From Podarcis pityusensis (taxonomy: Eukaryota), in assembly GCA_964106645.2 (NCBI GenBank), contig OZ067045.1: a DNA stretch of 64,000 bases. The stretch is one strand, 5' to 3'. The position numbers were made by a program, and so were the translations under genes. This document shows positions 1-64,000 of the stretch, piece by piece. The notes beneath the pieces are model-generated. The model was not told where the DNA came from, did not search any database, and saw only the letters and a program-made list of their open reading frames with translations. The stretch's first letter is position 1, and each line of letters begins with the position of its first letter.

Positions 1-1464
1 CGTGGATGGTTCATTTAGCTATCACGGCTAATAGACATCAATAGACCTCTCTTCCATGAATTTGTCTACCTGTCTTCCATGGACAATAGATCTATCAATG
101 GCTGCTAGCTCAGCTAGAAGGAGATGCTACTGAGGTAACTGGATTTCCATTCTGAGGCTTTTTGTGACATTGCTATGGATAAAAGGACTTTGGAGCTAGT
201 TATATTTTGAGCAAGCAACACAAATGGCTTCAAAGACTGAAGGGTGACTGTGGACCAGATCTGTATGTGTTTGACCCCTCCAGGCAGAAGTGCTGAGACC
301 TGGGCTTTGAATCTGTCCATCTTGCTGTGCTGAACTCAAGATGGGAGTGTGGGCAAAACACTGGGACTTGCTGGTATGTGCTTGAATCCCATTCACAAAG
401 TGGCTGCATACTGGAAGTGGTCAGAGAAAGCTCAGAAGAGCAAAGAGTGAGGCTGGCAGGTTATATCCAATGGGCCCAGATAACACTGAGAACCTACCGA
501 GGCAAGCAATTATTATTCCATTGTACAGATGTGGAAACTGAAGCTGTGAGGGATGTGACGCACTTCAAGCTCATGTTTCAGTGAATTGGGGAGGCTTTGA
601 ACCAGTGTGTCCTGGAGCCGATGCTAATGCGTTATCCACTAACAGTCAAACATATATGTCGGTTTTGAAGCCTAAGCAAAAGGTGAAATTCCAGGCATTC
701 TGCCCAGTTTATCTTCCATCCAGCATTTGTTGATGTTTGATGAAGACTCTTGGGATGCAGCTTGATGAAAATACATCTAAATAGATTTCATCTCGCCTCT
801 GATGCTAGCTAGCGGTGTTAATCCCAGAAGAGACCAAACTATCTTCTTTTTCTTTTCTTTTTCTTTAAACTTTTCCTTTTGTTTTCTTTCCCGGCCTCTT
901 TATCAGGAAGGGCAAAATCATTATATGCCTGCAAATGATGGAAGCCTTCGAGTGGGGAAGATTTACCTTAGGCTGACAAACTGCTTGCCTTTGGATCATT
1001 GTCTGCTCTCTTACTCTGCGGGAGATGAGCAGTCGAGTAGCGAAGAAAATATTTAAGTGAAGTTTTATGAGGGATTCCCTCCTGCGCATTCACTTAATTT
1101 GATATGAAATGGCAGCCTGCGAAGACACACGTTACCAGTCGGCATCTGCTATTACATGGCTGGCTGTTTCTTGCAGTGTTGGTTTGCCTACTTTACAAGC
1201 TCTGAGCAGATAAAGAGGGAGATGTGAGTGCCTGTAGGTTTTTCTTTTCTTTTTATGAAGTTGTGTGTGTGTGTGTGTGTGTGTGGAGGAGAAACCCACC
1301 CTGCTTTTTGTTTCATATTCAAAAGGCAAATGCCGGGTGGAGGGAATTTATCCAAGGAGAAGGAAAAATCACTTGTGTTGGCAGCCTTAAAGAGGGTGGT
1401 CCAGGGGAGCCTGGCGCTCAGCAGGACTCTTGAGGAGGGACAAGCAGTGGTCTGACTCGATATA

Positions 1465-1690
1465 CAGTGGTACCTCGGGTTACATACGCTTCAGGTTACA
1501 GACTCCGCTAACCCAGAAATAGTGCTTCAAGTTAAGAACTTTGCTTCAGGATGAGAACAGAAATCGTGTTCCGGCAGCGCAGCGGCAGCAGGAGGCCCCA
1601 TTAGCTAAAGTGGTGCTTCGGGTTAAGAACAGTTTCAGGTTAAGAACAGACCTCCGGAACGAATTAAGTACTTAACCTGAGGTACCACTG
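1465..1690. mobile_element. Tc1/mariner (pogo/Tigger-like) MITE
   Basis: TIR CAGTGGTACCTCGGGTTA / TAACCTGAGGTACCACTG, TA TSD. Confidence 0.9.
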
Positions 1691-1999
1691 TAATGTGGTT
1701 TTCTATGTGCCTGTGTTTGATTATCTCTTCCCTTTTTATCTATAAACGGCACTGGAAAAAATGGGGAAGAGAACTTCATTGTGGAAAGCATCTAAAGAAT
1801 GGTGCAACTGGTTCCACATGCTCAGGTATAACTGCTCAACTTTGGCTAGATCTAAAATCTGAGGTCCCCACAGAGGAGGAGCAAAAGGAACTGTGTCCCA
1901 AGGCACCCACCAGTGACGCTGAGGGAATCCTGGGTCCCGGCAAACCGTTTTTCTATCTCAACACTGCAGTCACAGGTGCAGAGATCACCTGACCAGTTG

Positions 2000-2073
2000 C
2001 ATACCCTCCAACATTTCTCTGATGGAAAATAGGGACATCCTATTTAATAATAATAATAATAATAATGATGATG

Positions 2074-2114
<41 letters not shown>

Positions 2115-2380
2115 CTTTATACCACGCCCACCTGACTGAGTTGCCATTCTGTGTGACTTCCAACATATATAAGAACATTAAACATTTTTAAAAAAACTTC
2201 CTATACAGGGCTGCTTTCAGATGGCTCAGGGGTCAGATAACACCATACCTTCCAACTTTTCTCCGATGAAAATAGGGGCGTCCTAAGGAAAAGCGGAACA
2301 TTGTAGGATCAAATCAGAAACCGGCACGGCTTCTGTAAATCTGTGACGTCCCTGGAAAATAGGGACACTTGGAGGGTCTG
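2000..2380. mobile_element. Composite hAT-like MITE with duplicated left end and internal L2 tail
   Basis: CATACCCTCCAA..GAAAATAGGG at 2000 and again at 2244; right end TTGGAGGGTCTG; (AAT)n plus L2 3' sequence in between. No clear TSD. Confidence 0.65.
2045..2111. repeat. (AAT)n microsatellite with ATG interruptions
   Basis: Read directly. Confidence 0.95.
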
Positions 2381-3989
2381 CAGGCTGCCTGGGGCTTGCA
2401 GCCAGCTCTCAAAACCCCACCCCACCCCCAACTCGTCACCCTGGGAAACAGAGGAGACAGCCAGCCAGGAAAGAGCTTCAAAGCTGCCAGCCGAGTGTCT
2501 GGCTAGCCGCACAAATCTATCCTTCATGTGAGATTACTCAGGAGAATCCCGCATAGGTGCCTGCCTGGATCAAGGCCTGGTTGATGGTCAGGAAGGATGG
2601 AGCCCCTAAGTCCTACATAAGCTCCCTTTCTGAGCCAAGCCATTGCCGAAGTAATCGCTCCCTTGGGGCTCACTGCTAAGCTCCTGCCCAGTGCACTAGT
2701 GGTTGGGTTTGCAATTGTGAGTCTTTCTAGTACCAGAGAAATGGACATGAAGGCAGCTTTTTGCTTCTGATGCTTTTTTTTAAAAATGGGATTGATATAT
2801 ATCAATCTCAAAAGCTCACAATCACAAAGAATAATAAAACAACAAAATGAATACCAATCCTTCCTCCTCCTCTCCTTAGGTTGAACACAGATATATCTTT
2901 GTTTACATTAGAGCACATGACATGCAACAATTACATAAAATTAAAATTAGAACAACAACAACAATGATAAACACTCTGATAAACATTTCTGAGAAGTGCA
3001 TATACGAAAATTTCTACCCTTATCACAGATATGAAATGATATATTGTAATGTGTGGTGCTTAGATTGCTATCCATAAGAAAAAAGGTACTGTATTTTGTA
3101 TCAGTTTCTCCCCAGGTTAGTTACTAAGGTAATTGTTATTATTTGCACAATCTTCTAGACAGACTAGTTAGGTGAATCAATGTCCCAGTGTTTATACTGT
3201 TATCCAAACAGGTCTTTTAAAAATGTACTAACTTGTGTTTCTTGTATAGTATCCACCCCACCAACACACACATGTGGCAAAACCCTTTTGAAACTGACAG
3301 GTCCTTAAATACTGTTTCTGTTAAAGGGGCCCTGGTGGATCTGCTGTCAATTCAAAGTGGGGTGGGGTGGGGGTCGTAACTTCTTCCAGGTGTTCCTGAT
3401 GCAGTTCTATGGACCTGGCCCTTTGATTATTAGATTAATACATACGGTAAATACATACATAATTTTATTTGTATGCTGCCTTTCCAGTGTTCAAGCAATG
3501 CTCAAGGCGGCTTACAACATGGCTTACAACATTACTACTACATAACAAAAGTAGTCATAAATAATAATAAATAAAATATAAAAAATGCACAACCAAGCTG
3601 AACGATTTCCACATAAATCACAAGATCTAAAATAAAAATACTGAAACACCCTCCCGCAACAACAACAAACCTTCCTGGAGTATGGCTTGACATTCCATGA
3701 TTCCAAATCTTGAATAACAGATTTGCCTGAACCAAACCAAAGCCAGAACCAAATCACCGAACCACAGAAAAAGTGGTTCACAGTGTATTGAGACATTTGG
3801 GTGCATAGCTTATAATGAAATAGAAGAAAATAGACTTAAAAGGCCAGCATCCTCAAGTCACATATACCTGTGTGTGGCTTTGGTGTCCAAACAAATGATC
3901 AAATATATGCCAACCCACATGAATATTTTGTTGGGAAAGGATTTCCTACCCACCAATGCCATCCAAAACTCCAAGCAGTTTGATGCAAA

Positions 3990-3990
<1 letters not shown>

Positions 3991-4020
<30 letters not shown>

Positions 4021-4050
4021 CTTCTTCTTCTTCTTCTTCTTCTTCTTCTT
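3991..4050. repeat. (CTT)20 microsatellite
   Basis: Read directly. Confidence 0.97.
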
Positions 4051-4454
4051 CCTCATCTACTTGCCATTTGCCCTAAGGTTCCAAGGTGGGTTACAACAAT
4101 TAAAATACAGTACTAAAAACAATTTAAAACAACTTGCAATCGCACAATAGAGGGAGTGCTAAAAATTCTACACCGCAGGTATCAAAAGCTTGGGTGTTCC
4201 TTGCTTTTTGTCAAAAGCAGTATAATTTACTACGGCTGCTTGTTTAATTTGTAATCTACGGGTCACTGTAAAGGTCCAAGGGGGCAATGGCATGTGCATG
4301 CAGAAGGGGAGGTTCTGGAAGGAGTTGGCAAAAACTGCTGTGCCCTGAATGAAGGATGCCCCATCCTTTTGGCAAACGTAGAGGCAGTAAGAGGATGAGC
4401 CAGAGGGTCCAGGGACCCCTGAAACAACTGTGCCGTGTGAGTGTGGGTGTAATC

Positions 4455-4705
4455 CATGGGTAGGCAAACCAAGGCCCGGGGGCTGGATCCGGCCCAATCA
4501 CCTTCTCAATCTGGCCTGCGGACGGTCCAGGAATCAGCGTGTTTTTACATGAGTAGAATGTGTCCTTTTATTTAAAATGCATCTCTGGGTTATTTGCGGG
4601 GCATAGGAATTTGTTCATTTTTTCCCTTCAAAATATAATCCGGCCCCCCACAAGGTCCGAGGGACAGTGGACTGGCCCCCTGCTGAAAAAGTTAGCTGAC
4701 CCCTG
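4455..4705. mobile_element. hAT (Charlie-like) MITE
   Basis: Imperfect TIR CATGGGTAGGCAAAC / GTTAGCTGACCCCTG and perfect 8-bp TSD GTGTAATC (4447-4454, 4706-4713). Confidence 0.88.
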
Positions 4706-6178
4706 GTGTAATCCTCCCCGCCTAGGCCGCAAAAGTGCCGGAGATTAGCCCTGAAACATGCGCCGTTCGTGCTCTGCATTTTAAAGTGTCACATTCCTTG
4801 GCCCTTTGGAGTCCCAGAGCGCCTCATTTTGAGAGCCTGGGACTGAGAGGGATGTTGGCAAGAGATGAACTCTTGTGGGATATTCTTTCACCATCGCTAA
4901 GCCCTCCCCCTCCCTCCCTCCCCGTTTCAGGCTGTGGAGTTCCATTCAGTGCCATTGTCTCAGATAATTTCAGCGAAAGAGAAATGCCTCGTTAATACTG
5001 CTATAATTAAGTGACACTGCCACTTCCCTGCTTCCTTCTGCTTGCCATCCCCCCTGAGCCTTCTATGTCCCTGCAAGGAAGCCTGAGGATCCTTCAGCTG
5101 CATCATGGGTCCCCCCCCCCAACGCCTCCTCTCTCAACAGCTCGCATCTTTCCCCTGGACGGATCTCTCTTCCTGGGTGGCTCTCAGTACTGTTCTTTTA
5201 TTAGCAGCAAATGCCTATCTCTTTTTATATGGCTTGGAATGCATTAACTGATTGCCTGCTGAATGCTGGCATGCCTCTGCAAGAAATCAAGAAATTCTCC
5301 ATTGTGGCCTGGGCTTTGCCCATGTAGCCCAAGAAATCAGGGGGTTTATGTGACACAGTTTAAGTCTGGCAGTACAATGGCAACCAAATTGGAGGTCAAA
5401 GCGTGTTTTCTTTTATGTAAAAAAAAAATCAATTTGATTTCAAAGTTGCATCCATTGAAAGCATAGGACTCTGAATAATGCACATGTCATTCTGATGAGT
5501 GAATGACCAGTTACAAAATGTGAATGTGTTGCACCTGGGGGGGGGGAGGGGAGACTGCAGCTGAGTGGCAGAGGACATGTTTTGGATACAGAAGGTCCCA
5601 GATTCAATTTTTGTCTCTTAAGTAGGGTTACTGGGGAGCTGCTGCCAGTCAGTGTCGACAGTATTCTGAATAGGCAGGTTCCTGCTGTTAGAAAAATGAG
5701 GTTGGCTTTTACAGCCAAGCTCCCTATCGTGGGACTTTGGGTCTAAAAATGGAAGCTACCAAGGAAGCAAATGAAGCTGTTGATCTTTATTGGAGTGTTG
5801 CAACAGAGTCTCTCCCCCTTCCTACCATCTTGCAAGGAGGTGAGGAGCCCAGAACAAAAGCATCTTACAAATTTTAAACCATCAGATAGTGTCCGCCCCT
5901 GTAACAGAAAGACCACCCCAAAATGTCACAGATACATCACAAAATGGGTTGTACACCTAAATCAGATCATGCTCAGAGTTCATGTTTCTCCAACATATTT
6001 ACACAGTCAGTCAATCAAGATACCTGATAATACCTGTTAATTGGGCTTCCTGGCCTCTCTGAGACATCCTTTTGAAATGGTGAATAGCTGGGACTCCAAT
6101 CCATTGTCAAGGACCTGTTTCATTCATGCATAGATGTCTGATCTTTTGACAGATCAGCTTGGCCGTTCAACAGATACT

Positions 6179-6298
6179 TAGAATCATAGAGTTGGAAGGG
6201 ATCCTGATGGTCATCTAGTCCAACCCCCTGCAATGCAGGAACATGCAGCTGCCCCATACGGGGATTGAAGCTGCAACCTTGGCATTATCAGCACCATG
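6179..6298 (-). mobile_element. tRNA-Ile-derived SINE with CR1 3' tail (5'-truncated)
   Basis: Minus strand TGGTGCTGATAATGCCAAGGTTGCAGCTTCAATCCCGTA resembles tRNA-Ile anticodon and T arms, fused to the CR1 tail. Confidence 0.7.
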
Positions 6299-6310
6299 TA
6301 GGGATGTTTA

Positions 6311-6436
6311 ATTGAAAGGGACCACAAGGGCCATCTAGTTCAACCCCCTGCAATGCAGTAATCTTTCACCCAATGTGGGGCTTGAACCCACAACCCTGAG
6401 ATTAAGAGTCTCATGCTCTACCAACTGAGTTATCCC
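6311..6436 (-). mobile_element. tRNA-Lys(CTT)-derived SINE with CR1 3' tail; other copies at 34318-34437 and 60310-60469
   Basis: Minus strand GGGATAACTCAGTTGGTAGAGCATGAGACTCTTAATCTCAGGGTTGTGGGTTCAAGCCCCAC fused to the CR1 tail TGCATTGCAGGGGGTTG.ACTAGATG. Confidence 0.85.
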
Positions 6437-6887
6437 AACAAGATGTTCTACCAGTTTGCAGAGGGAGGACCTATCAGGAATTTCCTGCTATCTGACGTTG
6501 ACTAGGGGCTGCTAAATACTGCTGCTGTGTTGCCCTCGGTACTATTTCAGACATGTATGCACTTATGAACGTGCATTTTATTCACAACACCTTGGAATTC
6601 CTACAGCGTCGTGTTACCAGTTGCATCCAGCACCCTGTTTCCCACAGGGCATGAATCTGACTGCTGCTGTTCCCCAGCGATTGGTTTTCAGAATTATATG
6701 GCCTCTGAAGCTGAAGGTTCTGCACTGGAGTCATAGGTAATAGCTGTGATGGACTTATTCCCCATTTGTCTAATCCTGTTAAGGGACGTATTTTACACCA
6801 TAATCTTCAGAAGCATTCGTGGCTGCATAGCGACAATTGGTCAGAGCAGTAACATTTAAGCACCAATTCATTCTTCTTTCGCGCAAG

Positions 6888-7045
6888 GGGCCAGAGCTCA
6901 GGGCACAACACGTGCATTGCATGCAGAAGGTCCCTGGGTTCAGTCCCTTGTACCCTCAGGTAGGGCCGGGGAAGCCCTCTGCATCTGAAACCGTGGAGAG
7001 CCTCTGGCAGCCATTGTAGACAGTACTGAGCTAGATGATGGGCTG
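6888..7045 (+). mobile_element. tRNA-derived SINE (Squam2-like); related copies at ~5560-5670, 34598-34765(-), 38868-38960, 63350-63500(-)
   Basis: AGCTCAG..TTGCATGCAGAAGGTCCC.GGTTCA.TCCC head and GAGAGCC.CTG.CAG.C..TGTAGACAGTACTGAGCTAGATG body. Confidence 0.65.
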
Positions 7046-7644
7046 ATGAGACAAAGTCACCCAGAAACCGTTTCACTTATTTCAGAGAGTATTTTTACTA
7101 CACCCTTCCAGTGTAGAAATAATGTTCAGGGTATCACAGGGCATTTTTAAAATAGCTTTTGAAAAAAGGCACCTGAGTATTGCGATTCACATTCAGTATC
7201 CTTTGGATATGCCACAGTGGCATCTGCCATCCGTCAGATGGCCATGTACAGGAGGCAATAATAAAAAATACATTAAAAACGAGTTTAAAGAATGAATATG
7301 AATGGTAAGCAGCAAAGCGGTAGTCAATGGTTCGGTTCCTAAGGAGGTCAAAAGCAGAATTCACATCCAATGTTTCCACCCAGGTGACTATTTGGCTGTG
7401 TACACAGATGGAGTGATTCGCCTGTGAGGAAAGGTTGCAGAATCCAGGGAAAAGGCAAGGAAGAGGTAACATGGCAGAGATTTATACAATTATTCATGGA
7501 GAAAGGGGAGAGAGAAACAATTCAGCAAATTCAATCAATTTCCATGCAACATTCCCTTAAGATTTTGACCTCCCATCCTTGCTTCCATGAGGTTTCTCTT
7601 CAGATCATTCCTCTATGTAATATTTCTCTAAAACATATATCCTA

Positions 7645-7982
7645 AAAAGCAAGTGCTTCTTCACACAGCAAGCAGTTAAAACTGTGGAACTTGCTCACAC
7701 GGGCCACCAGCTTGGATGGCTTTAATAGAGAATGGGAAAAAATTCATAAGGGATAAAATCTATCAATGGATATAAGCCATGAGGACTGTGCTCTGCTTCC
7801 ACAGTCAGAGGCAGTAATGCTTCTGAATACCAGTTGCGGGAAACCACAAGAGGAGAGAGTGTTCTTATGCTCTGGTCCTGCTTGCCTGTTTTGCACAGGC
7901 CTCTCTGGGTCACTGTTACGAGAACAGGGTGCTGGACTAGATGGGTTCATTGGCCTGATTTAGCAGGCTCCTTTCATGTTCC
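7645..7982 (+). mobile_element. Older CR1-type 3' end with long UTR; further copies at ~1-110, 6610-6780, 12756-12853, 21712-22035, 32805-33040, 34765-34950, 39550-39930, 53690-53850, 57003-57220
   Basis: ORF-end motif CFFTQQAVK/LWNLL and shared UTR GAGAACAGG(A/G)TGCTGGACTAGATGGG..TTGGCCTGAT..AGCAGGCTC repeated across the window. Confidence 0.7.
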
Positions 7983-8189
7983 TACACACTAGCGGTTTAA
8001 AATGCTGCTAGGTCATTCATTTTCTTAATTTGGATCAAAGCTGTTTTTTGGGGAAACTACATCAAAGTGCAGTATTTCATAAGAAACTACAGGACAGAAG
8101 CAGGATAGACATGGATTGTAGCTAATGTGGTGTAGCTAAAGCAGTGGTGGGAGTGCATTGGGTGCCTCTGTCCTGGATAGCAGGATTCT

Positions 8190-8566
8190 TCAGGTGGTGC
8201 TGTGGTCTAAACCACTGATCCTCTTGGGCTTGCCAATCAGAAGGTCGGCGGTTTGAATCCGCTCAGTGGTGGTGAGCTCCCATTGCTCTGTCCCAGCTTC
8301 TGCCAACCTAGCAGTTCAAAAGCACACCAGTGCAAGTAGATAAATAGGTACTGCTGCGGTGGGAAGGTAAACAGCGTTTCTGTGCACTCTGGCACTTGTC
8401 ATGGTGTTTCGTTGCGCCAGAAGAGGTTTAGTCATGCTGGCCACATGATCCCGAATACTGCCTGTGGGCAAACACCGGCTCCCTTGGCCTCAAGCGAGAT
8501 GAATGCCGCAACCCCATAGTTGCCTTTGACTGGACTTAACCGTCTATGGGTCCTTTACCTTTACCT
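8190..8566 (+). mobile_element. Sauria SINE
   Basis: tRNA-related head, body GTGCAAGTAGATAAATAGGTAC, (ACCTTT)n tail, 12-bp TSD TAGCAGGATTCT (8178-8189, 8567-8578). Confidence 0.9.
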
Positions 8567-9773
8567 TAGCAGGATTCTGAGTCTGGATCGTCATGAGCTA
8601 CCAGCCTTTCTTTATCATCTTGGTGGGAAGAGCAGGCGCTTTAATAAGCAGGGCAGTCCTCGTTGGAAAAGGAGGGCAATGTACACATAATAAGGAAATG
8701 GCTGTCAGCTTTGGGAACTATAACTGTGGGACTGCTATGGGGGACATTGTTGAATGGAACCCCTAGTTCCATTCTGCTTCCAGCTGAGAGTGGAAAAGCA
8801 GTGTGTCAATCAGCAGTTCTCAAGAACCCAAGTATGAAGGCAAACTCGTCAACCAAATAACACACTTCGAGCCTCTCTGCCTCCTCCCCCTCCCTCAAAT
8901 GATATTTAGGCCTAATTGAGGAACCCAGGACAAACTGGAATGCAGAAAGGTGCCTTATACCAAGGGAGACCAGAGGTCCTTGTCTACTCTAATTGGCAGC
9001 AGTTCTCCTGGGTTTATGGACAAGTCTTTTTCCAGCCCCACCCAGAGATGGCAGGCATTTTATTGCTTTATATTAGAGTCATATGCTGCTTCACAGCCAG
9101 AAGCTGTTGAAGTGGTGCTGCTAAGACAAAATGGGGTAAAACGCAAAAGATAACAGACTCTTAAAAACAGCAAAGCCATTTATACGATTATACAATTAAT
9201 GTTCCATAAAATGATTGAACCTGAGACCTTTTTTATGCAAAGCATGTGCTCTGCCACTGAGCTTGTGACCCTTCCCCTTCGTTCACTTTGGTTCAGTGGC
9301 CCTGAAACCAAGGAAAGTTTACAGAGTACAATTTATGAGAAAATAAGCACACAGGTTATGGAAGGCGGTAAGGGGGAATTGGCTGGGGTGAGATAAAAGC
9401 AGGAAACGATGGGTGATTTCTGATTTTCGTGCAATTTGTTATGAATGTATTCACTGAAAGTTTTGCATACCGTGAGATCTTTTTGCATTTAATGAAATCT
9501 CATTGAAGCTGCCCACCCACCCCCATTTCTCCACTAAAAACTGGCTCTTTGGGCCTGCTCAGTCTGAATTCAGCTCAGCAAGGAGTTTTCCTTAGGCACC
9601 CTCTGGCTGTGCCAAAGACTTGCAAATGGAGAGATCCCTGTCAGTGCAGAGGAAAAAGTAGCTTGTTGCTAGCTGCAATCCACACAGCATGCAAGAGGAG
9701 CACTCACCAAAACTAGTGGGGAGAGCAGGAAAAATCCTGCCTGCGAGGTACCTCGTGCCAGCCTTTTAATATA

Positions 9774-10124
9774 GCGTATTTTTCGCTCCATAAGACGCAC
9801 TTTTTTCCTCCTAAAAAGTAAGGGGAAATGTCTGTGCATCTTATGAAGCGAATGCTGCATGGAAGAGGGACGTGTAAGCGGCTCCTGTTCGCTTTGCTGC
9901 TTTAAAGCGAGCCACAGTGGAGGGAAGGGAGGGGAGCCATGGCTCCCTTCCGTTCCTCCTCTGTGGCTCGCTTTAAAGCAGCAAAGCAGACAGGAGCCGC
10001 CCGCTTTGCAGCTTTAAATAGTTTAGTACAACATTTGATTCAGAATATTTTTTCCCGTGTTTTCCTCCTCTAAAAACTAGGTACATCTTATGGTCAGGTG
10101 CGTCTTATGGAGCGAAAAATACGG
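9774..10124. mobile_element. Tc1/mariner-superfamily non-autonomous element (Tc2/pogo-like)
   Basis: TIR CGTATTTTTCGCTCCATAAGACGCAC / GTGCGTCTTATGGAGCGAAAAATACG, TA TSD, internal inverted repeats. Confidence 0.88.
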
Positions 10125-10906
10125 TAAATATTTATGGGTTTGGAGAATTACATAATCTAATCAAACAGTGCTTCTTTCCCCTCATTTGCTTTCTTTCTCA
10201 TCCTCGGTTTTTTGCCATCTCTCTTTCAAGCAGACTATGGTCGCCATGAGGCCTAGAAACGTAATTCTAAACAATGACAAACTTCTGTGGAGTCTAAGGA
10301 GACCTGATCTGCCATACAAAAGTGGTTCAAGATACATATGTGTGCTGCCCACTTCTGATCTCCTAAGTGGGCTTATCTGAGAGGAATATGAGTTTGTCTC
10401 AATGCAGCAGGTAGGGTGAGGTGATGATTAGGATTCCCCGGATCCCATGAGTTTCTGAAATGAGAAATCAGGAGTAGAACTCTGCTCCTTGCTGTGCAGA
10501 GTGATGATTGTTATTGTAATTTCACCAGTGTCTGGATTTTCAAAATTTCCTAGCCACTCTATCACTTGACTCTGACTTTATGTAGTTACTTCTGCCAAGG
10601 TCTGATTTTATGCCCAAATAGCTTTGTGGATTCCAATTGTGAATCCAAATCTTGCTGTCCCTTCTAAATAGCCATCTTTTAAATTCTTTTTTGGGAGGGC
10701 GGGGTGGTATTATATACTACATATTAATTTGCAAGAAGGTAATAGAAAATGCATTGAAAGATAATCCATGGAAGAGTATATTAAACTCCCTTAATTGTTA
10801 ACTACATTTGCAAGTTTTTAACTACAAGCTTGCCTTTTGTTATGCTTGAAAAGAGGTGGGTACAATGGAAACATTTTTGTAAGGCAGTGTGGTATAATGA
10901 TTAGAG

Positions 10907-11624
10907 TAAGGTTACCAGATTTTTTTCAAAGAATCCGGGGACACTTTTTTTTTGGAAAAGAGAAAAAAAAGTTATTAAGAAAAGTTATTTTTAAAAAAGT
11001 TAAGAAGTAATATATTCTCTTCTGTGATCTCCTCTGTCACACGGCTTTGCTCTGGACCCCAGCCTGCTCTCTTGGAGCACTAGCCACCATGGAGGAGGCT
11101 TGGGTCGGGCCTGGGCTCCGCCACGTGTCCTTGCCCTCCTGGTGCTCTCCTACCTCTCCTCAGCGGCGGCGGCAGTGGCGCAGCAAGGTCGGAGCTCCCC
11201 TCTTTTTTCTCCTTCCTCTTTCTCTCTCTTCCTTCTCCTTCTCCTCTCGTCCTTCTCCCTGTGTTGGCTCCAGGGTTTTCATGGCCCTGGCGCGCTGCTG
11301 GGCAGTTGGACTGGTGGCCCAATGCTCTCGCTTCCGTCTCGATTTGGGTCGCGGGGGAGTCAGCGGTTCCCCCAGTTGACGCGCCGGGTGTCCCCGGTTC
11401 CCCCTTGGCAGTGGCGTCCGCCATTTTGCCTCGCCGGAAGTCCCCATATGATGTGTCTTGTGCCGTTGAACCAATCACACAACATTCATTCCCTACTAAT
11501 AAATCTACAACAATTAAAATATAAATCCGGGGACATTAAATGAAATCCGGGGACAGATTTTGTCTGGGGACGGATTTGTAAATCTGGGACTGTCCCCAGG
11601 AAATGGGGACGTCTGGTAACCATA
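10907..11624. mobile_element. Non-autonomous hAT element with GC-rich internal cassette
   Basis: TIR TAAGGTTACCAGA / TCTGGTAACCATA, perfect 8-bp TSD GATTAGAG (10899-10906, 11625-11632), subterminal AATCCGGGGACA repeats. Inserted in a tRNA-SINE head. Confidence 0.9.
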
Positions 11625-12632
11625 GATTAGAGTGTTATAGACTTATAGTGGTGGGAGTAAATTTCAAATCCTGCTCAGTTATAAAGCTGACGGAGTCCAT
11701 TCAAGCCGGTCAGTATCTCTTAGCCTGACAGAGCTGACCCTACCATTGGGCAAACTGAGGCAATCATTTCAGGTGGCAGATACTGGGGGGGGCAGTGACC
11801 GCCTAACCTCCCCTGGGACCAGGGTCATTTCCCTCTGTTAGAGGACAAAAGCTATGTTTCTCATGCAGTCTGTTGGTACAGTGGCAAACGCTGTCCCATC
11901 ACCAGTACTGAAGATTCACCTGAAGTAAGATTCATTCTCTAGCCCCTTACCTCAGACTCCAAAATTTTGGCCTGATCTAGTAGGCTTTTCTTATGTCTTG
12001 GGCTCCGCCCCCCCTCTTGTCTAACCCACCTCACAGGGTTGTTAAGTGGCTTACAGCAGGCTAAACCATACATGCTGCCTCAATCATCTCCTGGGAAGGC
12101 AGAATAAAAATGTAACAGTAGCAGAACAGCACTGCATGTGCACCAGAGAAAATTGGGCTTCAGTTGACGGCACATGAATGAGATATTTATAAAGAGGGGG
12201 GGAAAGATTAATGTGCAATGGAGCTCCCCCTCCTGGGCCTTTCTCAGATCTGGTTTGGAGGTTTGGGGGGACCCCTAGAACAGATTTAGGGGGCACACAG
12301 GGGGAGGAGAGGGGAGGAAGTTCCAGTGTGCCAGCAGAAATCCGTGCGCTGACAGGGCACTGTAGCTGAATACTGCCCTTTGACTTTTATCTGTTTAACA
12401 GCAAAATGCATATAGCACTTTGTCAAATGAAAACCTCCACAGCAAAGCTACGGCTTAAAACTTCCCAAGGTGATCAAACAGACGGAGAAGTTTGGTACCT
12501 GGAGTTGCTGAGAGAGATGCAATCTCATGTATGAAATTTCAGACTGGGATGCTAGTTAAAGGTGCACACTGTTCCCGATTTGAAATACTTTTGGCTGTGG
12601 GGTAGCATATTATAAATAATGTAAACGTATAG

Positions 12633-12637
<5 letters not shown>

Positions 12638-12689
<52 letters not shown>

Positions 12690-12706
12690 CTGTGTGTGTG
12701 TGTGTG
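12638..12706. repeat. Compound (CT)n(TG)n microsatellite
   Basis: Read directly. Confidence 0.97.
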
Positions 12707-13531
12707 GATTTATTCTACTGGATTTGTAGTTGGGTTTGTTTTCCTGGCTGTCATGAGAACGCAAGAACATTAAAAGAGCCCAGCTGGAGAAGGCCAAAGG
12801 CCCATCTATTCCAGCATCCTTTTCCTACAGTGGCCAACCAGATGCCTGTGGGAGGTATTGTCTTTTAAGCCTGTTGGTTTTCTTACTCTCTTTATTTGCG
12901 CCTGGATAATTAGTTTTGAGGCACCTCGTAAATTGACATGTAATAATAATTTGGGGAAAAAATCTAAATAGCGCCAATCTCCACCCTCCCTGCTGTGTCT
13001 AGATATGCACCCAGTTGTAGGGCAGGTCCCAAACTATGTGCATTGTGAGCTAGTGTTCTTCTACTTCGCATAGATAAACATCACATTTGCCATGAATATT
13101 TATTTATGTGCAGTGCTTCAGATTTCCTGGTGTTACATGCTCTCCACATTCCTGAGCTGTGAGATGTTCTGGGGACAACGCTGAACCAGGTTTGTTTTTC
13201 TCTGGATCAGAGAGCGCTGCAGATGGAGGGTGTACTTTCCTTTATTTACAGAGAGCTGAAATGGAAGCAGTGGATCTGCTCCTCCACATGAGATCCCCAG
13301 GGAGAGGCCCTATATTTCCAAGGTGCCTTCAATTAACTCACAACTCTCCTGCTCCTGCTGTTGCCCTCCATCTTCCAAACAACAGAAATATTTTTCTTTT
13401 CTTCTCTCCTTTCCCCGCTTACTCCTCCACCCCTAGCATCCACCTGCCCCTTCAGCTGAGTCATCTTTCTCAAGCTCTGATGTGCATGCCACTCACACAT
13501 ATATCAGTTTGCAGCAATTGCCTAACCACTA

Positions 13532-13748
13532 CAGTGGTACCTCGGGTTAAGAACTTAATTTGTTCCGGAGGTTCATTCTTAAACTGAAACTGTTCTTAAC
13601 CTGAAGACCACTTTAGCTAATGGGGCCTCCCGCTGCTGCCGCTGCGCAATTTCTGTTCTCATCCTGAAGCAAAGTTCTTAACCCAAGGTACTAGTTCTGG
13701 GTTAGCGGAGTCTGTAACCTGAAGCGTCTGTAACCCGAGGTACCACTG
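13532..13748. mobile_element. Tc1/mariner MITE, same family, opposite orientation
   Basis: Same TIRs, TA TSD. Confidence 0.9.
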
Positions 13749-15747
13749 TATTGGATTTGTGGCTGTTAACTATGAACTCCACGTCTGATGCATCAATTGC
13801 TCAGTTTGTTGGGCGCTGCATAAACTGGGGTTTTCGTTGCAAAGTGACTGCAAAACTTTGGCACAGGTTTGGAGGGGGAGCTCAAATTTGGGGGTTCGTA
13901 CTTAGTAAGCCTGCTCACATTGATGTTCTCTCAATCGACCAGCAGTCCACCTAATAGGGGAGTGCTCAGTCAGTGGGCACAACAATATTATTATAACACA
14001 CTGAACAAAGCAATTGAAAGTGGCCTATGGCCATCCTCATATAGGCATGCTTGTTACTTGATGACTGCAACATTAAGTGATGACTTGTGTGTGTGATGTA
14101 GCCGTTGTCAATCATGCACCTAGGACAGAACATTCATATTGCCTCCAGAGCAAATGCTTTTCAGTGGAGGCAGTTAATCTGGTCTGGATGTGCAGCTGAG
14201 TGAGATGGAAGAGTGGGCTCCCATCATTCAGACTGTTCTGCTTTATAGAAACAAAACACAATGTTCTCAAGAAGCAGGGAAGACCAGCCTGCAAGGGAGA
14301 ATGGGGCACCTACCCTACCGGCCTCATCCTGCCTTCAGCCAGCAACCACCTACCTGCCTTCGCAGCAGAGAGGAAGAGGAAGATGGGGACAAAACTGGAA
14401 TCATTTGGCTTCGCCTGTTGTTAGCTCTGGATTCACCTACTGTTTGGACTCCTTGTCTTCTGCCCCACTGGGTGCCCCAATGGGCACCAGCCACTGCTGC
14501 CAACAAATAAAGAAAACTAGCATAGCAAAAAGCAAGATTTTTCTCCCTGTTGTGCTGGCTTTCTACCTGCAGGGAGCTGTGTGTGTATTTTAATGTAGGC
14601 AGTCATTTGCAAATATGATCCCCACCTCCTGCCAGCCTGAAATGCATTCTGCCTCCTTGCTCTGCTGCTTGTGTAGATCTGGCCTTGGAAACTGGCAAAT
14701 AATGTGGTGTGAGTTCGCCTTAAGTGTAGGACAGTCTTGCTACATTTTTGTGACAGAGGATACTGTTCCAAAAGCCCAGGGCGCCTGTTTCTCTCTCTGC
14801 TAAGCCCATGTCAAGAGCGCATGGGATCTCAGGCGCCCACACAGGGTCTGTTTCCCTTCGGAGAATGGAAGACACAGCTTTAAGAAATATGGTTTTATTC
14901 ACACATTTTCACCTTCAGTCTGCATGGAGGATCTTACAGCATGGCCCAAGCATTGCAGGCAGTCCTTCCTTCTCCCTTGCCAAGATGGATCTCAGCCTTT
15001 CTTCCCAGATGCCCTCCTCCAGAGCACTTACCGTGGCAACTTTCCAAATCTCCAGTCTCTGGTCACACCTGGGACAAGAAGTTCCATTGTCTTGTTAACA
15101 ACCCACAATGGCTCTCTTAACGGCCCTAGTCTGGCCCGGCTACCCAGGAATACCTTTGCATCTTATATTCTCCCTTCATATCACAAATAACCCCAAATCG
15201 TAGCACTTATTCATTTAATGTTTAAGGGGACCCCCAGTTCTGTAACAATACTTCCCCCCCTTCACCATCCTTCCTCCACAATGCCCAAGACCCCTGCATG
15301 ATCCATTGTTCTCTGAAGCAATCTTCTTAACATCCTTGCCTTTTTTCATTCTGCTAGAAAATCCTGCATGCCTCACACAAGGCACTCTCCACCAGCTTTC
15401 TAATTTGGGCTTTGCATTATACTCTGGATTTATTTTTAACACCTCGGGTTCAAATGTTTCTTTTCTTTCCTTTTTTTGCACGGGCCAAAATAAGCTCCTA
15501 ATTTTTAAGCGCTTCCTCCTTTGAAGGAGATGAAAAATATTTTAAATTCAGCTGTTTTTTTAAAACAAAAAAATAGCTCATTTATAAGCCTCTTTGGTAC
15601 CCTGCTCCTCCTCCATTACTCTTTCCAGTTGCATTTGTTTGTTGCTGTTGGGTAATAATAGATTTCTCTCCCCTGCTGCCTTTCCTATAGAAATGAGGCC
15701 TCCTGCCTAGCTTACCTCTTTATTTGTGTTCTACCATCATTTATTAA

Positions 15748-15768
15748 GTCAGCACAGCGGTCAGCGCC
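15748..15768 (+). promoter_or_regulatory. Candidate RE1/NRSE (REST-binding) element
   Basis: GTCAGCACAGCGGTCAGCGCC versus consensus TTCAGCACCnnGGACAGCGCC. Canonical spacing, two core mismatches, in non-repetitive sequence. Confidence 0.55.
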
Positions 15769-16844
15769 TAGGAAGAGGGCGTGTTAGGTAACTTGAGGTC
15801 CCTCCGCTGCAACAAGAACATCCACTTTGAAGGGTTCGCTGCACAGTGAGCTGCCTTTTTCCCAGAGTAGGGAACGGTGACTTTTCTCTACAGCGGGTCT
15901 ATGTTGTTAGTTTTCCCTTCCTTTTTTTAAAAAACGAAAAAACCTTCCCCTCAGACATCTGTAGGACACGGATCTCTGGATGGAGATTTAAAGAGACAGC
16001 AACATCTCCGAGCATCTTAGCATCAGGAAGCCTCCCTGTCAAGGCTAAGAGAAAGCGTATTTTTAAGTCGCCAGATTTCAGAAGGCCCGGCCAGACTCAC
16101 ATTTCTGCTCTCGCCACTGAGGTGGTGCTGAGGACGTCTCAGATGATTTATTTCTAAGGGGCCCCGCAACTGCAGTGACTAATGTGCCTTGTGTGTCTCT
16201 GCTTTAGATCTGCCCAGGGATTTGATTTCAGAGATAACTGGGCCTGACAGGCAAGACAGCACACTGAGTGCGGAGGGGAAAGGAGAGAGAGGGGAACCGG
16301 GAGAGAGGCAGCCAGAGAAGGGGAAAGGGAACTCGGAAGAGAAGGAGCCAGCAGGCACCAATTACTTTTGCAAAGTGCTACCACTTCTCTTTAGTTACCT
16401 CCAGTAGATAGGGAAAGATTAGATCTTCCTGCCGTTTGCCTGTTGGTGGCAGGCTCTCCTTGCGCCCGACCCTTTTTGACAACCCAGCTCTGGACTGCCT
16501 TGTCTGGATCATCTCATGCCACAGCAAAGCTGCGGATTCCCAAAGGAGGATTTATTGGAATTTCAAGGACATATCCCCTCATAGCACTTTGCAAGTGGCG
16601 CTTCTGAGTCAGGAGGCCGTTCAGAGCAGGCAACCGTCTGCATTATTTTTTTATTTATCATTTGTTTTTTTTAAAATGTTATTTGTTCCAGTTATGAATT
16701 GCTTCCTGTGAAATAACTTGGAGGAATTTCAAAATACAGTTCACACACACGCACGCACACTCATACACCCCAACTGCATATATTTAAAAAGTAAGAACAA
16801 GAGCCAGCGAGGTGCAGCGGGTATAGTGTTGGACTAGGGCTTGG

Positions 16845-17164
16845 ATAGTATAAACACCAACAACTGGGAAACACTGGTCTGCGAGTGCTCCAATTGGAGA
16901 ACAGCCTTTACCAAAGGTTTCATGGGCTTTGAAGATGCTCGAACTCAGGATGAAAGGGAGAAATGTGCTAAGAGGAAGGTTCGCTTGGCAAACCATCACT
17001 GTGATCAACTCCTGCCTGGAAACCTATGTCCCCACTGTTGAAGGACTTGTGGATCCAGAATTAGCCTCCACAGTCACGGACTCACTGTTAAAACCGTGTT
17101 TATGGAAGACAATCTTACTTGTCTATGAGTGATCACCAAAGTAGAGGAAGAATAAAAAGAAGAA
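16845..17164 (+). mobile_element. 3' fragment of the same RTE family, inserted in a tRNA-derived SINE
   Basis: Aligns by eye to 26295-26600. The SINE head is at 16801-16844 and resumes at 17165 (GGGAGACCAGGGTTCGAATCCC). Confidence 0.88.
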
Positions 17165-17305
17165 GGGAGACCAGGGTTCGAATCCCCACTCAGCCATGAA
17201 GCTCACTGGGTGACCTTGCGCTTGTCACACGCCTTATGTGTATGCCACCTTTCCATAGTTAAAACTATGTTCAAGGCAGCTTACAACATGAAAAGATTTA
17301 CATAA

Positions 17306-17705
17306 TTAGAAACACGACAGGAGCCAATCCAGCAGTAAATCACACCCAACAAGTGGAGTTAACTCTTTCAGGCTCTGCACAGGAGTATTAGACCTAATAA
17401 GCACAGCAACTCTTCCTTGGTAGGTCTTGCCCCAACATGAAGCAGTTGCTGAGACTGAAGGCTCCCTGCAGCTGCCTAAGTCCCCTTCTCTGCAGGGTTT
17501 TCCCCAAGCAATCAGAGACTGTGCCTGCGTTCTAGCTAACTCCTCTTCTGCCCTGCTCACTTAGGCCTGTTACCTCTTCAGCTTCTGACACCTCCACTTC
17601 CCAGTCTTCTCCTTCTTCCAGTCCCCGGGCTCTGAACCTTCTTCCCTTGGGGATTCCCCAGCTGGTTCTCCCCACCATTCCTCTGCGTCCAACTGGTCTA
17701 TGACA
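17306..17705 (-). mobile_element. Probable solo LTR
   Basis: 400-bp GC-richer insert beginning TGTCATAG on the minus strand. It splits an AT-rich repeat also present uninterrupted at ~3470-3600 and is flanked by TTACATAA / TTGCATAA. No terminal CA at the other end. Confidence 0.5.
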
Positions 17706-20700
17706 TTGCATAACAAAAGTAGTCATAAACAGTAAATAAAACGCATCAAAAAAATAAACAACCAAAATGAAACCAAAGTTTCCATGTAAATCATCTTATC
17801 TAAAAATAAATATACAGATAATCAATATCAATAACAGCAACATAGCCCTCTAAACAATACCCCAGCCCAAGAATCTGTCCAGCAACCTTAGCTTTCAGTC
17901 AATCAAGCAGCCAGGGCCCAGCCTCCCAGGCCTGGTGGAAAGAGGCTAGTAAAGCAGAGTGCAGGTTTTCCATATAAAAATGATTTCAAATCCAAAAAGA
18001 CACTAACTGGGATGAAAACAAAATCTCAGCTTTGAAGGCTTATTGAAAGAGGAATGTCTTCAATGGATGCCATAAAAGCAATAGAGATGGCACCTGTCTA
18101 ATACTGTATCCTGCCTTTCAATGCAAACTTCCCCGTAAGGTGGCTTCTAACAAGCGAAGCAAAATAGAATAAAATAAAATATAAACGATCAAAACAGCAA
18201 GAAAGCCACAGCAAAATAGCAGAGCCAGCAGCTATAAGCATATTAAAAGGATCTTTAATACCGTTAATACCACATTAGAGTTCCATTGTGCCATTTCAAA
18301 TATAATTAATTGCAATTATATGGTGGTGACGAAGCCTCTGGCAATGATTGGCTAAGCTATCTTCTTGGTCAAGGGAAGGCGGGACAGGGAGAGGTTTTCT
18401 GGCTGCCACTGGCTGAGCACCTCAGACCCTGAGAGCCACAGGGCAAATTAAAGGACCCCGGAAATGAGCAGGTAGTTGGATCTTAAGAAGGGGGCAGATG
18501 CTGTGGATCAGGTGAGTCTAGAGCAGGAGCAGATAACATGTGGCCTTCCGGATACTGCTGGACTGCAGCTTCTATGATCTACAATTCCCATCATCTTGAA
18601 GCACTGATGGGCATTTGAGTCCATGGATTTGTGTCCAAATGGATTGTAGTTCCATTTTTGTTTCTCAAGCTGTTCTCTGACCATAATAAATTTCAAGGTA
18701 ATGAGTCCAACAATATGTCTAGGAACACAGGCTCCCCCATCCATGGCCTTCCAGGAAAAAGTGCAAAGCAAGAAGAGCAGGGACGGAGAAGGAACACAAT
18801 TTTTAAAGTCAGAAATTAGCCGTTGTGGAAATATGTGTTCTTATTTGCCTGATGGAAAAGGAAAGTTTTCAGCAGACTTTAAAGAATTGAAACAGAAGGT
18901 GCCTGCTGATGTCTCTATTGGCAGAATGTTCCACAAGATGGTCTCTTAAGATGTTTTTATGTAGTGCAGTTTCCATCCAAACCATTCTAGAAACCAAACT
19001 GGTTCAGGGTCAATGCATGGGACATTCTGTGCCTTAAAAGCTAGAGCCGGTGTGAAGGAGCAAGGAGGAAAGAGGGGATGACACTGGTGGAATTGGGGGT
19101 GAGCAAAAGGGCCCTCCGGTCCCCTTGCTTATTGTGATGTCCCTGTTCCTAGAAGACTACAAGGGGGTTGTGGTGTTGGTGAAATTTGGGCGAGCCAGGG
19201 TGGAATATGCTCTTTGCACATAATTTGAACACTGGGGAAAGCTGATACAACAGGCAAAGGAGCAGGGTTGGGGAGTGTGTGGTCCTCTCAGTGTTGTTGC
19301 AACTCCTATCAGCCCCAGCCAGCATGACCAATGGTCAGGGATGGTGGCGGTTGGAGTCCCAACCACTTTGGGAGGACCACAGCTCCCCCATCACTGCTTT
19401 GGAGGAAGCGGGATTTGAAAAGGGGGGAAAGCCTGCAGGGAGCAAGAATGCAAAGCAGCTTGTTGCTCAGCCCAGATCCAAGAGCTGTGGATGCTCTTGA
19501 AGCCTGACAATGCTCTCATAAGCAAGCAGGAAGTCCGGGTTGGCAGAAGCAAGTATAGAACCTGCAGGACTGCAGCTATTCTCCATGCGTTCAGCAGCCT
19601 GGAGTTGCTCTCTGTAACAGACGGGGAGAGTTCCTTCTTTGAAAACCGGTACCTAGTCCTGAGAAGCCTCAGTGAAAGATCAACATGGGACAGATACAAG
19701 AGTGTCACTAAGACATCGGTCTTCTCCAGTCACCCCATCCCTCGCTGCAGTTGTAGGGGGGATCCATAGGAGGACGGTCGCATGACAGACTCCTTTTGCA
19801 GCTCATCAAAGTCATGCTGGCAGCAGAATCCATCTGACATTGGACGCCTGCAGTAAGTCAAGTTCCATGTTGATCCCAAGATGAAGTGACTGCAGAAGTC
19901 GGTACACAGAGGAGGAGGAGGAGGAAAAAAGTGACAGCTTGAATCAACCCAAGGATATTACCGCTTAATGGATCTCCCGGAGCAGAGCTGAGAGAGGCTG
20001 CAGACCTTGAAACTGTGGCCGTTCGGTTTTGTGCCAGGAGATGGATGGGCCGCTGGTCTGACTCGGCGCAAGATGGCTTCTGGACAGCCACCTTCCACCA
20101 ATGGTTGGGGGAAAAGCAACAATGGCATTTCATTTTCATCGGCCGGGACCTGAACCCCAGGAGGGCTGCCAGTCATAATGAGTGTCAGTGGCTGCTGAAG
20201 TGTTTCATTATCTGTGTGTTCCAGAAGGGGTTTAGCAACTCTGATGTTTGATCACTCTTGACTAAAAATGGTTGCGAATATATGAGGCCTAACATTATGG
20301 GGGCACCGTTGTAATGTTTCTAAGTGCTGCCTAAGTCCAGCAACAGAAACCACATCTTCTTGGATTTGACGGATTGAGCCATTTAGTCTGTTGTGCTAAA
20401 GGAGTTTGGCAGCATCCTGATGTCCTAACTCATCCGCATGTTGTCTTTCTGTGCCACAGTGCAATTGTTGGTCTTCAAGGCCTTTGTAGAATGATGTGAG
20501 GACTGTTACTCAGCAGAGCAGCATCTCATACCTTAAGATACTTTAATAACTTGTTTGGTTTTCTTCCTTTTTTGTGCTCTTGAGTTCCTGTGGCTCCCAC
20601 AGCAGCGGGTCCAAAAAACACACATTTGTTTTGTTTTGTTACCTTCCCCTACGCCAGCTTTGAGGTGGATGGGACTTTAAGCCAGGCTAAGTACTGTCTT

Positions 20701-21334
20701 TTAAACACGGGTGAGAGAAGCTCGGTGGGTGTCCTGGAAGCTGTCAGCTTGGCGCCTTTATAACTATGCTCCCCTACCTGGTGGCAGGAGAGGCGGAGGG
20801 TTTGGGCGGTCAAGTTGATAAAAACCTGGCACATTTGCAGTCTCAAACAAGATAAATGGAGTGAGGCCGATAGCAATGCTGGCGGCGTGAATCCATTACA
20901 CAGTGAGCGATTGCAGAGATGATCATTAGTATTTATTATCTGCATGCCTGGATTTTTCTGCCTTTGAAACAGCACTTCCGAGGCAGCCACACTGCTCCCC
21001 ACGCACCTGTTGCAAGCCTGTGGGAGTTCTGCTCTGGTGCCATCGGGAAGCAGGCGATCCTGGTGGGAAGCGAGTGAGGAGAAGTGTCGCGGAGATCCAG
21101 CTTCTGATCTGCCTCCAGTGCCTAACCCTGGAGAAGTGAGGAAACAACAGCTGCTAAACGGTTACAAGCAGGGGAAACTGAGGGCCTCCAGATCTCGTTG
21201 GACTACAACTCCCATCAACCCTGGCTGTTGGGACGTAGGAAGCTGCCTTATGCCAATCAGTCTGCCTAAATCAGTAATGCCATCACTGAGTATCAGAAGC
21301 CAACACAATCAGACAGATGATTTGCCTGGACATA

Positions 21335-21557
21335 CAGTGGTACCTCGGGTTAAGAACTTAATTCATTCTGGAGGTCTGTTCTTAACCTGAAACTGTTCTT
21401 AACCGGAGGTACCACTTTAGCTAATGGGGCCTCTTGCTGCCACCGTGCCGCCACCATGCAATTTCTGTTCTCATCCTGAGATACTATTTCTGGGTTAGCG
21501 GAGTCTGTAACCTGAAGCGTCTGTAACCTGAAGCATCTGTAACCCCAGGTACCACTG
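21335..21557. mobile_element. Tc1/mariner MITE, same family
   Basis: Same TIRs, TA TSD. Confidence 0.9.
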
Positions 21558-22054
21558 TATTGGGAAAAGAACCAGGGATGCTCCATCATTGCGCTACGGC
21601 CATTCTGTCTAACAACATCTGGAGGGACACAGTTCTCCATCACCACTTCTCTGAGTTAGGTTTTTGTTGTTTTTCCTCTGGAGGCATGTTTACATCCCAT
21701 GTCCCTTTTCTAAGAACGTAAGTAGAGCCTGCTGCATCAGGCCAATTACCCATCTAGTCCAGCACCCTGTTCTCACAGTGGCCTACAAGATGCTTGTGGT
21801 ATTCCAGCAAACAGGACCAGAGCATGAGAGCAGTCTCCTGTCCTGTGGTTTGTAGCAACTGGTATTCAGAAGCATTATTGCCTCTGACCATGGAAGGCAG
21901 AGCACAGCTATTATGACTAGCAGCCGCTGATAGCCTCTACTCCCCCCACCCCTTTTTCCAATCTTCTTTTAAAACCATCCAAGTTGGTAGCCATCACTGC
22001 CTCCTGTGGGAACAAGTTTCGCAGAGTCCATTCTATGTGCTGCGCGAAGACGTA

Positions 22055-22278
22055 CAGTCATACCTCGGGTTACAGACGCTTCAGGTTGCGTTTTTTTGGG
22101 TTACGGACCCACCGAAACCCGGAAGTACCGGAACGGGTTACTTCCGGGTTTCGGCAGTCGCACATGCACAGAAGCGCTAAATCGCACTTTGCGCATGCGC
22201 AGAAGTGCCAAATCACAACGCTGTGTGTTGTGAACGTGCATCCCACATGGATCATGTCCGCAACTCGAGCATCCACTG
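22055..22278. mobile_element. Related Tc1/mariner MITE with internal palindrome
   Basis: TA-CAGTCATACCTCGGGTTAC ... GCAACTCGAGCATCCACTG-TA; internal CCGAAACCCGGAAGTA..TACTTCCGGGTTTCGG. Confidence 0.8.
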
Positions 22279-24208
22279 TACTTTCTTTTTCACTCGCCAT
22301 TTCAATAAGACTTACTTGCAAGATCGTTTACATTTCCTTTGAAAAGTTTAAAATGCTGCATTTTAGCTGGCTGGCGATCTTAAAAATTTGCGTTTGAGAT
22401 GGCTGAAGCTCATCTCAAAGTTGAACCTTTTCAATTAAGAATGAGTTCGGCGGAGCTGAGACTCCCCCCCCCCCCCCAGCAACCTTCCTGAATTTATTTA
22501 GTACCTTCTGTACAGATTTTTTAATTGTGAACTATTTTGGCAACCCATCGCTTTTGAACAGTGGGTTGTAACAGCACAACAATATAACTAATGGCTGCAA
22601 ATGGCAAAGGGACAGATTTGGGGGGGACATTTCCTAAAGGCAAGAGCTTATCTGAGAGTGAAGCCGACTGCCTCAGGAGCTGGTGGCGACAGAAGCAGAA
22701 TATGGATGGTCATCCATCAGGGGGTGCTATGTTTGCAAGACGCCTGTGCTGAGCAGGGGATTGGAGCAGATGACCTCTGAAATGAAGATATGGGAGCATT
22801 CCAAATCATTTGTCCATTCACACACAGAGAGAATAGTACATCTGGCCGAAAAGCAACAAAAGGAGATCTGCATTGAAAGTTGCAATGCATCCCTAACTAC
22901 TATTAGTGCATAATTATGCAGTTGTTGTACAATCTTAGAAAACAGCGTGGCTGTGAAGGGGAATGACTATCATGAAGGGACCCTGAACTTCTGAATTTGC
23001 CCTAATTTATACCCTGCTTTCTTCAACTTCCATTACACCTGGCAAGGCACAACCTGCCCCCCCCCCCACCGCAAAGGGATGCAGTGTGAACTTAGACCAT
23101 GGCCTAAAGACAAGGGGCTAATCCCCCACCCACTTCTTTCCTCATTTGTGGGCTTTTGCTTCAACTTGCGTCATGTAGTTCTGCGAATGTTTCCTTGCCT
23201 ACAAGTTCCCGTAACTACAAATGCCCTCAACGGGAGGTGGCTGCATTTACCTAGCAGGGGAAAGTGTTTTGTGCCTGGCTTACTCATTGGGGATTGTAGC
23301 TGATGGAGATGTGGCCTTGTTAACTTTGCATTTCCCTCTGCCCCCTCCCTCTTTGGAGTTGTAGGAACGTCTTCTCGTCTTCTCGTTCTTGTTAAAAGAG
23401 CCCTCTGGGAATGTAGAGCTGAGTGTTGTGCACCGTGCCCCCTTCTCAGGGCTGCTTTGTAAACTGACTTCTAGAAAATGGTACCCTCCTCAAAAACTTG
23501 CCTGCCGTGCTACTTGGGACAGTCCTGCCAGCTATTGATGGGAGACCATTGCCTGCCTCAGCCGGCTCAACCTCTCAGGTTAGAAGTGCAAACTCCCACC
23601 CAATATGCAGTGATGTTTATGCATTTATCTTAAAATGTTGGCACACCATCGTCACAAGGCATTTTACGAAAACGGGAATGGCAACAAATTTGTTAGCGAA
23701 ACAACCAGCAGATGATAAGGCAGCTGAAAGGCAGAGAGTTTAAAATACTGAAAAGACAGTAGAAATGTTTTAAAATGCATGGGTAAATAATAAATCATTT
23801 TGCCCAGTGCCTAAAGGACAAGAGTTCATGCTCAATGATACTTCCTTGAGGAGGGCATTCCATAGCTGCTGTGCCACTAGCAGAAAACCCCTCTTTCCGT
23901 CAGTGTGCTAAACTAAACACCAGCTCTGATAGAGGTGGTATTTGGAGAGGCATTGGCTGATGATCTTGGCATGCAGGCAGACAGAAGCCTGCTGAATCAA
24001 ATCTAGTTCCCACAATGACCAACTAGATGCCTCTGAGAAGCTCACAAGCGTCCCAATCTCTTTAGGGCTGTAAAGATAAGCCGCCGTCACCATGATTTGT
24101 GTTTATATGGTTTACGTTGTTCCTACTTGAGGTCATTTGGAAGGGGAAAGGAGGCCAACACAATTACGTTTCCTCTTTCTGGGCCCAAATTGGGCCCTAA
24201 CTAACAAA

Positions 24209-24944
24209 ATGAATTTCAAGGTTTTCACATTATCAGGAATAGCCAGCTGCACAAATACAAGAAGGAGGACATCTGCCTTGCCAGTAGTACATGTGATCTA
24301 GGGGTTTTAGTAGACCACAAACTTAACATGAGTTAACAGTGTGACACAGCAGCAAAAATAGCTAATGCTATTTTAGGCTGCATCAACAAAAGTATAAAGT
24401 CCTGATCAAGCGACGTAATAGTATTGCTCTATTCTGCCTTGGTCAGACTGTACCTGGAGTACTGTGTCCAGTTCTGGGTGCCCCAATTTAAGAAGGCTAT
24501 TGACAACTAGAATGTGTGCAGAGGAGGGCAACCAAGATGATCAGGGGTCTGGAAACCAAGCCTTATGAGGAATGGTTGAGGGAGCTGGGTATGTTTAGCC
24601 TGGAAAAGAGGTGACTGAGTGGAGATGTGATAGCCGTCTGTAAATATCTCAAGGGTTGTCACATGGAAGATGGATCAAGCTTGTTCTCTCTTGCTCCAGA
24701 GGGTGAGACTCAAACTAATGGATTCAAGTTACAAGAAATGAGTTTCTGACTAAACTTCCTGACAGTAAGAGCTGTTTGACAGTGGAACAGTCTCCCTCAG
24801 AAGGTTGTGGACTGTCCTTCCTTGGAGGTTTTTAAGCAGAGGTTGGATGGCCACCTGTCATGTATGCTTTAGCTGAGATTCCTGCATTGCAGGGGGTTGG
24901 GCTAGATGACCCTTGGGTACCTTCCAACGCTGTAATTCTATGAT
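24209..24944 (+). mobile_element. CR1 LINE, 5'-truncated
   Basis: Degenerate [41 protein letters not shown] and CR1 3' end ATTCTATGAT. Confidence 0.92.
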
Positions 24945-25702
24945 CCTTCCCCTCCCTACCCTTAGGCAGGGCCAGCACTTGACCATTGCCTTCTGTGACT
25001 GGGGATATTCCCCAGTTATGAAGGGAAGCCGGAGCTGCTTTGGGGAAGGAGGTGTAGGATGATTTCAGTGCCTCTGTTTTCCTGCAAGGGCAAAGAGGGT
25101 ATTTCTTGTATGCAGAGATAGTCCCTCCTACCTCCTACCTTGCTGTCCTCATTCCTTGCTTGGGCTCCCAGCATGTCTGAACCTGTGTGTGGGCATTTTA
25201 CCAAGAGAGATTCTTTCCCTTCCTGTCTATTCCTAATAGACCACTTTTTTTTCTCTCGCCTGCAACTCTGAACTCAGCAGCTTCAGTTTAGATCCTGCTG
25301 ACTTCCTCAGTCTTACCATAGCCTAAGACGGTGATTAACACTCCAAGGCATCATTCATGTTCACAGTTTAGATGCCTGTGGCTGCAAATCCTGCTGCTTT
25401 TGAGGAGACATCTGTTAGCTTTAATTCCACTCAGGCCTGTATTACTAGAATATCCCTTCAGGCTATGACAGACTTTTAATGGGACACAGAGCCAGTAGGA
25501 TGGACAATCTATCCACTCTAATGGAACTTTGAAGATCCTATTAGAACCTTGAGGAATCTAGATTTTTTTACTCCTTAAAATAGAGAAGTGAAGATTCTAG
25601 CTCTCGTGATGCTACAAATGGGTTTCAAGGGTTTGGTAGCAAAAAAAATGGACTACAAGTGATGAGGTCCTATATGTTTTGAGGGTTGGGTTTCACCGCT
25701 TG

Positions 25703-26600
25703 ACAGCTTCAAGAAAAATGCAGAGAGCAAAACCAACCCCTGTATATGGTGTTTATTGACCTGACTAAGGCTTTCAACACTGTAAATCGTAATGCCCTGT
25801 GGACTGTCCTTCTGAAAACTGGCTGCCCAGATAAATTTGTAAACATCATCCGGCTCCTCCATGATAATATGACAGCAACAATCGCAGATAACAATGGCTC
25901 TCAAAATGAACCATTCACAGTGGGATCAGGTGTTAAACAGGGTTGTGTTATTGCCCCAACTCTGTTCATTATTTTCATTGCCATGATCCTACACTCTGTC
26001 GAAGGGAAACTCCCCACCGGAGTAGAAATCCATTAACGGTGTCTCCGAAAAATTTTACACATCACTTGGGAAGACAGGCAAACTAATGTCAGTGTACTGG
26101 AAGAAGCAAAGATCACCAGTGTTGAAGCAATGATTCTTCAACATCAACTTCGTTGGACTGGTCATGTTGTGTGGATGCCTGATGATCGTCTTCCAAAGCC
26201 ACTACTCTATTCAGAACTTAAAAATGGAAAGCGTAATGCTGGCAGTCAACAAAAGAGGTTTAAAGACTGTCTCAAGGCAAATCTAAAAAAATGTAGTGTA
26301 AACACTGACAACTGGGAAACACTGGCCTGCGAGTGCTCCAGTTGGAGACACCAAAGGTGTCATGGGCTTTGACGACACTCAAACTCAGGACTCAAGAGAG
26401 AAACATGCTAAGAGGAAGGCACGCTTGGCAAATCCACACCGTGATCAACTCCCACCTAGAATCCAATGCCCCCACTGTGGAAGGACGTATGGATCCAGAA
26501 TTGGCCTCCACAGTCACTTATGGACTCATTGTTAAAACCGTGTTTATGGAAGACAATCTTACTTGGCTATGAGTGATCGCCAAGGAAGAAGAAGAAGAAG
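25703..26600 (+). mobile_element. RTE-clade LINE fragment (distinct from Bov-B) with internal deletion
   Basis: RT motifs QEKCREQN..FIDLTKAFNTV..GVKQGCVIAPTLF, an abrupt jump near 26033 to C-terminal QLRWTGHV..DDRLPK..LYSEL, and a (GAA)n tail. Confidence 0.9.
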
Positions 26601-26984
26601 TTAGGATGCTTGCATTCAAATCTCTGCTCAACTATAGGTAGCCTTGGACATTTCGTAGCCTACGGTGATCTGTCTCCACAAGGTTGTTGTGAAGACCACA
26701 AAAATAAAGGTTGCAACTGTCAAGTTCTTTATATGCCACATTTTTCACAAGTGAATCTGTGAATCTCCAAGTGAGTCTCAAAAAGTGAATTTGTGGTTCA
26801 CACAAAAATCAAAATCAAAAGTACAGTAATACAATAGCCATACATAATAAGGCATATAATTTCACTGCAACATAACACTAAAAATGAATAATCAACAATT
26901 TGTTTAGCCTACATGAACATTTAAGTGCGCATATAGTTCAGCAATAGGTCAGGTCAAAGCATTCATTAAGCAGCTCCCTTACTG

Positions 26985-27392
26985 GGGTAAAACAAGTGAA
27001 ACAGACCATCCCCTAATGGCAACCACAGGTGTTTCTCTTCTGACAATTCTTCCTCTAGAAACAGATCCCTTAGGAAGGCTTTCACCAGGGCCAGCCCATC
27101 CATGAGGCAAGGTGAGGCAACCGCCTTGGGTAGCAGGACCCACAAGGGCAGGAGATCCAACCTCCAAGGAATGCATTGCATGTAGATCTTTATTCCTTCC
27201 CATGTTCCCGATGTAGATCTTCACTCTCCCCTTTCCTCTCTGGCAGGGGGATTCACCTCAGGTTCCAAAATATATTGGGCTGGCCCTGGAGCATCCATAA
27301 GGGAGCTGTTTCCAGAGGAAGAACAGTGAGGGGAGAGAGACAGCCTGTTTGTCATCAGGATGGTGGTTGGTGGTTGGTTTCACCTGCTACCC
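26985..27392. repeat. Degenerate long inverted repeat (old MITE-like)
   Basis: ~130-bp arms, e.g. TTCTTCCTCTAGAAACAGATCCCTTA versus TAAGGGAGCTGTTTCCAGAGGAAGAA, and CAGGGCCAGCCCA versus TGGGCTGGCCCTG. Confidence 0.65.
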
Positions 27393-28003
27393 TGAAGGAA
27401 CCTTCAAAAGGGAGTTGTTGCAATGGGCATCATGTGTATTTTAATGAGCTGAATAGATTGAAAGATTGAGAGTCCTGGGGGTGCAGAGAGTGTGTGCATG
27501 AACTTAACAAATGAACTTAACAGTGTTTAGCTTATTTTTGGGTTGCTATTTTGTTAACATTGTTCTAGAGATTATAAATGCTGTATTGATTTGTTAATTG
27601 TATAATAGGACATTTGCGATGGGTAGCTTATTTTTCATTGTTGCAAAACCACTCAGAGCCATGCCTAGAAAGCATGAGGCTAGCAGAAAACATCTCAGAC
27701 CCTTCCTTTCCAGTGAAAGTGTGCACAAGCCCTCAGTTTGCCTTTCAGTACAAACCAAATCAATTTTCATCGCCTTCTTCCCATCCTCAAGACTCTTTCC
27801 AGGTACCTGCTACCTTCTCTTTTTAACAGAAGATGCCAGGGATGGAAAACCACAGACAGTGTGGTGTAGTGGTTAGAGTGTTTGACCGGGACCTAGGAGA
27901 TCAGTGTTCAAATCCCCACTCAGCCATAAAACTCCCTGGGTGACCTTGGGCCAGCCGCTGTCTCTCAGCCTTAACCTACCTTGCAGGGTCGATGTGAGGA
28001 TGA

Positions 28004-28145
28004 AATCATGGAATCATAGAGTTGGAAGGGACCCCAGGGGTCATCTAGCCCAACCCCTTGCAATGCAGAAATCTCAATTCAAGCATCCATGACAGATGGC
28101 CATCCAACCTCTGCTTAAAAACTGCCGAAGAAGGAGAGAGTCCAC
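28004..28145 (-). mobile_element. CR1 3' fragment
   Basis: Reverse complement of the CR1 tail (AATCATGGAATCATAGAGTTGGAAGGGACC...). Confidence 0.8.
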
Positions 28146-28247
28146 AGCCTACCAACAGGGTGGAGTGGAGCAGATGCCACTTTGAGCTCCTTGGCAAACA
28201 GGTGAGATATAAGTGTAATAAGATGATGATTATAATAATTAATAATA

Positions 28248-28846
28248 CAGTGGTACCTTGGGTTACAGATGCTTCAGGTTACAGACTTTTCAGATTACAG
28301 ACTCCGCTAACCCAGAAATAGTACCTCGGGTTAAGAACTTTGCTTCAGGATGAGAACAGAAATCGTGCTTCGGCGGCAGCAGGAGGCCCCATTAGCTAAA
28401 GTGGTCTTCAGGTTAAGAACAGTTTCAGGTGAAGAACGGACCTCTGGAACGAATTCAGTTCTTAACCCGAGGTAGGAAAAGGTAAAGGGACCCCTGACCA
28501 TTAGGTCCAGTCGTGACCAACTCTGGGGTTGCGGCGCTCATCTCGCTTTATTGGCCGAGGGAGCCGGCGTGCAGCTTCCGGGTCATGTGGCCAGCATGAC
28601 TAAGCCGCTCCTGGTGAACCAGAGCAGCACACGGAAACGCCGTTTACCTTCCCGCCAGAGCGGCACCTATTTATCTACTTGCACTTTGACATGCTTTCGA
28701 ACTGCTAGGTTGGCAGGAGCAGGGACCGAGCAACGGGAGCTCACCCCATCGCGGGGATTCGAACCACCGACCTTCTGATCGGCAAGTCCTAGGCTCTGTG
28801 GTTTAACCCACAGCGCCACCCGCGTCCCTAACCCGAGGTACCACTG
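28248..28846. mobile_element. Tc1/mariner MITE, same family, interrupted by a Sauria SINE
   Basis: TIRs and TA TSD; the SINE lies within the right TIR. Confidence 0.9.
28475..28828 (-). mobile_element. Sauria SINE inserted in the terminal repeat of a MITE
   Basis: Full-length and CpG-rich. 12-bp TSD TAACCCGAGGTA (28463-28474, 28829-28840). Confidence 0.92.
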
Positions 28847-30245
28847 TAAATAAAAGCTGGGACTTTCTCTGTGCAAAGCATGATCTCTGCCACTGAGCTG
28901 CAGCTGGTGACATGAGTATACGCAGATAGAAATCTTTCCCATGCTATAACTTGCAGCGCAGGTGTGCCTCGGAGAAGCCTTCCCAAGAAATAAAATTCTG
29001 ATGTGAGGAGCAAGGGTTTCCCTCACTTCCTCCCTCCCAACACACACACCTCACCCCCTAGAAAGCAAACACAGATTGGCTTCAGCAGAGGGCCCAGCAA
29101 GCTCAACAGAGAGGGAAGGGGGTGTGTGGAAGCCCCAGACAGGAACAGCCTTCCCAACATCCTTCAGCAGACATCTATGAAACATTTCCCGTTGCCCCGT
29201 TTATGTATTTACATCCCATTATTGACAGATTTGGCATTCATTCAGTCACAGGGAAGAAATCATTTGGTTACTGAAAGATCTGCGGGGAAAGCGGCTGAAG
29301 GAACACACACATAACCAAATCAGCTTCCAAAATAAATAGTCCCCCTGCAGATAGATACACTTCCGAAGATATGTCATATACTTGTGCAATATTTTTCCTG
29401 TGGCTCCAAGCTTGGGTGTGTAAAACATATTTATTTTACAGCATGCCAGTAACTCTTTGCATGGGTTTTTCTTTCTCTTTAAACGCCCTTAGCATAATTC
29501 ATCCCCAGAGGATAATGCCCTTGGGGTCCTCCCTGCCCCCCCCTTCATCTTGCCAGCTCTGCCTCCATCAGGGGCACATCTGACCCAGGGGAGGGAAAGG
29601 TGTATTTTGGTTTGATTAAGCTTTCCAGATTGCAACCTGAGTCCCTTTTTATGAGTGTTCTGCTTTAAGGTTCCCTCGCACAATTCCATCCTGTAAACTT
29701 TATGGGCAAGAGAGAAGGAGGTGCCGCTTGGGGTGGATTTAAATATGGTCACAGTCAAATTTCGACAAGGGACGAGGTTGCCTTACGAGGGAGCAGAGGC
29801 TGTGCTGCTCCTGCTTCTGCTGTCATGTTTCCGCCTCTTTGCTGCTTTTACGGCCGATGTTTCTGCTTTGTCAGGCTGCTCCAGGAACCACCTTCTGCAT
29901 GTCTAATTCTTTCCTCCTCCACATGAAAGGAGCTGTGCCATTTCCCACCTCTGCCTCGAGTCAGGTGCAAGGTTTCAATGCTTTTCAGTCCGTTTTCTCT
30001 TAAAATGCAATTTAAGAATATAAAATATGGGTCTTTTGGGGGGATGGGGTGGGGTGTAATTCCTGCTCACTGAAAACACATTTCAAAATGTGGAGAAAGT
30101 GCATAATTCAGTTGGGAGTTGTGTTCTGATCGGGACCGTTGAACTGGGTCGGTCCACTGCAAAAAGTGGATCAAATGAGCTCCTACGCCACCCCTAGTTG
30201 GATTTAATATAAGAGCCAGCCTGGGGTAGTGGTTAGAGTGTTGAA

Positions 30246-30564
30246 ACTGAAGGAGCATCTCCACCCCCATTGTTCTGCCCGGACACTGAGGTCCAGCACC
30301 GAGGGCCTTCTGGCGGTTCCCTCGCTGCGAGAAGCCAAGTTACAGGGAACCAGGCAGAGGGCCTTCTCGGTAGTGGCACCCGCCCTGTGGAATGCCCTCC
30401 CACCAGATGTCAAAGAGAAAAACAACTACCAGACTTTTAGAAGACATCTGAAGGCAGCCCTGTTTAGGGAAGCTTTTAATGTTTGATGCATTAGTGTATT
30501 TTAATATTTTGTTGGAAGCCGCCCAGAGCGGCTGGGGAAGCCCAGCCAGATGGGCAGGAGTATA

Positions 30565-30597
<33 letters not shown>
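30246..30597 (+). mobile_element. L2 3' fragment (same family) inserted in a tRNA-derived SINE
   Basis: Near-identical to 35476-35790 with an (AAT)n tail. SINE halves at ~30213-30245 and ~30640-30700. Confidence 0.9.

Positions 30598-30638
<41 letters not shown>
30565..30638. repeat. Compound (AAT)n(GTT)n microsatellite
   Basis: Read directly; forms the L2 tail. Confidence 0.95.
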
Positions 30639-33055
30639 AGCGTGGGAGACCAGGGTTCAAATCCCCACTCAGCAGAGAAGTTCACTGGGTGACTTTGGGC
30701 CCATCTCTCCCCTTCGATCTGTCTCTGTCGCGCTCTCCCTCCTTCTGTGCCCGCCCCCCTCTGGCTGGGATGCCCAGACTAGATATAGATGCTGGACTGA
30801 TCCAGCAGCCTCTTCCTATGCTCTTAGGAACTGTAAGGAGGAAGAATAGGATGCAGAACGATGTGATAAATAAAAGGCGCACAAATAGTCAATGCATAAC
30901 TTACAATTTGTTAAGTGGCCTTTGGGCATCTTTCTTCTTCCACCATCTATAAAACGGGAATTATTACCTTCTCCTCTTGCAGAAGGTGAACAACGTTAGA
31001 ATTTCAAAGCACTTTGCATTATTTTTTGAAGTGCTGTATTAATGATTCAAAACAATAAATGTTCTTTTAAAAAGTAATGGCGTGTAATTAAGTGTCACAA
31101 AGGTGTGCAGAATCACGGCAGCAGCCTTGCTAGGGTCCGGTGTTTGGTCACCACGCTGCTCGTGGAAACACCTTCCAGCTAGCTGAGTGGTCCATTAAAT
31201 CAAGAGCCAAGGGGCGAGATTGGGACCTCTTTCTGCCAGTTGCCCTTTCTGAGGTCCATAGTGTTAATACCAGTTGACTTGCAGGTTGATGCATCAGTCA
31301 ATTTGATGAATATGGGGATACTGGGAGAGATGTGAATACATGCCTGCTGTTCTACCCTGAGGTAACTTTTTGCCGTTACCTCAGGGGGCAGTGACCTGTG
31401 TTACACCCCGTTCTAGGGTAGTAACTCCTAAATTGTATGGCAGGGCAGAAGAGAGAACTGTTAATGTGCCGGGCGAAATAGCTCATAAAATGAAAGAAAG
31501 GTCCCTGTGATCCCCAATTACCAATTGACAGAGAAGGCCGCCCATTGTCTCTGTATGCGTCACTGCTGTAGTAATCTGGGGGGCAGATAAGTTTCCTTAG
31601 GGTTCACCCACACTTTCTCTGCTGTTTACTGCTGAATCAGAACAAGTCTCAATCCATAGAAAACCTGACTGATGTTTGTTCGGATTCAGCAGTAAGCTTT
31701 GGGTTTTCCTGGGGAAAGCGGTGGAACAAAAGAAAAACATGCCTAGAAATCATGGGGCAAACTTATTCTCTGAGGAGGCTCATCCTCTGAAGGCAGGGAG
31801 GCATTTCTGCCTAGCCCTCCTTGACCCAATATAAAAGTAAACTTTTCTCATATAAGAATATAGAGAGACAGTGCGGTGTAATGGTCAGAATATCGGACAA
31901 TGACCTGAGGGACATGGGTTCAAGTCCAGCCATAAAGCTCACTGGGTGCCCTTGGGCCAGCCATTGCTTCTCAGCCTAACCCACCTCACAAGGTTCGTTG
32001 TGGCGATTGAGGAGGGGGACCATGTGTGCCACCTTCAGCTTGCAGAGAGCGGTGGAATAGAAATGCAATAAAATAAAACAAACAGTTTGAAATTGAGAAA
32101 AAAGAAGTGACCTTCAGGATTCAGCAGTCTAGGAAATACTGATCTGTTGAATGACACAAAGCTGTATTCAGACAGCCACAGAGCTTGAATTTGACAAGCT
32201 TCGTAACCCAGTCAAGGATGCCAGGTTTATTTTATCCCAGGGTTTGGGGAATCTGTGGCCCTGGAGATGTTGATGGGTTCCAAGTCCCATCAGCCCAAAT
32301 TGCATGGCTAATGATCTGGGATGCTGGGAGTTGTAGTCTGGCAACGTCTGAAGCTTCCCTCATCCCTCTTTTATGCCATGACCTGAACAATTCACAGGAC
32401 TGAAATGAACATGCGGTGCATTTTTTTAAAAAGACTGTTATAGTTTCTTTTTTCCCAAAGACATGCCAGTTCACATTTAAATCGGAGACATAAGTTGTAT
32501 TCTGAGTCACTGGGGCCTCATGCCTTTGATCATCCTGCACAGAGATTTTGGTCTCTGGTGCAGTATTTGCGTCCCTTAGAATCTCTGCTGTCAGATAATG
32601 GTTGCTGTTCACTCCCTTCAAAAACATCTAAGCAGTGGCTTCATTCCTTTTGTTTTTACCCTTCCCTTTTATGCCTTTTGGGTGCCTCCCCGCCCTTCCA
32701 AATTTCCAGATGTAACAAGTATGCAAGCTGAGATCATTTTAAGAAGAATAAATAACACCCGCATGTATTGAATTGGTGAGTAGAGATGCTGTAGCGCAGG
32801 GCATAAATACATAAGAAATGCCTGTTGGATCAAGCCAATGGCCCATCTTAGTCCAGCATCCTGTTATCACAGTGGCCAACCAGATGTTTGTGGGGAACCT
32901 GCAAGCAGGATCCAAGCACAAGAGCAGCTCTCCCCTCCTATGGTTTCCAGCAGATGGCATTCCGAAGCATTGCTGCCTCTGATCTTGGATATCATGGCTA
33001 GTAAGTCATTGATAGCTGTACCCTCTGCGATATTGTCCATGCACCTAAGATCATG

Positions 33056-33555
33056 CATCTTCAAAAGCAGAGACATCATCTTGCCAACAAAGGTCCGTAT
33101 AGTTAAAGCTATGGTTTTCCCGGTAGTGATGTATGGAAGTGAGAGCTGGACCATAAAGAAGGCTGATCGCCGAAGAATTGATGCTTTTGAATTATGGTGC
33201 TGGAGGAGACTCTTGAGAGTCCCATGGACTGCAAGAAGATCAAACCTATCCATTCTTAAGGAAATCAGCCCTGAGTGCTCACTGGAAGGACAGATTGTGA
33301 AGCTGAGGCTCTAATACTTTGGCCACCTCATGAGAAGAGAAGACTTACTGGAAAAGACCCTGATGTTGGGAAAGATTGAGGGCACAAGGAGAAGGGGACG
33401 ACAGAGGACGAGATGGTTGGATAGTGTTCTCAAAGCTACCAGCATGAGTTTGACCAAACTGTGGGAGGCAGTGGAAGACAGGAGTGCCTGGCGTGCTCTG
33501 GTCCATGGGGTCACGAAGAGTCGGACACGACTAAACGACTAAACAACAACACCAC
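33056..33555 (+). mobile_element. Bov-B (RTE clade) LINE, 5'-truncated
   Basis: KAMVFPVVMYGSESWTIKKADRRRIDAFELWCWRRLLRVPWTARRSN...LEKTLMLGKIEG with one in-frame stop. (CAA)n tail. 14-bp TSD CACCTAAGATCATG (33042-33055, 33556-33569). Confidence 0.95.
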
Positions 33556-33659
33556 CACCTAAGATCATGACCTGCGAAATACTGCTCCCATCTGGATGTC
33601 CAGTTTTAGAAAGTGCTTTTGGATGGGTACTGCTCAACGCCTCGACATTTACACCATAG

Positions 33660-34600
33660 GGTCCCCTCGGGGTTCTTTTCCCTCCCGTGGTATTTTAAGC
33701 GTTTGCACAAAGCTACTCAATGAGCTCATTCAGAGGCTTGTGGCGAGGTGTCTGTCACCAACATGTGGATAACATCCAAGTCTATTTCTCCTTTTCTTCA
33801 CATTCAGGTGAAGCATTAGAAAATCCTTAATCAGACCCTGGCTGCAGTAATGAACTGGATGGGGGCCAATCAACTGAAGCTCAATCTGGGCAAGGTGGGA
33901 GCTTTTGTGAGCAGGTGGTTCATCTGCCCAAAGGATTCTTAATTATTTTATGCTAGCCAGCCAGGGCTGCTATCCCTCGGAAGTGAAGGCTCGTAGCTTG
34001 CAGGAAGGGCTCCTCGCTCCATCTTTGTTGGTAGAGGTGCAATTGGCTTCTGTGGCACAGTTGCAGCTGGTATACCCGCCTCTCTGAACAGAGAGGTTCT
34101 GGCCTTTTTTATCCATGATCTGGTAGCCTGCAGGTGTATGCAGAGCTCTCTTTTGAAGACTGGAAGCTGCAGTTAGCACAGGATGCAGCTGCTTGATTGC
34201 TGTGCTGTGGTTATATTGCACCTGTGCGCCACTGGCTCCCAGTCTGTTTCTGGGTCCAATTAAAGGTGTTGGTTTTGATCTTCAAACTTTCACAGCTTAG
34301 GACCAGAGTATTTAGAATCTTAGATCTTAGAATTATAGAGTTGGAACCCTCTGCAATGCAGGAATCTTTCCCAACATGGGGCTCAAACCCATGACCCCGA
34401 GATTAAGAATCTCATGCTCTACCAACTGAGCTATCCCTTGCATGAGCAGATGTACGTACCCACCTGCACATGAAAAGGAAGGTCTCCTCCTGGTGCTTGC
34501 CCTCCCCGGCTTCTCAGATGAGCTGGTTTAAAAGAGGGAATGTCTTCTAAGTGATGGCACCCAGATGTGGAACACTTTCCCTGATATCTGCCCAAGGAAC
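33660..34600 (+). mobile_element. Old fragmented L2 LINE remnants
   Basis: Degenerate motifs LAAVMNWMGANQLKLN and RHWLPVCFWVQLKVLVLIFK, interrupted by other inserts. Confidence 0.6.
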
Positions 34601-34973
34601 ATAGGAAGCTGCCTTACCCCAAGTCTGACCATTGGTCAACCTAGGTTAGCATTTTCTGCACTGATTGTGGTTGGTTCTCCAGGATTTCAGATGGTTCTCT
34701 CCCAACCTTACCAGGAGATGCCAGAGATTGAACCCACAACCTTCAGCATGCAAAGCAAATGTCCCAACATAAGATCAGGCCAAAGGCCCATGAGTTCAGC
34801 ATCCTGTTCTCAAAGTGGTCAACCAGATGCCTGTAGGAAACCAGCTAGCAGGGCCTCAGCACAAGAGGACTCTCCCTTAGTGGGATTTCTGGTAAATGGT
34901 CTTCAGAGGCATATTTCCTCCAGCTGGGATAGCCATCATGGCTAGTAGCCTTTGAGCCATGACCCTTATAGTC

Positions 34974-35828
34974 AGATTGAGGTTGAATCCTGACAAGACA
35001 GAAGTACTGTTTTGGGGGAACAGGAGATGGGCGGATGTGGAGAACTCCTTGGCCCTGAATGGGGTAATTGTGCCTCTGAAGGACCAGGTGCGCAGCCTGG
35101 GAGTCATTTTGGAATCACAGCTGTCCATAGAGGCGCAGGTCAATTCTGTGTCCAGGGCAGCTGTTTACCAGTTCCATTTGATATGCAGGCTGAGACCCTA
35201 CCTGCCCGCAGACTGTCTCACCAGAGTGGTGCATGCTCTAGTTATCTCCCGCTTGGACTACTGCAACACGCTCTACGTGGAGCTACCTTTGAAGGTGACC
35301 TGGAAACTACAACTAATCCAGAATGCGGCAGCTAGACTGATGACTGACAGTGGCCGCCGAGACCACATAACACCGGTCCTGAAAGACCTACATTGGCTCC
35401 CAGTACATTTCCAAGCTCAATTCAAAGTGTTGGTGCTGACCTTTAAAGCCCTAAATGGCCTCGGCCCAGTATACCTAAAGGAGCGTCTCCACCACCATTG
35501 TTTTGCCTGGACACTGAGGTCCAGCACTGAGAGCCTTCTGGCAGTTCCCTCACTGCGAGAAGCAAAGTTACAGGGAACCAAGCAGAGGGCCTTCTCGGTA
35601 GTGGTGCCCGCCCTGTGGAACGCCCTCCCTTCAGATGTCAAAGAGATAAACAACTATCTGACTTTTAGAAGACATCTGAAGGCAGCCCTGTTTAGGGAAG
35701 CTGTTGATATTTGATGAATTATTGTATTTTAATATTTTGTTGAAAGCTGCCCAGAGTGGCTGGAGAAACCCAGCCAGATGGGCGGAGTATGTATGTATGT
35801 ATGTATGTATGTATGTATGTATAAATAA
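34974..35828 (+). mobile_element. L2-clade LINE, 5'-truncated, with open ORF2 C-terminus
   Basis: LRLNPDKTEVL..RSLGVIL..LVISRLDYCN..QLIQNAAARL..DHITPVLKDLHWLPV..RAFSVVVPALWNALP, stop at 35714, short 3' UTR and (GTAT)n tail. Confidence 0.93.
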
Positions 35829-38002
35829 GTTGTTGTTGTTGCACCTGTTAAAGACCTTTTAATTTCCTGAAGCTTTATTTGTGCTGTTCTAAATCTTGCT
35901 GTTTTATGCTATTTTGTGCCTTTTAGCATGTTTATATGTTTGTACGTGTGTGCGCCTGCAAGTGATTGGAGATTAGTGGCATTAAAATATTGATAATAAA
36001 TAAACAAAGGAGCACCCACTTTGTTTTACAGGGTCATGCGGTTGCTCCGGAATAAGTGATGACTCTCAGGGGAAAAAATGCAACACAGGCCTCTTGAGAG
36101 ATACCCCACCTTTCCAAGGGCATAGGAGTTGTATCTGTCATGCCAAGAAGTGGGAACCTTCCTTGGTGGCGGCTGAGCCACGCAGGTGAATTCTAACAGG
36201 GACGCTGGGTGTGGTATGGTTAATTCTGACTCAGCAGAAGTAGTCTGGGAATGAATGGTGGTGCCCTGACCCGTGAAACAGGTTCTGGTGATGCAGGCTG
36301 TGTGCAAGTTTTCCTCTGAGCCCACGATACCTGCCCTGTTCCCCTGCCGCTTTGCTAACAAGCAGTGACTTGTCTCTTTGTTCAGAGCTCAGAGGTATGA
36401 AAGCCACTATAGAAAACCAGGCTCGGGCTCATTTAGAAACATCCATTGATGGATCTTTTTCTCTCCCCCCTTCCCCCACCCATCCTGTTTTGCAAAAATA
36501 CACCGCACCCCCGGGGTTCATTCACAAAACCTGGTTGATAACAGCTGGACATTTCTGGGCGATCGATCAGGATATCAGCTCTCTTTGTGAGAGCAAAAAG
36601 GGCAATCTTAGTTGCTGAAAGAAATGCTGAGCTTGAACTCTGGCCCTGGCTCTCAACAATTTAATAAATAAAAGAGCGGGGGTATGATTTTGGATGGTTG
36701 TTGCACACAGCTCCCTTCTGTAAAAAAGCTGAGCCCTGCCATGCCTTTGAGAAGCTGCTTGGTCTTGTGTCCTTTTTCCAGCAGACCCACTAGGCATGAC
36801 CTAGGTAGCAACAGTCACAGCACCTTTACCACTCCTGACTGCTGCTTTTGCCACAATTGCAAACAACTGAGCACAGGGATGAGTGTGGGCTAAGAAGACA
36901 AAAGGCCATGCACCTATACATTTTTTATTTGGGCACCGCTTAGTGTTTGACTGCAACAGAGGTGAGCAGCTTCAGCTGTCGGGGTGCAAGCAGATAATTT
37001 TCTCTTCTGCAGCTAAAAGCATCATTGCCGGCAAACAGGATGGAGCAGTGCAGCTGCATCTCACAAGCCCTTTTAGCTGCTCTAAACCCACAGTGTTCCT
37101 CTGATTGTTCCACATTCCCTGCACAGCAATGGATTCCCAGTGCTCTCCCATGTGTCTGACTCTCCAGTATCCTCTTGTGTGCTGTGTCATCACCACCTAA
37201 TAGCAGCCTCTGTTTCAAAGGAGCCATTCCTGTGGCACAGTTGCAGTGCATTGCACAGAGGCTGGGCAAAGCAATGGGACTGGATCTATCTTCTGCCCAC
37301 AAGTCTGCTAGAATATTACAGAGAACCCTTCAAAATAGGCAGAGGTACCAGGGTAGATATGGGGGGTGGGGTGGGGTTCTTGGCAGTCAAGCAGGACTAC
37401 ATACAGATGAAAATTTGAAAGCTACTGGAATAATAATGATAATAATAATAACAAAATACTGTAGATTTAAGGTCTGACATTGGGAAGGAGGGAGAATAAG
37501 GAGGAGTAATGAAATTTAGGATATTCCCCCCCCCCCCGCATCCCCTCCCTCTGTCTGGAGATAAGGTTGAAACAGATGAGTCATAAGACTCCTTACAATG
37601 TTGTTAAGGGACAAATTCATTTGCGGCCAAATACATGAATTTGTATTTGAGTCAAGCACACTCGCATACCCTGCTGGAAGGTAGGAGAGACTGTAAGGTG
37701 CCTTTCGTTACGTACTCAAAGGTAGCAACTACAATTACTAACCCTCAGTCTGAATCTCTGAACAGTTTTGAAATACCAGATGGGGTTTCTTTGGGGCTTC
37801 CTTTTAAGTTGTGAAATCTCGTTGGCCTGTACAAAGTAGCCAGAGGGACATAGGTGGGGTCAGTCCAGGCTAACCAAGAGGCTTAACCAACACCAGACAC
37901 TCAATTCTGTTCATTTAACAATCAAGTTGGAGACATTCAGAAATGGGAAATAGCGAAACAAAACAAAACAAAACAAAATAGAGAATCAACTAGCTTACCT
38001 TT

Positions 38003-38080
38003 ATATCAGATGAAGTGGATTGTAGCCCAAGAAAGCGTATGCGGCAGTAAATCTGTTAGTCTTTAAGATGCCACAACCAC
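38003..38080 (+). mobile_element. Short PLE terminal fragment with decayed hammerhead motif
   Basis: CAGATGAAGTGGATTGTAGCCCAAGAAAGCGTATGC...GTTAGTCTTTAAGATGCCAC has the same layout as 59506-59575, with the core mutated (CAGA instead of CTGA). Confidence 0.55.
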
Positions 38081-39274
38081 TCCATTGGAAACTATTGTTT
38101 TCTGAATCAATGAACCTTGTTTTTTTTGCCTGTGACTGTCTTCGATATACAATTGCCAGGGCAGAGGCTAGACTTGGCAGATGTCAGTTCCTGATGCCGA
38201 CATTTCATTCCTGACCCCTGTTGCTTTGCTGCCAAAGTCTGTGGGCCAGAGACTTCCATCGAGGCTCAAATCCATCGTTATCTGGAAACTCTAAGCTCAG
38301 GAGAACTCCAGCGGTAACTGAGAACTGAACCTTGCATGTACCTATGAGAACAACTTCAGTCGGATGCTCCTTTGTACCTTTGTGTGTACACAGTGTTTGC
38401 ATTTTCTGAGATTCACAGCAAGGGCATCTGCTGATCAATCAAAGTAAACCCCTTGTTGGTAGCAGACCCGGGTGTCACTGTGGATTACACAAGGATGCTT
38501 CAAAGAGCCAGGAGAGGGTTCAGGCAACCCAGTAACAATGTTAAAAAAAGGAAAAAAGGGAAAAGTTAACAAAAATTCCCCAGCGCGTCAGATGATTCAT
38601 TTTCCTCGAATGAAAACCGACTCACATTTCAAAGGAAGAGCTTATGAGAGCTGGCTGTGCTTGAAGGAGAACTCAGCAGAATAGACCAATAAACCAATGA
38701 GCAAAAGATGATTGGGGAAAATTCTGGGCCATGGGAAAGGTGACATTCATGGGTCCGTGCCACTTCCTACTCCTTTCACTGTGCAGTGGAGCAGAGGGGA
38801 GCCGTGCTCTCCAAATGTCTGATAGCGGAACCACATTTTTCTCTCAATTAAAAGTGGAGGCAGGTATCATAGCTCAGCCGGCAGAGCATGGGCTTTGCAT
38901 CCCGAAGGTCCAGGTTCAATCCCTGGCATCTCTGAGATGTGGAAAGGCTTCAGTCTGATCTCTTGAAGATCCTCCAGATATTTTGGACCATAATCCACAT
39001 CAGCCACAGCCTGCATGGCCTGCGGTCACAGATGATGGGAGCTGTAGTCTAGATAGAATATCTAGAGCATGGATTCCCAAACTGTGGTCCACAAACCACT
39101 GGTCGTCCTCAAGCTTCATTCACGTGGTCCATGCAATGTCTGTGAAAAACATTTACTTTTAAATAGTTTTTTTTAAAAAAAAACACATTGCATTTTATTG
39201 TATTCTATTCCATAGAATTCAATTTGTAGTACAATATAATGCAATATAAGAAAACAAAAAACTATTTAAAAGCA

Positions 39275-39524
39275 GAAGAAGAAGAGGAGTTTGGATTTGA
39301 TATCCCACTTTATCACTACCCGAAGGAGTCTCAAAGCGGCTAACAATCTCCTTTCCCTTCCTCCCCCACAACAAACACTCTGTGAGGTGAGTGGGGCTGA
39401 GAGACTTCAGAGAAGTGTGACCAGCCCAAGGTCACCCAGCAGCTGCATGTGGAGGAGCGGAGACGCGAACCCGGTTCACCAGATTACGAGTCTACTGTTC
39501 TTAATCACTACACCACACTGGCTC
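39275..39524 (-). mobile_element. tRNA-derived SINE with L2-like tail (Squam3-like)
   Basis: Minus-strand head GAGCCAGTGTGGTGTAGTGATTAAG..GGGTTCGC, body CTGGGTGACCTTGGGC..CTCAGCCCCACTCACCTCACAG, (CTT)n tail. Confidence 0.75.
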
Positions 39525-40207
39525 TCAGCATCTAGCACTTTGCATTACTTCATGGAGGAGAGGGCTATCGAAGGCTACTAGCCAGGGCTTTTTTTCAGTC
39601 AGAGCTCATAGGAGCTCAGCTCTGGCACTTTCCAGGTGGGCGCTGTTGCCATTTGAAGACAACAAGGGAGAAGTTCATGGTGAGCTCCGGCTCCTCTTTT
39701 TCTGGAAAAATAGCAGTGCTGCTAGCCATGCAGGCTGTGCTCTGCCTCCACAGTTGGGATCACTTCTGAATACTTCTGAATATCAGCTGCTGGAAGCCAC
39801 AGGAGGGGAGAGGGCTCTTCCGCTTGGATCTTGCTTGTGGACTGCCTACACACATCTGGTTGGCCACTGTGAGAACAGGATGCTGGACTTGATGGGCCAT
39901 TGGCCTGAACCAAGAGGTTCTTCTTATATTCTTATTAAAATTGTCATATAACAGGTAGAAGAATCGTTAAGGGGTCTGTCAAGTTCCTCAGCAATTTTTC
40001 AGTGGTCCATGGGTGGGAATGAGAACTACTGGTCCTAGAGTATATGTAAATATGATATAAATTAGTGTATGGTTAAATAATACAGCAGCAGTGAGACTTC
40101 CTGGACTGGGGAAACCAGGTGTAGACAATATTGAATTACATGGACCAGTGGTCTGACTCAGTAGATAGCTGCTTCCTAAGTTCCATTGTTGGGCCCAGAA
40201 AGGTTTA

Positions 40208-40432
40208 CAGTGGTACCTCGGGTTAAGTACTTAATTCGTTCCGGAGGTCTGTTCTTAACCTGAAGCACCACTTTAACTAATGGGGACTCTCGCTGCTGCT
40301 GCGCCGCCGGAGCACGATTTCTCTTCTCATCCTGAAGCAAAGTTCTTAACCCGGGGTACTATTTCTGGGTTAGTGGAGTCTGTAACCTAAAGTGTATGTA
40401 ACCTGAAGCGTATGTAACCCGAGGTACCACTG
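40208..40432. mobile_element. Tc1/mariner MITE, same family
   Basis: Same TIRs, TA TSD. Confidence 0.9.
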
Positions 40433-43400
40433 TACTTGTAGATTGCACAAAAATAAGAACTGTCTACCTTTTGTTTTGGACACGCACATCTTCTGCATAC
40501 TTCACCTGAGGTGGTTTTGCTTTGCTCTCCACAACAAGAATGGTCGAGGCAATCTCGTTGCAGAGACAGAGCTATGGGGTGGGATTTCCCAACCTCAAGT
40601 GAAGACTGAATGGAAGAAGGTCAGGCAGCGACTCGTGCAGAGATATGGCAGGCAGCCTCCCCTGAGAGCAAGTCATCAAGCTGTACCTTTTGCATCGGCA
40701 ATGAATGATCAGTCCATTTCCATCTGATACAGAGGGTGTAATTGCTCAGTCCCAGCAGAGGCTGACTGGAAGACAGCAGGCCCAGGAGCACTGACTCTGT
40801 CAGAGACAGAAGGTGCAAATTTACTTAATTAGTAATTTGAATTCTCCCACCATCCAGTTTGAGAATTACTGGGGCTCAGTAATAGTGCAGTTTGCAAGGG
40901 TTCCTCTGCTTGCTCGATTGCTGCCGCCCCCCTAGGGTCTGGCCCAGCAATTTGGGATCTCCTGATTCGCATTCTGCTCTGCCTAACATCTGAAAAGGGA
41001 AGGAGGAGAAGCCTAAAGTGGGAAGAAAAAACCTTCTTGTGGTGAGTCTTTACCACTAAAAGGGAATAGGTTCCCCACAGATGGTTACTATTCTGACAAT
41101 TTATCCACTTCTTAAAGATCAAAAAGGCCTAGCAGAATAGATCTTGTTTATTGAGATTGCTAGCTTAAGTCCCTATTTCCCCTGCCCCTTTTCTATGTAG
41201 CTTGGCTCACTTGCATTCATCATCTTAGTTTGCTGTATAAGCACCATTTTGGGGTACTCTGGATATCTTCATATAGCACAGCATAGTAGGTTGGTGGTCA
41301 GAGGCAGAATTTACAATGGCCTGCTGAGATGGGAAGTTCTGGCAACTGCACATAGGTTGAGTCTCTCTCTGGCTTCTGGAGAGTGGCAAAACCTATTTCA
41401 CCCGTATCTGGCAGCTTTCATCCATGTTTCTCCCTGGTTCGCTGCTTCCTGTTTGTAAATTACTGCATTTTGTGGCTTTAAAAATTGCAGAAGGTTTAGT
41501 GCTCTGTTATTACGAATGCAAGCCACCTTGAAAGCAGGGTCGCGGATTTAAAAACTACTAACAAAAATATACGCAAGCAGGGGGCATCTGTTTTTCTTTC
41601 TGAGTGCTGCACTCTTAGGACTCTGCAATTAAAAAAACCCAAACAATTTATGGGATAGGTGCAGGCTGGAGCACTTCTACTTTTCAATGTGTTTGTGAGT
41701 AGTGATGAGGAAAAGGCCTCAAGAGGCCATGGAGATGCCCTAATTTCGAATTCTGCTCCACAGCCAATCTTCGTGGGGTGCTGCTTGCTTATGAAAGGTC
41801 TGAGTGGGCCTATGGTTGCCAACTGACCAGGAAAAACTAGCCTTGCCTGATCCTGCGCCTTCAGCAACAGCTTGATCTGCAGAAATTAGCAGGTGATGCT
41901 CAGCATTATCACTTGCTGCTGTCCAAGGATCAATCTGTTGTTCAAGGCCCAGGAGCAGAGGATGGTAATGGAGCTGGCATCCCTGTCACCAGGTTATTCT
42001 TCCTATTCATGCCAGCTGGTCCAGACTTTGGCAGGTGTCGCTGTAGCTTCGCCATCTTTCTTAAAAGTGCCAGAGCAAACGCTCCAGCTTCTCTCCATCA
42101 TGCGTAACCTTTTGCTTGCTCTGGTGTCTGCTGTATAGACTATCACATTTCCCTGTCTGGCTGTTTAGTTAGTTTGGGCCAATTTAATCTCCCCTCATAA
42201 CTCAGGCCTTGCAGCCCTTCTGATGTGTGAAGTGCCTTCCCTTCATCTCTGCCTTTCTGCTCCATTGCCCAGTTCAATTTGGTCGCTCCTTGCCCTCCTC
42301 ATCCTCCTTGCTTGTCTCAGCATAAGTGTACACTCTTGTTAACCTTTCTCCTCCGCTCCGCGAGGATAAGATCGCGGCCTGGAAGTTTCCCTCCTCTTCC
42401 TTTATAGGGTTGCCTGCTCAAGGTATCCTGACAAACAGTTTCCTGCATTTCCTTTCCTTCTGACCCCACTGTTTGCACCCACACCCACACCCACACCCAC
42501 ACCCCCACCCCCACACACACACCCTGTGTATACACACGTGTAACTGGGGCTGGGAGAGAAATCCAGTTCAGTTCATGCTTAAATGCAAGCCAGCTTAATT
42601 CACAGCATGCAAAATGAAACACAGGCATCCACTGAAATTCGTACGTCTTTGAATTTTGCAGGTCTCCAGGTAAGTCACATGTACAGAAATGCATATAGTA
42701 GGGGGAAGTCTGCATAAAAGCATATGCATTCATTAATATACTCCAAAAAAGCCTTAAATCAGGGGAAAATTTCTTAGCTATGTGGTCAAGAATATGTGCC
42801 ACCACTGCTCTTGATTTCTCAGGTTGGAGGATGACTTCAGATTTTAAACTTTAAAACTGGATGTAAAGTGATGCCAAGACAACTCAGCTCATCTCTTAAG
42901 CCAGAGGTTTCAAGTGTACCTACTCAGCCTGCTGCTCAGGTGTTAACTCTCAATGGGCAATTCCAAGGTCCCCGCTTCTCTTTATTCATACGGTTCCTTA
43001 CCTTTCAACTGATCTTGGATCCGATAGACCTTCCAGTAGAGGAATGTCCTCTGTCAGGTGGGACACATGGCCACCCTGCTTCCACAAGTCTGCCCTGCTC
43101 TCCTTTCCCAGCAATCTGCACCTCTTAATTGAATTTTGAATAAGAAGTGCTAATGGCTCCATCCATCTTTTCTGCCTTGACAAACTGCCCACAATGGATG
43201 AGGGCCAGCAGTTCTAACTGGTCTCCCACCTACTTTTGTCTTATTGTTATATCCCAGTTTGTCGAAAGATTCATAGTGCCAGGTTAGGAATATAACATGT
43301 GTATGTATGGGAGAGCATCTGGGTGCTCTGGAGCTTGGGAACTCATTCCGTGAACGTGAGCTCATTGGAAGCACCAAGAAATCTTGGCCTTGTTTGCTTG

Positions 43401-43822
43401 TCACTTCAAACCATAGTTATTTTGGCACTACAGGCAAACAACAAGGGAATAAGCAGTAAGTGAAGGTCTGCATCATGAACGGGGGGGGGGGGGGATAAAA
43501 ATCTGCATTGGGATCTGTTGCTCTATGGATCCTGCCACCTGAGGCAGTTGCCTTTCCTTGCCCTGTGAATGGGCCGGCCCTGAGTTATGCCAGCATTAGG
43601 CTAAGCTAGTTTCCAAACCCAGAACCATGGTTTGTCTCTCTCCAAACAAACCATGAGCAGTAAGCCAAGAACAGCTTGTGGTTGGTTTGGAGAGAGACAA
43701 ACTACGATCCCAGCTAAACCATGGCTTAGGTTTGCATAGTGTAGCAATACATCAGGAATGGAGGAAGATTTTTTTCTCTGTGCACCAGCATCTGGTGTGT
43801 TCACCTTTATACCATAGTTAAG

Positions 43823-44212
43823 ACCAGGGATGTGGGTGGCGCTGTGGTCTAAACCACTGAGCTTCTTGGGCTTGCTTATCAGAAGGTTGGCAGTTCGAAT
43901 CCCTGCGATGGGGCGAGCTTCCATTGCTCTGTCCCAGTTCCTGCCAACTTAGCAGTTCAAAAGCACACCAGTGCAAGTAGATAAATAGGTAGTGCTGCGG
44001 TGGGAAGGTAAATGGCGTTTCCATGCGCTCTGGTTTCTGTCACAGTGTCCCATTGCACCAGAAGCAGTTTAGTCAAGCTGGCCACATGACCCGGAAAAGC
44101 TGTCTGTGGACAAACGCCAGCTCCCTCGGCCTGAAAGCGAGATGAGCGCCGCAACCCCATAGTCACCTTTGACTGGACTTAACCATCCAGGGGTCCTTTA
44201 CCTTTTACTTTT
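43823..44212 (+). mobile_element. Sauria SINE
   Basis: Same body and tail. 13-bp TSD TACCATAGTTAAG (43810-43822, 44213-44225). Confidence 0.9.
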
Positions 44213-44831
44213 TACCATAGTTAAGCGTAACTGTGGTTTAGAGTGATGTTTGAGCTAGTCCTGGTGATTTGGTGGTGCAAGTCAGTGTTGGAGTTTAAAC
44301 ATGTAATATTTCCCGCTTCTGAGCTGTATTTATTTAGCTCTTATATCTTAGTAGGTTTGTGTATACTGTTCTTGGGTGGTTATTTTATATTTGTCCACAG
44401 TCTCCTGGACTAGGCAACCTGCTGCTACTGTTTTTTTTAAAGTGTAAAAATGTGTTTTGTTTTGAACCATAGGTGCAACATCCTTGACTGAGGACTTACC
44501 CCCAGTCACCTGGTATAAGGTAAGGCAGTACTTTCCAGACCGTACATCTGAGCACATAATTGCTTCCCTTCCAAGCTGCAATAACAGTTTAACAACCAAG
44601 AGGAAGAGCTTTTACTGCTGAAGCATTAAATGTTTTTTGCCTAATGATTGAAAATAGTAAAATCCTAGCCTCTGATGGTTAAGGCAGCATTAAAGGGGAA
44701 TAATAAGGGCTGGCATTTAGACAGGGCCTTTCATCTTAGAGGATCAGTTGTAACCTACATATAGATGGAGGGGCTTTTGTCCATTCATTTAGGGCCAGCG
44801 TCTCCGGTGGAGTTTTGTCCCAAGTGCCAAG

Positions 44832-44845
44832 CCACTAGGGGGCGC
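44832..44845 (+). promoter_or_regulatory. Candidate CTCF site
   Basis: CCACTAGGGGGCGC matches the CTCF core CCASYAGRKGGCRS at all positions; about 2.3 kb upstream of the CpG island. Confidence 0.6.
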
Positions 44846-45372
44846 AACACAACCATTCAGGGTCACAAACACAAATATCACACCTCCTTTCTGTAATAGG
44901 GGGTAATTTAGTGGCTACCTGCAGAATAGTCCCAGTGGTGCAGCTAGATGGTTTTTCAAGTCTGGACTTAATGGTCTTAGAGGGGGCACTTACCCAGCAC
45001 TCCACTTCTGCTTCACTTTAAGGACAGGTGTCTGCCCCACTCCACTTCTAGTGTGGGTTTATGGCAAAATTGGTGCACATGTTTTGTAGAATTTGCTACC
45101 TGCTTAGATTGTAACTTTGCTGTCCGAGGCAGCATATCACTCCTGTTTCATAAAATATACCAGGCGTTCTTTATTCCTCTGCTTGAGAGCTTCTTGTGGT
45201 CATAAGGTTAAGGGTTAACACACATCTATAACAGGCACATGTTATAACTCCAGCAAAAAGATCCTAAAACCTCTTGGCAGTGTGTATATGAACATACAGG
45301 AGTGCTGGCTGCACACCTGTGAGTCCAGGTGCACACTGGTAACAATGGAAGATGGCACAACCTTCCCCTAAT

Positions 45373-45616
45373 ACCCAAACCAATGGAACAAGAAAGGAGA
45401 TTCTATTGAACATCATGAAGAACTTTCTGACAGTACACGCTGTTTGACAGCGGAACGAGCTCCTTTGGGATGTTGTAGACTCTCCTTCATTGAAGGTTTT
45501 AAATCAGAGGTTGGATGGCCATCAGTCATGGATGCTCTAGCTGAGATTCTTGCATTACAGAGGGTTGGACTAGATGACCCTTGGGGGTCCCTTCTGACTC
45601 TAAGATTTTATGATTC
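45373..45616 (+). mobile_element. CR1 3' fragment
   Basis: Matches 24710-24944; ends GATTTTATGATTC. Confidence 0.85.
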
Positions 45617-47089
45617 CTTTTCATTCTGCTGATTGCAGCCCTGGGCCATCTGCCCTAAGCTCTTGCCCTGACAATACCTTTCTCCCCAGTGCTCCAGACA
45701 CAGAAACCAAACAGTCAGGTCAAGATGAACCTTTTTGGTTCAGGCCTCTGCAGAATGTACCCTTCTATTTGACCAAAGAGAAAATGAAAAGTGAATGTTA
45801 ATGTATTGCATTGTTTAATTGAATGGAGCTGTTTGTGACCCACCCTGGGACTGCATGGTGAAGAGAGGGTCATAAACACCAATAAATATTTATTTTAGAT
45901 AGTTTATATTCCCACTCATCCGCAGTAAACACCAATCAAGAGCAATATCATTCAAAGCGGCTTGTAACATTTTAAAAGAATAAAATGCCCTAACCAAGGA
46001 TGCAACAATATTATATTTTAACCGCTGTGTGGGGCACAATTAAGCTTTCTGTTGTGGCCTCAGTCAGCGAAATTTGAGCTGGCACTGGTAAAGAGATCTC
46101 TGATATTTTAAAAAAGAGAAAAGGAAAGATGGGATCTGAAAATCTGTCCTGTGTGCAGAGACACGGATGTATACATTTAAAGCACATATGAAGCATGCAC
46201 ACACACCCCAAGAATCATGGGAATTGCAGTTTCTTCGGGGTGCTGGGAACTCTGAGTTGTAAGCTAAGTTCCCATTATTACTTGGAGGAAGTGAGATGAG
46301 TTGAATTGTGTGCATCCCAGCCACACTTTAGGGTGCAGGAAGCTGACCTTGAGAGGGCAGAACTCCTTTCACGCTCCAAGGCAGATGTACCTGCTACAGC
46401 TTCTTCTCATTTTGAAGGATCCTGGATCAAATGCGAGAACTGCTTTTCGCTTTCTCATCGGTCAAATGGAAGGGTATAACTTTGCTCTCAGTTCTGTCTG
46501 TAGATTGCTTAATGGAGCTGCGGATTGTTAAGAGCGGCCCACCAAATGTGCCGTGGATGTGATTAGTAGATACCGAGTTTCCTTCCATTGAAATACAACA
46601 CAATACATTTTGAATGGTTGGTATGGAGCGGTGATGTGAATGCACGGGGAAAAAAAGCCATTAGCTTTGCATTTTGGCAGAAAAAATGATTTTCTTTTAA
46701 AGACGCCTCACCAAGAATTACACATTCTGTAATAATGAAAAGGCTGTTTGCAGGAGCTGTTTCCTTTGCATAATGCGCATATGTATAATACATATGCTTT
46801 TCAGTGCATATTTCACAATTCCTCACAGCATTAATGCTTGCATATTTTAGGGGGCTCAATTCTTTACCAATCTTGCGACTGGAAATAACTTACAGTAATA
46901 ACATGATTACTGCTTTAATAATTTTGTTACGTTCACCGTAAGAGGATTACTATTTTGGTTTGTGGTTTTTTTCTCTCTTCAATTCGCTGGCAGCTTTGGG
47001 GTGGCGCGGGGCTACAGAACACTGTGCATAACAAAGAATAAATATTTTTTTTTTTTGCATTTCATTTCATTTTTTTATTTTTTATTTGC

Positions 47090-48470
47090 AAAGGAGCGTT
47101 TGCTGCCCTGGACGGCCCCAACCTTCCTCTCTGCCGGGTGCTGATGAACTTCAGGGGGAGAGCAGGAGCCGCGCTTGTTGTTTTTCCTGGAGTGGGCGGT
47201 GCCAAGAGGCGGCGCCGCCCCTTCCCCGGAAAGCCCCTCCTCCCCGCTCTCCCTCCCTCCCTCTCCCGCATGGGAGTTGTAAACAGTTGCCTCCCCCTTC
47301 TCTGGGCAGGCCCCGCCCCCTGCCGCCGCGGGCCGGCCCCCCTCGCCGCATCTCATTAGCATAGATTAACGCTGGGGGAGCTCGAGTGCAGGTGCAGAGC
47401 CGGCGAGAGGGAGAAAGAGAGAGAGAGAAAGAGACCGGAGGGGAAGCGGCAGGATGCGATCGGCAGGGAGCGGCGGCGGCAGGCACTCGCCTTTGGTGGC
47501 CGCGGCTGGGATTTTACTGCTGTGCGTTGCTGGCAGAGGTAAGCGCGGAGGAGACGCGGAGATCGGCGCGGGGGGGGGGAGCAGTCTACCCCCCTTCTAT
47601 CTCTCTCTCCCTCCACACCCCCCCGGCTGCTTCTTTATCCCACCCCCTCCCGGGCTGCTGTGGGCGATTCTGCTCTGGCATTGCCCGCTTGTCCTCTACG
47701 CGTTGGAAGCGCTCCTGCAGCGAGCGAGGAAGGAAAGCGCCGGCTGCGCGCAAAGGAGGAACCGCGGAGAGCGCGGGGCAGCAGGGCGGGGGCGAGGAGA
47801 GGAGAGGAGAGGAGAGGAGGAGAGACCCCCGCTGCCTGCGCACGGACCCACCGGGTCATCCCCGGCCCGCTTGGGGGGCTGCCCTCCGGGCGCCGGTCTC
47901 TCTTACCCCTCCCTGCAGCCTTCCCGGGCTGCCCCGTGCCGCGACTCCGAGGGGTGAAGCTGGCAGGCAAGGCGGGCAGCTGCCGGTTCTTCTTTCACCA
48001 TAGGGGGGGCCGCTTCCCGGAGGGACCGCGGCCCTGGCGGAGGGAAGGAGGGAGGGCAACCTCTGCGCACTGTAGGGTTTCAACTCCCCCCCCCCTCCGC
48101 CTTCGCAACCCGCATTGTGTGACCCTAATATTCGCCGCGGCTGCTGCAGCAAAGGGGTGTGTAGATAGGGGGAAACAATGGCATGGTTCCCACCCGCCCC
48201 CTTTTTCTTGTCACTGCAGTGGTGGTGGTGGTTGCCGGGCTTTGTTAGAGGGCGCTTTTTGTGTGTGCCCCCCCACTTTATCCTTCGACCTGTGGGCACA
48301 TCGGGGCACCCCCTTTTCTGCATGCTCTCTCCCTCGTAGTACCTTTCTTCTTCTCCTTTTTTTTTTTAGCTGGGTGTCGCCTAGGGCAAAGGCTGTGCCC
48401 TGGAAGGTTAGGCACCGGTGCCCCGTCAACTTCAAAATTGGATTGCAGGGAGGTGGGGGGCGAGACCTGC
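47090..48470 (+). promoter_or_regulatory. CpG island / promoter of the signal-peptide gene
   Basis: Sharp rise in GC and CpG density. Contains GC box CCCCGCCCCC (47311-47320), forkhead motif TGTAAACA (47278-47285), ATCTCATTAGCAT (47350-47362) and a GA-rich putative 5' UTR. Confidence 0.85.
47454..47538 (+). CDS. First coding exon of an unidentified secreted or cell-surface protein gene (signal peptide MRSAGSGGGRHSPLVAAAGILLLCVAGR|G)
   Basis: ATG at 47454 (A at -3) inside a CpG island. Basic N-region followed by hydrophobic core LVAAAGILLLCVA. Ends at strong donor AGAG|GTAAGC (GT at 47539). 85 nt = 28 codons + 1, the phase-1 boundary typical of signal-peptide exons. No downstream exon recognised in the window. 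Confidence 0.75.
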
Positions 48471-51400
48471 CTGCTTATGTCTTTGGGTGGGGTGGGATCC
48501 TTGCAGTTCCTTGACCTTTCTCTATCCCCACCCCACCCCACCAACCGTGCAAAATAGTACATTTTCAAGCCCAGTGTCAGGAAAGGTTCCAGTTCCTTAC
48601 ATTGCCATTCTTGTGGCTTCGTTTTCGGCTTTTGCGTGCGTGTATTTACATTTTCGGTTGGTCTAACTTTTTAATCCCCTCCCCACCGGAGATCGCAGTT
48701 CTAAAAAAAGGGTATTCAGATAGCTACATCATCTCTTCTCCGCTCCCGCCCGCTTCCCACCTTCCTCCTCTTACTCTCTCCCTCTCATCCTTCCATCCCA
48801 GCCTGTGCCTTGAGTTTGTAGAATAGAATATAAAACTGCCTGGCTGTATTCCCGTCGACCTCGGAGCGAATCCACATCCCTCCCTGCTTTTCTTTCATTG
48901 ATTCATTCTCTCTCTCTCTCTCTCTGCTGAGAATCAAGATGGGCTGACAGTTGGCCTCGTCTCTATGCAAATCTTTCAAATTTTGTTTTGATGCGGGGGG
49001 GGGGGGTGGAATTGCAGGAACGTGCACAAGTAAAAATGGCGGTCTCCAAACCCCCCACTCCTCAGTTTTCCAAATCCTGGGTATCCTTCAGTTCCCTTCT
49101 GATGCAGTTAGTGTTGGGGTGGCAGTGGGTGGGTGAGTGGCAGGAAGTGACTGGAAAGAGAACAAAGCCGTTCCGAATAGGATTTAGCCTTACCAAGAGG
49201 AAACAAAGAAGAAACAAACTAAGTACCGTTTGGTCCCTTTGATAGACCAGCTAGGCTGAAACTAAAAAGACAGAATCTGAGCAGGCTGGCATTCCATGGA
49301 CTCCCGAAGCTCAACTGGCTTCTGGATCCAGTTTTGTGTGTGTGAGGGAGGAAATGAGCTTCTGCCGCTGCCTCCCACCTTGACATGGGCAGAATTCCTT
49401 GAGAAGGTCAAAATTCCAAGTCTCCTTTTGCGGCTCACTGAGGAGGGCAGAGTGCTGAACTTTACTTGCCAGCGGCTGGCACCTCCATCAATCAGCCTCT
49501 CTTTGGAGAGGTCAGTCTGTGGATGCTCAGGCAAAAGTTCCAGCATGGCTCCCAGCCTGCAGGCCTGTCAGGTGTGCATCTCCCTAGTGGCGTTGTGTGA
49601 TCCTTCCGTGCAAGCTGTCCACCTCTCCGTCCTTCACTGCTCAAGGATGCAATTATAAGGCAGGCGAGTGAAGGTTTGGGATGATGAATTAAGCGTGGCG
49701 TTGTGCACATGGGGCTTTCTTTGTGTGGGCCTGCATGAGTGCCATTTCCATGCCTTTCATCTTTGCTTCTCTGAGCTGGTCCTCTGTACACTTTCCCTAT
49801 TGGGAAATGCTTCTTCCACTGCTCCCCCCCCAGAGACCCCCCTCCTATCAAACTAAATTGGTTTATTTCATCATCATGTGAAGCCAGGGAGACAGGTTGT
49901 AATGATGAAGGACTTGGAATAAATGGGCACCCAGTCATCCTGGCTCAATCACATCACAAAGCACTTAAAAAATAAAATAAACTTCCTGCATTTATAATCC
50001 CACTTTTCCTCTAAGGGGCTCAAGGCCGCATGCTTGATTTCCCCTGACTCCATTTTATCTTCACCACAGCCCTGTGAGGTAGGTTTGGTTGAGAGATTGC
50101 AACTGTGATGCCAGCATCAATTAGGGAGCTTTGTGTCTAAGTGGGAATTTGAACCTGGGTCCGGCCTGGTCCTAGTCTAACCACCACATCGTAATGACAT
50201 CCTCTCCTTTTCCTCCAACTGATGCTGGCTCCTGCGTTTGTCCTAACGGACTACAAAATACAAAGATAGCAAAGAGACCCAACTTTACTTGATCAGCTAG
50301 GTTGGTGTGTGCAAGCTTTTGAATTGCACAAAACTCTTCATCAAACAGATTCTTTTCTTAGTGGGGACAAGCATTCCTGGATGATAATGCCTTTCCTTGG
50401 AAGTAAATGCAGGACATGTATACAATTGGTTTTTTCTCAGAGTTAAACATCTGGGACCATCACTGTATACATATGGTTCAGGGTTGTATGGAGCAAGCCC
50501 TTCTTTTGAAACCCAGAATTCTGGGTTGAATTCAAAATGCCAAATGCAGGGTGTCCCCCCCCCCCTTTTCTTTTCTGGAACTCTTGTTATTGTTTTTGCA
50601 ACCAGTGACACTGGGGGTTTCCAGTTCAGCACTAGATTGGTTTTCAGTTTTGGTTTTGTTCCCTCCTGCCTTTTAGAGAGCCCGGAAGCTTGTTCACTTT
50701 GCCAGCTCTTCCAGGCTTGGCCAGGTTTCACTGGGGGCTGAAAAGTGTGTGTGTGTGTGTGTGTGTGTGTGCAGCTCAAAATAAAGTTGGGGTTACTTCC
50801 TCTTGCCCTCTCCCTAACTGCGTCCAAAAAGCAGGGCGGGCAGGGAAGGAAGCCATTCTAGCAACAGGAGAAAAACAACAACCCCACAACCCACAACTTT
50901 TGAGGTGTAGAAGGACGTTTGAAAGGCAAAAGCTCTGGCTGCTAAATGAAAGGGTTTGCTCAGCTGAGAGGCGAGATGCTTTTAGAGTTGGAAGACTAGG
51001 AGGCTGGCGGGAGTGGGGGTGGGTAGTTTTCATCCAGCAGGGGAAGGAATCGAAGAAAGTGATAGGGAGCAGAGAGCCAGGAGGGCTGAGGATCCGGGGT
51101 TGCTTTTAAAAATGGGGGAGTGGGGATGGGAGCCAGCCTTGACTTTAATTTTTGTGACTTTGCAATGAACTCGCTTCCTTCCCTTATCGGAGCCAGCAGG
51201 TCCATGCAGTGGGTAATTGCATTCCACTTTAATCAATAGCTGGAGTAAATCTACTTTCTAGGTCACTGAGGGAGGGGTGGGGGTGTATGTGTGTTTCTAC
51301 TCCCTGTTGCCCCCCTCCTCATTTCCCTACTTCTGTCATCATGCAAGCAGCTGTTTCTTACAAGGGGTGTGCGTGTTAAAAATAAGGTTGCCAGATGAAA

Positions 51401-52718
51401 ACGCCCCCAAATTGGGTACCTGCACCAGCAGTGGCTGTGTAGAACTTCTCCTGTCCGAAACAGGATATGCTTTTGCTTTTTAAAAAAGATGTATTGCGTT
51501 GCGCACCTGCTTAGACGTCACAGCCTTTGACCGGGATGCCCCTCCCTGGAACTCTAGTGTCAGGCAAAAGAACTCTGCATATGCTCAAATGCCGTCTTTT
51601 CCCTGTAGATACCTGGCCTGGCAACCAGCTCTGGGTTTCTACCCTTCTTTTTGCGAAGTTGGATTCCCTCCCTGCCCCCCCTTTCCTAGGAAGAAGGGAC
51701 TGTCTCTTAAATAAAAGCACTCTGGCAGCCTGGCTTGTCAGATGAACATTTCTGAAATAAAGGGCTCTCTGGAATAATGGAGTTTGAAGTAAAGGACGGC
51801 AATTATTTTCTATGAAGCTCTGATATTTAACGAGGGTGGGGGAGGAACAAAGCAACATCCTGAAAATCGTAGAGGTTTTATGAGGTTCTGGAGTGCTAGG
51901 CAGTAGCTCAAAACCAACGTTGCCCGTTCAAAATGTGGAATACTGTAGTGATGTGGGGTTTTGAAACAAAGGGCCACCCATTCCCCTTCTGTGGAACATC
52001 AAGGCTCTGGGAGGAACGGGAACCTCTGTTGTGCTCTGCAGTGTTGCAAAGTGAACTAAGGGACACTTCTCAAAATGGGGTGGGCGTCTGACAGCTCTGT
52101 ATGATTAGCAGCCTTGTTGTTCCTGGTGGGGGGGGGAGTCAGATTTCTCTCCCCCCATTTCCCACAGTTGGTGACTAAGGTGCACACTAAAGCACCCATT
52201 CAGTTTCTGAGACAGCCCCCCCCCCCCCAAATCATGAATGCACAGTCCTAAAATTGCATCCAAGGGAAGCTATGCGCGGGCACTCTGGCAACTGGGCCCT
52301 TTTATGCAAATGTGCTTACAAAACACTTGCTCTGCTTTGATGCCAGAATTAATTGTCGGGAGGACTTTAAAGAAACATCATTTCTTAATGCACAAAATAG
52401 CTGCTGTGGTGCGACTGGGACTCTGGGTGGCTTCTGTTTTCCTGTTTTTTTTTTAATAGCGTTCCAGTTTCTCCCTCCTCTCTTCTGCTTGCTCTCCATT
52501 GCTGTTTTGGGTGTTTAGCAAGGGTTGAATAGCGGGAGAGAAGCGCCTCTCCGTCTGTGCCAGGTTTTGTGATGGCTCAAACCCGGAGCTAGTTCTCAGT
52601 GACAGGGCTCACTTTCTGTCGCATGCAAAGCAAAACATAGATGCCTCTGTGCATGCACAGACTGCATCCCGCCCCCTGCTCTTTGCTTACGTTTATTATT
52701 GTAGGCTAAATGTGAAAT

Positions 52719-53119
52719 TGGACCATAAAGAAGGCTGATCGCCAAAGAATTGATGCTTTTGAATTATGGTGCTGGAGGAGACTCTTGAGAGTCCCATGGA
52801 CTGCAAGAAGATCAAACGTATCCATTCTTAAGGAAATCAGCTCTGAGTGCTCACTGGAAGGACAGATCGTGAAGCTGAGGCTCCAATACTTTGGCCATCT
52901 CATGAGAAGAGAAGACTCCCTGGAAAAGACCCTGATGTTGGGAAAGATGGAGGGCACAAGGAGAAGGGGACGACAGAGGATGATATGGCTGGATGGTGTT
53001 CTTGAAGCTACCAGCATGAGTTTGATCAAATTGCAGGAGGCAGTGGAGGACAGAAGTGCCTGGCGTGCTCTGGTCCATGGGGTCACGAAGAGTCGGACAC
53101 GACTAAACGACTAAACAAC
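52719..53119 (+). mobile_element. Bov-B (RTE clade) LINE, 5'-truncated
   Basis: Highly similar to the 33056 copy. 11-bp TSD AAATGTGAAAT (52708-52718, 53120-53130). Confidence 0.95.
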
Positions 53120-53154
53120 AAATGTGAAATACTGCCTCTGGCCCACACCTGTCT

Positions 53155-53600
53155 CAGGTGTGGGGGACATTCAGTCCTCCAGATGTTGCTGGACTACAAC
53201 TCCCATCACCCTCTGCAAGCCTGGGATGGTGGGATATGTTGTTCAGCAGTATCTGGAGGGCCAAAGGATCTATTTAAACAGTTAAAATGGGAACAGAGGG
53301 ATAGCTAGAAAAAGGGGATGGGAAGATGGTTTCAGTGGGTGTCTGTAGCTCAGCAGGGAGCAGTAGTACCCCAAGCTGGAAGCTAAATCCTGTAAATTGG
53401 CAGTGGGTACATACAACTGGCTAGTGGTGGCCATCCTGTGACTTACCGGGGATATAAGTGGTCTTGTGGCCAGGCAAGGAGTAGCTGACATGGCGCCCTC
53501 CAGATGTTTGGCACTCCAACTCCCATCAGCCCCACTCAGCCTGGCTGATGGGCAGAGATGCTGAGTTGTAGTCCGAAACATCTCAATAGCACCATGTTGG
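53155..53600. repeat. Two copies of a short dispersed squamate repeat (GGACTACAACTCCCATC family); others at ~18530, 19280, 21190, 32255
   Basis: Recurrent CTCCAGATGTTG..ACTACAACTCCCATCA..GATGGGA.TTGTAGT palindromic unit. Confidence 0.6.
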
Positions 53601-55194
53601 CTACCGCTGGGCTATGCCCAAAGACCAAACCCAAGCCAGACTGTTTGCCCATCAGTGTACCTATTGTTAACCATATCAATATAACCTCCGAAGAACCTGC
53701 TGGTTCAGGCCAATGGCCCAGCTAGCCCAACACTAGCCAGTCACAGAGGGGCTGACAGGATGCCTCTGGGAAGCTCAAAAGAAAGATATGAGTGCAACAA
53801 CGCTCCAGGAATGGGCATTCAAGAGAGGCATACTGCATTCAGCAGTGGAGGTACTGTGGCACAGAGGGAACCCAGATTCTGTGACATAGCTGAAGGCTCG
53901 GTTCTGCTCTCAAAAGTGGTGCAGGCCTACATGCACATTTGGCCTTCTGGTACCCTCCATCCTAGTGACAAAATGGTGGTGGTAGTGGTGGTGGGCATAG
54001 GTCTCAACCACCCTATGGGATGACATGAAATGGCAGGGATACTGGGAAGAATTCTGCTTCCCTAGCAACTCCCTAAGGTGCAGATCCTTGCACTTCTGAG
54101 AACTCATGCGTCAGGGCAGGTCCACACATCACACATCCAACACATGGCTCCCTTCCCCACACTGAAAAATCTTAGACACTGTAGTTCCCCCTCGCAGAAC
54201 TGCAGTTCCCAGCACCCTTGCCCAAGAGAACTATAATTCCCAGGACTCTTTGGAGGCAACTTGTGTGATTGGGTCATGTATGATGTGGGTCTGCCTTGCG
54301 TAGAGGAGAACCAGTTATCCTGGAAATGGCTGCAGGAGATTCTCAAGGGAGCAAGTGCCCTTTGGCTAAAACCAGGGATCCCCTGGGCCTCCTCTGCTAT
54401 AGACAGCCATGTGTATCACTTCAGTGGTGAAGCATACAATTAATGGGCTTCTCTTTACACCCCCACCATTTGCATGCTAGACAACATTCCTAACGTGTGT
54501 GTTGTGTGTGAGAGAGAAGACAAACGAAAAAGGTTTGCCAACCTTGATTAAAAGCAACAACACTCTGAGCATGTGCAGTTCTGCATTTTAAACCTGCTCA
54601 GACCGTAGCACCATCATGACTCCAGGAACAAAATGCAGTTTTGCTTCTCCTGCACTGACACTAAAAGCAAAAATAATAAAGTGAGCATCTGTGACCGTGT
54701 CTATGCCCAGCTGGCCCACCCCCTGACTTTAAAATGCCTTCAGAAATAAGAAAGGATGCTGAGGCTGCCAGTGGTATTAAGTCCTGGCATGCCCATTCAG
54801 ACCCAAGTGCTGGCATCTGTTTGATGCTGCCTTCGTCACCTGGGTGGTCAGTTTGGGGCTTCTCTGGGTTGCAGGAGCCTAGACCAGCTCTGAGGTCCAG
54901 CTGTGGCTGCATCACGTCCTGGGGCATCCAGGATTCAAAGCAGTCACTCCTCTTTTGCCCTTCCCTTTATCTGGAGTAGCCCTTTTTGAAATCAAGATGC
55001 CCCTGCCCTTGGCTTGTCAAAGCAACAATAATTATGTCAGGTTTAAGAAGTCATACCCTTAGGTTATCTTAACATACGTTTCTGATTCTTCGCCCCACTG
55101 TATAATTTACAAAAAAGAAGTATGGTGGCGCAGCCTTTGACCCAGAACCCACTCCCTGCAAATCCCCCCAAAACATGGGAGCTGGTGAGAGGGC

Positions 55195-55196
<2 letters not shown>

Positions 55197-55230
<34 letters not shown>
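55197..55230. repeat. (TG)n microsatellite; others at ~1263, 50745, 60141
   Basis: Read directly. Confidence 0.95.
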
Positions 55231-55232
<2 letters not shown>

Positions 55233-56516
55233 TTTGAAGCAAATGTTGCAGACATTGAAAAATCACGCTGCCAGTTGCAGATGGCCAATTCAAAACCCGT
55301 TGATCGCTGAGGGATTTGTCCTCATATGGCAGTTTTCTTTATGGATGTCTACTTGTTTCTTCTTTTTTTGTTTTCGGGGGCTTGTTCTGGTGTGCTTGGT
55401 TTGCGCTGTGCGGCACCATGTTTGCCTGAGGCAGCTAATTCCATCTTGTGGCAGAGGAAGAGGTCTTGAACTTGGTCTAAAAGGAGAGAGTGGAAACTTG
55501 AGACCCGCTGGCCAGATTCAGCCCCCAGAGACTTCTCATTTGGGCCCCAGCGTAACCCCTGCTGCTACGGGTTTATTGCGTCTCTGTGCCACCTTTGTCT
55601 CCTAGTTGTTCAAGATGCTGTGCATGGTTCTCCGCCACAACAACCCTGTGAGGTAGGTTAGGCTGAAAGGCAGTGACTGGCCCAAGGTCACCCTGTGAAC
55701 ACTGGTTTTTCCCCTGGTCCTAGTCTGACACTTTAACCACTTCCTCACCCTAGCAATCACCCACAGGCACACAACCCAAGCCTGTCCAGCCACTTTCTCC
55801 CAAGCGGAGGCTCAGACTACACATGATGGCAGTAGACACCTACCTTTTAAATGTGGATCTCTGTAATTGTGTATAAGGGTGTGTGTCTTGAAAAGCAAAG
55901 GAGCATTCGGAAACCTCCGCCCACAATTCCTGCCTCCTTTCCTTCAGCCGGGTTCTGATCCTGGAAATGAGCATAGATGGGAGGAAAGCCTCTCCCCATC
56001 CCCCACCATCCCCTGGGGGGCTTTTCTTCCAGCCCCACCTCAGACAGACTGAGGCAGATCTGCATTTCAAATTTACCAACAGATCTGCCACAGTCACATG
56101 GAGTATAGGCCTATTTAACATCTTTCTTCCCCATTGTGAACACTGAGAGGCTTGGGGCAGAGAACTCCTTCACAGGTCCCTGTCTGAGGTCAGTTAATCC
56201 TAGGAGCAGAGCTGGAGAGCGTGCAGGATCAAGGGTGTTGCTGGTGTGGAAGCAGGACTTGGGGATACTCAAGCTGGAAGGGAAATAAAAGCCCAGTCAG
56301 TTTTGCAAGATCTGGCTTGGAACCTGGAGCGCATGACAAGAGATCTATAATGAACTACTATCCCGGTGCAGGTCCAGAAGTGACTGAGATTCATACCTTT
56401 ACAACCACTTCCCTGCCTTCCTGGTTTCCTGCTGGTTTCTTCCTGTTCCTGAGTAGACCTCTGATGTAGACCACTTCAGGGTTTGAGGGTGGGTGTGGTA
56501 ATCATTGTGGTGTTGG

Positions 56517-56688
56517 TAGGGTTGCCATAAGTCCAGAATTTCATGGACGCACACGGAATACTGGGGCCACAAGCAGTGCCTGGACGGAATTCAGCTAAAT
56601 GCCTGGGAAAATCTGGATGTTCAGCAGTTTTTCCTCAGAAACAGCTCAGAATGTCCATATTCTTTGCAATTTTGCAAAAAAAAAACAA

Positions 56689-56722
<34 letters not shown>

Positions 56723-56920
56723 TTTATACCCCGCCCATCTGGCTGGGCTTTCCCAGCTATTCTGGGCGGCTTCCAAAAAAATATTAAAATACTGTAATAC
56801 ATCAACAAAACAAAACTCAACAATTTTGGCCAAAAGCTAAAAAAAAAAAAACCCACCCCAGAACTTTGGCCAAAATTTAAAAAAACCCTCAACAACTATG
56901 TTTGAAATATGGCAACCCTA
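56517..56920. mobile_element. Non-autonomous hAT element containing an L2 3' tail (minus strand, ~56690-56800)
   Basis: TIR TAGGGTTGCCATA / TATGGCAACCCTA; TSD GGTGTTGG / GGTGTTGA (7/8). Confidence 0.85.
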
Positions 56921-57739
56921 GGTGTTGACAGCAAGATGCCCATGGGACAAAGCAGCCCAGTACCTCCTTCTGTGGATTCCATGCTTCCTTCTCTGATAAG
57001 GCCATAAGAAGAGGCTTCTGGATTGTGCCAAAGGCCCATCTTGCCTAGAACTCTGCTCTCACAGTGGCCCCCCAAATGTCTGGGAGAAGCCCATAAGCAG
57101 AACCTAAGCACAACAGTGATCTCTGCACTTGTTGTTCACAGCTACTGGCATCCAGAGGCATATGTTGCTTCTGACAATAGAGGTAGAAGAATGTCACCAT
57201 TGATAACCTTCTGCTCCATGGAGTAAAGAGTCCTGGGATTCTTTCAGACACAAAGTCCTTCCCGGGGTCCTGGTCAGATTAAACCCTGGCCGTGCTTCAG
57301 CTGTTGCCTCCTGTGCACAAGTCAAAAGAGTGAGGGCATGGCAGCCTGCCATTGGGGGCTGTGTGCCTGGGAGTCAGTGGGCAGAGTCATTGTTGCTGGA
57401 CGTCCAGTCCTTGTTCCATACCTTTTTTTAAAAAATTGTTTTAGCCTTAAAGTATAAGTGGTCAATGTTGTTATCCCTCCTGCTCTGACTGTTGAATGAA
57501 GGTTTCACCCCTGCTGTATAAAATGGTCCACAAAAGCATGTGGCAAAGATCCGTCTCAGATTTTCGAGTCAACTAGCGAACCTTGCCTCAAATTGTAGAG
57601 CCACGGGGTTTGGTGGTGGTTCTCAGAGTACAAAGCAAGATGGGAGCGGCCATTCTGGAGGGAAGGCAAGAAGAGAGAGCAGGAGATGAGCAGAATAAAT
57701 AAAGAATCATTTGAGTGGCCGAATAAGGATTTGAACCAA

Positions 57740-58125
57740 AGTTCTCCAACTCACAAGGCCAACATCTTCTGAGGCCCTTCTTTGTGTGCCTCCTCCTCGA
57801 GAGGTCAGGAGGGTGGCAACACGAGAACGGGGCCTTCTCTGCAGTGGCTTCCCGTCTGTGGAATGCTCTCCCCAGGGAAGTTCACCTGGTGCCTTCACTA
57901 TACACCTTTAGGTGCCAGGCAAAAACGTTGCTTTTTAACCAGGCCTTTGCCTGACCTGATCTACATCCTATACCTTTTTAAAACGCTGTCTCTTTTTAGG
58001 GTGGTTTTTTTATTGGGTTGTTGCTTGATTTTATGTATGTAATCCTTTATGTGACCCGCCCTGAGACCTTCGGGTATAGGGCGGTATAGAAATAAAACAA
58101 ACAAACAAACAAAAATAAAATAAAT
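57740..58125 (+). mobile_element. L2 3' fragment (different subfamily)
   Basis: TRERGLLCSGFPSVE-like degenerate ORF end (AFSAVA..LWNALP frame), 3' stem CCGCCC...GGGCGGTATAGAAATAAA and A-rich tail. Confidence 0.7.
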
Positions 58126-58540
58126 AAACAATATCCCTTATTGTAGCACTAGTGGGTCAGAGTTTTGACCAGGACCAGGAAGGTTCAGATTCAAATCACT
58201 GCTCAGCCTTGACGCTAGTCAGATGATTTTGGGTCTCTCTCTCTCTGTCTGATAAATCTACCTCACAGGATTGTTTGGGGGATAACATGGGACAGTAAAA
58301 ACAATACAGCCTTGGGCTCCTTGGAGAAAAAGCGGGATAGAAATGTAATAAGCACAATCCCATTTGACCATGCATCGTGCGTTTAGCATCCTGGCATTGA
58401 AACCAGATTCTGGATCTGAGCCCAGGCTCTCCTTAAGCCCCTGCACCTCTCCTGCCCCGAGCCTCAGTCGTTTCTCTGTTCTAGCCATTGCCTGCCTCTC
58501 TGCTTCCTTCCCCGGGGTGGCTGGGAAACTCTGACATCTG

Positions 58541-59600
58541 CTACGTTACAGCCGCATCTGTTCCAACTCTACAGACAGAGACTCTCACCTAAGAGATCTA
58601 CAGCAAACCTTTTTAGAACTAAAATATCCACCTGATGAAGTTAAACAACAGATCAACAGAGCCAGACTGATACCCAGAGAGAACTTGCTGCAAGACAGAC
58701 CCAAAAAAGAAAATAACAGAACACCACTAGTAATCACATACAGCTCCCAAGTTAAAACAATTCAACGCATCATCAGAGATCTACAACCTCTCCTAGACAA
58801 TGACAGTTCTCTTTCTCAAGCTCTGGGAGGAAGACCTTTCATTGCCTGCAGACAGCCACCCAATTTTAAACAATTCCTCACCCACAATAATACAACAACC
58901 AGACTTAACATGGACACTGGTACCAGAGCCTGCAATAAACCCAGATGCCAAATTTGCTGCCACATACACCCGGACAACACCATTACTGGCCCCAACAACA
59001 TCAAACATATCATCTCAGGTCTATTTAATTGCTCATCTTCTAACACTGTGTATGCCATCAAATGCCAACAGCGCCCTTCAGCTCTCTATATTGGGCAAAC
59101 AGGCCAAACTCTACGCCAAAGGATAAATGGACATAAATCTGATATCAGGAATCACAGGACAGAGAAACCAGGACATTCTATACAAGAGCTCAAAGTAGCT
59201 GTCTTATTACAAAAGAATTTCAGAAAGAGACTGGAAAGAGAAGTTGCTGAATTGCAACTTATTACCAAACTTAAAACCATGGAGAGACCTGGTCTGAATA
59301 GAGACATTGGACTCTTATCTCATTATACAGGATGAAGCTATTTTTAGCCATCTCACCCCTTGCTTTTTCCTGTAAGACCAATTGCAGTCGTTAACCACAC
59401 CTACCAGCCAATCACCCATTCCCACCACCCTTCTGAGTAATACCCCTCCCGACCCTCTCACTACTCACTATATATAAGGGTCTGGTGACTTCTGTTTCAG
59501 TGTATCTGAAGAAGTGTGCATGCACACGAAAGCTCATACCAGTAGCAAACTTAGTTGGTCTCTAAGGTGCTGCTGGAAGGAATTTTTGTTTGTTTGTTTC
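58541..59600 (+). mobile_element. Penelope-like retroelement (PLE), 5'-truncated: C-terminal RT/linker plus GIY-YIG endonuclease and 3' terminal region
   Basis: Frame open 58541-59335 with LRYSRICS, RQPPN, CNKPRCQIC, NTVYAIKC...LYIGQTGQTLRQRINGH (GIY-YIG) and GLNRD, followed by a TATA-like TATATAA and a hammerhead motif. Confidence 0.92.
59502..59539 (+). ncRNA. Minimal type I hammerhead ribozyme motif within the PLE 3' end
   Basis: GTAT (stem I) - CTGAAGA core - A - GTGTG CATG CACAC (stem II) - GAA - AGCT palindrome replacing stem III - C (predicted cleavage after 59535) - ATAC (stem I'). Confidence 0.75.
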
Positions 59601-60136
59601 ATCTTTAGTCAGTCTTTGCAGATCTCTGGGCTGACAGTCTCTCTAGCAGCGGCTGGGCACCAGGACCCAGCTGAAGCACAGGGGGAGGCGCTGCTGCTGC
59701 CTGGGCTCTCAGCATGCAGCTCACTCCTCGCCTTCCATTCAGAAAATAATACCCCCTCCAGAAGGGATTGGAACCACTGGGGCGGGAATCTGGATTTGTG
59801 AGCAGGCACGAGCATAAGGTCATCTGCTTGGGGAAGAACCTGGAGCTCCCTGATCAGAGCCACTTGGGCGAGGATGGAAGCAGGCAAGCAGCAGCGGCAT
59901 AGGAAACATTTTTATGCCTCGTTCCTGGAAAAGTTCTTTTTTCTTTTCTTTTTTGTTAGCTGCGCGGCTTCTTTCATGCTGTGCCTCCCCCTCCCCCTCT
60001 GCTTCCCCCAAATCCAGAGTCTGTGTCAAGGATACCCAGTCAGAATTAATTACACAAGTTAATTAAGCTTGTGCACATGTACTTAATTTTTGCATAAATC
60101 GTTTTCTTCTTCTGACATTCCGGTTTTTAAAAGGAT

Positions 60137-60181
<45 letters not shown>

Positions 60182-60584
60182 AAGAGGAGGAGGGGGACCT
60201 TCGGTAACAAAGAGAGAATGAAGAGTGAGGTTAGCAAGAGGAAATGCGGTCTCTCCTTCAGATTGCCCGTTTTCCGGATTCAGAGCAGGAGTGGCAGTCT
60301 TAGAAGCACAGAATCATAGTCACAGAATCATAGAATGGTAGAGTTGGAAGGGGCCACAAGGGTCATCTAGTCCAAACCCCTGCGATGCAGAAATCTTTTG
60401 CCCAATGTGCGGCTCAAACCTACAACCCTGAGGTTAAGAGTCTCATGCTGTACTGACTTCAGCTATCCCTTCAGTATTGCAGCCCTCCAGATGTGACTGC
60501 AGATCCCATCATCCCTGCAACATCTGAAGAAGAGCCATAGGTTAGGTAACCTTGCTGTAGGAGATTATTAACCTACCTGTCCAT

Positions 60585-60933
60585 GGGACATGGGTGGCGC
60601 TGTGGTCTAAACCACTGAGCCTCTTGGGCTTGCCGATCGGAAGGTCGGAGGTTTGAATCCGCTCGATGAGGTGCACTCCTGTTGTTCTGTCCCAGCTCTT
60701 GCCAACCTAGCAGTTTGAAAGCACACCAGTGCAAGTAGATAAATAGGAAGGAAACCGCGTTTCCATGCGCTCTGGCATCTGTCATGGTGTTTCATTGCAC
60801 CAGAAGTGGTTTAGTCATGCTGGCCACACGACCCGGAAAGCTGTCTGTGGACAAACGCTGGCTCCCTCGGCCTGAAAGTGACTGGCCTTTGACTGGACTT
60901 AACCATTCAGGGGTTCTTGACCTTTTTACCTTT
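60585..60933 (+). mobile_element. Sauria SINE with internal deletions
   Basis: Same body and tail. 11-bp TSD TACCTGTCCAT (60574-60584, 60934-60944). Confidence 0.9.
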
Positions 60934-61115
60934 TACCTGTCCATCCACCCTGTTATCTTAATTTCTCTCCTTGCTCCCTTTCTGCTGTGCCAATCAATTG
61001 TTAATCCCACCTACCCACTTCCTCTTGCTCTCAATTATTTATTTATTATTAAATCTGAATGGAAGCTGTCAAGGATGGCTTATTCATTATAGATGGATTA
61101 TCCCCTGCTCCCAAT

Positions 61116-61151
<36 letters not shown>

Positions 61152-61647
61152 TATGCAAGATGGCCAACAAGGTAGGGATACTAAAGTAGCAATGAGGGAT
61201 GGAAAGCTGTAATTGTTGCTAATAATGAATTGTTGTCTGATCCTTTTTACACCAAACCTTCATAGGACTCCATTCACATGTTTCTCAACTTTTATGATCC
61301 TGAAGACTGTCGGTTTACCAGGTTCCCTTTAATCTGCATTCTGCATTAGATGTCACTGTTTGCCCATTTTGATGTGAACTTGAAGAGAGAGAGAGAGAAA
61401 GAAAGAGGATAGATACATGAATTATTGGTTACAAGATAGGGTGAGAGTCCGCCTGTAATTTTCGCATTTCCTTTCCTTATAGAAAATGATTTAGAAAGCG
61501 TGTGTTTTGCTTGAAACCTTGAGGCAGGTTATTTGACTTGGGTAAGGTAAGGACAGATTTCACAGCTCCTTTTTTGGGTTGAACACTGAGCTTCCCACCT
61601 GAGGGCCTGAAGTTTATATAATCAGGTGTTAAGCCAAGTTTACACCA

Positions 61648-62517
61648 ACACCATACATTTAGAGCACATTTGATGCACATAGCTTCTCCCAGATAATCCT
61701 GGGAAAGCCACTTCCGCAATAAACAAGGAGGTGGGGTTGCGGGAATCCCCGCCCGTGTCATACCCCGGGCCAGCCAATCGGCTGGCTCCGGGGGCGGGGC
61801 CTCGGCTATTTAAACCTGCCACAGCCGAGGCTCCTCCTCTTTTCTTCCGCTGCTGCAGCTGACCCGGTTTTCCCGCCCATCCCACCCCTTTTTAGGATAG
61901 GTTCTCTGACGTTGCTATGAATTCCGGTTGGTCGCCATCAAGGGGCCTGGTAGGAATTTTCCCAAATGGCAGGTTGGCTCCAGCCATTTGGTTTTCGCCT
62001 ACCTCGTAGCCAACCGTCACAATACCGTCTTCGGTATTGGCGGTTAGGCATTGGTAGGGGTACTGTCCTATTGTTATGCAAATGAAGGGGGAAGGAGCGC
62101 CATCACCTTCCCCTAAGCAAGGGTAGTTCGGTAAAGGATTCTGGGGGGCGTGGCCTTGTCCTAAGCCTAAGGAGGTGTGGGCCCATGGGCGGTGACACCC
62201 GGGTGAGGTCCTAGTTGACGTGCCTCAGCAGGACTCCTCCCTCTGGTGATTAACCCTTCCGGCCTCTAGCCGGTTAGTAGTTAGGACCATTGCCTAAGCC
62301 AATACTGCTCAATTCCTGTAATCAATAAAGTTGTGGCCCAATTTGACCCATTAACCTGAATTCTTGTGTCCTGTGTCTTTATTTCCTCGGGGGGAGGCGG
62401 GAACTCGCCACACAACTGTAGTTTGTTAAGGGCACTGGGAATTGTAACTCTGTAGGGAGCAAACTACAGTTTCCAGGATTTTTTGAGAGGAAGCCCTGTG
62501 CTTTAACTGTATGGTGT
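61648..62517. mobile_element. Palindromic MITE-like host element (related copy ~54120-54290)
   Basis: Termini ACACCATACATTTAGAGCACA / TGTGCTTTAACTGTATGGTGT (19/21 inverted match). Confidence 0.7.
61706..62413 (+). mobile_element. Non-coding LTR-like insertion, possibly a terminal-repeat unit of a DIRS/Ngaro tyrosine-recombinase retrotransposon
   Basis: CpG-rich insert splitting a palindromic MITE (61648-62517). CCAAT 61774, GC box 61791, TATTTAAA 61807, AATAAA 62324. No TG..CA termini and no clear TSD. Confidence 0.55.
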
Positions 62518-62529
62518 ATCTGTGACTTA

Positions 62530-62720
62530 GGACTTGGGGGACCAGGGGTTCAAATCCCCACTCAGCCATGAAGCCTACTAGTTGACCTTGGGGCAGTCAC
62601 AGTCTCTCAACCTAACCTACCTCACAGGATTGTTGTGGAGATAACATGGGACAGGAGAGGACCGTGTACTCTACCTAGAGCTTTTTGGAGAGATGGTGGG
62701 ATAGAAATGGAATAATAAAA
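62530..62720 (+). mobile_element. Older tRNA-derived SINE (Squam3/CORE-like); other copies at ~27855-28003, 31868-32075, 49985-50190(-), 55630-55745(-), 58150-58350
   Basis: B box GGTTCAAATCC followed by CACTCAGCCATGAAGC..GTGACCTTGGG..AACCTACCTCACAGG shared by all copies. Confidence 0.75.
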
Positions 62721-64000
62721 TCAGAAGAAGCGTGTGTGTTTTTAGTTTTGTTCCCAAACATTAGCTCTCTGTGTGCCCCGCCACCCCTGCAAAATGTCCC
62801 CACTTCTGCATTTGGTGGTCATCGTCACAATGCTCTTTACCCATGATCGTAAAGAATAAGTCTTCTTTTTTCAAAGATGTACCCTTCCTCTAACTTCTAA
62901 CTTTTGTCTCTTAGCACTTTAGAAGCTCTGGAGAGATGGTGAGGTGGGCAGTTTTAAAGTCCTGTTACCCACCTTGAGTTCTCAGGATAGGGCAGGTTGA
63001 ACCCCGCCCCCCTTCCCCCTTTTAGCTTCAGCTCTATGACCCTGGGCTGGAAATAGTTATTTTACTGGCTGATGAATGAGGTGTGAATTGCTGAAGATGG
63101 AGCCTCTCTCAAGCTGTGTTCACACTTGTTCAGCCTCCATCCTGGCTCCCGTCTGCAATCCTTGCTGAACTGTGAACATATTGTAAGACTTGGCAGCTGT
63201 AAAGGGACCAGAATAGAATGACTTCTGCTCTCTTTGCCTGGAACCTGTGGCCTTACCTGAATCTCACTTTGAAACTGATCATGCTGGGGTGGGGAAAGCA
63301 TCAAATCAGACAGCATGAGAGACGGAAACAGGACAAAAAATCTAAGAACATAGGGAAACCTCTTTAAACCGAGCCAGACCCCTGGTCCATCTAACTCATT
63401 CCTGTCTACACTGACAGGCTGTGACTCTGCAGGGCTTCAGAAATGCCCTACCTTGGAGATGCTGGGGACTGAACCATGCAAAGCCCTATGCACAACCCTT
63501 GAGAGATGTCCCTTCCTCTTTCATTTTCCAACCTGTCTTCCTTTTGGTAGCCTTTTTTACATCGCTCCATCCTCTGAGGAAACTCCTGTGTGTGGCAGAG
63601 GATTATGGGACATGTGGCAGGATGCTCTTCACAATGGGCCATACAATCACCTCTTGCTAAATGAGAGCATGGCTTAGCATGCTGGGTGCACTTCCTTTCT
63701 GAAAAGCTTCCATTTCATAACTGGTCCCTGAGAAACCTTAAAGCTCAGGGATGGCAAACCTAAGACCTGCTAAATACTGTCAGATTCTGATTCCCATCAG
63801 CCCCAGCTAGCAAAGAATGGATGGCCACAAGTTTCCTCACCTGAGCTCTGCCTAGCTTCAGAAGGAGCCCTAGGTTTTCTCCGCGCACGGCTAGCTCGTG
63901 AGATTGAAAATCTGCTGCTCTGTTGCCTTTGATACCTGGGAAACATGGGCAGGATTCTCCACGTTCCTGTATCCCAGCATTCAACAGCCCTCAAGACCTC

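Follow-up and report, generated by a model that had tools for sequence, protein, structure and literature searches.

An apparent solo terminal unit of a lizard Ngaro retrotransposon with a probable conserved RNA fold in its spacer

The window, a stretch of 64,000 nucleotides of contig OZ067045.1 from Podarcis pityusensis (GenBank assembly GCA_964106645.2), contains an insertion of about 700 bp (positions 61706-62413), which the initial annotation described as a self-contained, non-coding unit with a promoter, a densely structured core and a poly(A) signal. Our analysis bears out the insertion as a discrete unit and places its boundaries exactly. It interrupts a MITE, as had been proposed: the MITE arms at 61648-61668 and 62497-62517 pair across the insert at 90%, and uninterrupted copies of the MITE elsewhere run directly into position 62414 (four public assemblies, 43-56 contigs per run). 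The insert holds no substantial open reading frame (ORF), the longest stop-to-stop frame inside it being 110 aa, and TG..CA ends are absent both from it and from every parsed copy. The target site duplication (TSD), also reported as missing, proved to be only partly so: there is no variable duplication, but a fixed AA is found on both sides of the insert (61704-05 and 62414-15), as expected for integration by a recombinase. The counts of this dinucleotide in Table 1 refer to 25 copies parsed out of 30 loci. The sequence motifs of the initial annotation were all recovered, at most 1-2 bases from where it had placed them (Table 1).

Table 1. Features of the insert and its host MITE (positions in the window) and of a second repeat carrying the same fold (positions in the respective contigs).
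Feature	Position	Strand	Basis or remark
Host MITE, left part	61648..61705	none	inverted arms with 62470-62517
Left AA of the crossover dinucleotide	61704..61705	+	AA in 22/25 parsed copies; same AA at the internal B1-A2 junction
Repeat A, promoter half	61706..61871	+	extent of A1=A2 and mapping of the window unit; A/X boundary from relatives, within a few bases
Hairpin at the start of A, just after the crossover	61708..61734	+	arms co-vary between families, by inspection only
CCAAT box in palindrome (hairpin)	61769..61786	+	CCAAT followed by C or T in 26/28 parsed close copies; perfect palindrome in 12/28
TATA-like box, TATTTAAA	61807..61814	+	TATWTA in 7/11 aligned A repeats; promoter activity putative
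Unique spacer X	61872..62037	+	single in each full-length element, flanked by A2 and B2; C-rich tract at its start
X core, three-way junction	61907..62019	+	91% of cells paired, with compensatory changes
X core, outer stem	61907-61918/62006-62019
CGGTTGG/CCAACCG	61925/62010
X core, variable hairpin	61930-61947
X core, U-loop arm (ENE-like arm)	61949..62003	+	lower stem 61949-54/61998-62003 (GGTAGG 61949/CCTACC 61998); upper stem 61962-70/61983-91 (CCAAATGGC 61962/GCCATTTGG 61983)
Interior of the ENE-like arm	61957-60/61992-95		A.G and purine-pyrimidine step, U4 61957-60 facing U4 61992-95
Hairpin private to the window copy	62020..62039	+	4-nt insertion in 1/28 parsed copies; gap versus the four nearest
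Repeat B, 3' half	62038..62413	+	extent of B1=B2, alignment of 9 B repeats; contains closing stem, internal hairpins, poly(A) signal and GU-rich downstream tract
Closing stem of B	62044-62055/62286-62297		TTAGGCATTGGT 62044/ACCATTGCCTAA 62286
Octamer ATGCAAAT	62076
Arm complementary to the sequence preceding B1	62298..62326	+	covers TGTA and the AAT of AATAAA
AATAAA poly(A) signal	62324..62329	+	followed by an invariant AAAGTTGTGGCC stretch in 9/9 aligned B repeats; putative use
Host MITE, right part	62414..62517	none	arm pairing and other MITE copies
Right AA of the crossover dinucleotide	62414..62415	+	AA in 25/25 parsed copies
Bird-like repeat with the X-core fold	L263:8-303; L266:940-1240; L290:1007-1299; L240:1510-1850

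The insert belongs to a dispersed family with 3,553 candidates at first look; among the 40 that were scored, the other copies are 82-94% identical to it, and both of its ends are common to all copies. Compared with its four nearest copies, the window copy shows 3.7-5.9% divergence and a deletion of 52-59 nt in its 5' part, located after position 61741 in repeat A. In runs of organisms D and E, contigs covering the insert flanks (61200-61743 and 62414-62572) enter the insert. In two runs of organism B, the flank contigs instead stop at 61705 and start at 62414, suggesting that the site is empty in this organism, with no single contig bridging the empty site among those listed.

The assignment of the insert to a terminal unit of a DIRS/Ngaro-type element, put forward in the initial annotation, was right and can be sharpened to Ngaro-type by parent elements in the same genome. 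These longer copies, for which the initial annotation had suggested a search, carry ORFs for reverse transcriptase/RNase H (RT/RNase H) and tyrosine recombinase. The full-length relatives are 7-8 kb long and are organized as A1, gag-like ORF, RT/RNase H, tyrosine recombinase, SGNH hydrolase, B1, A2, X and B2, with the window unit mapping onto A2-X-B2. Were the insert a solo end derived from a split-repeat element, other loci would be expected to join its 3' end to its 5' start, and such a B-end/A-start junction was matched 29 times genome-wide (control, 0); in 24 of these 29 cases, the block ending at the junction is B-sized, that is, it comprises only the 3' half of the unit. Among 20 stretches picked solely by a tyrosine recombinase match (including PF00589 matches), 15 have A1 identical to A2 and B1 to B2 at 98-100%, whereas one has an interrupted B and four end after B1; L091 and L094 are likewise split-repeat elements. 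Across 17 full-length or internally deleted elements, in which the limits of A and B were set by the extent of A1=A2 and B1=B2, A measures 213-231 nt, B 392-439 nt and X 157-168 nt.

At the protein level, the Pfam RVT_1 match lies over the cut-off (E = 1.5e-13), and the integrase SAM-like (E = 1e-3) and GDSL lipase (Lipase_GDSL_2, E = 6e-5) matches both lie below the curated cut-offs. The R-K-HxxR-W-Y recombinase motifs are present in three of four ORFs. In all three elements inspected, the RT ORF terminates approximately 40-45 aa past RNase H without a further domain, and a search of three parents for a methyltransferase and terminal inverted repeats returned none, only short local palindromes. 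The RT homologues are lizard and amphibian proteins that bear no element names, the nearest being from Zootoca and Podarcis. Split direct repeats, an SGNH ORF and the lack of both a methyltransferase and terminal inverted repeats identify the parents as Ngaro-type, and they match the available excerpt of a published Ngaro description (PMC9210276). A DIRS1-like retrotransposon was ruled out, as inverted terminal repeats, an internal complementary region and a methyltransferase are missing from all three elements. We thus read the insert, from its sequence and that of its relatives, as a solo A-X-B terminal unit without genes that derives from a lizard Ngaro tyrosine-recombinase retrotransposon, with a probability of roughly 0.97. 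An ordinary solo LTR of an ERV or Gypsy element would also bring promoter boxes and then a poly(A) signal within ~700 bp, but such an origin is practically untenable: no parsed copy has TG..CA ends or a TSD of 4-6 bp, the parents combine split repeats with a tyrosine recombinase, and the B-A junctions, identical A and B repeat pairs and A2-X-B2 parents refute it.

Several other arrangements accompany the parent elements. Deleted Ngaro copies lie beside or within Gypsy-like pol sequence in two loci (L092:1-3500 and L093:1-5000). Gene-less mini elements, composed of A, a short filler and B-A-X-B, occur together with tandem A-X-B repeats in L040/L041, L046 and L058; they are likely to form a non-autonomous family, as they keep the B-A junction and have a deletion in A in common. 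Finally, seven small contigs (C48, C88, C156, C204, C216, C222 and C331) match phage integrases with E-values of 1e-24 to 1e-12, far stronger than the matches of the Ngaro recombinases, and are probably bacterial contamination.

In repeat A, the CCAAT box typical of close copies (Table 1) is absent from the corresponding place in three distant families. Judging from the sequence, transcription would start approximately 25-30 nt downstream of the TATA-like box, inside A. In repeat B, all 8 unselected full-length B repeats have the closing stem, and the window copy has it with one mismatch; its complete pairing in a set of selected rows (290 of 290 cells, 100%) is no test, because the selection had relied on both arms. 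Of the 28 parsed copies, 15 have the exact octamer. A search of B for a conserved internal A tract longer than three before AAUAAA found none. A hairpin loop in B with the sequence GG/GTTAAA (window 62130-62135) is nearly invariant across families that are otherwise ~60% identical, and is a possible tertiary contact. Folding of the B-A junction gave mostly one hairpin on either side of AA; a single hairpin across the junction was rejected, appearing in only 2 of 11 RNA folds and 2 of 11 DNA folds with mixed z-scores.

The most conserved part of the unit is neither repeat but the spacer X. X was the best-conserved segment in 19 of 21 pairwise comparisons, and between distant families (12 pairs) its identity amounts to 67-72%, compared to 46-54% for A and 57-62% for B. 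The X core pattern has 3,055 exact matches in the genome (control, 0), and the number of X copies is ~3,000-4,000. The core of the window copy matches the model with E = 1e-32, the copy being itself a member of the training set. The fold has a similar shape in 7 of 7 copies (z-scores from -1.8 to -4.2, sense strand), and the 114-nt core of the window copy yields z = -4.0. For the whole putative 521-nt transcript, z is -1.9 in the window copy, with 3 of 100 shuffles folding as well, and -3.2 and -5.5 in two young relatives.

The initial annotation proposed a conserved structured RNA, and the core indeed covaries, with compensatory substitutions among copies and folding beyond that of shuffled sequences. 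In an alignment of 32 rows, 91.5% of cells are paired, two-sided changes affect 10 pairs (3 of 500 shuffles) and the number of pair types is reached by 1 of 500 shuffles. Restricting the set to 17 rows not chosen by variant patterns leaves 91.1% of cells paired and 6 double-changed pairs (1 of 500), with further pair types not significant in this unselected set (98 of 500); two of the X alignments (A3 and A5) contain one row each shortened on the 5' side. Across 82 cores, one position of the lower stem takes U-A, C-G, A-U and G-C, and another takes G-C, G.U and A-U. A C/G variant pattern of the core has 11 matches, 9 complementary and 2 mismatched, and an A-U variant pattern has 6 matches in the genome (L122-L127), of which L124 and L126 look, by their sequence, like old Ngaro units. 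Because double transitions could arise neutrally, only family-level cases (L113, L128, L133 and L135) were counted as compensatory, and all copy counts overstate independence, since the copies are related. None of the 11 outer-stem pairs shows a two-sided change, and a large part of X is kept as sequence, not through covarying pairs. Overall, it is very probable, from sequence comparison, that X is a conserved RNA fold with a covarying three-way junction.

Not all of the helices initially drawn belong to this fold. Of the nested stems, GGTAGG/CCTACC is the conserved lower stem, and the stem formed by CCAAATGGC and GCCATTTGG corresponds to the conserved upper stem; CGGTTGG/CCAACCG, on the other hand, is paired in only 55.9% of cells (78 of 500 shuffles reach as much), its CCAACCG arm resulting from a private substitution found in 1 of 28 parsed copies, and the conserved outer helix is instead UGAC-UUGCUAU/GUAGCAA-GUCA. 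The hairpin at 62020-62039 and its competition with the first stem are both present as described, but are private to the window copy; since the conserved outer helix differs from CGGTTGG/CCAACCG, the competition concerns this copy only. As anticipated, no named RNA family could be assigned: an Rfam scan of 60500-64000 yielded 3 chance-level matches at E<=5, none over the gathering score and none in X.

The likeness to reptile CR1 3' UTRs mentioned in the initial annotation was neither borne out nor refuted: four contigs of a non-Ngaro repeat contain a homologous core, but in none of them is it attached to a CR1 ORF. We call this repeat bird-like because of what we take to be a CR1 tail in L263. 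The CR1 3' end in that contig stops ~70 nt before the repeat begins, so the motif is not part of the UTR of that CR1; a search of viral_contigs for the CR1 link gave 0 matches. The four contigs come from a metagenome collection in which 80 of at least 108 loci were fetched; they hold the full fold, whereas the others look like chance matches. They match the X-core model with E-values of 7e-16 to 7e-7, the core having been preselected by pattern and the junction helices not. The repeat has the A-U variant of the lower stem, followed by 2-3 degenerate copies of the motif at ~175-nt spacing. No Ngaro ORF match was found in its fetched flanks, and its open frame has no match in Pfam or ESM Atlas.

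What the fold might do is suggested by its interior. A symmetric U-rich internal loop between helices, located upstream of AAUAAA, is the layout of an ENE. According to the excerpted literature, such an element holds the poly(A) tail in a triple helix and thereby prevents its deadenylation (PMC13541005), and Evade of Arabidopsis shows higher RNA stability and more transposition with an ENE (PMC12501189). AATAAA lies ~330 nt downstream of the U-loop in the window copy and mostly 310-400 nt downstream in other parsed copies. On the transcribed strand, the two U runs are 3-6 and 3-7 long and correlated in length (rho 0.35) among 95 cores, which are related and were found by patterns requiring U runs. 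The upper side of the loop is bordered by nearly invariant CC/GG; on the lower side, an R-Y pair (A.C in 49 of the 95 cores) and an A.G step precede GG/CC. The latter argues against an ENE, as there are no directly flanking G-C pairs on the lower side, whereas such pairs are described as essential for ENE function in the part of the Evade study available (PMC12501189). The Rfam scan gave no ENE-like match at E<=5 in 60500-64000. We consider it somewhat probable that the U-rich internal loop of X forms an ENE-type triple helix with the poly(A) tail.

Because X is conserved largely in sequence, a protein-binding site would fit as well as an ENE. X could serve as a signal for Gag packaging, or for docking or priming of the RT, that marks the full-length RNA, with no poly(A) binding by the U-loop. 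X is unique to the read-through RNA and opens with a C-rich tract; the outer stem, the junction and the apical AUUGGC loop are conserved in sequence, and the primer of DIRS-order reverse transcription is unknown, as stated in the available part of one source (PMC7192593). The U runs, however, co-vary in length yet stay U, a behaviour more readily explained by a triplex than by a protein that recognizes the sequence, and the bird-like repeat, near which no Ngaro ORF was matched, holds the homologous core in tandem. A purely protein-binding X is rather unlikely, and binding of protein and of poly(A) is in any case not mutually exclusive. A compact, conserved, multi-helix RNA in a retroelement could also be a self-cleaving or otherwise catalytic RNA that sets a transcript end, ribozymes being known in other retroelements. 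We regard this as very improbable: the Rfam scan brought up no ribozyme model at E<=5, the three-way junction that the data support is nested and has no pseudoknot, and cleavage in X would sever B2 or the body of the genomic RNA.

The position of X in full-length elements bears on how a triple-helix-forming loop could be used. B1 and B2 contain identical AATAAA signals, and X stands only before B2, never before B1. An arm of B just upstream of AATAAA (Table 1) is complementary to the end of the SGNH ORF, a protein-coding sequence preceding B1, which is predicted to pair with the 25-30 nt before and into AATAAA; this partner is missing from the solo unit in the window. In 24 of 31 elements, none of 200 shuffles matches the duplex. 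B1 has a lower predicted openness than B2 over the 10 nt preceding AAUAAA in all 17 elements (0.29 at B1, 0.65 at B2) and over AAU in 14 of them, the whole hexamer being predicted just slightly less open at B1 (0.51 vs 0.58, 12 of 17 elements). The pre-B1 stem passed cell-count controls (0 of 500) and failed the stricter pair-count controls (192 of 500 and 28 of 500). Masking of the first poly(A) site, B1, by this pairing is, on the modelled structures, modestly favoured. A small hairpin was also observed just before B1 (around position 1500 of L169-L198; L090:8040-8065), with a fixed CGAGC/GCTCG-type stem and a free loop; it sits between two copies of TGGCGG, the motif that starts B, and has 698 matches genome-wide.

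Given that X is placed only before B2 and that masking is possible only at B1, the following model can be proposed. The B-A junction, which is required for rebuilding both ends, would be present only in RNA reading through B1. At B1, pairing of the end of the SGNH ORF over the 25-30 nt before and into AAUAAA would weaken the poly(A) site. At B2, X stands in place of the masking partner, and the poly(A) site is predicted to be open. The new poly(A) tail might then dock in the U-loop ~330-360 nt upstream and resist deadenylation. Transcripts would thus pass B1, be polyadenylated at B2 and have their tail held by X, which would favour the copyable RNA. We tentatively suggest that such a two-part RNA switch picks the copyable RNA in vertebrate Ngaro, that the clamp is old and portable, occurring also in tandem in the unrelated bird-like repeat, and that thousands of solo units spread promoter-plus-ENE-plus-poly(A) cassettes through lizard genomes, a scheme that as a whole we hold to be possible rather than probable.

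The formation of solo units probably coincides with insertion or follows it closely. Counted with search patterns of unequal strictness, X-B junctions number 3,946 and pre-B1 junctions 698, and 18 of the first 30 pre-B1 loci continue into A-X-B. The youngest family has 8 solo units per 22 full elements (first 30 of 44 X copies), 7 of the 8 being at least 99.75% identical to a full element; in the same family, 5 of 19 recombinase loci end after B1 (5 A-ORFs-B per 14 full). Elements ending after B1 were noted in L079, L084, L085, L086 and L088 and in L095, L103, L107, L111 and L117. The permuted form A-X-B-A-ORFs-B was found in none of 30 pre-B1/X loci and none of 29 B-A junction loci. The element's own recombinase, acting at the internal B-A junction, possibly makes the solo units. 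The rival is ordinary homologous recombination between A1 and A2, as for a retroviral solo LTR, requiring neither a recombinase nor a small circle; it has been suggested for solo AB repeats in the accessible part of an earlier study (PMC8547959), and identical repeats recombine best while young. Homologous recombination should, however, favour A-ORFs-B, as the B repeats are twice as long and ~15 times closer, whereas the two half-forms are approximately equal, albeit in small numbers from two samplings, which fits better with a recombinase origin. We give homologous recombination slightly less than an even chance. Whichever way it was formed, the window copy is most likely a dead end, because it has no B-A junction; with its promoter-like boxes, X and poly(A) signal, it could nevertheless make an RNA of ~500 nt.

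The Ngaro class and its solo repeats are already known and the new part is the X RNA; thus, the interest of the unit rests on RNA function. How genomic RNA is produced and selected in split-repeat recombinase retrotransposons is not established, and two short, defined RNA elements are offered here. Literature searches found no paper on Ngaro spacer structure, a Ngaro ENE or Ngaro poly(A) control. The TOC1 element of Chlamydomonas, too, is built of split repeats, and a short stretch of unique sequence separates its internal from its terminal repeats, but it is a PAT-group, non-autonomous, algal element. A 2016 survey of ENEs in transposable elements by Tycowski reportedly lists one fish species, possibly with a DIRS-order element.

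As far as the excerpts of the cited papers go, Ngaro elements with an SGNH hydrolase (Xenopus DIRS-53_XT type) have the same A1-ORFs-B1-A2-B2 layout with identical repeat pairs and the same gag-like, RT/RH, YR and SGNH ORFs without a methyltransferase (PMC9210276), and Cafeteria Ngaro leaves isolated solo AB repeats, as seen here (PMC8547959). To these, the lizard Ngaro adds a spacer of ~165 nt between A2 and B2, which is more conserved than the repeats and has a covarying fold; the excerpts mention neither a fold of this kind nor control of polyadenylation (PMC9210276, PMC8547959). SIRE of Trypanosoma cruzi, derived from VIPER, is the same kind of dispersed short unit of A2, unique spacer and B2; its spacer is only ~30 bp, it belongs to another YR group, and the available part of its description mentions no ENE-like structure (PMC6681497).

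The ENEs and dENEs of KSHV PAN, Evade and other plant and fungal transposable elements share with X, in the excerpted accounts, a sense-strand U-rich loop between short helices (PMC12501189, PMC13541005), as well as a place ahead of a poly(A) site, putative in the case of X, within an intronless mobile element of which only one terminal repeat follows (PMC12501189, PMC13541005). X differs in its vertebrate DIRS-order host, in having a single loop set in a three-way junction and in its two-sided A.G / R-Y step, and its triplex is putative. If the U-loop is an ENE, poly(A) triplexes borne by transposable elements, so far mostly from plants and fungi according to the same partial source (PMC12501189), would reach an amniote and the DIRS order. 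Finally, the available text on the HIV-1 polyA hairpin describes an RNA structure that likewise represses the first of two identical AAUAAA signals (PMC2645353); in the lizard Ngaro, the masking arm lies outside the repeat, which would confine it to B1, and pairs over ~350 nt, a pairing that is so far predicted.
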